A stretch of DNA of 61,825 nt, filler included, from Sluysia triapertura (Eukaryota): the NCBI GenBank assembly GCA_046118255.1. It is 5 parts of 5 records of this genome, joined end to end, with 100 filler letters (N's around TTAATTAATTAA, not from the genome) between each part and the next. Parts side by side here need not be neighbours in the genome. Positions count along the whole stretch, not along the records: positions 48,239 to 61,825 come from JBJNIA010030719.1; 4 more parts are not named here. One strand, 5' to 3'. Under the pieces are notes generated by a model. It was not told the origin of the DNA, did not search any database, and saw only the letters and a program-made list of their open reading frames with translations. This document shows positions 1 to 61,825 of this stretch, piece after piece; the first letter of the stretch is position 1; every line of letters begins with the position of its first letter. The position numbers were made by a program, and so were the translations under genes.

Positions 1-8
1 TAGTAGTA

Positions 9-9
<1 letters not shown>

Positions 10-77
<68 letters not shown>
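10..77 (+). repeat. (AAT)n microsatellite; others at about 3760-3805, 10152-10225, 35806-35857 and 44245-44295
   Basis: Directly visible trinucleotide runs. Confidence 0.97.
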
Positions 78-78
<1 letters not shown>

Positions 79-409
79 AAGAATAATGTTAAATATTACT
101 ATTCATTGCCTTTAAAAATTTTAAAAATTAAAGTATTATGTTACTAAAAATTAAAGAAATTATGTTTCATTATTATTAATATTAATATTAATATTATTAT
201 TGGAGTTTATTTGTATCCACGAATTTATTTGCACAATTAGAGTTATTTATTTACAAAACCATTTTTAAAAGTATATAAAGAACTGTCAGTCACTATATCT
301 GATGTTCCCTATTTGTAGCTTTTAATACGAACAATTATCACAATTATCATATAGCATTCACTCGCGAGACGTAGAAAAAATTGCATAAACGCATAAATTG
401 GATCAGAGT

Positions 410-790
410 TAGCCAACCGAATTGTAAGACAATATTATGACAAACTTTTATTAAACAATTTTACACAGCTAAAGATTTCCTGTGCTTTTTTCCCGAAATT
501 GTCACATTCCTACTTATTCTGCTTTTTTGCTTTGATAACCTGGAAAATAACAGCATCTTTCTCACCAACTTTCGGAATCGTTGGCTGAAATAAATTTACA
601 TTTAGATCTCAACTTGAATTTGGCTCATCTCGGAGCAAATCATCTGCAAGAATTTTTCAAAAAGATACGTTTAGATTGTAGTATCTTTTGAATTTTTTGT
701 CAGCGTATTAATCATAAGAAAAAATCGTAGCAGCACATCTTCGTGTTGCTCGCTTCACAGAATATCAATCTATAAGTTGATCTCTGGGCT
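410..790 (-). mobile_element. piggyBac transposase C-terminal remnant
   Basis: DQLID*YSVKRATRRCAATIF resembles the piggyBac DQ...YS.KR.T.RW motif; a degenerate Cys-rich tail follows (ECDNF.KKAQEIFSCVK). Confidence 0.6.
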
Positions 791-3758
791 AGTTGTACAA
801 TCCATGTGTTGTAGAATTAGTGTCTATTTTGACTATTTAGTGTCTATCTGATAATTTTTAAAAATTTATTATTTATAAATGTATTTGAAGTTGTAGTTTG
901 CATTTTATTTCAGCAATTAAAATGGAACCATTTTTAGGGAATTGGTGAAGTTTTGAATTTCTTTTAAAGATATGAAGTTAAATTATTATTTAATTTGTAA
1001 TTCATTTTAAATATTATAATTTAGATATTCTTCTACTATATTCATTCACATAAGTATATAGAAGAAACGCATTGGAGAAGTGCTATATTATCTGTTTGCA
1101 TAAATGTAGTTCGAATTTTTCGAGATTTTTCATTTTTTATCTCGGTTCGTTTTTAAGATTCTTTATATTTATAATTATTACTCATAATTTTACTGATACT
1201 TTTAATTATATTTATATCTTTCCTCTTATAATACTACTTTATTAGGATTTCAAGTAGTGGTTTCCAAACTTTTGTTCATGAATTCACTATTACTAACTAG
1301 TTGGTTGATTCTGATTAGACATGATGTGAGATTATTTATGTTTGTTCAATGAGCACTGCTTTACAGTCAGTTACGTGATGAGGCTTCTAACTGCATTGAT
1401 TTCTCTTTATAGTGAATACAATGGCGTTAAGATAATTAACACTAAAAGTACCACGACCGGTTACATGAAAATCTTTAGTTTTTACTTTAAAAAATACTAT
1501 GAAATTGTATTGTTTTTTACCGTTTTATGAAACGGCTTTTAATTTTATATATAAACTAATCAATATACATTAAAAAATTATATAATAATCTGATGACGGT
1601 GAAGATATGAATAAGTACATCAAACCTTCGCACGCTTAGTGTTAATAGCTTCTGAAGAATATGCGTAATTAGGGCATCTTGCATACTCGCTCGCGCTTAA
1701 TTAGATTTGGTATAGATCGATCCAGATTTCCTTTCATCATCCGATAATTAATAACTTTCATCTAATTCAACATCAGAGTTATAATTTTTAACTTAATGTT
1801 GTATCTTTGCCATTAGCTGTTTCGTTATAGTCATAACGTTGATTGGTTTTTGATGATAGAATGTTTCAAATGTAAAACGACAATAGGGAATTAAAATTTG
1901 TGTCATACGAAAATTATGTTTTGAGATGATATGAAATTTCATCATAATTTAGTTTTAGATATGAAAGTTAATTTGAATTGTAATATGAGATTTTATAGTG
2001 TTACTTCTGAGAAAAGCTGTTGAGTAGTGTGACTAAAATTTTGTTTATTGTTGTGTAAACAATAGAAGTACTAGGTTGGACCACCAGGACCTAATTTAAA
2101 TTTCGTATAAAGTCAGAGTATGAAGAAAAGAAATTGAAGACAATGTCTTTGGATATGTGGTTCGATCAAAAGACCTAGGAGTAGAAAGGCTAGCAAAAAA
2201 GAGGAAAAAATTACGAACGTAATTTTCATAAGAGTTATAGTGATAGCATTGGTAAAACAGTAAGCGCATAAATCAAAATCTTGCTAAACAATCATAAACA
2301 TTTCAAAAACTAACACATTAATACCAGTTATTAAACAAGTTATTTAATACGATATATCTGCCCGTCTCTATTTAAATTACAGAACGCTTTGCTATTGAGT
2401 TAGATAACTTATCACATTTCAATAAGGGTATTTGCATAGTGCAGTAATTAGATATTTTTCAGAAATTTTACATTAGAATTTGTTTTTTAACAATTGACGA
2501 TATTTTCAATAGGATTAATATCTGGTAAATTTGGAAATCAACTTTCCGAAGTTTGAATTCCAGTTTCAGCAAAATAGATCGAATTAGTATATAAAACCAT
2601 TGTGTCAAAAATAGACTTTGCTAATCTCAGAAAATAACGGCTCTTTTACTACAAATGTCTCAGGATATGTCTTTTTAATTCTAGTTTCTTTAATCTTCCT
2701 AACGATTAGCAAGTTATATTTTCCTAAATTAATTTGGCTATGCATATACATAAAATTTTAATTATAATTTTAAATCTAGGTGAATATAGCTTTCAAATAA
2801 ATTTATGTACTACATTTATTTAAGTTAGTGTTATGAAAATACAGTAAGATTGTTTTGAATATACACTAAGAGATATATTGGCCATATTGTTAATTAATTT
2901 AATGTAATTAAAATGTAAAATACTTGGTTAAATTATTAGTATAATTTGTCTGAATTTAGATTCAATTTACACTTTGAAGTAGAGATTCTATCTGTCCTGA
3001 TCTTAGGATGAAAGTGAATAATTAAACTCTAAAACTAAGGTCTGTTATAAATACTAAAACAATAAAAATTATCAAGAATTTCATAAGGATCCAATCCACT
3101 TGTGTGGAATATTAATATTAATTTTTATTTTAAATGTAAATATTTTTAAATATTTTAGATTAAATACTCATAATGGATAATGTATTTGTTTAATTTAATG
3201 TAAGTAAACACATCTTCGATTATACCAAGTAAAATATATCTTAAATATTTTTACAATGTTTAAGGTTATAACCTTTAAAAAATAGACTTTAAATAAATTT
3301 TAACATAGTAAAAACAATAAATTAACATTTCCAATAAAATTAAATTCAAATAAAATTTAATTATCAATTTATATTTATTACGAACTAACAGTTGTCGTAT
3401 TAATTTATTTACATTATCATATTTTGGTAGTTTCGGCGATTCATTTTGCATTTTCACAATAATACTGAATAAGCGGCAAATGATCCTCTAAATCAATTTT
3501 ATACATTTTTTTGAATTCTAAAACAAATTCGGAAGTAATATAAAAAAAAGAAAAGGAATTTAAACTCGATCTTAAACAAATTTACTAATCAGTTATAAAA
3601 TTAATTACTTTTCAGTAATTAACCTACAAATTATATTATTATACTGTTGTAACTATTAGACCGACTTATTCGAAAAAATGATGAAATTTATATTGGAATT
3701 ACCCAAACCAATTTATCGTAATACGATTTTGGCAGAAGCATTAACTATATACATGTTA

Positions 3759-3806
<48 letters not shown>

Positions 3807-4954
3807 TCAGTTGCCATAGTAACAATTATAGTTATGATCAACAATACCACCTGCTTCAACAGCTCATTAAACCAATTCATGATTTTCTTAAATCTATAGA
3901 GTCACTAGTCGAATTAGAACATGTATTTATATCGTATTTTAAAATGGACGTTTCTCAACCACATAATTTAAAAAGTCGAGAATATCCAAATGCTGAAACA
4001 GTAGAATGTCGTGATTCGTTATTGGGTGCTACTACCACTATAGTAAATATGATTAAGCGCATTGACACAGCTGAAGTTAGTTTGATATTTTTATTTACTA
4101 CATTTACGATAACTAAAAATAAATGACAAAAACAACTAAGATATCGCATGACATTGACGCTTTATCCTCTATGCTAAGAAGAAATAGATTTGAAATTAAT
4201 GTTTTAGTAATTATTTTAAAATATGCGAAAAAATAGAAATGCTATCTTTTAAAGTTTTTAAATTTTTAATGGACATTAAAACAATATTTTCCAATCACAG
4301 ACTTGTAGAACATTACGGGTAATATTGGGACGTTCAATATTTGAAGAAGCCTTTATTGACTTATATAATTGTATTATGCACTGTGATGTAAATAATCAGT
4401 CAAATGATGAATCAGTTTTTAAAATATATAGTATTTTTATATTTAATAGATTTTTATAGATACTTTTTTGACATTTTAAAATGTCTCATTCAATTGGAGT
4501 TACAACTTATGATAAACGTAAATAAAAATGTAGGACAATGCAAAACATTGTCTATAAAAACTACAGAAAGAATGCTGTAAAAATTAACAGAAATTTATAA
4601 TATGGCAAAAATGTACTTTTCAAGAAACAATAATATAATTATCGGTTAATAGTTTTTTAGAAATAAAAATTGAACGTAGCAAATGTTGGCATGAATTATT
4701 TCTAAGTAGTGTATAAAAGGAATAATAGAATAATAAAAATAATAGATCGAAATGAAAAATTATGAATGTTCTGAAGTATTGATATTAATTTGTACGAATT
4801 TTTTGAGTTGATTTACCTGTCATTTAATTGCTGTGTTGAAAGTATTACTTTGCCATGCGAAGATGTAATCAATCATTAAAATGTGTTATCATTTCAAGAT
4901 CAAAATGAGAGTTTTATAAGTAATATCAGAAAATAAAAAATTATTTAATTATCC

Positions 4955-5480
4955 AATTATTTTGGGAAGTTTAGATGAACAAATCCAGATTGATAAAACG
5001 GAAGACCTATAAGTAAACAATTCTGGGCTTTGATAATTGTTTATATAAGCTATTCTCCATGGATTTGTTACGCTTCTTTGATCTTGGACTAATCAATTGT
5101 ATGAATCAACTATTCATACAAACCAGACGAAAGTATACCATAAGTTAAAGAATAATTTGATATACAAATAAGTTGTTCTCATAAATACAATTTGGAGCCA
5201 TTAAGCCGCGATGATTGGGGTCGAAACTGTTTAAATGCGGCTTAAATATTACAATAAATAATGAAAAAATAAATATTTTTTGATCACAATACTTTCTCAC
5301 GCGTTGACCCACGAGTCGCCATTTTCAAAGTAACCATTTTAATAATGATATAATAACTCATGCAACAGTTGGGAGTTATAAAATTTAGGCATTAATAAAT
5401 TCATGGGCTAGTTCCTGAGGCAGTTGAAAATTTTATAAACGTAATTAAATGGAGGCTAACAACAAAAAATGGGTTACAAA
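4955..5480 (+). mobile_element. Merlin (IS1595/ISXO2-like DDE) transposase remnant
   Basis: Ordered decayed motifs GSLDEQIQIDKT (cf. VQIDES), QFWALIIV, STIHTNQTKVYHKL (cf. IHTDEW.AY), SHKYN and GVE/AVENF. Confidence 0.55.
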
Positions 5481-8400
5481 AAGTAGTAAACTTAATTATA
5501 ATTTTTCTACATTAGGTTATTTCTGGACTGTATTTTTACATTGTAAACAGCATTTAGAGGCTATTCTACTTTTGTCACATTATTGATACTATTGTGTTAT
5601 TTTTTTAATTTTATTTCAAAATACCTTTGAAAATTTTTTTAGTTATTATAATCTACTATTTATAAAGAATAGATAAAATATTAATTATATTTTATTCCTA
5701 TAATTAAGGAATTTGAGAGAAATACTGTTAACACTACTAATTTTACTGGCTCTTCAACTGATCAAAATTTACAAAATTGTATTTCACTTTCTGAATCTAT
5801 TTTATTACCAATATTTTCAATATTGATGAATTTATCAAGGTTAACTTTTATTATTTTTTATATATTTTTAAACGAATATTTATCCAAAATAATCAATTTT
5901 ACATTGTTTTGTTTTCGATGAATGCAATTTTAATAGTGTCTTGATTTACTACATGTATGGGTGGTCATAAGTTCACTTTAATTTACGGCCTTTTGAAAGC
6001 AATAAATTAAACAAAATAAATAAGGTTGAATTTTATTTTGAGAATAAAAATTGTAAAAATATAAATAAAATGATAAATTACCATGGTTACTAATTTTATC
6101 TGCACGATCATCAGTGGTAACTGGATTTGAATTTGTTGTAGCTAATAGAGTGTCTTTATTAAATGTATTAATTGACTTCAATTTATCTTAACCAGTTATT
6201 GCTAATGTTATTAAATGTTTAACTTTATATTTTGTAGGATTCAGTGCTTTACAAATATATTGTAGCATATCTAGTAGACTTAAATATATCTACCTTTGTA
6301 AATATCAAAAGACGTTCAAACATATAATATTCATTTCTATAAAAACAAGCAACGTTTTCAGTAAATTGCAATTTACAAAATCAGTAATATTCTATTTTTA
6401 TTTATGAGATAAAAATGTCTCTAGCCATAATAAACTTGCAGCAAATAATATGGATCCTTATGATATGAGAAAAATACTTATTAGTAAATTAAAACTAAGA
6501 CTGACCATACAAAACAAATGAAAATCTACTTGAAAAACATATCAATAATTCTAATTATTTTATAGAGCACATATCTTCCTATGTCTTGCATAATAGCACA
6601 ATAATAATTGCAAAATAACTTCTAATATTATTATAATCTAGAAGTAAATAAAACGTTTTTATTATGAAAAGCGATAAAATTGTCGATATCGTTCGAGAAG
6701 CATTATCAGCAGCATTAGCAGCATGTAAATCACATCATTTACATGTGATTTTTAAAAATAACTATGATTAACTATGTTATGACTCATTTATTATGACTCA
6801 TTTTAATAAATTATTAACAACATTTTTATTTTTAATTTTTCATATGTTGCTATTTTTCAAAAATATAATAAATTGATTTTCAATTAGATCAAAATGTAAT
6901 TTTAAATTTTAAAAAATATATTTGTAGAATCGAAAGTTTGGTTACAATGATGCTACCTTTTCTTAACTGTTTTTAAATTATATTTGCATTAAATTATATT
7001 TTATAATAAAATTGTATTTAAATTATATTCAGAACTGTAAATAAAACATGGAGCAGTGTACATCTTCATAGAGATTTTATGAATATTAATAAAATACCCA
7101 AGTATTACGTGGAAACTGTTGTTTGTAAGAAAAGTAACAGTGCCAAAAGTCGAAAAGATTTTACAGCTGTTAGTATTATACTGAATTGTAATCAAATTTA
7201 TAAAATAAAAATTATAGGTAAAGTTTAATTTTTAAATAACTTATACTTTTATTATATCACTGTGGTATTCTGAATTGCTTTATCCGTTGGTAAAAATTAA
7301 TTTAATAATTTTTTGAATTTTAGAGCATTTTTTGTATATTTATCCAGAAAAATCATTCTTAAGTAAAGAATATAGCAGGACTTGAACCTATCCTTCGATG
7401 AGGTATTACACTATTGTTAATAAATAATACTGCTGAGTAGACACGCAACACGTTTGTGACGCCGGGATGATAGGTCGCTGGTAGCGAACGTGTTTGTTTC
7501 AAATTTTGACAAACAAATTTACGTTTAATCATTCATTCAGATATTGACACAACTTTTTCATGTCAACTTGTCTTAACGTTGTACAGTTCTTTATTTAGAC
7601 GACTCAAGCGGCGTTTTTTGGTTTTCTAAAGGATTTACATAATTTTTCATATCTAAATATTTGTTAGAATTATATATAATTTAATTATATAGAGTAGCTT
7701 TACATAGTTTAAATTTACTTTTATGGTTTCTTTGTCATGATTATGCAATAAGTAGTAATATAATGCTTTTAACTTCCACTTTTTCAGGTTATTTTATTTA
7801 TTTTAATTTAAATCTAATAAAGGTTTTAGATGCAAACAAAAAAATGTCAATGACTTCAAAAAAGAATAAATAATTTTAACCTTGCATTTTAATTTTGATT
7901 TTAAAATATCTAATGATATTGATATTTCATCTACTTCATTTAAGACTTATTGTTAAATTGCTTTTTTAAACTTTAAGTTTTATATCGGTTGATAAATCTT
8001 ACGTTAATTACTTTTTACTTTTACAGTTTTATATGCATTTTTTAGTAATAATTAATTCTACATTAATTTCATTCAAAATATTTCTATCAAAATATTTTGA
8101 TTGAAAGATATTGCATTCTCGGATGAAACAGTTAAGCTTTTTCTCATAAATTAATTCCTTCTTTGAATCTGCTTCAATTAATTTAATTTTATTAAAATTA
8201 TACTTAAAATTTATATTAAGTATATTTTAGGTTGATTATTACCTTGAAACAATGCAGCATTCTTTATCACTATTGTCTGATAATATTTGGTCATTATTGG
8301 GCAATTGTTGTAAAATAATTGGTCGTAACTTCTACAACATACCACAATTGACTCATATAATCATTAATTATGTATTGGTAGATTTTGAATCTTTTCCTAG

Positions 8401-9297
8401 TTACAAAGTGCGAGAAGTAATAAGTAAGTGATTAAATTGGTTTATTTTAATTTTGTGTACATGGAGAGCTTATTTTTAAAATTTATTAAAATATTGAAAA
8501 AGATTGTAAATGTTTTAAGAAAATATACCAGAACATATCGTTAAGAACATAAAAAGAAGTACGATTATGTTTGAATGATTGTCAAAAAGCATTAACTGAA
8601 AATCAAAAATGGATATGTAATAATATTTATTTTTATATATTCTTTTATATACAATCATTTAGTAGTTATGCGCTAGTTTGTATTAGTATTCTCATTTTTA
8701 TTTTTTGTATTTCGTTTTCCGGTATTGTTGATTAAATGTGGAAAGTTTCACTCCGTGCTTGTTGCATTCTATTTTTTGTTAATTTCTGAAATGAAATACA
8801 ATTGTGAAATATTTCTTTCTTGATATTTCTTACTAAGATGTTTTAGTTTTATTTTATTAAGATTTATTATGATTATTTTTACAATATTATGCATTTATTT
8901 GTGTTTGTTTTAAACCTTATTTTATTTTGAATAAAATAAATCAAACAAAATATATTTATTAATAGTAGATACATGAAACTTTAAAATAAATATTTCTTAG
9001 CTTGAATGGTTTGCAAGCTACGTTTAAAAAGATGTATGTTAAGTGATAGCTCACAGATTTAATAAGTTTACAGGTACAACTGGAAACATAGATTTTTAAA
9101 TGTGATATACCTTAAAAAGGTACTGTAGACTAAGATAAAGTGCCTGTTTTCACAGTATTAAAAGATTTATTGAATTACATTTCAGGACTATTCCTGAAAT
9201 ATTGACATTCCTGAAATTTATTTTATGATAAATAGCACATTTTGTAAAATAATGGCTGAAATCGACTAAGGAAAAAATAGAACTATGAAATGCAAGT

Positions 9298-9525
9298 TTA
9301 ACCCTTTGAGTGCCAACAAGCGCGATCGCGCTCCTCGCTACTTTAGCCGAAAGTGCCAGGAGCGCGATCGCGCTTGTTCGTTATTTATAAAATTTATTTT
9401 ATGATTTTGTAATACTTTTCGTAATAAAATGCTTAGAAAATTATTTTTTTAATTTTCATTTTTGTGCAGCATCCTGGCACTTTTAGATAATTCTCTAAAA
9501 ATCATGTTGGCACTCAAAGGGTTAA
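9298..9525. mobile_element. piggyBac-type MITE
   Basis: TTAA on both sides, perfect 17-bp TIR CCCTTTGAGTGCCAACA, and two internal copies of palindrome AGCGCGATCGCGCT. Confidence 0.9.
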
Positions 9526-10171
9526 TGTAAATGGTAAACCTAAAAATCTACAAGTCATAAGATTGTTTAATTAAGATGATAAAATATTAATAAAAAACAA
9601 AGTTGCTTTCAGTATAATAGAAATCATATATAAAAACCTATATAAAACTTATATAAAAACCATGATGAAAACATGGTGATTACCAATGTCGATTGGGTAA
9701 ACGTGTTTTTATTTTAGGGAAAATGAGAAAATATGTTAAAAAATAACTTGGAAATTAATTTAAATTAATAAATTAATTTAAATAATTAAAATTAAATTAA
9801 TTATGAATAGGACAAGTTATAATGCAATATTATTTATTCATTGTATGTATTTAATCGCATGGAACGATTAGCACGAATATAACGATTTCACACGCGGAGT
9901 TATAAAAAAATAAATAATATTTTATTTGATCAATTTTTTTAAAGCATAATAAAATTATTCTAAAAATATTTTCATAAACTGAGTACGTCTCAAAAGCTTA
10001 GTGAATTATTTAAAATTTACTAAATGAATTTAGAACATTGTTTATTTTGTTATTTTTTACAAATAAATTTTTAATATATTGTTAAATTTACAAAAATTAA
10101 TAAATTTAAAAAAGAAATTTTATTTCAAAAATGTTTATAATTTTATACAAAAGAAGATTATTTTCAATTCA

Positions 10172-10225
<54 letters not shown>

Positions 10226-10963
10226 CATTCCTTTATTCCTACCACAAAGAAATCCAAATTGAAATTTTGTACTTGTTTTAATTTTCTATAGATTTCAATT
10301 CTTATAATCATTTATACATGAAGGTTTTTAAATTTTTGTTTTGCATATTTATTTTATTATTTTATTAATTATTATTAATACTTATGAAACAGTTGAATCA
10401 TATAACATAACATTTAGTTTTATTTGAAATAAGCAGAAGTTATAATAATTGTTTTCGTATACTGAAGTTTAACCGAAATTCAAAGTTATGTCGATTAAAT
10501 ATTTTAGGGTAGGAAAGCAAAGCATAAACTGCACGTGTAAATGCTGCTTACATTCAATATTATTATTTGATAATTATAATTAATTTTATATTTTACTGTA
10601 TACATAATTATTTTGTATATAAATTGAATTATGAATTTATAATGATTATTTAATTTAACAAATGTATTTATATTGACTGCCAGATTAAACATTTATTGTT
10701 ATTTGAATACAAAAGAATTTCCATGTTTCATTTGTTAGGAAAAGTTTTAGAGGAAATTATTATCAATGTGTATGTAAACATTATATTGAAGGAAATGCGA
10801 ATTTTGTGAGAATAATTTTATAGAAATAATTTAATCATAAGTTAACAAATATAGCTCATCTTAGTAAGATACACACCACTACATGAGCAGCACTAAATGA
10901 ATGTGTTAGAATAAATAAATTGTGGATAGATCAATATTATAGAGAAAAATTCATTAAAATATG

Positions 10964-11315
10964 CAGTAAACTCCGGATTATCTGTGGATAATATTCAGAA
11001 AATGAATATGTCAACCAGTGTCAAAGAAATTAAGAATAGGACAAAGCACCGTACACCTACCTCAATAAATTCTCAAACCAGTCTTTCAGTGTTCACGATG
11101 TTTGTACAAAACGGGGAGTTCCCGCTAGTGTACCTCAAAAGGACTGCCACAGAATGCAGTACTGTTATTAGATAATGGTCCTTGTCATCCAAATGAAAGC
11201 ATACTGAAAATAGACGATGGCCTTGTAGTTGCAAAATTTTTACCATCTAATGTAACATCTTTTATTCAACCTATGGATCAAGGAGTTATATCTTTAATGA
11301 AACGCCCTTATGGCA
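10964..11315 (+). mobile_element. pogo/Tigger (Jerky-like DDE_1) transposase remnant with TIR-like start
   Basis: Frame from 11135 reads [59 protein letters not shown]; CAGTAAACTCCGGATTATC at 10964 is TIR-like. Confidence 0.85.
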
Positions 11316-11949
11316 ATGACTTTAATTTTATTTTTCAACTCTTATTAAAAAATTTCAATTATGTTTTTAAGTAAAATTTTTCGATCTTGTAGTAAAAAGA
11401 TACTTAAAAAATTAAACTAACGAATAGAGCTATTAGGGAAAATCCTCAATCCGGTAATAAGCAAGAATCTCCTGCGAAGCGTGTCTTTATAATATTGATT
11501 GATCAAAGAATTTCTTTCCAAATAATAATTGATCCAACAATTTTTACCAAGTATAAAACAATGTTAAAACTTCACGTTTATGTTTGATTATTATTGTGTT
11601 TTGTGTGTTTTCAACGTTGTATTTATAGTAAAGGTCTAGTGACCTTGAAGCATAAAGAAAAACAATTTAGATTTATGAAACAAAGAAAAACAATAGGAAT
11701 TTAAATTTAATTATTATTTTATAATATTAATTTACTATAATAATAATAATACCAAAATTAATCGATTATTTTAGAAATTATAATTTTACATAATTACACA
11801 GCTGAAATTAGTTTTAGTAATACACAATTTAAAATTGTTTAGAAATTGTAAATCGATAATTATTAGAAACACAATTACATAAATTCGGTTACATTACTAA
11901 AATTATTTGTAGAAACTACAAAATTTGATCTTTAATCTCTGACAGGTAA

Positions 11950-12205
11950 ATCATTCATCATATTTCTGAAACAGAAAGAACTTTTTCTTAAATATTACAT
12001 AATCCAGTTATTTGACATTCTTTGGTAACTGCTTGAATATTTTTGAGTCATAAACGGTGTACAACCTAGCTTGTTATCATTGAGAATTCGGTATAGATTA
12101 TCATGCCTCAATGAAATATTCATATTGGTTTCCAATTTTCGTATTTCTAAAAGATACTCAGGACTTCCGTAATGTAAGCATGATTTTGAATTCTATTCTT
12201 TCTTT
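11950..12205 (-). repeat. Dispersed repeat, second copy at about 30655-30900 (LINE 3'-end-like)
   Basis: Shared blocks ATATTTCTGAAA.AGAAAGAACT, CAATGAAATATTCAT and CAGGACTTCCGTAATGTAAGCA on different contigs. Confidence 0.8.
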
Positions 12206-12438
12206 TATGATAATTCTAAATTTTATGACAATTCAAATAAAATAGCAATAAAATTCAAGTAATACCGAACTAAAGTACCAATAAAATTTATTTAAAAATT
12301 TATTTGTAGAAATTTATGCTCAATTTAAAAATAAAAATTTTTTTACAAAATATTTTAATTTTACAAACTATTAAATTTATTAAAACAATAATTATTTTTA
12401 TACAATTATTCAGGTAATCATTGAAAATAATGATAGTA

Positions 12439-12538
12439 NNNNNNNNNNNNNNNNNNNNNNNNNNNNNNNNNNNNNNNNNNNNTTAATTAATTAANNNNNN
12501 NNNNNNNNNNNNNNNNNNNNNNNNNNNNNNNNNNNNNN
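12439..12538. other. Artificial contig spacer; identical spacers at 25957-26056, 37070-37169 and 48139-48238
   Basis: N44-TTAATTAATTAA-N44 (six-frame stop linker) occurs four times. Confidence 0.97.
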
Positions 12539-14557
12539 AGATAAACATAATTTGTATACTTATAAGCTATAGAAGTGCCAACTAATAGTTATAAGACGCT
12601 TACTATAGCCGGACCCTGCTTAATTTTATTTTGCCGTATTTTAAGAAAACCACAGCATTTTAAAGGTTTTCCAAACCAATATCACACTTCTACAATGTCA
12701 ACACCTTATAAAAGTCTTTGGAACTCTAAGGTATTCTTCAGCTGTTAACATTACTACAAATGTTTTCATCATTATCATTCTTACTCCAAAAATATTTATA
12801 ATGTTCTATCAATTCTCCACATACTTTGCAATTCCATATATTTCTTATCCATGTCTTTTTCCGCAATTGGATAGTACATACATATATTTCATATACTATG
12901 TTGTTTGTATTTGTAATTTGTCAATAATCAAACTCAGGTTTTAGATGCGTTATTTTATTTAAGATATAAGGATTACGATCATTGTAAAAAAACATTAGAA
13001 AATACTAACTCCAGTAGGAGTAAGCATAAATTAATAAGTCTCGTGGGTTTTGCATAAGTCGATAATAAAACTATAAAATAAAATCTTTTGGGACTTTAAT
13101 TTTTTATAAATTATTGATTTTAAAAATTGATATTGCTCATCATTAAATCAGGGTTCAAATATATTAAAAAGGAATTTAAGCAATATTTTTAGATTTTACT
13201 CTTACGAGAAAATCTGCCTTAATAAAAATCAAACTTAGTAATATACAATATTTTTGTATAAAATGTTAGTCTCGAATAATTGTTTAATTTTGTCTGATAA
13301 ACTCAAAAATTGGCGTCTATTGATTAACTAAATTATTATTTTCTTTATAATTCAAGTGTAACCATAGATATCAGTTAACAGCCAATCAGAATATATGGAA
13401 TTTCTAGAAAATTATGTATTTTTAAAAATTTTAAGATTGTGGCTACAACCTAACAGTTAGCAAATGAATTCCATCATATATTGCCTCTGGCTTATTGATA
13501 GTAAAATTTCAATCTTATTTATTTTATTCACCTTACTCTATTTTTTACATACGGTCCTTTATGTGGAATATTATATAAATTAATTAGCTTCTTTCTTTTA
13601 TTTCTATGTAGCGATTTCACTTTACCCATTAAGTATAGAATCATAATATTCGTTATACAAGTTTTAAATGATTAATTTAATAATTTAAATTAATGTAATT
13701 GCATTTAAGTAGAATTTAAATTCAAATAGTCATTAATTACAAATAATAAATTAGCATAAAATTAATTAAAAAACTAAATATTTTAAAAATTGAAACAAAA
13801 ACAATTAAATTCGTTTGTATTATATTATCAAAACAGAAAATAAACAAAAAATATAAGCGAGTAAATAAAGAATCCAATAAAATTCATTGAGATATAAAAT
13901 ACAAAAATATCATTAGGCACTAAAATAAAGTTTATAATTAATAATACTAGTTTTTGAAGAATATTAAACAAATTTTTGGTTTAAACAAAAATTAACCTAT
14001 CATGAAAATAAATTGTTTCATAATTGGTAGATTAATTTATAAAATAAACAAATTAAAAGGCTAATAACGTGAAAAGAAATAATTAAAACCATTAAAGGAT
14101 TACATATAAACCATAATAATGTAAAAAAATATTATGTTATGTTTAAACATTATTCAAAGTAAAAAGTGTTACAAAATAGAATATTAATTGTACTTTGAAG
14201 CTACTATTTTTCTTACTAATTTATCTAAAACAATACTTATAATCTTTAAAAAGCTCATTATTATATTCCTACAGCAAAAAAACAAAATCCACATTTTATT
14301 TCGAAATTTATGATTGTATGAAATCCTAGAGATATGTACTGAAATATTGTTTTTGGAAATATAATGTAATTATTAACTCAAAATTATACATTTACACAAA
14401 ACTTAAAACTTTCCAAAGATAAACATAACTTTCAACTCAACGTAATTTGGAAAAAAACATGTGATCAACTGCTTATAATTCTCGCTATGTAGACCAGAAG
14501 AAATTGTTATTTTTCTTGTGTAATTAAAAATCAGCAAATTTATGTTAATGTATATAT

Positions 14558-14805
14558 CAGGGGTGGCCAGACTTTACTCCGCCAGGAGCCAAAATCATAG
14601 AAATCCAAAACTCCGGGATCCGCAAAAATACCAAAGAAAAATTTTTGTTAAAATCAGCATAGTAATTAAATTTAGTCTACACAAAATAAATAAATTTTTT
14701 TTTAATTTATTCAAAATTTGAAAACTTTTTACATGTATATTTTTATTAATGATAAAATTTCGGAATTTTTAAATCTTGGCAAGAGCCGCAGTTTGGCCAC
14801 CACTG
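14558..14805. mobile_element. hAT-type MITE
   Basis: TIRs CAGGGGTGGCCAGACT / AGTTTGGCCACCACTG with a perfect 8-bp target-site duplication GTATATAT. Confidence 0.9.
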
Positions 14806-16241
14806 GTATATATGGACAATTAAATAAAAGTAAAATACAAGTGTCACAAAATGTAAACATTCATAAAACGATTTTATAATTATTGAGAAAATTAATTATT
14901 AAATTATTAATATTTGTAAAAAGATAAATTACAATAAAAAATACTTGTTTCAAATAAATATAAGAAAATTTTATTAATCCATAAATAAAATTATAAGTAA
15001 AAACATCGTAGTAAATTTAATAACATCTTAATAAACAAGAAAATAAAAATAGATATGAACTCGTTACACTTAATTAGCAAGCTAAAAATCATGCGAATCA
15101 GACAGTAGCATTAGAATTACGACAAAATCTGATTTAATTAAAACAGAAATGAATATACTAAAAAAGCAAACGAATATGAATGTATACGAGAATTATAATA
15201 TAGCCAAACAATTATTGTATTCGAAAATTAAATTAGTCACTATAACGATAATGTACGCAAAAAAATCAGATAGAAATTGACCATATAATATAAATGACTA
15301 GAAAATACTGTATATAAGGACTATCCTGAAAATAAATTTACTATTATTGTTACAAGTGATAATATTAATATTTATTCGAATTTATAATCATTAAGTTTCG
15401 TATTAATTCGGTTTCGATCAATCATTTAAGCCCACAAGGTCAATAAATTCAAAAAAAAAATTATTGATCTGGTTAATTGATTCATAAATTGTAATTATGC
15501 TGTTATTTTATGAAATGATACGTAAATATTAGTGTTAATTGGTTAATTAACTTCATACTTCTACATCTTCCGCTAGAGCCAAGAATTTATCTCCACGAGA
15601 ACAATTATAAACTGGTTTAATTTACAAAGACGATTATTCGTAAAGAAATAACAGTCGCTCTCCATCTTGTTATATGAATTAAGCCGAATATAATTTAAGG
15701 TTTTATAATTTCAAGTAAATATTTTAAAATTAAAAATTAAATAAAAAGAGAATGCATAAAAATTTCATACCAGAGAATTATATTAGAAACTCTTCAAGTG
15801 TTTGTACATACGTATCCATAATTATAACTACAATATTCAAAATTTGTAGTCACATTTAAATAAGAAAAGTTTAATGTGAAAAGTCATCCGAATATAAAAA
15901 ACCTGAATAAAAAGCTTAAAAGGTAGAATTAATAAGTTTAAATAGTGACTTTGGCTTTGAAGTTTTGTGGAAATCAACTCAACTAACATTACTACTTATA
16001 CATTAAATCAATCATTTATTTGAAGCATTGTTAAATCATAACTGAAAGTGCAGTGTCAAATAGAAAGCATCGTAGCATATCATTTTTAACACACTGAAGC
16101 ACACTAATTATTGGAAATCCGTAATTAAAGTTCAATATACAAAATAATTAATAATAAATATCAATCTGTTTCCAATATTAGATATGATAAACAAAAATGC
16201 AGGTTATATAAAACAATCATGTAAAAAGAATCTTTGTAGAA

Positions 16242-19200
16242 TTATGGTTCTTGCCCAACTCCGCCAACCAAGTTGTACACATATTTTGCAGCAAATAAAG
16301 CAAGATGATTTGCCACATTTTGTTGCTCTGCTTCACTATATACACGAACTACATCTTCGGTACCAGAAGGCCGAACGAATACTCGAGCTCGACATCCGTT
16401 TGCTTTTACTTCTTCAATCATTTCATCAATTCGATTCTGCAATTCAATAGGCTCACATACTTGTCGTTCAGCGTTCGTCGTACGAATTTTACGACGATCA
16501 GATATAGCAACTTGTAATTGACAATACGGCCAACTATCGTACAAATTATACCATTCAGTCATTATTTCAAAGCATGACTTAACTGTCTTCTGTGTCAATT
16601 CATGGAATAGGATGTATTCCAATAATAACAATTGACTAACAGAATCACCGACCGCTTGATTTATAATTCCGTTCAATAAAATTAGACGCAAAATATGATT
16701 TGTTGGCAGAATGTTATTTAAAAAAGTTTCTGCTTGCTTGGATAATAAAATAGATCCGTGGCCATTTGTCTAAATTAAAATAATTATGCTATATTGAATA
16801 TTGTCTATCAAAATAGCATAATTAAAGTAATTTGCAATAAAATAATTACTTAGTTGCATATTTACATTCGATGATACTATTATTTGTAATTGAATATTTT
16901 CATATATTATTTATATTTAAAATTTTGATCAGATTGTCTCAATATTTTAACACAATTTAATGCGTTAAGTAATAATTTAATGTGCTAAATAACAATACAA
17001 AGTTAGTCATTTAAATGATATTAATATTCAATAATAGCCCGAATTTATCTACGAGATCATTTTAATATTAAATGTTTCTATTCTTATATTAATCCAAACA
17101 CTAACTTCAAAGTAAAGTCGAACATCTAATTCTTTACCAACATGATGTAAATACTTGACTCCCGTTGGTACACAAATTACTGGAACTTGCATATCCTTGA
17201 TCAGCATTTCAGTACAAGCACAATTTGCATATGCAGTTTGAATTACACCAACTGATAATCCACTTTCATTCCATCTAGGCACATGTTTTCGTAGCTGGTT
17301 AACAATGAATCGACATATAATTACAGACTGTTTATCACCATCAATTATCAAAAGATTCTACAGATTTGTTTAATCATTTAAATATTATAAAATTTTTACA
17401 TCATTATGTTTCATAAAATAAATAAATCTGTCTGCATCTCCATCCACACTAGCCCATCTATCTCCTTCATTTATTCGGTTTACACTTCCATTATAGATAG
17501 TAGGAAATGAAAGTTTACTCTAATAATGTAATAAATAATACATAATAAATAATAAATAATAAATTATGATATACATTAAATCAAATTTTAACGTTTATAT
17601 ATTTAAAAATGGTATATTTAAAAATTTGTAAGATTTTATAAAAAAACAAGCTTGTCAAGTACATTAAATCGAGAAAGTTTTCCGCGATTCACAACGTAAA
17701 TAATTCGATAAGAAACTAAATGTATTTTTAAATTTTTTAAAGTAATATATTCGACTATAAAATAAGCTTTATTGCTTTTGTGAGAGAAGAACCAGTATCA
17801 TTTTCAAAATATTAATAATAATGAAAAATAATAATAATAATCTTACCTTTATAAAATCAGCTCCACATTTTACGTTGATAACGTCTTCTTTATCCACAAC
17901 TGTATTGCATAATTGCAAATGATTCATCCATTTATTCAACCTCTGCTTTATAACTGACAATTGAATTGCTCCAACACCGTTCGAACAATCAAGATACAGA
18001 CATAAATGTCGATCAAGTAGATCTTTATAATTAATAGTTTCTTCACATAATTTATAAAAACTGTCACATATTTGTTCATAATATGCTGACAAATCAGTAA
18101 ACAGTTTATCTTTATTATCATTCTGAAATTAAATTTAAATATTTATTGTATTATACATTATATACACAAATGATATTGTAATAATCCCATATTATTGTAA
18201 AGTATTATTGAAAATAAAATTGTAATGTATTTACTTTACAACATCGACGAACATTAACCTCAAATAATTTTCAAAAACAGTATAAGTACTCAGAAAAAAC
18301 TTTAAATACGTCAGAAATTAGATAACAAACATGAAGGATCAAACGAAAATACCAATAAAACATGGAAAATCCACTAAAGTGAATACTAATAGACACACAA
18401 CTGTAAGTACAAATGTAATACTAATATATTATTTAGTAGATTGTTCACTATTACTGACTTAACAATTAATTGATTATTAATAAAGTATTATTGACTATTT
18501 ACAAAATTATTACGATAAATTAATAAATTACCCTATTGGAATTAAAGAATATTTGATAGAAGTTACAAAACTTTTAATCAATAACTTTAGTAAGAGTTTA
18601 GTTTGTAGAGTACTTTTGTACGATTAATCTTGATAATTGTTTTTGTAATTTTACAGGTATACGCCATTAGTAAGTCGTATACTGTAAACTGATTCAGAAT
18701 AATAAATTATTTTTCTGTAGGTTAGGTTTTTCAAATTAAGGAAACACCCAGCATATGTATAGCTTAAATTATCACAAGAAAACTTCCTCATATTTCTGAA
18801 AATGTAACATTATCATTAAGTAAATTACACAATTCTTATTGACTTTAAAGTACAATACATTTAAATATAAAATTATCTGAAATTAGTAGAGATACATAAA
18901 TGACTCCCACCAAGAGTATAAAGGTGTACAAAATTTTTGTATTTTGTATTTTATGTTTTTTGAATTTTTATGTTTTTGTAATTTTAAAAAATATAAATTT
19001 TTATTAAAATTTATACTATTTAAAAAATTATTAATTTAATTATATCAAAATTAAAATTGTTATTATTATAAATTAAAAAACATTACAAAAGAAACATCTA
19101 GAAACGATTTTGTTTAATTACATCAAAAAAATTAAAAATGTCTTTATGACGATATAAAGACAGACAAAGCTATTTGCAATTCACAATTTCAATTACAAGT

Positions 19201-21492
19201 CACCAGATTTGGAAAACAAAGGAACCACTCCGCCATTTTACTCAATTGGTTTTGCGAGATTCATTCAGCAATCACATTGGTAAAAATCGATCATCGTGGT
19301 ATTATATTATCCTTCTCAAGGAATTCGTCCAATTTTCAATTTATAAATCAAGGAGATTAAATCGTGTCCCCCATCTGCGATTAGAGGGAACGATTTTCAA
19401 TAGCACAAATAATTTTAAAGAAGAAACAATAATCCATTTTTCGTATTTATTGATTAATCTATTGATTAATTTATATTGATTATATTTATTGATTAATTTA
19501 TATAAGTTATCAACTTTCTGTAGAGTCATAAAATACGTAGTAAAATATCTTTTTTCACGGTTGGTCATTAAGGCCAATCATAAAATAACTCTAAAATATA
19601 AAATCTTAGACCTTTAGTTGGCCCTTAAGGTCGATTATAAAATAGTTATTGCAGGGTTGAATCTTTCGGGCTAGACCCTTATTATAATTCCAATATTATT
19701 TTTATTATAATTTTTGTATTATTTTACATTATTTAATAATTCTAATAGGTTATCATATTAATTTGTGTCAATTGCATTTTATTTTTGTATAATAAAAGTT
19801 ACTAAAGAGTTGTATATTTGTGCATTGTTTTTTAATATATACGTATAGATAATTTATATTCCATAGTCTTTTAAATTGGTAGTTAATTAATACACGAATT
19901 ATAAAATTTCACGGTCACTATATTAGGATTTGGAGACACAAAGGCATTACCATTGTTATCATTTGATTTTCCATAAACTATTGTTGGTCTTGATTATTTT
20001 TTAAGCGATTTAGATTTAGTTAATTGTTGACGATTTTGCCCATTATTGTTAAGGCAAAGAATATTTTTGTACGAATTAATTTTGATAATTGCTTTCACGT
20101 AATTTTACACGTACGCCATTAGTAAGTCGTATACTGTAAACGGACTCATAATAATTAATTATTTTGATGTAGGCTAGGTTTTTAGATTAAGAAAAACATC
20201 CAGCAAAGGTCAAGTAAGCTAGAGAGGTGTAGGCCGGGAAACTGACCGAAAAAATATGATTAATAAAAGTTCTAGGATTTATCATTTTATCTAATTCAAG
20301 TTAGATGTCAACATCAAAAAAAGCAAAGTAAACTGCAAAATAAACAAACTTTTATGTATAAATAAGTTATTAATAATAAAAGTTATTGTAATACCTGTTT
20401 CAGTACAAGAAAATGTAATTGTGGAGTTGTCGTCAGACCAAAATCTCTAAATTTTCCACCAATTACCCGAATACCTGTTTGAATGTTATCGACTATTTTT
20501 GATGACGTAGTTCTAGTATCACAGCCAATGAATACTTGACCTAAAATAAATTATAATGTAAACTATGTTAAAGTTAAATTTTATTATTAAAGTCAAATTA
20601 ATCTGGTTCAAAATAAACATTAAAATGGTACAAATATTACAAAACATTTACATAAATTTATTACCTTCAGAATTCAAAAAAAATAATTAAATAAATTTAA
20701 ATTAAATACAACTTTCTAAAGAATATTTGTTATGATTAAATGCATTGAAAATAAAAATAAATAATAATTTGAATACAACGACACCTCTAACAGAAATATC
20801 AATATGTTCGCGTTTAATGACATTTTGTAAAAATTGCGACACATATTTCGCCGAAATTTTGATTAATTGTAAAGCATATTCTTCCCACGACTCCTTTAAC
20901 AGTTCACCACCTTTGTCAATAACTTTTAAACCATTATCTGTAGCTTTGTTATGCGATGCTGTAACCATAATACCAATAACTGAACCATTCTGAATCAATG
21001 TTTAAAAACGTATATAAATAATGTTAGTTTTTAAATTTATTATTATTAGTTTTTAACTTTATTATAAAAAAATTTCTATTATTGATTATTATCCTATCAG
21101 GGTAATAAAAATATTTTTAACTTGTCTCAAGATACTAATCAATGGTCACTTAAAAGAAATATCTGAAATTACCTGAACTTCTGAAAGATTGGATCAATAA
21201 TTAAACTTTTAACGATTTATTTTTGTCTACTTAAGCCAATATTTTAAAAATTAATGTATTGCAATGATGTACACAAATATAGATGTGCTAAAACATACTT
21301 CATTTAAACATTAAACAAACTAACTTCTTTCATTGATCGTAGAACTGCAAAAATTCCCATCCTGAAAGCAATACCAAATAATCTATTACCATCGGTTCTA
21401 AATCCAGCTGTGCCATACACAAAGTCCTTATCTTTATCATCTATAACGTGTTCATTCAATTGGTGTAACAATTCATTTTCCTGATAAAACAT
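16242..21492 (-). CDS. PGM3: Phosphoacetylglucosamine mutase, complete 7-exon gene (paralog A). Exons 21492-21325, 20989-20785, 20540-20395, 18122-17847, 17519-17400, 17357-17106, 16769-16242; about 564 aa
   Basis: Exons splice in frame at GT..AG. Family motifs: YGTAGFR, MVTASHN (catalytic Ser loop), GCDTR, TTPQLHF, DCSNGVG, CGADFIK, DGDADR (metal loop), [39 protein letters not shown]. Total 1695 nt with no internal stop. Confidence 0.93.
18660..18757 (+). repeat. Dispersed repeat of about 95 bp; other copies at 20113-20205 and 37170-37247, and a partial one at 48239
   Basis: ACGCCATTAGTAAGTCGTATACTGTAAAC...TGTAGG.TAGGTTTTT...AAACA(C/T)CCAGCA. Confidence 0.85.
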
Positions 21493-22528
21493 TTTCTAAT
21501 CTAAACCACAAATTAAATTTAATTTCGATAAATAATTAAAGAAATTAAATCTAATCAAACAAAGTAAATAAATTCAACATCCAAAAAAAATCAAGTTTAA
21601 ATTATTCAATAAAATGAAACTGATTTAAAATACATCATCTTAGTTACATTAATTGCATCCATATAATTGGTTTAACTGCAACTAATTCTTTATGAAATAG
21701 TATTTTAATAATATTTGAAATAGGTTAAATTTAAATAATACATACCATAATTTAAATTTAATAAATAAAAGGGAAACAGATATGTATAATACTGTTTACT
21801 CTATTGGTGTAAAGGTTACATTTAAATAATTTTAATTAATCTAATTGTACTTTTAATTGACATTTGCAATTAAAGCTTATTAATCTTAAATTAAAAAATC
21901 ATAGTTTTATATAGTACTATTTATTATACTAGTATAACGTTTAAAACTGATTAAATATAATACAAATTGTATAAGAATCACGTTAAACTAAAAATGAAAA
22001 CTTTAATTGTATAATATTAATATTAATTTAAAAAATTAATACTATTGGTAAAAATAACCTATTTGAGGTTTTGTAACATTCTACAAAAATAATTTTGCAA
22101 ATTTAAGTTGTAACACTTTATTATTAAATTCATTTTATTGTAGAAACCAAAATCAAAAACCCACATAAAATTGATTAATATGAAAATAAACAATACTAAT
22201 AAATATGAATGTTATTTGTAAATATTATTTATTTAGTTGACAAGTTAATTTTTATTTAATAAGAATATCCCACAAACAATTAATAAACATACAATAAACA
22301 ATATACCATTACGTATTGTGAAATAAACTTATAACAAGAAAGAATTTCTAATAAAATTACAGAAATGGAAAACAATTACTTTACTAAAAACATATATAAA
22401 TCCATATTAACACAAGAACTACAAATATAATTTTTATTTAATGTGCTTACGGCAAATCATTACCTGATAATTCTTTCACAAATTCACAGAATTAAAAATC
22501 ATGCAACAAAAAAAGAGTTACACATTAA

Positions 22529-23770
22529 TTAAATATATTTAATAAGTTCCACAACTTGATTAGCCAAATCATCAGCTTGAGATTGTGTTTTTGCTTCTGC
22601 GTAAACTCGAACAATATCTTCAGTTCCTGATGGTCGAACAAAACATCTTGAATGACCAAATTTTATTTTTAATTTATCAACTAAACAATCCATTTGCTCC
22701 TATTAAATAAAAACATTTTTTTCAAAATGAAACTAATTCAATAAATAAAATAATAATATTGAAATAAAATTACGTGTCACACTTTTTAAATTTCTTTTCT
22801 GAAATGTACTTTTTTCTCCAAAATATAAATATTCATATTATTCAAGTCGCATAAACGCAATACTAGCTTCCAAGATAGTTGCCTACTCCACATACATCTT
22901 AAAATACAACATTTATCAACTTTGATGACATTAGGTGTATATAACTAATGGTAATTTTTTTACGAATCCTAAAATTTTTGCATTTAAAGTGATAACAAAA
23001 CATTCACAATTAAGGTAATAAACTGTTATTGTTTTTCCATGAATAGTTAACAATAATTAAAATAATTGGAGAAAAAGAAAACGGATCACAAGATTTCAAC
23101 ATTGCATCTATCGCAACAGCATAATATCCAAATGAAACAAAATTATTAATAAACTTTAGCCTTATTTCAAAATACAGTTTATATGAACCTATTATTGCTT
23201 ATGGGTACAGAAATAGCAATGAGATTGCACAAGACATTTTAAGTTAGACAAGCTAAACTTAAATTTATGACGTGAACCTATTGTAAACCAACTTATTGCT
23301 TACTAGTCATTAACTCAAACGTAAAACACTTTGATAATGCAACTTCTTGGTTGAACTAAATTCTGTAGAAAAATATTAACATGAATATATGAATCATTTT
23401 CACCAATTTTTTATATCGTTATCAAATACAATTATATAAAAATGAATACTTGCAACGTTTTTGGTGATACTAGTCGTCTTTCGGCGTCAGTAGTTTGAAA
23501 GATATTTCGATCCTTAACAACTTTTAATTGTCGACTCGGATAATCTGTATAAAGATTATACCAAAGTAACATTTTTTCTGATTCACTTTTATTTTGATAA
23601 TATTGTGATAATATATGTTCTACGAGTAACATATCCGTAATAGCATCTCCGTCAGCTTCATTAACCAAATCAATCATTCGAACTAATTCATCCACACCAT
23701 CTAGTTTTCTTTCTTTGAGAATCATTTGTCGTAATTTATCAGAATACAATACAGTACCGTGCCCGTTTGC
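22529..23770 (-). CDS. PGM3: Second phosphoacetylglucosamine mutase paralog (B), last two exons only (23770-23450, 22699-22529); 5' exons are not recognisable before the contig end
   Basis: ag|[10 protein letters not shown]...[11 protein letters not shown]...[34 protein letters not shown]|gt, then ag|EQMD...[29 protein letters not shown]...KYI*. Both exons are open with phase-0 junctions. Confidence 0.88.
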
Positions 23771-23934
23771 CTAATAATATAAATTTGATAGTAATTACGA
23801 AAAATTGATTGTTTCTTTTCTGTCTGACATTTCAATATTAAAAAAGAATAAGCGTTAATGTGATTTTCAAAATTTTCAATTATCAATATAAAACTTAATT
23901 GTAACTTCCTCATTATAAAGACTAAGTTTTGAAC

Positions 23935-24355
23935 CCTTTTGTATCACATTCTTGTGGTCACATGAAAAATGGGTATTAATAAGAGTTACGAAAAGTACTG
24001 ACTTTCTGAAGGTTTTCAAAGTGACTTACCTAAAAATGGTTCTTCTTTATTTGGTGGGATACAATTGGAATTATGAGTTACTGAAAATGGTTGAAACAAT
24101 ATCATCAGAAATCACATCACTTACACCATAAAATTAAACGAGTATTGGTCATGAGAAAAGTTCTATTGCTTCATGACAATGAGACCACATACTTCAAAAG
24201 TTATCTCAGTTAGAGTCTAGATATTACTGAAAATTAGTATTTGTTTCACTCAATGAAATAGGGGATTTGAAAAAGTGGATTATATTAAATTGGCACATAC
24301 GAAATCGAAAGATTTTTACACCAGTGTAACAAAAGATTACCATTGAGGTGGGATT
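23935..24355 (+). mobile_element. mariner transposase remnant inside a PGM3-B intron
   Basis: Decayed motifs in order: EKWV, IWWDT, YELL...ETI, RKVLLLHDN(A)RPHTSK, YLFHSMK, SKDFYTS..RLPLRW. Confidence 0.75.
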
Positions 24356-24360
24356 AAAAT

Positions 24361-25956
24361 TGTAAAGGTTGTAAATAAGTATTTTTATTTGTGAATAAGT
24401 ATTTTTATATAAAATTATTTATATTTCATATTTTATGTATTTTTATGTTTTGTGCATTTATTAAAATTATTCTTTAAAAAATTATAATTACAATTATATT
24501 AAAATTAATTCAAAAAGAAGTTTCTAGAAATGAATTGATTAATAAATCAAATTTATAAATATGCTTCGCGGACCCTCGTCAAAGTAGGACTATGAATGAA
24601 GAAACGCCGTTTTTTGAAGAACAATTCTACGAATAAGTTCCCTTCCAATTCAATTTCCAAAACCAAACCTGGAACATCTCGTCTTACTGGAGCCAATCGC
24701 CGCAGCTTCCGAAGATTCCGATATCTGAAGCCAAATTCTCAGGAAATTTCCTTCAGGATCAATAGTGGAAGATCGATGGGACCAGATACCGAACCTCTAA
24801 CCAAATTAGCACCAGCCCGTAATCTTATGGATGCAATCAGGCCTACATTCTCCATAAAATATACTCTGCGTGCTCGGCTCAGTAGTGGAGGTTCCCGAAA
24901 AATCAAACTGCTCGGATCCAAAGCTCAACTGAAGGAGATCAAGGAACTACCAAAAATAGCCCAGCGCGCTATCTTATGGACGCAGGCAGACCAATTAAAC
25001 CCTCAATTAATACTCCGCATGTCCGGCCCATTAGCGGAGGCGCCCGAAAACATCTAAATAATACTCCGCTTAGTGGGCCCAGTAGCGGGGGGACGAAGAT
25101 CACATAATCCAAAATCTCAATCTGATACTGTTTCTGATTGTAATAAGACTCGTGTTAGTTTTTGTTTATTATGCAATAGCCCACAAAATTATTTTCCGTG
25201 TTTTCTTAATAAGTCCATTAAAATGAACGGATATTGCTGCGCCTTCGTTTATTTTGACATTTTTTTCAAATTCATTCTTCCTTTACTACTCTCTGATCGC
25301 CTTGTTTATGAAATTAAGAATTTTCTCAAATACAACATCTTTCTTTCCGAATTCCATAATCCATTCAACATTACATTCTTTCTGTAACCATGTCAGAGTG
25401 TTTTTCGTAAGGCTATTCTCTTGGCTATATGCTTATAAAAATGCCGAAAACGTTGTCTTAACCTCTTCCATTTATCTTAGCCGCATTAACAATGAGCTTC
25501 AAGCCTTTTATGGAAATACCAGTATCTCCTACCTTCCCCTCAAAACTCTTCGGTCATTTGACTTAAGTAATTCTATAATATCTTTAGTAATTGAAGTAAC
25601 AGGAAGTTTCAAAACATTATTAATAATTATACTTATTCTCATTAGTTCCTTAGGGATATCTTTTCTTTTCTTTTGTCCAATTTTTCTTAATAATTTCCTT
25701 GCCTTATTCTTATACAGACTATCTTCCTTACTTAAAATAGCGAATACTAATTTTATATCATGTCCATTCTGTAAACTTAATTCTGAATTCAATAAATCAT
25801 TTAAATTTTCATTTAAATCTTTGCCATATGTCATATTAGATGAAAATTCTTCAACTTTTTGATTAACTTCTTTAGTTTCTGGGGTATTTATTTTATCGTT
25901 AGCAGCTATTATTATTGATTCCATTTCTTCTATTTCCATCTCTTCTGTGGCACTGT
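24361..25956 (-). mobile_element. Probable LTR-retrotransposon 3' end: LTR-like segment at about 25105-24361 plus adjacent internal ORF 25939-25529
   Basis: Minus strand reads TGTG...CCTTTACA with GC-rich repeats, then TATA-like TTTATAAA, then AATAAA. The architecture is shared with 18915-19690. The ORF has no recognisable domain. Confidence 0.35.
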
Positions 25957-28033
25957 NNNNNNNNNNNNNNNNNNNNNNNNNNNNNNNNNNNNNNNNNNNN
26001 TTAATTAATTAANNNNNNNNNNNNNNNNNNNNNNNNNNNNNNNNNNNNNNNNNNNNCCTAGATTTATTTTGCATAAATTTATAATAATCATTCTCTTCAT
26101 AAAATTATTATATTAAAATTCGAATTCCAGAAAATTGGTAAATTCCGTAAAGCTATTAACAATTGGCAATTAATTGGTAATTATCAGTATATTAGTAATA
26201 ATGAGAAAAGTAATCATAAGATAATGATACTATAATAGTAGCAAACGTGAAATCATTTATAATTATTGTAATATTAGGTTATATAATCGCTACATCTTTC
26301 TGTCTTAATTTTATCTTGTAAGTTGCGTATGGATACTCGACTATTATTTAGGAAATAATCCTTTCATCAACAATAGGGAGAATTCTTAAACATAGAAATT
26401 TTAAATCAATTAAAACTAGTTTATGTATTAATGACGATTTTTACCACTTTCAAAATTCACTATCCAAATGAATATTCGCATTCTCTTTACCATGTTAAAA
26501 TAAAAAACCTTATTTAAATCACCATCCCTATCTATCGGTATATTTCTCATCATAGACAACTGATACTTTCTCATTTTCTTATTTTCACAAAAGTGGATGA
26601 AATTATCGTTCACTTTTGAACCATAAAACTCCCATTTTTTGCCTGATTGCTCGGTATATAAGTTATCAAACAATATTACAATTTGTTATTTTATTGTTCT
26701 ACTATACCACTTGCTTGAAATCGGTTAATCATAATTTATATTCAATCTTAAACATTTTTCAAATTCCATACCATACAATTATCAATTACTCTCTTTGTGA
26801 TCAAATGTGTATCGATCATACCAAAAGTGTTAATGGAAACAGAAAAATTTTACTTAATAAATAATAATAAATAAAAATTATGTTTTGTAGTGAATATTCT
26901 TTAATATATTAAATTCACAAACACGTCACCTTTTCAAATTACGTAGAAATTTATTAATTTATTTTTGAAAAAATTTAACATTTAAAAACTGCCATGACCA
27001 TAAAGATTTTTCTCTGAAAATATTGTTTCAGTTCTTTGAAAAGTTAAAATTCGTTTTGCATCGCAAAGTTAACTAACCTTAAGTACTGATAAGACTTTTG
27101 AATCACTTTTTAGATATGAATTAATATTTCTGGCATTTATTAAAGTTCTTAATAATAAAATACTGTTCTTTTGCACTTTTCCAGATGTTCGAATGCTATA
27201 TAATAATAACAATCTTATGAATCTATAATCAATTAATTGGTTCCGAAAACTTGTGAAAGTAGCTAAACTATTGATTGTACTCAATAACTCATCTATAAAT
27301 TCATAATTATATATACTATTTAATTCAACGCTCGCATTTGCATTAGTAGTAATGAGAATTGTTTCTATATCATTATGATCTTCAATTTGATCCGTTAATT
27401 TCATACAAAGAGATAATAATCTGAATAATTATGGATATTTATTTTGATGAAATAAAAATATTACTTTATTTTTATAATTGTATACATATAGTCTCTTTAT
27501 TATTTTACTTTTAAAATTCAATCGAGTTTCATATTAGAGCTCAAGTTATTATAACTCAAATTATATTTGGTGACTTATATCGTTAATTAAATTAGTTTCT
27601 GTATCGTATAAGTTAGTTCTTAGATATGGAAATTAAATTTTCAAATTTCTGTGTTCAAATAATTCTATACATAATTCACTAAGGTATATTAATAAAACAA
27701 AACTCAATGTAAAATATTTTAATGTATAAATGTAAGATAAAAAGGCACCATACGTAATTGTATTTTATTTTCTTTATTTAATTACTAGAATCAATTACAA
27801 ATATAGTGTGACTAAGTTATGAAAATTATTAATCAAATCAATGATAAAGGGATTAATTAAATTATTATCTCAACCAAATCTAACTTAATATACTATTTTG
27901 AATATTAGTCGCCATAAAAGTTGAAGTTATGTTCAAACCGAAACTAAACTAATTAAAGAATTGTTGAATCTGGGAACATAATTTCATTATATTTCTCCAA
28001 GAACTTATTTTTGACTTTTAATTTACGTTACAT

Positions 28034-28111
28034 TTAACATGATCGCGGTCAACTACGAGTTATCTCCTAGTTATAATTTGTGTTTGTGTCACTCGGCAGG
28101 GAACATGTTAA
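28034..28111. mobile_element. Tiny piggyBac-type MITE remnant
   Basis: TTAACATGATC ... GAACATGTTAA termini with an internal imperfect palindrome. Confidence 0.55.
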
Positions 28112-28139
28112 CTTCTAGCTTTAGAGCATGTGCCTAATT

Positions 28140-28680
28140 CCATGTTACCGCCCAATAACCACTATTTTTTTATTCATATCCGCAGATGGAACTTTTAGAT
28201 TTTTAAGACAATATATGTAAGTACTCGCGTTGAAAATGTGTTGCTTTTGTAAATATTATCGCTGCCAAGAAAACATCACCACTTTCTCGAATATTCAGAT
28301 CAAATATAATTTCACTATCCTTAATCGAAAACCTCTCCAACTGATTGGATATCCATATACCAACACTCACTTCAAACTGATTTAACATGTATTTCACTGT
28401 TTCACACCAACTATTTTATTTTTGATTAGTTCATTCGGTTTAATTTTTGAGCAATCTATTGTAGTAATAAAATCAGTTTTTCTCACATTTGATTATTTCA
28501 TTATTACCAGTTATTAGTCTACAAATTCCACCAAGAATGTCTCTCAAGTTTTTCGAATGACAGTTATTCGAATGATCTGGTTTTTTACATTTGAAGTAAT
28601 TTCCCTCTTTTTAATTTATCCAATTTATCAACACAAATTAATAGATCAACTGGTTTCTGTCACAGCATCCGGAAAAGTGT
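28140..28680 (-). mobile_element. Ty3/Gypsy gag-protease remnant
   Basis: LKKEGNYFKCKKPDHSNNCH is a decayed zinc knuckle. It is followed by AIIFTKATHF (cf. ALIDTGATH.F) and an LLG..W-like segment. Confidence 0.45.
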
Positions 28681-31089
28681 GATTTTATTTTTTACTAATT
28701 CCTTGCAAATATCAAAAAGTAATCCTTTTATAAAGACATATAATAAAATATTACGTTTTATTTTGTTGCGTATTCCATTTGTAATAATCTTGTATTTGAT
28801 TCGTCAAAAAGTTTTAAATTAAGTGTTCCAAATCCCATTTTTAATACGTTAAAATAAACATTATATTTTTTATATATTATTTTTGGAGCATAAGTAGCGA
28901 ATAAATCGCCATCAAGTAGCATCGGCAAGTCATTCTTAAAATTTTGAATTTTGATTAAATTTTCCAATTTGATTAAACATTCGTAAACATTATGATCATT
29001 AAATTTAAATTATTTCGATAATTAATTTGTATTCTGAAATGATGCCCTGGTGTGCTGAAAGTTTGTCCTTTAATACGTAAGAAAGTTACAAATATATAAC
29101 GAATTTATTTAAAATCACAATTTATTTGCATTTATAAATATATTCAAAGTCAATTGCTGCTATAACCATAATTATAAAATTTCAAAATATAAAATTAATG
29201 CTATCTGATTAAATATTTCAGATATTTCATATTTCAAATTATACCCAAGTCTAAATTATTCAAATAATTTTTTCTACTACTACTACTAAAAATAATTTAT
29301 TGCAAAACAATCAATTTTATTTTCGTTACTGTCACTACGCAACTGACTTACGTAACTAAACTTTGTATAAATGAAGACGTAACTTTGTCAGCTTCAGCAA
29401 CTTCATATTACATAATCCTTAGTAAATAAGAAAGCTCTGTGATATTACCCGTATTATGTTGTAATAAAGCGCGAAATATTAAAGCCATTATAATACTTTG
29501 GAACAAATGTGCCACAGTGTTCGTTTTAAACTAAAAGTTGGTATTGAAAAAAGGCTATTTGTGTAGTATCGAATGGAACATCCAGATAATCTTTAGTAAC
29601 AAAACTAACCAAAATATATTTTCATCTTCAGATTATTTTATATCAAAAATTTAAAAGGTGATTCTTGTAATTTTCAAAATAATGCATTTAGGAAATTAAA
29701 CTCTAAAATGATTTGCAAACATTGCAATTAAATATCATAAACTTCAGTCTGGACGAATGTAATGAATAAGAATACGCCATATAAATAAAATGTAAAATAC
29801 ATTTTGAATACAATTAAATAGTTTTATAGAAGTGAAAAAAATTATTTTAACTAAGCACTATTTAATCTTTGATTTATTAAATAATTTTGAAATTCAATTA
29901 ATTATTAAAGCAATTTTACAAAAATGACTAGACTTATTATACCTTTGCACATGTAATAATTTGAAATCTTTAGTAACTTGAATTATAAAATGTAAATTCT
30001 GACGTAAAATTATTTGCTTACTTGTTAACCACATCCGTATTTTGAATAATTACGCTCTTATTTGTAGCATTTGTAGATATAAAAGTTCGAATATTTCTAA
30101 AGTCAATATACAATTCCTAATATTAATACTTTAAAGAAATATTAATTTTCTGTTCATTAAATTCGTTCAAGTCAATATCAAATTTCTGTAAAGCAGATTC
30201 AAAGTTCAATAACCAAAAGTTATCAATTTGGCTCATTATTTAAAAAATAACATTACTAAATAATATTATGTCAGAAAGTTATAAATTTAATAATCAGATT
30301 AAAAAACAGAAAATTCTTTATGTAAATAAATCACGTATCAGTAAAATACTTTTACATTATGGTTTTAGCTTAATATTTTAGAGTATTATATTGAAACTAT
30401 AGTAAAACGAAATTTAAAAATATACAATTAAATTTAAAATACCATTTAAATTTAAAAAGGAGATCTCATTTTACATCTAGATTGTAAAAATAATATATAA
30501 ATTATTATATAAAATAAGTTAGCTCATTATATAAAATATTTAAAAAAATTCACAGTCGGATAATAAAAATAATAATAATCATAATCATAATATATTAATT
30601 TATATTGCGCTAATATCTACTACAAAATAAGTAGTCAAAAGCGCTTAAAATAAATCATTCACTATAATATTTCTGAAAAAGAAAGAACTCTGCATTTTTC
30701 TTTAGTATTTCATAATCTTCCAGTAATTTCACATTCTTGGTAGCTGGATGTATATTTTTGAATATTATTCTGTATAAATTATTGTCTCAATGAAATATTC
30801 ATCTTAGTTTCCAATTTTTTATTATTTCTAATAGATATTCAGGACTTCCGTAATGTAAGCATTTGTAAATTATTGTCATAATTATGAATTCTACTCTTAC
30901 TTTTATTGGCGATCGTCTTCTAACTTGGTGAATTAACCTTGCTGCTTGATTTATCATTAATTGTAATTTTTTCACTTTTCTATGTGGGGATTGTCTAGTT
31001 AGTGTATAATAAATATGTTAAAAGGTAAGAGAATTTAAAATGTATAAGAAAAAGTGATATAAGATATATGAAATATAATAATATAAACA

Positions 31090-31350
31090 TAATTAAATAT
31101 TTCCAGAGCAAGAGTAATGAACAGTAAAATGTTTATAATCATTTTGAAACCTAATAATACCTTGGTGTTCCAAAGACCTTTGTAGGGTTTTGAGACCCTT
31201 GTGAAGACTTAAGTAAAGTTTGGAACGATGTCTTGAGTTATGAAGATACCTTTGAACTTCTAAACCTTGGGATCATTTGAGACCTTGTTGATCTTTTGGA
31301 ATCTTTGAAGACATTTGAGAGCTTAATAAATTTTTGAGACCTTCGAATAA
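31090..31350 (+). repeat. Dispersed repeat family, related copies at about 32500-32660 and inverted at about 12650-12800
   Basis: Shared core TTCCAAAGAC(C/T)T.T.TA.GGT.T.GA.A with GAGACCTT-like subrepeats. Confidence 0.6.
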
Positions 31351-32757
31351 TCTTGCAAAACAATATTAAAGATAGACTGATACATTAATAATTAAAATAA
31401 AAATGTAGAAAAAGAATCAGAGTAGTGAAGGTGAAAAAATTCTGAGTATCTTATAAAGTATTTAACAACTTTATAACCATAATAAAACCTTTAAACTTAG
31501 AATACAATAAGTTAAAATAATTAATTAATTAAAATCTTAACTTAATTAACTTAAAAGTTCCCTTTGTGTGAATAACTTTTGAATGAGGAGTGATATGTTA
31601 AAATTGTAAGTGTACATGTATGTGCAGAATTTATTTTTGTTAATTATACTATATTTAAAGTTAATTTTTATTTTTGCTTTTTATATATCTTAGGTGAGCT
31701 CTCTATGATACTCGACTTACTCACTAAAGGGTCAGCACATAGATTTGCAGCATCAAAAGAAAAGAAAATTGGAGGTCAATAATATGTCACTTTATCAAAT
31801 CTTTATGTGAAATATTTGGTTTACGATTAAATTTGACCTATCGACTTAAATTATCAATATTTAATAAACTTCCTTTTATATGATTCGAAAAATTTTACTA
31901 ATATTCAATTCTTCTCAAAACTATTAATAAAAAACAAATAACCACGATAAATTTCTTTATTGTAATGAATAAAATAAAATTATATAACAGTTATACAAAA
32001 TTATTATATAAAGTATGATTATCAAAGAACTTAATAATAAAATATCACTGCGTAATGTTTATGATAGTTGTTATATCAAAAATTTCTTTTTTACAAGCAG
32101 TATTTTTGATACTCTACTAAAAAAAGTTTTTTTAATAAATAATAAGGATTTAGAATCTTAATAATATTAATCTGATAATTAATATTGCGTTTTTCTTTAA
32201 AAATTTTACAAAATATTTTTATAGTATTTAAATTTTACACAAACTTTTATTAAATTTACGTAAATTTTATTATAAACTTTAAAAACTGACTTATAAAATA
32301 TCAAACTAACGATTTATACAAAATTCCAATTAGCAATAAATATTGATGCTCTGTTGGAATTCATAAGTATGTGTCAGGAAATGAGGGAGAAACTTACAGA
32401 GTTATAAAATGAAGAGAGAACTGGTACAAATTGATGGATTGCATATTGTGAACACTGTCTAAATTAAAATCATGAAAATAAAAACATCTATAGTAATTTT
32501 AAGAGTTCAAGAATATCTTGACATTCCAAAGACCTATATAAGGTGTCGAGACTTAGTGGAGGCTTGAAGAGGACCGAAAAACCTTTGATTTTGTTAATTT
32601 TGAGATCATATAACACTCTATTAACCTTTAAGTATTCTGGAAACCTTGATAAGCATCTAATATCTTTGATTAATATTATAGTGTATAAAATCTTTAAAAT
32701 ATTTGAGAAATAAAATCATTGTTCAAGATAATTAAGATAAGTTTAACATAGTAATAA

Positions 32758-33230
32758 TTAACATGAAGAAGTAGAAAAATGAATCAGAGAGGTGATAACA
32801 TCTTTTAGGATGTTATCTGTTTTAGGTAATGAATCTAAAGAATTATTATTTTTATTTGAAAATAAAAACTTTAAAATCCCTAATTTTATTTCTTTGTTTA
32901 TATATATTATCGGTTTGAACCTACAATAGTTATGAGATGATACATTAATTTGACTTATTGAATTGCAAATTCTAACTCTTATTATCAGGTTCCTGAGGGC
33001 AACATAAATTATCAAATCTTTTCTTGTTTCGAAACACCCAAAATTTTTGTCTTTATATAAACATTTATTAATTAAAGATTTATTGAGCACACAGAAACTA
33101 ATATTTATTAACGTGTTGTAAATTTTAAAAAGATCGTTAATTAATTTTAGAATTACATAAACCTTTATATTATTTATCAAAGTCCTTCGCACTGCATCTA
33201 TGGGTTTCGCGTTGGACCTATGGCTGGAAC
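32758..33230 (-). mobile_element. Possible LINE reverse-transcriptase C-terminal remnant
   Basis: RKDLIIYV (cf. KDLG(V/I)) followed by INKEIKLGILK. Confidence 0.3.
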
Positions 33231-33600
33231 ATAATTCTAAAGAATTTACCCAGTTAAAATAACAGTAAAAATAAATAAAATAAAATTTACTGGAAATATT
33301 TTCTTAAGGTTAAAGTCTTCGTCTCCATCTTCATCTTCAGCTGGGACAAAACCGCAATTCCATTTTGTTTATTTTTAGTTTTGTATTGGTTTCCCCGAAA
33401 ATGTATACGGAAATGACGATGAACTTGTGTCTTTTGGAAGTTTAGAAAATTTTGGAAAATTATGACATCTCTTTGACTGAATGGATGTTGTTGTTGATTA
33501 ACTTTATTAGGTGGTCGTAATATTCCGCTCAATACACAATATCGTCTTTTAGAATCAAGTATAAAGCGCACTTTGCCACATTACTAGTCTGTTTATCCGT

Positions 33601-34220
33601 TTATACATATGTTCGTTTAGCTCTATATACATCTTTAACGAGTTTATCTTTTTTGACATTTGTTCGTTTAACTTTATATACATCTTTAACAGGTTTGTCT
33701 ATTTTTACATTTAATCGTTTAATTCTATATGCATCTTCAACACTTTTATATCTCGCTGTTTGAGCCACGTGACTCATAATATGCTCACTAAGTGGAAATC
33801 GAAAAATATTGTCATGACAATGCTTTATAACTTCGTTCGGAGTATCATCTAGGCTTAAATCACATAGTTTACTAACGAGCATCGGTTGAAAAGTTACTAA
33901 ATCTTCATTTATTTTAATTTTATGATAATCTGGGTTGTAAACATGATTAAGAATGTTTATTAGTTCATGTATTTCTTTAATATAACTTAAGCATTGTGAC
34001 GAGATTTCTTTTTGCTCATAATCTTTAATTGTTACACTTTTAATCCTTTTAAACTCTTGTGAATAACACTCTGCATTTACTACAAGATATCTATTTTCAA
34101 TGATTTTTAATGACAATTTTCGTTTCATTTGAACTTTACGATAGCCGGATTCTGCTTCCAATGCTTTTGAATATTTGTAGAGTGTAGCTACATTAGCACT
34201 ATTAAACATTGTTTCAGCCA
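33601..34220 (-). CDS. Intronless orphan ORF (about 206 aa from MAETMF) ending in three 17-aa tandem repeats; coding-like sequence continues past the stop
   Basis: A long open frame in AT-rich DNA, with repeats VEDAYRIKRLNVKIDKP / VKDVYKVKRTNVKKDKL / VKDVYRAKRTYV*TDKQ. Confidence 0.4.
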
Positions 34221-35805
34221 TAATGTACAAAGTAAAATTCTTTATTAAATCTCTAATTATTACTAATAATTTTATTTTTTAGATTCGTATTCATAATATT
34301 GTGTTATTATTGGTCATCCAATCAGGCTTTTCATAAAGATAAATGAGAATAATAAGTCCTGATTGGATTATATGTAATATTTGGTTATAAAATTATTAAT
34401 ACTGATGACTGACCATCATCAATGTTGGCACATCAATAAGAATTGTGATACATAGTGTCAACACTGGTGATGGTAGCGACCAGTTTATTGACAATTAGAA
34501 TTGAAAATTTGGATAAAATAATTTAATGAATTAGTTATATAACTGATAATAATAATAACAATAACAACAATAATATTATTATTATTAATGAAACAAAAAA
34601 TGTAATTTAAGGCATAAACTTTCTTTACAGAACAACATGAACTTTTCTTTCTTCAATCTTTATTTCTTACATATAAAATACAAACTGAAATAAAGATCGC
34701 TGATGTGTGTGAAGAAGCAACGATAACAGAGTACACAATGCTCGAGTTATCGTTGGTGCTTCGTTTTATATTAACTCTTTAGAGTTGCGTTAGATTTACA
34801 TTAAATTCTTGAATGATCTAAGTATGTTGGAATGAATTAAAATGTATTTTGAAATAAACTACTGAGCCATAATTGTTTCGAAAGGATTGTTAAGTATAGC
34901 TAACCTATGAAGATATAATAATTGATTCGAGTCTAGAAACGAAATAAAGAATGTTAGGATAAATTCTTCTAAATTGATTGAAGTTTTTATATTTGAAAAC
35001 AAGTCTTATGTATTGAAATATAATGGATAAGGTTTATTGAGAAGATTGTAATTTGTTGAATTTGAAAGGGCAATTACAATATAACTCTTTGTATATTGAG
35101 GATGTTATTATGTCATGTGTTGTGTGATTATTTTATTTGGTGTTTTTGGTGTTGATGTTCTGTGTTAATGATGATTATGAATTGATTAATAGTGCATTTG
35201 AAATGTTGTACTTGATTCGAAGATGTGAAGTAGGTGCTTTATATGTTTCGAGTAAATTTATTGATGTTGTGAAATAGTATTAAATGTACTTGTGGTTTAT
35301 ATGTTGTAAGTTATGATTGTGATTTGATTTAAACTAATAAACTATTGAGTAAATATAGTTAAATATTCAGTATTGATTATTACAGAGTAGTGTAAAATGA
35401 AGGTTCGAAAGCATTAGATGGATTGTTTCAGATGTGTTTGTTGTTGAATTATTGTAAATGTCGAGTATTGTTTCTGATGACTTGGTTAATGTAATTTGGT
35501 AGTGTTGAATATGATTGTGATTTAGATGTTGCGAAATTTTAATAATTTTTTAGTGATTATGAGTTTTGGCCACCACACAAGTCGAATTCTGATTTCAAGA
35601 TACAATTAATAAATAAATTTAGATTAAGAAGTTGATACTTTAACGTAAGGAATTAATAAACTAAAGTTATTTCGTCAGGCATAATTTCTAATTTACGAAT
35701 TTTGAATCGCAATCAACAAAGGTTAGCAAGTTGACTTATTATTTTTTATTAATTTTTTTATAACACAAACAAACTGATGAGATATTATGATTACTTAATT
35801 ATTGC

Positions 35806-35857
<52 letters not shown>

Positions 35858-35901
35858 GTTATACTTATTACTATAATTATCACACATTATTATTAGTATC
35901 A

Positions 35902-36057
35902 TTAACTCATTACTGCCGTTGACGTACTAATACGTCATTTTTTTGTCCGAAATCAAGTAGCCGCTGACGTAGTAGAACGTTTTTTTGAGAGAATAACTCT
36001 GCTTGTGTTGTCATCAAACAGTCGATTAAGAATTTTTAGCGGCCAGTTATGAGTTAG
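35902..36057. mobile_element. piggyBac-type MITE
   Basis: TTAACTCATTACTGCCG ... CGGCCAGTTATGAGTTAG termini; subterminal repeat GCCG(T/C)TGACGTA..A..ACGT occurs twice. Confidence 0.7.
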
Positions 36058-36102
36058 AAGCTATTAATTTTTATTACGATTAATTATATAAATGGAAATT
36101 AT

Positions 36103-36266
36103 AGGGATATTCATTTTTATTTTAACCTTTATCCATTTTTATATTAACCACTATTCAATTTTATATTAACTAATATTCATTTTTATATTAACATATTAAT
36201 ATAAACATGTCATATAATTACGTAATATAAAAATGAATACGGGCTAATATGAAAATGAATGACCCT
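36103..36266. mobile_element. Foldback-like MITE
   Basis: AGGGATATTCATTTT ... AAAATGAATGACCCT in TA context, with internal ATTCA(A/T)TTTTATATTAAC units in both orientations. Confidence 0.65.
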
Positions 36267-39200
36267 ATAATAATCTTATAGTATATGGTATATGATCATT
36301 TAATTTTGCAAAATAATTCTATTTATATAATTGATTATTTTTTGTCTTTTTTGATGATAATTGCATTAGTTTTATTTCATTAACAGTGTATACAATTGAT
36401 TACAATTACTTTTCACTTTGTATTAATTTCGATTCATTAACAATACTGTTTCCGTTAATGGTTTTTGTAATTCAATTTGTTTTAAAACATACAATTCTCA
36501 ATTCGATTTAATTTCAATATTAGTATGGCTCAATTTATTCCATGCATTCTCATTGTTATTCGAATATTTTGAATAATTGCTGCCAACCGAAGAGGTTTTT
36601 GATATATCGAACAGTGTGATAAATAACTTAAAATTCACAACAAGTTAACTTGCATTTATTGGTTAGCACAAATTTTAAAACATAAGATTAACAATTAAGT
36701 TATTTTACGCTTTAATTCAAATAGGCTTTTATCCTTTTTACTTTAACTTAATTTTTTATCAATTGTAATAAGTTCTGAAAGGGTCTCTCTTGTCAAACAC
36801 AATTTATTCAAGTCTTCAAAAACTCGGTTAACTAAAAGTTATACTCAATAATAAAAGTGTAAAAATACTATGAACAAGTTATTAATTTAATTTTATTTGA
36901 GATATTATATCTGCTTGAGCTTGAAAAATGCTTATCAAATAATAGAACAATGATCCAAATATATAGTATAACAATCAGAAAAGTTTTCAAATAAAGTTAA
37001 CTCCGGCAATTGTATAAAAATTCAATGACTGTATAAAATTGTTTGCTTTTTAACAATCCTGTATATATANNNNNNNNNNNNNNNNNNNNNNNNNNNNNNN
37101 NNNNNNNNNNNNNTTAATTAATTAANNNNNNNNNNNNNNNNNNNNNNNNNNNNNNNNNNNNNNNNNNNNATACTGTAAACGGACTCATAATAATTAATTA
37201 TTTTGCTGTAGGTAAGTTTTTAGGTTAAGAAAAACACCCAGCATATGTAAATATGTTCAATTTTCAGCTTGTTTGACGTTTATTAATTTTGTCTTTCTCG
37301 ATTTGAAAACACTAAATAAATTATTTAGTGTTAGTAAATTTTAAAACTTATTTTATAATTATTGTATATGACTATGTAAATGTCTATTTCGATTTATTTT
37401 TTGATTTTTCTTATCGTTATTAATTTCAGTTGTAACTATTTTCTTTTTTGTACGTATTGAAGTATAATTTTGTGTTCTTCATGAACTATATGATTTGAAT
37501 CACGTTTAACTGTCACTTGTTTAAATATTACATTATAAAGATTTGAACCTTTTATAAGAAAGTTTTTTGTTATGAAAAATCGGCGATATGGCGTTGTATG
37601 AAGAGATGAATCTTATACTTGAGTCTAGCCTACAAAATTTTTTATCGAACAAGTTTGTCACTTTAAAAATGTAATTGTACTTCTTAAGGCTATTTTCAAA
37701 CAGAAAAACCCAGTGAAACTAATTTCGTGGAAAGGCTTTCGAGTCAATTTCGTGATTTTGACGCAGATTATGAACAAAGGTTCAATGAAGGAACTTCATG
37801 TCAGTTTGAGATAAAAGCTAGCTATTGAATTGTAGTCAATGGGAAGTGAAGATGAAAATAATGTGCTTGTACTAAGTTATGATGAATGTTTAAATTTGAA
37901 GTTGCCTTGTCAGATGTTTTTAGATGGAGTACACAATTACACTTTATGTTTTGCATTTTGATATTTATGTTTTGAACTTATTTCATAAAGAAAATCCATA
38001 TGAAAAGATGATATACCATGTGCTTTTAATTACAAATTTCAAAAGGTAATTAAAATGAGAGAACATTGTAATCGTTATGAAAGCAAGTCAATTGATGCTT
38101 TTTTTCTTTCGTCTCTGTTTTTATAATATTGAATTTCGAATTTTAAGGAAATTGTTATGATCATAAAGAGACTAGTGACTATGATGAAGATGATTTTTTT
38201 GATGATAATTTTGATGATGATGAAAGTAATGGTGATGTTCGTGTTGATCATCGTAGTAGTATCATGAAAGTTTTTACAAATATGATTATGTTGATGATAT
38301 AAAAATTAAGTACACTCACAATCGTAGAGTAAATAGTAAAGAAACTTTACGTATGTGTTTTATCTATAAAACGAAGAATATAGCTTCTAAAATGTGCCAA
38401 AAGTGTGAAAACATTAAATGCAGACTTTGTGAAACTCCTAATGAGTTAAGAATAATGAGATATGAGTTTAGGTTTGAAAATGATAGTGAACCTTTATTTA
38501 TCTAATAATTATACTTTCAAAATTCAAAATGTTTTTGGATATGAGCACGAAGCGACCGACGAAGTCTACGATTCGTGCACACGAAATACTACTCGTACAA
38601 CAAAGTATATACAGGCTGAATCGAATGTTCGCAGAAGCCTTTATTCTTGTTACATCGCTTCCTTCATACAGTGTGTTCTTCCAAGTTACAATCTTGTAAG
38701 TTGTTCATTTATACATTTTATTGTTTTTCAAAGGTCAATCCGTGTAGTATGTGTTCCAAATAAAAGAATTGTTTTTTATCTTTTTGTTTTTAAAGAAAAA
38801 CGTATAATTTATTATAATTTTAACATTAACTTTAATAAATAATTAATTCTTTCTTTAAATTTATATATCATATATTTTAATAAAAAACTTCACCCATTTT
38901 CTTTAATGCCAAGCTCCATATTTTAATCTAAATAATGTTTGCCCCGATATTCTAGGTCTTTTCCATCATGAAAGTTTTAGTTTAATATTAGTTGAAGGTA
39001 AAGAAGTATTTGATGCCCAATTAGATGGTAATGACGATGTTGTGACGTAATTAACTATGAAGAATTTGAATGAGTTATTTTTATATTTTCAGTAATTTTA
39101 TTTGCTGAATTTAAAAACTTCATTTAAAGATTGAATACAAATTAGAATTTATGTGCCTAGAATTGTATTTTAATATATTATAGTACTATGCATGCAGTAA

Positions 39201-40947
39201 ACTTAAAAGGGACAGAAAAGTTTGTTATATAAGCTGTAGTAAGTTCATTAATTAAAAATGATAAGTACTAAATGCTACAGTCACTTTCCATTCAATGTTT
39301 CAAAGGTCACATTAGCACACAATTACGTAAATGTGGTCCTTTTTCATTATGATGATAAATAAAATAATTATTCAAATAATAATATAATAACAATATACTA
39401 AATTTTAATAATAAACTTAATAATAATTTAATTATAAATATAATAAGGTATACATTATTTGACTGTGGATTAATATAACAAAAATTCATATTGAGTTTGA
39501 GTTATTGATTTAAATCAGTGGAAAATTTAACAGAATTTCAAAAATACTATACAATCACGAAAGTTTGTCAAAAGATACTTTAGCTTAAAGATTATGAATC
39601 ATTTAATTACTACAAAATTTCTGCAAAACTTAACAAATCTAATAGGATGATATTGTTCGACATTGATCAAAATGCATGAAAACTCGATTTAATACAAATT
39701 TATATTTTGCCAATTATGAATACAAATTATTTATAATAATAGTTTTTAAATTTAGTAATTTTATAATATTAATATATTAAATTTTTGTTTTTCGTAAAAT
39801 AACCTACGTGTAGCAGGTCAACGTTTAAAGTAATTTATTTTTGTAATTTCTTTAAAACTGTATTTATTACTATTTTTCTTTTAATAAATAAGAAAGACGA
39901 AAGGTGACACTAAATCTAAATATGACTGTATTCATAATGTGGGCCATAAGAATTTACTAATACTACCAACAACTTTGATCGCGTTTTGCTCCGTCAAAGT
40001 TTTTATCAACGTATTAAATTGGTTTTCATGTATAAATGCCGTGCTAAAAGAAAATGTTAAGGACAGGTTTGTACATAACACCATTAATAACACTAAATGC
40101 TACTGTAAATTAACGAAATAAGTAATTTATAACATTCAATTTATAAATATTAGATTAAACAACGAGCTTAAATTATGCCATTCGTCATAACATTTTTGCA
40201 ATTCATAAAGATTATGGCTGATTATAGACTTAACATTTAGCATTCTGTAGATATTGTAATAAATTAAATATACTTATTTTAGTTTCTTCATTTTTATTAT
40301 TATATATTATGAATTTTACATTATCGAAAAAGTCTAAGATTGAAAAAAGAAGCTATTGTTGAATAAATATTTTAGTAAGTTCTTTATTTTAAAATAAAAT
40401 TTGAAGAATCATTTTTGTTTCTGTCTTATATGTCTTAAATTTAGTATAACAATAACAATAACAATAACAATCAATTATGTTAGTTTATTTAAAAAAGTAA
40501 GCAATATCCTTATCTATAATGATCTTCATGTGTATCATCAAACTTCATGACTTGATGAATCTGATAAAACTATTAAAATAAGTAAATTTTCGCAAATTAA
40601 AGAAAATTAAAATCCAAATGTACTATCGATAATATTTAAAAAGATACAGATAAAACTACAATAAGACATAATTTCACTATCTTCATAATACAATATATAA
40701 ATTTAAAGTATAAACTATTATTTTGATTATTTTAATAATTATATTATTGATAAAGGTCTTTTTTTAATTCAGTTTGTTTGAATTAATAAATGTTATTCCT
40801 AATAAATGGCTTATTTTTAATTTTATTACATTAAAGAGTCTTAGGTATTGTTATAATACCAACTCAAGTAAATTAGAAGAGTTTAGTTAAATTTTAGTTT
40901 CACTTAAAGATAGTTTAAAAATTCTTGATTGCATTTTTTTACCTATA

Positions 40948-41040
40948 ATGGCGAAAAGAAAAGAACTGACTGAAGTGGCACGTGAAAGGATTCTTGTTAT
41001 TAGTAAGGAAAGATATTCGCAAGTCAAAATTACTAAAAAT
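40948..41040 (+). mobile_element. Tc1-like transposase N-terminal HTH remnant
   Basis: MAKRKELTEVARERILVISKERYSQVKITK. Confidence 0.55.
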
Positions 41041-42164
41041 AGTGTTTTCTTATGTTTTTTTAAATTTCTAATCTACTACAAACTTTTTGCCGATACTCCA
41101 TAGGCTATGATAACATTAGTTTTTTTAGCACTCGATGATCCAAGTAAATTAAGTATTTCTAAAGAAAAATTGAACATCTGTATCGAATCAGGTATTACTT
41201 GTTTATTAAAATAGTTTTTAGAATTTGTTATTTCCGTTTCAAAATTTGCAACCATTATTAATCTATCAGATAGTTTTTACAATAATTCTTCAGAGGAATT
41301 AATTGGCTAATTAATTAATATTCATGAATTTTACTAACTCATTACATTACTTTAGCGATTATGAATGTAATAAATTGAAAAATGAAAATTGTTAGTCTCG
41401 TCTTTGCATAAAAATAATTTAAAATTTTCAAGTCACTAAAATTTATTCATCCATAAAAATACTCATTACTAGAAGCAGTATTAAATGATTTTAAAATTAC
41501 AGCATATTTTTCAATAATATGTTCAATGCAATAATTTAATGCTATTTGAAAATGACCAGTTTTGTTAGTTTGAAGTCAATTTCAATGTTATTCTAACAAT
41601 TAACAATGAATTACAACATTATATGTTACACGTCTAATTTTAATATTTCACTTTAGCACAAATTTTCCCATTCTTTAAAATTTAAAGGTTTATTTACGAT
41701 TAAACCTATCGATTGTATTACTTTTGTTAGTTTAACGTAGTGTTGAGTAATTTCATATGTAGTAATTTTGGACAAAGTATTTTTAAAGCACTTTTTATTC
41801 CTATTTTTTCATCATTTTAAGATTAATTTTACTGGGATTCATTTAGGCATAGTTTTTCTTTTAAATATAAATTTTGGAATAAAATATTATTAAAAGAATA
41901 TTTATCAGATCCATTAGTTCTTAATTCAACATTAGTAGGTAATATTAATATTAATTTAATACTTTCTCCGTCCAGAAATAAGTATCTGAATTCGGTTGTT
42001 TTCAAAAATTAAGACAAAGCAGCTTTGCTTTTGAAAGCACTTTATTGGTGAAGATTTGGCATCAACAATCGACTTATGAAACTATAGGCGAATTGATCTG
42101 TTGGGATATAGTCCTAAAGTGCCATTAGGTATAATGGACTATAATAATCTAAAATTGTTAGACA

Positions 42165-42236
42165 AGGCTGATAGATCAGTGGTAGAGCATCGGACTGCGC
42201 AGCTAGAGGTTCCGAGTTCGATCCCCGGTCAGTCCA
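42165..42236 (+). tRNA. tRNA pseudogene or tRNA-derived SINE head (Cys-like body, apparent anticodon GCG)
   Basis: 72 nt with A box TAGATCAGTGG, B box GTTCGATCC, acceptor GGCTGA/TCAGTC and a following TTTT. The D-stem and anticodon stem have mismatches. Confidence 0.65.
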
Positions 42237-42365
42237 TTTTATTGAAAATGCTTTTTCATGGTAGAAAATGTAAAAGTAATTGGAAATAATAACTACAAAG
42301 TGCATCATACAAAGATTTAATAAGCTTCCACTTTTCGTAAAATTTGATTTTCGGCTTTATAAACG

Positions 42366-42716
42366 TGTAAGAAACCTCATCAATTCAGTTTAAATGACTT
42401 ATATGACTTCTAAAGGTTTATCAGAAACGTTATTTGAGGTTAAGTTTCAATAAAATCTACAATTTTATATTTTTAGATTTGACTTATTTTGTTAGGTTGT
42501 CATCACGACTTTCTAAAATCATTTAAATTATTTATAAATGTCTAAAAACACTTAAAAAATATTTATTTGCCAAAAAATAAAGTTTCTAAAAAAGAAAATT
42601 CGCTTCTATATATAGAATAGAAGCTTCTAGAATGTTCTAGAAAATTCCATCGATTTTCATTGGCTGATGGTTAGTACATAAACTAGCATCAGTTTAATGA
42701 AAATCGCCATTTTACA
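42366..42716 (-). mobile_element. Solo-LTR-like segment
   Basis: TGTAA...TTACA termini; on the minus strand CCAAT, heat-shock element, TATATATA and AATAAA occur in U3-R order. No TSD is seen. Confidence 0.5.
42620..42647. promoter_or_regulatory. Six-unit perfect heat-shock element next to a TATA box (42607-42614)
   Basis: GAAgcTTCtaGAAtgTTCtaGAAaaTTC is six alternating nGAAn pentamers. Confidence 0.7.
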
Positions 42717-44242
42717 ATTTTAAATTTAGTATTCAATCTATTCAGTGCATTAGCAATCCAATTACAAGCCGGATCGGGATTTTTTATTTAAATTATTTTA
42801 TTGTAAGGAGATTTTGACTTTCATATAAGCCAAAATCATAAAATCCAAGTAAAATTAAAATTAGGCATTATTATTATCCCGATATATTGAGGGAAAATCT
42901 CTTACTCAACTTGAAATATAAAATAAATCAAAGATCCCAAAAAGGATTCCGAGTGTTCTTTTTGTATCATAAGCTTGCACAATAAATACATAATGATTAG
43001 AATTATGTATGTGATACAATTGAGATATCATTTTCAAAGTAAAAGATATATTGTTATTCAAAACTTTATATTTTATGCAATTTTATTGGGCGCAAGTTTA
43101 TAATTTCCCTTATACTTTACCAAAATTATTATATTCTTGTAAATTATTATTTTATCATCTATTCGTTTTCTTGTACATTTTAAATATATTATTGCATGAA
43201 TTTTGTTGAATAAATAATTTGGTCAGAAAGATAATGTCGGTTCGTAATTCTTTCAATACGAATCCCAATTTTTACAATTTTATCATTTATTAACACTTTA
43301 TGTTTAAGTTGAATATTATATTTATCAATTTTGCGCGATGATTAACATTAAGTCTGTTGGACTTCATTACCCAAACACAAAATAGCATTGAAGTATAAGA
43401 ATTACTCATTTGGATTATAATATACGTGTTCATAATGTTACTACAAATGCATACTTGATAGTTCCTTCTGTTACTTCGTTCCGTGTTAAGGTTGCCATAG
43501 TAAACTAACGTTATTTTATAATTATTGGTATACGAATCAGAATTAATTAGTTTTGCTATATAATTATTTACATTTGAATCAGCATTGATTAACTTTATTT
43601 GACAATCGTTCGCGTTAAGTTGAGCACCATCTAAATAATTTATATAAACATCTCATGATTCTCAAAGGGCATAAGAGAATTATTAATCCCTAACCATTTA
43701 AAATCAGAATTCATAAAACACTAAGAAAAACTCTTAATCTTAACCACACATTTAGATCATTACATAACATCATTTCACAAAAGAAAGTCCACATTTTACA
43801 CTATTTAACGCATTTGCCTAATTCATCAACAGACACAAACATGGAATCTGAAATCCAAATTTTAAATACAACGAAAATCTAAAGTGTAACATAAACATCT
43901 TTCAAAACACTAACCAAAACTCAATCACTCATTCATAAATCATTAAATTGTTCTTGGTGCATCTTATGCAACTTTGACACTCAATAAACTCACAACGTTA
44001 TTTAGTCGACCATTCCGGTTTCAAACCAATCATTTATAACTTAAACTTAAACAGTTCACATTTTATAGAACTTTAAAGTTATAAGATATAATTCATTATT
44101 CACTAGGAAACTGCAGAAAATTCACTATAGTTTCCACCTATAGAATTAATATAATTTCGAGAGCTTTCACATTATTTTTTTACTGTAAAGATCTTGTGAA
44201 AAATGAAAGATATTTTTAGTCTGATAAAGATACAGGAAGACC

Positions 44243-44296
<54 letters not shown>

Positions 44297-44390
44297 TAAT
44301 AGTAATAATAATAAATTTGTGATTAATAAATTAATGATTACGTAAATTATTTATCATACAAATAAAACTGAGGCGAAAATTTAAAAATAT

Positions 44391-45230
44391 AACCATTTCG
44401 CCGCCGCTGGGACCAATTTGTCCCACTCGTATTTCTGCAAGTTTCTCAGGCTTAAGCAGGTCGCATTACATATTGTTTTAGAGGATTAAATAAGGACAAT
44501 GTTTTGCGTAATCGTTTCTGCTTTTAAAGTGTGTGCACAAAGTTATTTCAATAATATACCACCATTTTGTGAGAAAAATATTATTTGAATCAAATAAAAT
44601 AAGTGAAAATATTTATGGCTGATAATATGTCAAACTAAGATAGTGACGAAGATACCGACATCGAAGATACTGATTTATTGAATGATACATGGACGTGACA
44701 AAATACGCACTTTCAACCAAATTTTCATAATTGTGCATGTCATGCCAAACCAAATATTGGTAATCAATCATGGGACCAACTAATTTACTTCGAATATGCA
44801 GATGTCCTTTTCTGAGTTCATTCGTAAATCTGTCAAGTGGTAAAATAAGGTGTTTTTTCGTTTTCTTAATCTTTCTATCTTTTTATGCCATTCACTCAAA
44901 AAACAACAAATTGAATATTCCATCGCACTCATATAAACTGGAGATAGTGAGAAAGATTTTTCAGAAATATAATGCTTGCCAAGAAACTCATTCATTTCAG
45001 CGACCGTTTATCCAAGACTCATTGGGAGACATTTTCCTTGTTTGAATTCAAGTAATGACAGTAGAACTAATCGTAGACGTTGCCGCGTATGTTTTGTCAG
45101 AGGAAGAGACGCGAGAACAATTTATATGTGCGAAAATTTGGGAAAATTGAGTGCCTCTGCGTGTTCCTGATTGCTTTAGAACATTCCACACTATATTACA
45201 TTTTGATAGAGCATAATAAATTAACCAATT
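44391..45230 (+). mobile_element. Internally deleted piggyBac element
   Basis: TIR-like CCATTTCGCCGCCGCTGGGACCAATTTGTCCCA, an acidic N-terminus (DSDEDTDIEDTD) and the C-terminal Cys-rich domain RLIGRHFP...RRRCRVC...RTIYMC. Confidence 0.75.
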
Positions 45231-48200
45231 TTCACATTTTATGCTATTTTATTGAAAATACATGAAAAATTATACATTTTTAATTAATTTTGAACGCAAG
45301 TGGCGCCAACTTTTAAAAGGCTTTTCTCACATATATTCCAATTTTTACAATTTTATCATTTATTAACACTTTATGTTTAAGTAACTAAGTAGAGCTCAAT
45401 AATGATGCCTTTTAAAGCTTAAGATGAAACTTAATTAAAGTTTTAATAGTTAAATTAATTATATTTAGTAGAGTAATGACAAGAAAGAGATTCTTTTATG
45501 TTGTACATTTATGTATTAATGAAGTTTTATGTTTTCACACATTAAAAAGTAATTCTCATTAATATATTAAGGAATGAAATGCATTAACAATTACTTCATA
45601 AACAATATCGATATTATTCCCCGTAAAAAATATTAAGTAATTTATACGAAGCACATTGAAATCAAATAATTTCCATTCGGTTCAACTATATTTCATTATC
45701 AACCCTTATATCAACCATTACTTTAAATATACTTAAGCATTACTTAAATCCTTAAAATACAAAATTACTGAATATGGTAACTCAAATCATAACACTTAGT
45801 ATAATCAGCTAATCAGAATGCTTGACACTTTTCCACGGAGATCCATCTACACTCTTGCAAAGTCATTCATTAAATTTTATCGAAATACTTTATTTATCAA
45901 TTTTACAAATATACAATAATATCTATCGGCAAGTTTCTTTCACGGCGCCCAATCCGAGTTTGCAAATCCTTATGCACTATAACCTAATGACAGATGCTTA
46001 TTTTGCTATCGAAACAAAAGATATTTTTAACACTTTAAGAAAAGCACTCATTTAAAGCGATAACATAAGCAAAACAATAGATATATAATTAATATTTGTA
46101 ATGTCACGTTATCGGTAACAAAGGTATCCTTATGGCTAATATAAGATGCTATAAAAATTGTTTTTCTAACCATTTGGAAATGAATTAGTAATTAATAAAA
46201 ATATAATAATAAATTATCAACTAATAATAATATAATGCATATATTTGGTTGTGTAAATAAGATCAGTAAATTATATAAAATTATAAATATAAATGAATTA
46301 TTACTTTCGACAATTAATATTTTAGTAGATTGTAAGCAACAGTGATGACTTTGCTTTTATATTTGATAAAAATATTTTTCTGAAACAGGAAAAATAGCAA
46401 CAATACTTTTTTCGGATAGCTTTTGTTTATTCTTAAACTCAAAATCTTTTCTTTCTTTCTTCTGTTACTTTTATATTTCTATCTCATTTTTAAATGAATC
46501 CAAGCTTTAATTTTTAAATATTAAAACCTATTCCAATTATTTATTAAAATAAAGTCAAAATTTCATTTAAATATATTTTATTTAATATTTTTATATATAC
46601 GAGAATAAAAAGAATGTAAATTTCCTTTATAAAAATTCCAAAAAATCAATTTTTCTATTAAATATTTATTATCAATGAATATTTTATGATATATAAAAAA
46701 TATAGTAACATTTTCCTAATAAAAAGAATGAAATGTAAAAAAGGAATATTTATAATAGAGATGCGAACATGGAATACATTAATAATCAAAAATGAAGATT
46801 AAAGTGTAAAAAAATATATAATTTTAATATATACAAGATTTCTATTTTACTTCTTAATCATTATAAATAATGTTGCTAAAAGTAAACCATTTAATTCTAC
46901 AAATACAAAATTAATAATAAAATAAGCTACTTTTATTCTTAATAGTGAATAAACTTGAATGAGTTGTTGTTCAAAATTAATGGAATTCATATTCTTTTTA
47001 TAATACTTAGAAAATGACTTTAAAATATTATTTTTAATGTTGTAATAATCCATTAATTTATATAACGCTAATATTTGCTGGAAAATAATTAACCAAAATT
47101 CTTTAGAATGCGTCACTAAAGTAGAGAGATTTCATTTATTTCATTGATTTGACATTTTCTAGACACTGACTATAGAATTTTAAAACATAAACTTTATGCA
47201 GCTTGTCAATTATCTTAATATTTTGTCGTAAATACATTAATGGTGGTTTTCGCTTTTTTATTATTTACCAGAGTAACTAATTATTTATTACTTTAATTAT
47301 GTGGATATCTACCCTTTTTGCTATTGATAAAGAGTGTAATTCTTCAAGAAAAAGTTGTTTTATGAGAAGTGATTGAATACCAATTAATTTTTGACTAATT
47401 AAAATAAAATTTATATTTTAAAATAATAATAATAATAAGTTAGCCAAATATTATTATTTATATATTGAAATTTGGCAATGTTACATATTAAAAGAATCTT
47501 CTACAACATGCAACATTAAAAATAAAAATAACTAAAATAAACAAAACTACCTATTCAAGAATAATATCATTATTTAATTTATTTAATTTAAAGTACTGTT
47601 AATAAAAATCAATAATACTTTTATCCTTTCTTCAATTTACTATAATTTTAGTAAAAAAAGTAGCATTAATACCGTTTGGAATTTCTATATAAAGATTTAT
47701 TACAAACTTTTATAACGATGCATCATTTCTTGAACATATATAACAATCTTTATATAATATGCAACATAAATAAACTCAATTATTAAAGAAAAATAAATGC
47801 ATTTTGATGCATAGTGATGTTTTCCCGAATAAAATAAACCGCGATATTTTATTTCTTCTTCAGTTTGTTTATTCCCATTCGTAATGACTATAATCGTAAC
47901 ACAAAATTATAATCAATTTACGAAAATCTATTATTTCGGAAAATAAAGTCTTTATTTTTCAAAATTATTGATTTAGAAAGTACAGTTTAGCAAATATTAG
48001 TATATCTGTTCATACATTTTTGGAAAACATAAAAATAATATAAATTTAACAATATGAATTAAATATTAATTGCAAACTATGTGATGGACAAGATAAATGT
48101 TGACAAAATAATAAATAATATAATATGGTAATCATAATNNNNNNNNNNNNNNNNNNNNNNNNNNNNNNNNNNNNNNNNNNNNTTAATTAATTAANNNNNN

Positions 48201-50527
48201 NNNNNNNNNNNNNNNNNNNNNNNNNNNNNNNNNNNNNNGATTAGAAAAGAACCCAGCAATATTATTATTATTGTTATTATTATTATTATTATTAATAAAT
48301 TGTTATATTACAATTTGAAGATAAATTTAATTTAAAATGTGTAGATAAATTTATAGTTTAATAATATTTTAAAAATTTTATCAAAGTCAAGACCATCTAA
48401 AATACTATATAAAGAGAACAATAGGTAAGTCAATGCACAATACAAATATACAGTACCAATAACTACTTTTAAATATTTTTCACAAGAATTGTTATTTTAT
48501 AAAACTTTTGGATTTGTTCATTTACGAAGAATTCTTATTTTTACAATTGCTGTGAAAAGGAAAAAATTATTTTCGGAATTTTTCAATCTATAAATTCGGT
48601 TCATCGTTAGTTAAATTTTTTTAAGTATTATGTATTTTAGATAAACTAAATTATTAAAATCATTTCAAAAAAGAATACGAAGTTGATTATAAATTAATCA
48701 TACAAAATTTCATTGTACTAATTATATTTAAATTATATATCTAAATTTTATTGTATTGTAAATTGTACATTTTTATAATTGTTCGAATACTTCGACAAAT
48801 TTATTTATAATTCAGACTTAATAACAAAACCAATTTTTAAATTTTGGGCAGCAAAAAGTATTCATTTAAAATCTAGTAAAATAATCTTTAATCTTCAAAA
48901 AACAAGTTATAAAATCGGCAGTAAAATCTTGACGAGCCGTGGTCAAAATACGGCAGTAAAATCAATACCACTACTAAATTATTTTCATTTAAATTCCGAG
49001 ATTCATTAATTAAGAAATACTACATATTGATATCTTAGGTGCACGATAAACTATTAACTTTCAGAAAATATCGTATCCAATAAACGATAGTAAATTATAA
49101 ATTAAACTACCTAGTTATCCTCGAGTATACATTTATTGCTACCTACGTACTAGCCTTTAAGTGAATAAGTCTAAGACTCACGTTTCTCATTACATTACAT
49201 TTGACAAATCTGGCATCATTATTATTATTTATTCATTTATAATAATAATAATTATTATTATTATATTAGAAGCATTAGTATTAGCATTAGTATTTCTTTT
49301 ATTTAAATACTAGTATTGTTTTTGTTTAGTATTATTATTTTTTTGTTTAAATTCAGAATTTTCTACTTTAAAATAATTATACACTATTTATTTACAATTT
49401 ACAATTTTGTGCTTAAAGTTATGTTCTGATTAACAAAAAAACTGTATAAAATTTTTATATAAAATATTTGCAAGTTCTTAAATTTATCAATGAAATCGTT
49501 TATATAATAAATTAAAGAAATCTTGTTTAAAAATAAAAATCGATATCATTTGAATGAATAAAGTAAATAATAAATTGATGTCTTAATTGGAATCAAATAT
49601 ATTTAATACATATATTTTAATATAATTTCTTAAATATATAAATTGAAATATTATTTATGGTTTCATTTATGTTTATAAAAATTTTGTATTTAAAAATTCT
49701 TTTCTGAAATTGTGTAATGAATTAAAAAATCAATACTTTTTATATTATCGTTATAATAATAATTATGAGTAATTATATGTATATTATGAATCGGTAATAG
49801 ATATTTTCTCTGTACATTAAGTTAATTATTTAATGATTTTTTTCATCATAGTTTCATTTCATTTTATAATCCCGTACTTAATTGTTCGAAATTAACGTAA
49901 CATTGACAATGCAAAATTACAAAAAATGAACCAAATAAAATAATTTTTGCAACTTTATTTACAAAAACATTTATAAATTTATATTTTCAATGGTTTATAT
50001 TTTATATTATCATTTAAAGCATAATTTAACGATTTTCGGCAAACTATCGAACTCTCTTTATTTTGTATTTTCACTGAATCGTAATAGATGTAGCGTACCA
50101 CTTGACATTTCTTCTTAGTTTTATCGTTTTGATGTTGATTTATTAAGAAAATCGCTTATAAGTTGTTCATTCTTATTTTGCTAATAGATATTTCTTTCTT
50201 ATTTTCAACATTTCTATTTACATCAACACAATCTATATAATGCTAAGAAATAACAAGTTTATAAATGGTGGATCTTTTCCTGAAATTCATTTTTGATTGA
50301 TATTGATCAGTTTGTATGTGAAATATTTCTAAAGGGAGAATCATTTAAATCATCGCGTTGTTATTTTCAGATTTTTTTTCTAATTGTGTCAGTTGTCTTT
50401 TTAAATTTCTTTGTCAGAAGAATTACTACTTTTAATTACTAATTTTGTAATAAACGTTTTTCTTAATTTAATTTCAAAAGATAAAAATTTAAACAAAAAC
50501 ATTTAAGCATCATAAGTTTGTATAATT

Positions 50528-51113
50528 CAGGGTCAGATCTAGTGTTTTGAGCATTCTGGGCAAAACAAAATTTGACGTCCTTTCATACAATAATATATAA
50601 ATTTACTGCGAATTGAAAAAATAGTAAAAAAGGCAAAAAATCAAAATTACACAATAAAGAACTGTGTAAAAAATTTATTCATTTAAAAGATAATACAATA
50701 GTTACTCATTTACAAGCGATACAACATATGGAATAACTTAAAGAGCGCATTTGAAGTTTGAGCGACGAAGGAGCGAGAACTTTGAAAAGTAAGTTATGTT
50801 ATTCCTGTTGCATACGTATGACATACAAGATTTCTTTTAATCCTCTTTGTCAAAAATTCAATAATATAGTTAATTAAATTAAAATAAGATTGTAAACAGT
50901 ATACAATATTAAAATAATTAGCGTTGTGACCTTTATTTGGTATTATTAAAGAATAAATTTATTGCTTGCTAAAAAATCGTTGTCTCATGAAAAATGATCG
51001 ATTTTAATTTATAAAATCTAAAAAAAGTAATGAATGTAAAAAAATATTTTATTTTTATATCGACGTCGCTCAATGTTTGGCACCCGGCTTGCCAGCCTCT
51101 TTATCCGGCGTTG
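50528..51113. mobile_element. Degenerate non-autonomous DNA transposon (CAGGGCCGGAT-type ends)
   Basis: CAGGGTCAGATCTAG ... TTTATCCGGCGTTG imperfect TIRs; no clean TSD. Confidence 0.5.
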
Positions 51114-51249
51114 ATTCAATCTCTAAGGATTTTTTCTTGTATTTTTATAGTCTATTGAAATTATTTTTATTTACTATTTCTAGATGCATTTAAACAAAAA
51201 TAATTTGCCATTAAGTTTTTAGAGAAAGATTCATTAACAATGTATTTCA

Positions 51250-52460
51250 TTAAATAGTATTTATGAACGTTAACGTTAGTTGTTAAACACCACTTATCAA
51301 AGTTTTCCACCTGATACCTGTTACTAATGTCAATATTTACTAATATTCGGAATTCTGTTTATCATGGTTAGTGACTGATTTCAGTAGTAATAGTGGCACA
51401 ATATGAAGATTTGGTTTATGTTGGTAAGTTAATTCAAGTGGTATAGGCTGGTATTAAAGTAAATATTTAACAGATACTTGGGGACATGATGTATAGAAAT
51501 CTGAAAAGCATTTAAGCAGTATGTACAATATTATGCGTATGTGCTCCTTTATGTAATGTTTGAACAGTCAAATACTCTGATAGTATATAATATGTCTAAT
51601 TAATTTAGTGCTAATCTGAAATTTTAAATTACCTTTCTAAATTTCTAATTTTACTAATATCTTCAACTGCTTGACTTTGACTTACAACATTTTTCATGAA
51701 CTCTAATTACCTTCTCTCAAATTCAAGATATCTTTATTTAATGCAAGATTTGTAATGTCTCAACATCAATTAATGTATTTTCAAAATTATATACATCAAG
51801 AGTAAGACATTTGTTCTTTTTAAGCTTCAACATAGCTTCCAAATTAAAACCTACTATTTATGTTTGTATTGAAATATTTTTAATATTACTAACTTTATAA
51901 ATTCCTATTGCGTTAACAAATAGATAATAGCTAACAGATAATATATTAGATAATTCAAGATAATTTCAAGACATGCCGCTTCATCCTGAATGTGATTTTA
52001 ACTTTAAAAAATGTCATATTAAATTTAAAATTTAATTTATTTAAAATACACTGTGAACACATCTGTTACATTCAAATAAATAGCGAACGTTCCATACGAT
52101 TTCCAAAAAATCTAACAGAAATAAAACTTAGACTTATATTTATTACAAATGCATATTAAAACAATCTTGGAGTTTAAAAATAAAATATATGATTAATTTT
52201 AAAAATAAAATATAAAAGTTAACGTTACAAACCACCAGGACGCATCCTTCCATATATTTAATTTGAAATTACGTATCCGAAATTTCATAAACTAGAATAA
52301 GGTATAATTTTATATCCACATCTAAAAGTTCCTTGTCTTCTGAGTTAAATGAAGCACAGCCATACAAAAATTGTGAACCATACCAAACGAATCGTGTCTT
52401 TATTCAAAATATGATTTTGGACAAAAATTACGCAGTTATAACCGATAATGCATGAAAATA
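51250..52460 (-). pseudogene. Decayed coding fragments weakly resembling a dynein heavy chain C-terminal domain
   Basis: Ordered peptides FCPKSYF, YMEGC, FYTSCPQVSVK, HIVPL and RILVNIDI...DKW echo dynein F.P..F, GL.LEG, P.Y, R...idL...W. There are many stops and frameshifts. Confidence 0.28.
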
Positions 52461-55039
52461 ATGGATGTAAATTAAACATATAACACAATAAATTATTATT
52501 TAAATTAATTTCCAAAGTTCTAACAATGAATTACTAGAAGCACATATGGTGTGAAATCTTGTCGAGGCACGATTTTAATTAAAAACTTAATGTTGACGTA
52601 TTATGCATTAAAAATAGTTTCCCGTCTGAAAAGTTTCTAAAGAGTAGAGAAAATTATATCAAAAGTTATGTTGATGGGGTAATATGAGAAAATATAGTGT
52701 TACTAAATATTATTTAAAAGATGGAAAATTAATGTACAATGTATAATTAATTAATAACATCAATTATTATTGGAAAATTAGGAGTTTGATGTCACGTTTC
52801 AGATTTAATTACGTCGGTTTGACAAATAGTTTCCAGCTAAGTGAAGTTGAAGAGATTGAGTTTACCTTGTTCGATATTAGATTAGAAGCAAATATGATTA
52901 TAAAACTGTTACGTAAATGAATTAATGCAGAAAAAATAATTGGTAATATGAACCATGCACAAATGAGTATTCTGTTTCCAACGACATTGTGTCGGAAGCC
53001 TTGTGTTTCCATGATTTATTAAAGGATTATAGTTAGTTATTGTTTTGTTGAAACATGAATACATTAGATTTGATTTTTTGGGATATTGCTTTAAATATTT
53101 GGTTTAAATATTTGTGTTCTTCAAAGTAATGGTAAATTAACTATCATTTGATTAGTAAATGAACATTTATCTATAATACTTATTTATAATAGTTGATAAT
53201 TTTTACTTTGTGATTACGATTAAATCTTATTTTAATTTTTGTTTTTTAATTTTTAGACATTTAATAGATAATTTACATTTTTTAAAAAGTATAACACTCA
53301 CACGAATAATTTTATATAATGTAAAAGACAATTTATTTTATAGAAGTTTATCAATCAAGAAAATAGCTTTTTAAAATGCTTTTTTAAGTCTTTTACTCTG
53401 TTTTCACATTGAATGAAAATTGAATTCTTAGTAAAATAAAATAAAATGCATGATTTTCAAGTTCGAAAAACGAAAGTGAATCAATAAAATAAGTAAAAAT
53501 GAAAATTATTATATTAAATTACTTTTATTTTAATTTATAATCAAATCCACACAAAACTATCAATTACATTCAATCATTTACTGTTTCTTCTTCAAAATTT
53601 TAAATACAAATTACTTATTAAAATTAATTTATATTAAATAGTAAACTGTTTCAATATTTTATTATTATTAAATTTTATTATTTCATTTTTCTTTATTACT
53701 TTTTTCCTTCATGATTAAAAAAATGTTTTAATATTATTCAAAATGAACGATGATATGAGTAATACTTCTTATTTGACATCAAAAACTATGATTTTGAATC
53801 CGCTAATGTTATATAATATTGCCAAAGAATTAGAAAAATGACCCAAAATAAAGTAATAATTAAGAAAAGGTGGGTATTTAATTTTGAGTTAATTTAGATG
53901 CTCTTTTAATGATAAATCTAAGTCAGTTTTTTGCGATATTATTCTATAAACTGAACTGTTCACTCTATGGATCATAAGGAAGTTATCTACAAGAATTATT
54001 TATAATTCAATCATTAATTAATATTTTGTTTTCAGAGGAAACATCCGTTTCTGGGAATTATGGTAGTGTAGCGACGTTGAGGTTGAATTTTAGATCTTAC
54101 GGAAAAGATTTTAATAGTAGCTTTAACTGTGAACATTATAAATCCAATAAAAATGATAATCCTTTAGTAATAATATTTGTCAATAACGAAATATAATAAT
54201 AATCGATGAGAACATAATTAATTGTATATTTTGTGAAAAAACAAATATGTCAAATTGAAATAAGCAGTATAATTAAATTAAATAATTTAATTTACAAAAA
54301 AGTTTTAAATTAATTGGAATTTTAAATACGATGAAAAAGTTATGTTACATTAATGATTTAATAAAATATTTAATTTACAAAATATTTTAAATTAATTTGG
54401 ATTAAAAATCACAACAAAGAATTTTTACGAATTTCTACTCCTTGAGTTGCTATCAACACACGATTTTTGGCAATACAAGTTTAATATTAATATAGATCTC
54501 GGCAGTATTTTGATTTTTGAAGATTTTATGATTCAAAATCCGCAAGTCTATTTGCATTAAGTGTAGAGTTCAACTCATTCACCAACCTCTAACACATGCA
54601 ATCACAAATATCCAATACACATTACACCTCCGCCACATCTTATACACACAACAACACTGAAAATATAACACACTTTAAACATAGTACATTAATATACCCT
54701 AAATTAAATAGAATATAATATTTCTTAAGTTAAACAGAATATAACACATTTAAACTACAATAATCTATCACTTAACATCACTTCAATCCGCCGATATCGC
54801 CCTACCCAACTACACCAACATCGTGTCAATTACTTTTTATTACTAATATTGTTATTATTATCACAATCATTGTTACTAACATTACTATTCGATCAATAAT
54901 AAAGTAATTCATGTAACTGTCTTTTTAATACTTAATTATGTATCATTTATCGAAATTGGATTATTATGATCAACATGATTCTAATGACGATTTTGAAGAA
55001 GATCTACCTATCAAATTTACAAAAAAATTGTAAATTTAA

Positions 55040-55445
55040 AGAAGAGGATGCCGTAGATTCGTATATGATTCAGTATGGTAAGATTGGACGTGGTCATTTA
55101 CAATTTATTAAAAATGTCTTCAAAAAATTGGCGAATATGGAATTAATGACGAAAGAAGTATTTATTCCTGTGTCCATTACTCAAGTTGAATTTAACCATT
55201 TTCCTTTACAACAAAAAACTTGCATTGATGTATTATGTGCTACGGACGAAAACAATGTTATCCCGGATGATGAAGTAGCGAGCTTGGCTTATACAAGGTT
55301 TGGTTTACATACTTCACCAATGACTCGATTACAACGAATGCTTTTTTGGTGCCCCAAACTCCGCAACCTTAATTCTTGGCCAAAGCCTGAAAGAACACCA
55401 AGTGATCCTATTGAAGTAACCAGGTGGGCTATAACAAGAATGAAT
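55040..55445 (+). pseudogene. ECSIT: ECSIT (complex I assembly / Toll pathway intermediate) N-terminal domain fragment, intronless with an internal deletion
   Basis: GRGHLQFI...KEVFIPVSITQVEFNHFPLQQKTCIDVL...NNVIPD...FG...PMTRLQRMLFWCPKLRNLNSWPKP...PSDPIEV...RM parallels ECSIT RRGHV.FI...KEVFRP...HYPRQQ.C.I.VL...GVMP...FG...PM...W.P.....NP.P.P...P.DP.EL...M. The segment normally between the KL helix and KEVF appears to be missing. Confidence 0.8.
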
Positions 55446-55498
55446 TTGAAAAAAGATACAGATTCTGAACGTAGTATCTTAGATGATTAATCAAACGC

Positions 55499-55747
55499 TT
55501 GAATACAGGAGGTCTCAGTGCAGCCAATGAGCTAAAGTCTGTATTAAGTTATATGGGTTGCCTAGTTACACCATTATGTCCACCCGCTTTTATTTTGGAT
55601 CAAAAACTTCAAGAAAATAATCAATTTTATCCAAATAGTACCCAATATAAAAGTGTAAAATTGATGTTGCAACAACTGGTATACATTTGCAAAGCAAGTG
55701 GTCATTGGAAATTAATTGAAACACCTCCACCACTCACAATTACTTAA
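55499..55747 (+). pseudogene. C-terminal half of an NADPH-dependent FMN reductase (flavodoxin-like, SsuE/Lot6-type); no N-terminus or ATG
   Basis: GGLSAANELKSVLSYMGCLVTP resembles the family GG..A...L...L..lG....P motif and is followed by a C-terminal helix (VKLMLQQLVYICKA). Confidence 0.55.
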
Positions 55748-56403
55748 AAATAATTGCTTTAATGATTGATGTAACATTTGTTATTTGATTTTAAAAATAT
55801 ACAATAAATTAGGTACTTATAATAATCAATAGTTTGCAATAATAAAACTGATTTACATTACAATATATGTGGAATAGCAATATGCTGTCTGTGTTTTTTT
55901 TCAACCTACATTTTAAATTTAGCTCATTTATCAAAATAGAATAAATTTATTATGATTTAGTAAATATACAAATATATAAGCAAAAAAAAAGAAATTAAAG
56001 CATTGTTTAGCCACAAACATCTGAAAATATTATTGTTGAGTTCAATAATTTGCTCATTCGATTTTTTATTGAATTTTGACTTCATTTGTCAATAGATCTT
56101 CATAGGCTGACAAACCAGTACTAATTCAATGTTTTAGACTTAATTAGACATTAATTTCTAACTGTTATTATATAAATAAATAAATGGCTAAATAAAGTGA
56201 AGGAATGTACTTTAATATTTGATATAATGTTAAGCCATATGATTAACCTTGAAGGTCAAGATTGATAAAATGTTAATTAGGCAATTATCGAATGACAAAG
56301 CAGTTTCTGATTTTTTCTAATATGTTTAAATTTACGACAATTCGAAAATAAACAAAGCCAGCATTCTTCAAAAGTATTCAAAAAAATGAATTTCAAAAAA
56401 GAA

Positions 56404-56495
56404 ATGTCTAGAATGATAGTCAGAGCACGTCATAAATATGTAACTGATGAGATCGATGAATTGGCGGAAGATGATTTAATCAAGCTACTTATTTT
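56404..56495 (+). pseudogene. N-terminal part of an SH3 domain
   Basis: Translation [29 protein letters not shown] fits SH3 VRA.(H/Y).Y....DEL(SF)..DD.I.LL with a 2-codon deletion; the second half of the domain is absent. Confidence 0.5.
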
Positions 56496-56867
56496 TTGAA
56501 AATTGAATCAAATTCTACTCAAAGCTTACACCGTGATGTTTTATTCGAGTCTTCTACAGATTATTTAAGAAATATTGAATTTCTTATTTCGCTATTTCGT
56601 GTTTACAATCAAATGAACAGAGAATTTCGATGCGTCAAAATGCAGCAGGTAATTGGTAAAGAATGCATGAGTGCGGTCGAACAGAATTACGGTAAAGTTT
56701 TAGAAGCACTATTGTGTTTACGAAGCGACGAATCTGTATTTTTAAGACATACTGTTCAACAAGCAATGTCCAATATGTACATGACTTTTCGTAAGAGAGG
56801 CGATACAAGTAAGAAGCCTGCCATGACCGAATCGGCGAGTATTTTACATCAAGATAAAGAGCCTACT

Positions 56868-57010
56868 TCAGAATTCGAAGTAAATGTATTACGTTCTAAA
56901 GCGAAGGAAATATTGATGGAAGATAGTAATGTTCAATTAGTTGATTCTTCTGTAACAGTTTGTGGCGACATGCATGTTCGATTTTATGTCGTAACGGAAC
57001 TTTTTAAGAA
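56868..57010 (+). pseudogene. N-terminal fragment of a PP2A-family Ser/Thr phosphatase catalytic subunit (PP4C-like), fused in frame to unrelated upstream sequence in ORF 56496-57077
   Basis: [45 protein letters not shown] versus PP4C [45 protein letters not shown]. GDxHG has decayed to GDMHV and similarity stops abruptly. Confidence 0.85.
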
Positions 57011-57799
57011 TGACCATACTTTTCTTATGTGGATGGTCAATGTCCTAAAACAAAATTTATTTGCTCGAGAATGTTAGGTAAAATATTTTTTTATATTCAT
57101 TTTAATAATTTAATCGATTTGTGTGAGATTTTTGACGATTATAAGTATTTTTTTCGAATAAAAAAACCGATCCGTGTTATTTTTATACTAAATTTATAGC
57201 TGAAATTAAATATGTTTGCTTTCATTATTGTTCCTTAAATAATTTTGAATTCTTAATTCACAGAATAAAATTTAGTATTAATTTGTTTAATGAACTTGAA
57301 ATACATAATTGTCATAATTATCATCAATATATACCGACCATTGCAATAATCACTGGTTGTCATGATCCTGAAATAAAAAATATCACAATTAGATAAAATC
57401 TGGATAGTAGTATAGCCAAAAATTGTCCACCTCCGTTGCTCTTGATGTATAATTAATATCTTCAATACGGCTCTGTTTGTTACATGTCATGTTTCCGTTT
57501 GATAGTTAATTGCTAAATGTTTAACTTTACTTAATTTCTGTGGGCTCTCATCTATTACATCAAAAAGTTCTATCATTTCACTTGAATTAACATCATTTAT
57601 TTGCTCATGAATTACACACCTTTCGTTTGGTTCCGTGGAATTATAATTCTCAATTTAATTACTCTTTTTGATACGCATTTAGAGGGACTTCGGCCCTTGT
57701 AGAATTATTACTGAATGTCAAGACATTTGAATCTAAATGAGAAGTGGGTAGATCTAAATTATATTGTTCACATTGATGTGCAGTTAAATATCTTGAATC

Positions 57800-58500
57800 A
57801 ACCTGCTAGATTCTCAAGTTATGGTTAACGAATGATGTTTTACGACCTTGAGGTTCGTTTAAAAACTTATTTACAATAGGGCCATTCGTCGGTTGAATTG
57901 AATTTGGTCTTTGAGGATTAACATTTGTGACTCCGGTACAAAGATTGCTAAAAGAGATAACTAAATTATTCGATTGGAAAACATGCAATTTATTGGTATT
58001 AATGATATTTACATATTCATCATCGATAGTGACTTAATAGGTACTTGTTCGATCGAATCCAATAATTCTTGAAGGTTTTCGGATTTCATCATTAAACTTT
58101 ATCATTAAATACTTTCAAACCTTTTATAAAATCCTGGCATGATAATTTTAGATAAATTTGACTGCAAATTTGTATTTAAGATAATGTGTAACAAGTGTGC
58201 TCACATTTGTGTACAGACGGGTTGCAAAACATATATTGTTCTGAAAATTGATGCATAATTTGTTCTCGCGCTTGTACTTTGCGATTACGTGTGACTTTAC
58301 TCAGAAATTGCTGTAGTGCTTCATAACATCGTAAATTTGTATAATCAAAAAATTTTGAAAATTCTATTTCAACAGCTTGACTAAAATCATTTCTTTTAGA
58401 TAAAAGTTTTTCTATATCGATTAATCGGAATCCATTACATTCAAATAAACGTTTTCCTAAGCGTTTTTCTGCTTCTCGATCAACAGGTTTTGAAATTTGA
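57800..58500 (-). pseudogene. EFA6/PSD-family Arf6 GEF remnant: Sec7 domain plus start of PH domain, intronless, with stops and frameshifts
   Basis: Hand translation VDREAEKRLGKRLFECNGFRLIDIEKLLSKRNDFSQAVEIEFSKFFDYTNLRCYEALQQFLSKV...QAREQIMHQFSEQYMFCNP...LSCQDFIKGL...ENLQELLDSI, then GPIVNKFLNEPQGRKTSF. This matches PSD AKRLAKRLY.LDGF...L.K.N.FS..V..EYL.FF.F...RER.L.HFS.RY..CNP and the PH start G...RK.....GKKTP. Confidence 0.75.
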
Positions 58501-60162
58501 TGTTATACTTTAGCTTCATCTTGATTATATACTAATAATTTAATAATATCATTTTATTATGAGTTTCTGGTTAAGCTTTGTTGATTAACTTCCTAACAAG
58601 TTTCGTGCAACATAACTTTTCGAATTTTTGTTTTTTTTGATTCATCCGATTTTAAATAAAATTTTAATTATCTGTTTTTAATTATCATGCTTTTAAAAGC
58701 TTATTTTTAATTCTCAAATTTTTGTTTATTACATAATATTGCTGGTCAAACTTGTTTTAAAATTTTTATTTTTAATCTATATCTAACTTAATGCATGCCC
58801 TTATTTTTTGATTCAATTTCTACTTTTTTAATTTGATAATTTCATCACATGTGATTGGGCGTCCAATTATAACAGTAATGTCAGCATGAATAAATAGTAA
58901 TGATTAGAGGTCCGATCAACGAGAGTAGACATCATAATTGCCTGAGATAGTCATTATCATCTTGACTATGTGTCTGTCACCATGTGGTTATAAAATTAAA
59001 TTTATAAGCACTTAAGATATGGTGACAGGTAATTGAGTTGTTGAGCAAAATCATCTGTTGTACTTGATGGAGATTAAATTGAAAATTTTAATGATATAAA
59101 TAATAATAATGATAATAAAATGATTGACAAAATAATGATAGTTAAAGTGCATAAATCTTTTGCTTTTACAATACGATCTTTCTTTAGCTTTATTTTACTC
59201 TTTCTTAACATATTTAAACTAAAATCTTTTAACTTTATGTCTTGAGATAAATTTGGTTTTTTAGTGATTTACAATGGTTTTAAAGTGATTTGAAGTGTGA
59301 ATTTGATGTTTTTCAAAATGTTAAAGAATAAGTGTTAATGATTGTGAAATTGAATTATTTTAGATTGGTTTTATGATGTGCATTTGATAGTTTAAGATGT
59401 AATTGTACTTTTAATGTTATAAGATTATGAATAAATATTTTAAATGGAAGTTTAAATATACATTGATTTGAAAATCATTATGGTTTGGATGTTAATAGAT
59501 TCTAAATTTAAAATGTTTTGAGGTATGAAAATTGATTTTAATGAATTTAAAAAGAATGTAAAATATAAAAAAGATTTTGGTGGATTCTGAAAAGGCATAA
59601 TGTAGAATGTTAATGAATGTGAAAATATGATTGAAATGATTGTTTAAATTTTAAGCCAGAAGTTGGCCATCACACTGATTTGTTGACTTTTGTCAGTATG
59701 ATCTCAAACACATCATCGACAAGACAATTCGTACTGACATTGAGGTGTTATTTTCCTTTTAAAATAATTTAATTTTGTTTTAATTCAAATAAATGATATT
59801 TAAAAGTATTATTGAAAAAATACTTTCTTATTTATTTGATCCAGTATTATACATTTATGTTACCGCGATTTCGAAATTTATTACTTTATAAGATTGAATA
59901 TTCACAACTACAAACCAACAAACAACCAACGAGTTCAATTTAAACGTATTGCGAAATGGAGATTACAAGAATGTGGTATAATACAATCGTATTAGTCTTG
60001 TAATCGAAAATTTGTTTCTGATTATAGTTAGATTAAGTATTTGTTTTTTTAATATGATGTTTCAATTTGTTTGGGTCAATTGTCCCATTAAAATTAGAAA
60101 TATTTCCGCGCAGCACTTTTGAATAAATGTAATTATTTTTTTAATACTTATTATACCTTCAG

Positions 60163-61067
60163 ATCAAGTAATCGAGCCATTAGTGAGCAAAAACAAGCAG
60201 AAGAAAGTATTCGAGTTGAAGTTGAAGCAGCTACATTACGAATAGCAGAAATTAATCGTGATTTAGAAGCAGTTGTTACTCAGTTAGGTGAAGCCAGAGT
60301 TGAGAAACATGAATCATCGCGTGCTGCAAAAAAGCAAGAATTAATAGAAAATTTAAAGCGTTTGTTTCCTGGTGTGGTAGGCATTTTTTAATATGTAATT
60401 ACCCAGTAATAACAATTAATTAAAATCTAATTTATTAATTTAAATTATTTTTCAAAATATCTATCGATTGCTGACACTTTCAGCAAGTTTTCCAAGATCA
60501 TTAGATTTCGCTCTATTAAACATTTTGTCATGTCAAATCTGAAGTGCACGGAGACACCGAGTTTTGACGACCATTTTTAGTATTGTATAAACCTTGGTAC
60601 GTTTAGTGTTAAATGATTCATGAATTTAATATATTTGGAAAGGTAACATTTTTTGAAGGATTCAAAGAATTGATATCAAAATTAACGTAAAATACTTATT
60701 TTTGATCCGCTATAATAATTATTCTTAATCTTATCACCACATGGCTTTTGAAGCAGTTGTTCGACTTGTTTTCAGTTAGCGAATATGAATTGAAAATTAT
60801 GCATAATATATACTCATAATATATACTCATAATAACACAAACATTACCATTGTAGCATGGTCGTTTACTTGAAATGTGTCAACCTTCCCATCGCAAATAT
60901 CAAGTTGCTATAACTAAAGTACTTGGCAAATATATGGATGCTATTGTTTGCGATACTCAAAAAACAGCAAAAGATTGCATACAGTATATGAAGGATCAAA
61001 GAATTGAACCGGAAACATTTTTACCTCTAGATTTTCTTGATGTACGACCTATTGATGAACAATTAAG
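60163..61067 (+). CDS. SMC1: Structural maintenance of chromosomes 1 (cohesin), two internal exons 60163-60376 and 60856-61067 (coiled coil into hinge)
   Basis: Spliced translation ...[25 protein letters not shown]|[61 protein letters not shown] is the SMC1 hinge signature; splice sites are canonical. Confidence 0.93.
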
Positions 61068-61444
61068 GTTAATTATAAGTTGTTTTTATGTACCATATTT
61101 AAAATTGATTAAATTATACATTGTTAATAAAATGTAATGAAATTGTTCATACATTTGATAAGCAGATGTGCTAGAACCTGTCCATATTTTCAGACACATG
61201 ACATAATGCTGGGCAATCGAACTTGATCCACGCATAGTACATTCGCGATAAGATGAAGTTATGCTACATTTGTCACTATCTGAACTTTTGTACGAAGTAG
61301 TAGACGTTCAACCTTTCTTGGTTCTATTAGGAATGTTTTCATGAATTACTTAACTATTAGTGTCACCTATCTTTAATATTTCCTGTTTTTTGATCTGAGA
61401 TTCGAATCCCTTTAGGCTTGTGCTTATTTGCTTTTTATCTTTAA

Positions 61445-61825
61445 TTAAAACCTCTTGTGGATCTTAGTGAGTTTCTTAGTGTTTTTTAATTGAATTATGG
61501 GGTGTTGTGATGTTATTAATGATGTTATTATCTGTGGGCTGTTATATTTTAAAGTTTTAAAAGATTTCGAAGGCCTTGCTTTATTCATGAAATAAGAACA
61601 TTGAAAATATTTACTTTTATGAATATCATGTTTGTCGTTAGTGTAAGAGGAACACGGCAAACTAAACATTATGGTATTGGGTCGTGCTGTTTTTATGAAT
61701 TTGAAAGTTTCGTAAAGTTCGACCTCAACCGACTCTGGTACTATACAGAGGACTCTTTTGTTATCGGAAGGTTCAACTCGAACTTTATAAGTGTCGTATT
61801 CAGATCTTTTTTTTATCACAACGTC
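61445..61825 (-). mobile_element. Probable non-LTR retrotransposon ORF1 C-terminal remnant in an SMC1 intron
   Basis: YDTYKVRVEPSDNKRVLCIVPESVEVELY resembles the CR1/L2 ORF1 Y.SFKV.V...D.......P.GV.V motif. Confidence 0.35.

Follow-up and report, generated by a model that had tools for sequence, protein, structure and literature searches.

Helitrons capture gene fragments in animals, as described for bat Helitrons (PMC4224331) and for Helraiser (PMC4778049). The locus considered here lies at 54.9-58.6 kb of a 61,825-nt stretch of Sluysia triapertura DNA (the window), within its last part, a piece of 13.6 kb. It is similar to Helitron capture in its multi-copy units, its several unrelated host-gene pieces on either strand and its mostly neutral decay. 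Unlike Helitrons, however, it shows no 5'-TC/3'-CTRR ends, subterminal hairpin or Rep/helicase relic in the 13.6 kb piece, and unlike Helitron captures, the fragments show no retained introns and the copies vary in structure. Pack-TYPE DNA transposons (Pack-MULE, Pack-CACTA/Tgm-Express), which have been described mainly in plants, are defined by their terminal inverted repeats (TIRs) and target-site duplications, and capture genomic DNA including introns (PMC8903248, PMC1947982). The likeness to this second group would lie in a non-autonomous vehicle, a chimeric gene-fragment cargo and possible chimeric open frames. Yet neither TIRs (only low-complexity AT-rich inverted matches) nor target-site duplications of the Pack-MULE/CACTA type were found in the 13.6 kb piece.

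A third route is offered by the LINE machinery, which makes processed (retro)pseudogenes as well as chimeras that arise by template switching of the reverse transcriptase. The block that holds an ECSIT fragment is like such retro-pseudogenes in its 5' truncation, uninterrupted coding sequence, stop followed by AATAAA, abrupt junctions and neutral decay. Unlike them, it shows neither a poly(A) tract nor a flanking target-site duplication near the AATAAA at 55803-55808. In addition, the 5-25 copies described below are unexpected for single retro-insertions, so that a second amplification step is required.

Family identity of the gene fragments

The initial annotation described the region as a cassette of pieces captured from five or six unrelated host genes. 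Pieces of at least three genes, on both strands, do lie within 3.7 kb, but only three of the six to seven pieces named pass a family test, namely those of ECSIT, of a PP4C-like phosphatase and of a Sec7 domain (Table 1).

Table 1. Features of the mosaic and its surroundings (positions along the window)
Feature	Position	Strand	Remarks
G-poor, low-complexity, very high-copy repeat	54700-54967		Abuts the left side of the mosaic
ECSIT N-domain fragment	54936-55487	+	Pfam PF06239 ECSIT_N, E=2.5e-28
86-codon coding-like frame	55487-55744, stop 55745-55747	+	"FMN reductase" of the initial annotation
Spacer between two repeated blocks	55772-56307		Single-copy depth, 15-28
62-codon open frame	56311-56496	+	"SH3" of the initial annotation
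Helical segment	56475-56861	+	First 128 codons of a 200-codon frame
PP2A/PP4-type phosphatase catalytic-subunit N-terminal fragment	56862-57074	+	phmmer E=4.4e-8
Four nearly open segments (75/48/55/77 codons)	57256-58033	-	Six-frame listing; includes the "PH" of the initial annotation
Sec7 (Arf-GEF) domain fragment	58179-58553; Pfam match 58179-58502	-	PF01369, E=3.9e-16
Two SMC1 exons, outside the mosaic	60161-60376, 60856-61065	+	Well conserved

The ECSIT assignment is borne out by a Pfam score of 99 bits against a gathering cut-off of 25.9, covering profile positions 56-167 of 181, and by an hhalign comparison with 16 full-length ECSITs (E=6e-29). In the same alignment, the conserved FGVHKDLEVYKAL block is interrupted by a gap of 13 residues. 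The fragment contains an ATG-to-stop ORF (54966-55490, 174 aa) and lacks the N-terminal ~80 residues; no remnant of ECSIT_C (PF14784) was detected in any frame of the 13.6 kb piece using the full-length ECSIT profile. In an exhaustive search of 1.84 billion proteins, among which those of this genome are apparently not included, the closest relative is 47% identical. The nearest known ECSIT, P0001 (241 aa), likewise stops directly past the N-domain, so that the C-terminal truncation may be normal for the lineage. The lack of introns had been taken to favour an mRNA-templated route, and it is suggestive rather than diagnostic: the relative P0005 carries at least three introns within the region that is contiguous here, whereas in the relative L003 ECSIT_N is a single uninterrupted ORF with no introns there, followed after a 29-nt gap by an ECSIT_C ORF. 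Intron absence may therefore be ancestral, which counts against the retro-pseudogene reading.

The phosphatase match is confined to 49 residues, i.e., residues 130-178 of the 200-codon frame 56475-57074 (~nt 56862-57008), which align to residues 20-68 only of PP2A C-alpha (phmmer, PDB). Its GDxHG metal-binding motif is broken, GDVHGQF having become GDMHVRF, and the frame runs into a stop at 57075, ~22 codons further on. The full PPP catalytic core (GDxHG, GDxVDRG and GNHE motifs) was not found in this piece, and the frame has no match to Pfam Metallophos. PP2A is normally a more conserved protein than SMC1. Here, the phosphatase piece is ~55% identical to human PP2A, while the neighbouring SMC1 exon reaches ~66% identity to human SMC1A, which counts for decay.

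For the piece announced as Sec7-PH, the Sec7 half stands (59.6 bits where the cut-off is 22, spanning positions 30-129 of the 183 in the profile; E=5.6e-10 against ARNO), while the PH half, at 57256-57486 on the minus strand, has no match. In the ARNO alignment, the catalytic Glu of the "glutamic finger" is replaced, RLPGEAQ being aligned with RNRKVQ. The piece is bounded by in-frame stops (TAA at 58503-58505 and a stop at 58176-58178), and its possible continuations at 58095-58175 and 58023-58085 on the same strand have no Pfam or PDB match. By eye, these resemble the EFA6 motifs "MSCQxFI" and "YWSIRSEKL", which we treat as a lead only. Altogether, the stops, the broken GDxHG and the replaced catalytic Glu agree with the earlier description of the pieces as truncated and damaged.

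Coding-like frames and junctions

The other named pieces fared less well. The 86-codon frame has a codon GC content of 0.40 at positions 1+2 against 0.23 at position 3, but it gave no Pfam, NCBIfam or PDB match up to E=10; its assignment as an FMN reductase comes down to a weak lead from a language-model atlas (FMN_red, rank 7, score 0.90). Its AF2 single-sequence model consists of helices only (pLDDT 66). That it might be an ECSIT_C tail was considered and found no support (hhalign E=0.24 over 13 columns, no hmmsearch match). The 62-codon frame has no match to an SH3 family in Pfam at E<=0.1, and its codon periodicity is weak (0.29 vs 0.24). The helical segment has no Pfam or PDB match, HEAT-like helical repeats being an atlas lead whose recognition falls below the tool's threshold; the AF2 single-sequence model of the whole 200-codon frame is mostly helical, with a pLDDT of 37. 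The minus-strand segments fall in two frames with one interrupting stop in each, and codon periodicity is seen in three of the four, without family matches to PH or otherwise. The Sec7 piece, the 200-codon frame and the terminal minus-strand ORF gave no match in word-based searches of proteins. A dynein-like piece proposed near 51.25 kb was not recovered as dynein; a weak Reelin-repeat match (E=0.003) was found there instead.

Open frames in the region exceed chance, the longest (200 codons) being compared with a maximum of 147 across 200 block shuffles, and frames of at least 85 codons numbering 8 against a shuffle mean of 1.4. The GC contrast between codon positions is 0.34-0.41 vs 0.21-0.29 in most fragments and 0.39 vs 0.16 in the Sec7 piece. 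In the SMC1 exons it is strong (0.43-0.49 vs 0.14-0.16), and partial neutral decay would produce the weaker contrast of most fragments. Several junctions are abrupt and nearly or fully in frame, as first noted: the end of the ECSIT frame at 55487 is the start of the next frame, shifted by one base, and a single 200-codon frame runs from the helical segment into the phosphatase piece.

Copy number and divergence

Copy number was assessed from the contigs of a single public run from this organism, which may be the assembly's own sample. In this run, 551 contigs map to 54.7-58.7 kb at 90-99% identity. Summed contig depth is ~15 on the spacer of 0.5 kb but reaches 75-100 on the ECSIT block, and it falls from ~84 to 24 across 55640-55900. 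The phosphatase/Sec7 block has a depth of 130-380 (130-260 on the phosphatase piece and 77-340 on the Sec7 piece). The depths and the number of contigs indicate that the pieces are multi-copy, with roughly 5 diverged copies of the ECSIT block and 10-25 of the phosphatase/Sec7 block in the organism. The repeat on the left side is far more abundant, with a summed depth of 2600-7000 against ~15 for single-copy sequence; its other copies diverge past ~54831, and loose ends occur at 54831/54834 and 54900/54901. Both edges of the spacer are bridged, by contig records 1 (55699-55914) and 2 (55885-56411).

The copies differ from one another by indels and alternative junctions, many of them breaking at 57406 (10 loose-end contigs) or carrying indels at 57406-57497, and up to 9 different contigs carry a given variant position. 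Among the variants listed (40 of 124), at least 29 differences between copies fall in open frames, 23 of them non-synonymous and 6 synonymous, where neutrality predicts 24% synonymous (P=0.44); all three listed changes within ECSIT are non-synonymous. A synonymous share this near the neutral expectation gives no sign of selection.

Origin of the mosaic

Several unrelated gene pieces in ~5-25 diverged, neutrally drifting copies point to amplified pseudogene debris. On balance, we lean towards reading 54.9-58.6 kb as an amplified, decaying mosaic of non-functional host-gene pieces. Its parentage includes ECSIT, a PP2A-type phosphatase and a Sec7 Arf-GEF, plus further coding-like stretches; the mosaic is probably in part mRNA-derived, and its pieces are inferred to encode no working protein. 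The ECSIT block at least would have originated as an mRNA-derived retro-pseudogene, as its 5' truncation, uninterrupted coding sequence and stop with AATAAA suggest. The blocks may later have been amplified passively along with the surrounding repeat DNA, through segmental duplication or through a non-autonomous mobile element with ends beyond the defined region. The stop-free frames of 174-200 codons are long for old pseudogenes, and this counts against decay. For annotation, the frames that resemble ECSIT, phosphatase and Sec7 would represent repeated pseudogene fragments and not genes, and such fragments could confound the assignment of orthologues or the prediction of small-RNA targets in this genome.

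A discrete non-autonomous DNA transposon of the Helitron or Pack-MULE/Pack-CACTA type, having captured its cargo at the DNA level and amplified it, is an unlikely source. It would account for the packing of unrelated multi-copy gene pieces, on either strand, into a few kb, multi-copy status being what an amplified cassette predicts, and for the very high-copy repeat that adjoins the left side. The region is also flanked, in mirror orientation, by a G-poor block (54539-54838) and a C-poor block (59339-59638). As diverged inverted termini, however, these blocks were rejected, their alignment scores being below those of shuffles, and no terminal inverted, direct or internal repeats or LTRs occur in the 13.6 kb piece, where self-BLAST gave one 59-nt direct match only. 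The same piece holds no hairpin with a perfect stem of 6 bp or longer and a GC content of 60% or higher, although Helitron ends could lie outside it or be AT-rich. Its 79 open segments contain no Pfam domain of a transposase or Rep-helicase remnant and no reverse transcriptase, integrase or protease domain, and an Rfam scan gave no match. Non-autonomous Helitron copies would in any case lack Rep/helicase. Parental introns are usual in DNA-level capture and none is evident inside the fragments. Finally, a spacer of single-copy depth divides the mosaic and breakpoints differ among copies, which speaks against a single discrete element whose fragments keep a set order.

The claim that an unrecognised cargo-collecting element is operating in this lineage finds no backing in TIRs, LTRs, a hairpin or a transposon protein in the 13.6 kb piece, and since the differences between copies look neutral, nothing shows an element at work now. 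A dedicated cargo-collecting element is possible. In its fullest form, an undescribed non-autonomous element of an AT-rich animal that gathers mRNA-derived host-gene pieces into chimeric frames, in tens of copies and without known termini, it seems to us decidedly doubtful. Should a defined element carry the pieces, the locus would be a case of multi-gene fragment capture in an animal, with possible exon shuffling; for plants and bats there is good documentation of such capture, which is sparse elsewhere.

More improbable still is that real genes have been misread, for instance a short ECSIT gene with a 38-nt GT-AG micro-intron (55471-55508) and paralogues elsewhere. The intact 174-codon ORF and the coding-like periodicity of the 86-codon frame would fit such a gene, as would the exact joining of the two frames, read from the sequence, once 55471-55508 is removed, the ECSIT_C ORF 29 nt past ECSIT_N in L003 and the end of P0001 at the same point. 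Set against this, the 13-residue gap falls in the most conserved ECSIT block, the 86-codon frame has no detectable ECSIT_C similarity, GTAGTA makes a poor donor and a GT..AG pair that restores the frame would likely turn up by chance. Changes between copies are neutral, all three in ECSIT are non-synonymous, and catalytic residues are lost and stops present in the phosphatase and Sec7 pieces.

An assembly artefact, in which repeats were collapsed or stitched into a chimeric contig and the adjacency of the fragments is unreal, is very improbable: the region is repetitive, the piece short and only 64% of the sampled 31-mers are present in the one run holding it, but contigs with 0-5 differences bridge 55699-55914, 55885-56411, 57377-57574 and 58135-58467 (not independent proof if the run is the assembly's own sample), and no joint or loose end is among those listed at the 55487 junction.

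The mosaic is embedded in DNA rich in AT and in repeats, directly upstream of an apparently intact SMC1 gene or within one of its introns. The two SMC1 exons are separated by a GT-AG intron of ~480 nt, with splice sites read from the sequence. A decayed third exon at 61162-61300 was unconvincing by eye, and the next one probably lies beyond the 13.6 kb piece. The SMC1 hinge downstream of the mosaic is apparently intact (Pfam SMC_hinge, E=5e-15; SMC1A hinge, E=5.6e-31).

Gene fragments of the cassette

The analysis covers the piece at positions 48239-61825 alone (13.6 kb; 26% GC, no N). Its gene content, with ECSIT and an SMC1 that has a GT-AG intron, suggests an animal with AT-rich DNA. The best-supported reading of the cassette at about 54.9-58.6 kb is an amplified, neutrally decaying gene-fragment mosaic, which is probably in part mRNA-derived. 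The initial annotation had described captured fragments of unrelated host genes packed together; the ECSIT, phosphatase and Sec7 pieces pass family tests (Table), while those named FMN reductase, SH3, PH and dynein fail, and the newly found multi-copy status strengthens the observation of a fragment mosaic.

Table. Features of the piece, with contig depths summed from X1, one public sequencing run of the same organism
Feature	Position	Strand	Evidence or composition	Summed X1 depth
G-poor block	54539-54838		8-11 G vs 35-43 C per 150 nt	
Left-hand repeat	54700-54967			2600-7000 (vs ~15 single-copy)
ECSIT_N fragment	54936-55487	+	Pfam ECSIT_N E=2.5e-28, profile positions 56-167 of 181	
ECSIT block + adjoining 86-codon frame				74-102
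Spacer	55772-56307			15-28
Region after the spacer	56308-58585			61-384
PP2A-type phosphatase piece	Residues 130-178 of 200-codon frame 56475-57074	+	E=4.4e-8	
Sec7 piece	58179-58502	-	Pfam Sec7 E=3.9e-16; ARNO E=5.6e-10	
C-poor block	59339-59638		3-4 C vs 27-28 G	
Two SMC1 (cohesin) hinge-region exons	60161-60376, 60856-61065	+	Well conserved	

The ECSIT fragment also aligns to a profile built from 16 full-length ECSITs (E=6e-29), relative to which it lacks 13 residues in the most conserved block FGVHKDLEVYKAL. The first ~80 residues of ECSIT are absent from the fragment, and no ECSIT_C remnant occurs in any frame of the piece. At the 3′ end of the ECSIT block, a stop is followed by another coding-like frame, which is itself closed by a stop, and then by AATAAA (55803-55808), where repeat depth drops. 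The 86-codon frame annotated as an FMN reductase (55487-55744) has no match in Pfam, NCBIfam or PDB up to E=10, which leaves a language-model lead at rank 7.

The phosphatase piece, initially called PP4C-like, matches PP2A catalytic subunits, with ~55% identity to residues 20-68 of human PP2A C-alpha. The match is confined to the tabulated residues; it carries GDMHVRF in place of GDVHGQF, and a stop lies ~22 codons further on. The helical segment that makes up the first 128 codons of the same frame (56475-56861) received no identity from the family search or PDB; its HEAT-like lead is sub-threshold and its structure model is poor (pLDDT 37). The Sec7 piece reads RNRKVQ where the catalytic-Glu motif RLPGEAQ is expected, and stops lie on both sides of its frame (58503-58505 and 58176-58178). 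No match was obtained for the PH part claimed with it (57256-57486, minus strand), for SH3 at 56311-56496, or for dynein near 51.25 kb. At 51170-51358 (minus strand), 63 open codons show weak Reelin-repeat similarity (PDB phmmer E=0.003, three sub-repeat alignments) and could represent an exon or an additional gene fragment. Open frames are longer and more numerous than chance, the longest reaching 200 codons against a block-shuffle maximum of 147, with 8 frames of at least 85 codons observed against a shuffle mean of 1.4.

Copy number and decay

X1 is stored as Logan contigs and contains 64% of the stretch's sampled words. A total of 551 X1 contigs map to 54700-58700 (91 at ≥99% identity, 176 at 95-99% and 284 at 90-95%), and exact-match contigs have a depth of 9.5-19. 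X1 is possibly the assembly's own sample, and with contig depth serving only as a rough guide to copy number, the ECSIT block is read as ~5 copies and the phosphatase/Sec7 block as 10-25 copies, the spacer that links them in this copy being unique or much more diverged. Structure varies among the copies: indels separate them (e.g., 55278 to 55420 and 57432 to 57497), and 10 contigs part from the sequence after 57406. Individual variant positions within the cassette are shared by up to 9 different contigs. Other copies of the very abundant left-hand repeat depart after ~54831.

Among the 40 variants listed, 29 fall within open frames, of which 23 are non-synonymous, 6 synonymous and none stop-creating. 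Under the neutral expectation derived from X1's own substitution spectrum (24% synonymous, 6% stop), no more than 6 synonymous changes would occur among these listed variants with a probability of 0.44, and the variants therefore give no sign of purifying selection. Consistently, GC is 0.34-0.41 at codon positions 1+2 and 0.21-0.29 at position 3 in most fragments, against 0.43-0.49 and 0.14-0.16 in the SMC1 exons, with the sharpest contrast among fragments in the Sec7 piece (0.39 vs 0.16). The values in most fragments are those expected of coding sequence in part relaxed to the 26% GC background.

It is possible that the founding copy was a short two-exon ECSIT-like gene in which the ECSIT frame was spliced to the 86-codon frame, because cutting out 55471-55508 (plus strand; GT..AG, 38 nt), as read from the sequence, fuses the two frames exactly, and because P0001, the closest known ECSIT protein (47% identity, 241 aa), stops at the same point as the ECSIT frame. 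However, the donor of this candidate micro-intron (GTAGTA) is poor, a frame-restoring GT..AG pair is likely to arise by chance, ECSIT_C similarity was not found in the 86-codon frame, and the copies drift neutrally. The GT..AG pair with its weak donor may be a coincidence, and these points argue that the copies as they are now are non-functional.

Possible route and vehicle of the amplified mosaic

The lack of introns had been taken to favour an mRNA-templated route for the fragments. In the relative P0005, whose gene spans 10.4 kb, at least three introns split the region that is contiguous in the ECSIT fragment. Yet the ECSIT N-domain at L003, a relative's locus, is also a single uninterrupted ORF, so the lack of introns is suggestive only. 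The ECSIT block is 5′-truncated, and neither a poly(A) tract nor a target-site duplication was found at it.

An unrecognised cargo-collecting element, as initially proposed, is possibly at work: the pieces are multi-copy, but the 13.6-kb piece yielded no termini or transposon domains. It holds no terminal inverted repeats, long direct repeats, GC-rich hairpin or Rfam family, its self-matches being AT-rich low-complexity ones and one 59-nt direct match, and its 79 open segments of at least 38 codons gave no transposase, reverse transcriptase, integrase or Rep-helicase domain. LINE-mediated retro-chimeras are a comparable system. So are bat Helitrons that capture gene fragments (PMC4224331, PMC4778049) and Pack-TYPE elements (PMC8903248, PMC1947982). 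The defining terminal features of Helitrons, of Pack-TYPE elements and of LINE-mediated retro-chimeras were each looked for in the cassette's piece and not found; the mosaic is therefore classed as working like cargo amplification rather than as belonging to one of the three families.

The G-poor and C-poor blocks, both with a strong strand asymmetry, flank the cassette in mirror orientation; they share no alignable similarity, and the left one is part of a very high-copy repeat. Possible explanations are deamination-type hypermutation that affected one strand of an old repeat and a satellite with skewed composition.

SMC1 neighbourhood

The SMC1 exons flank a ~480-nt canonical GT-AG intron, so ordinary introns exist in this genome. 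Since the hinge exon shares ~66% identity with human SMC1A (E=5.6e-31) and is free of defects, these exons probably belong to the real SMC1 gene. The splice acceptor at 60160 of the first visible exon implies earlier exons upstream; none was recognised in the piece. The cassette lies ~1.6 kb upstream of this exon, and an SMC1 intron may enclose it. The otherwise featureless DNA that separates the Sec7 piece from SMC1 contains, at 58950-59035, a 10-bp inverted repeat (CTGTCACCAT ... ATGGTGACAG) with arms ~40 nt apart. At 61448-61825, each strand carries a long open frame (minus, 126 codons; plus, 91) that continues past the end of the piece; neither matched a family or homologue, and the minus one lacks a GC contrast between codon positions.
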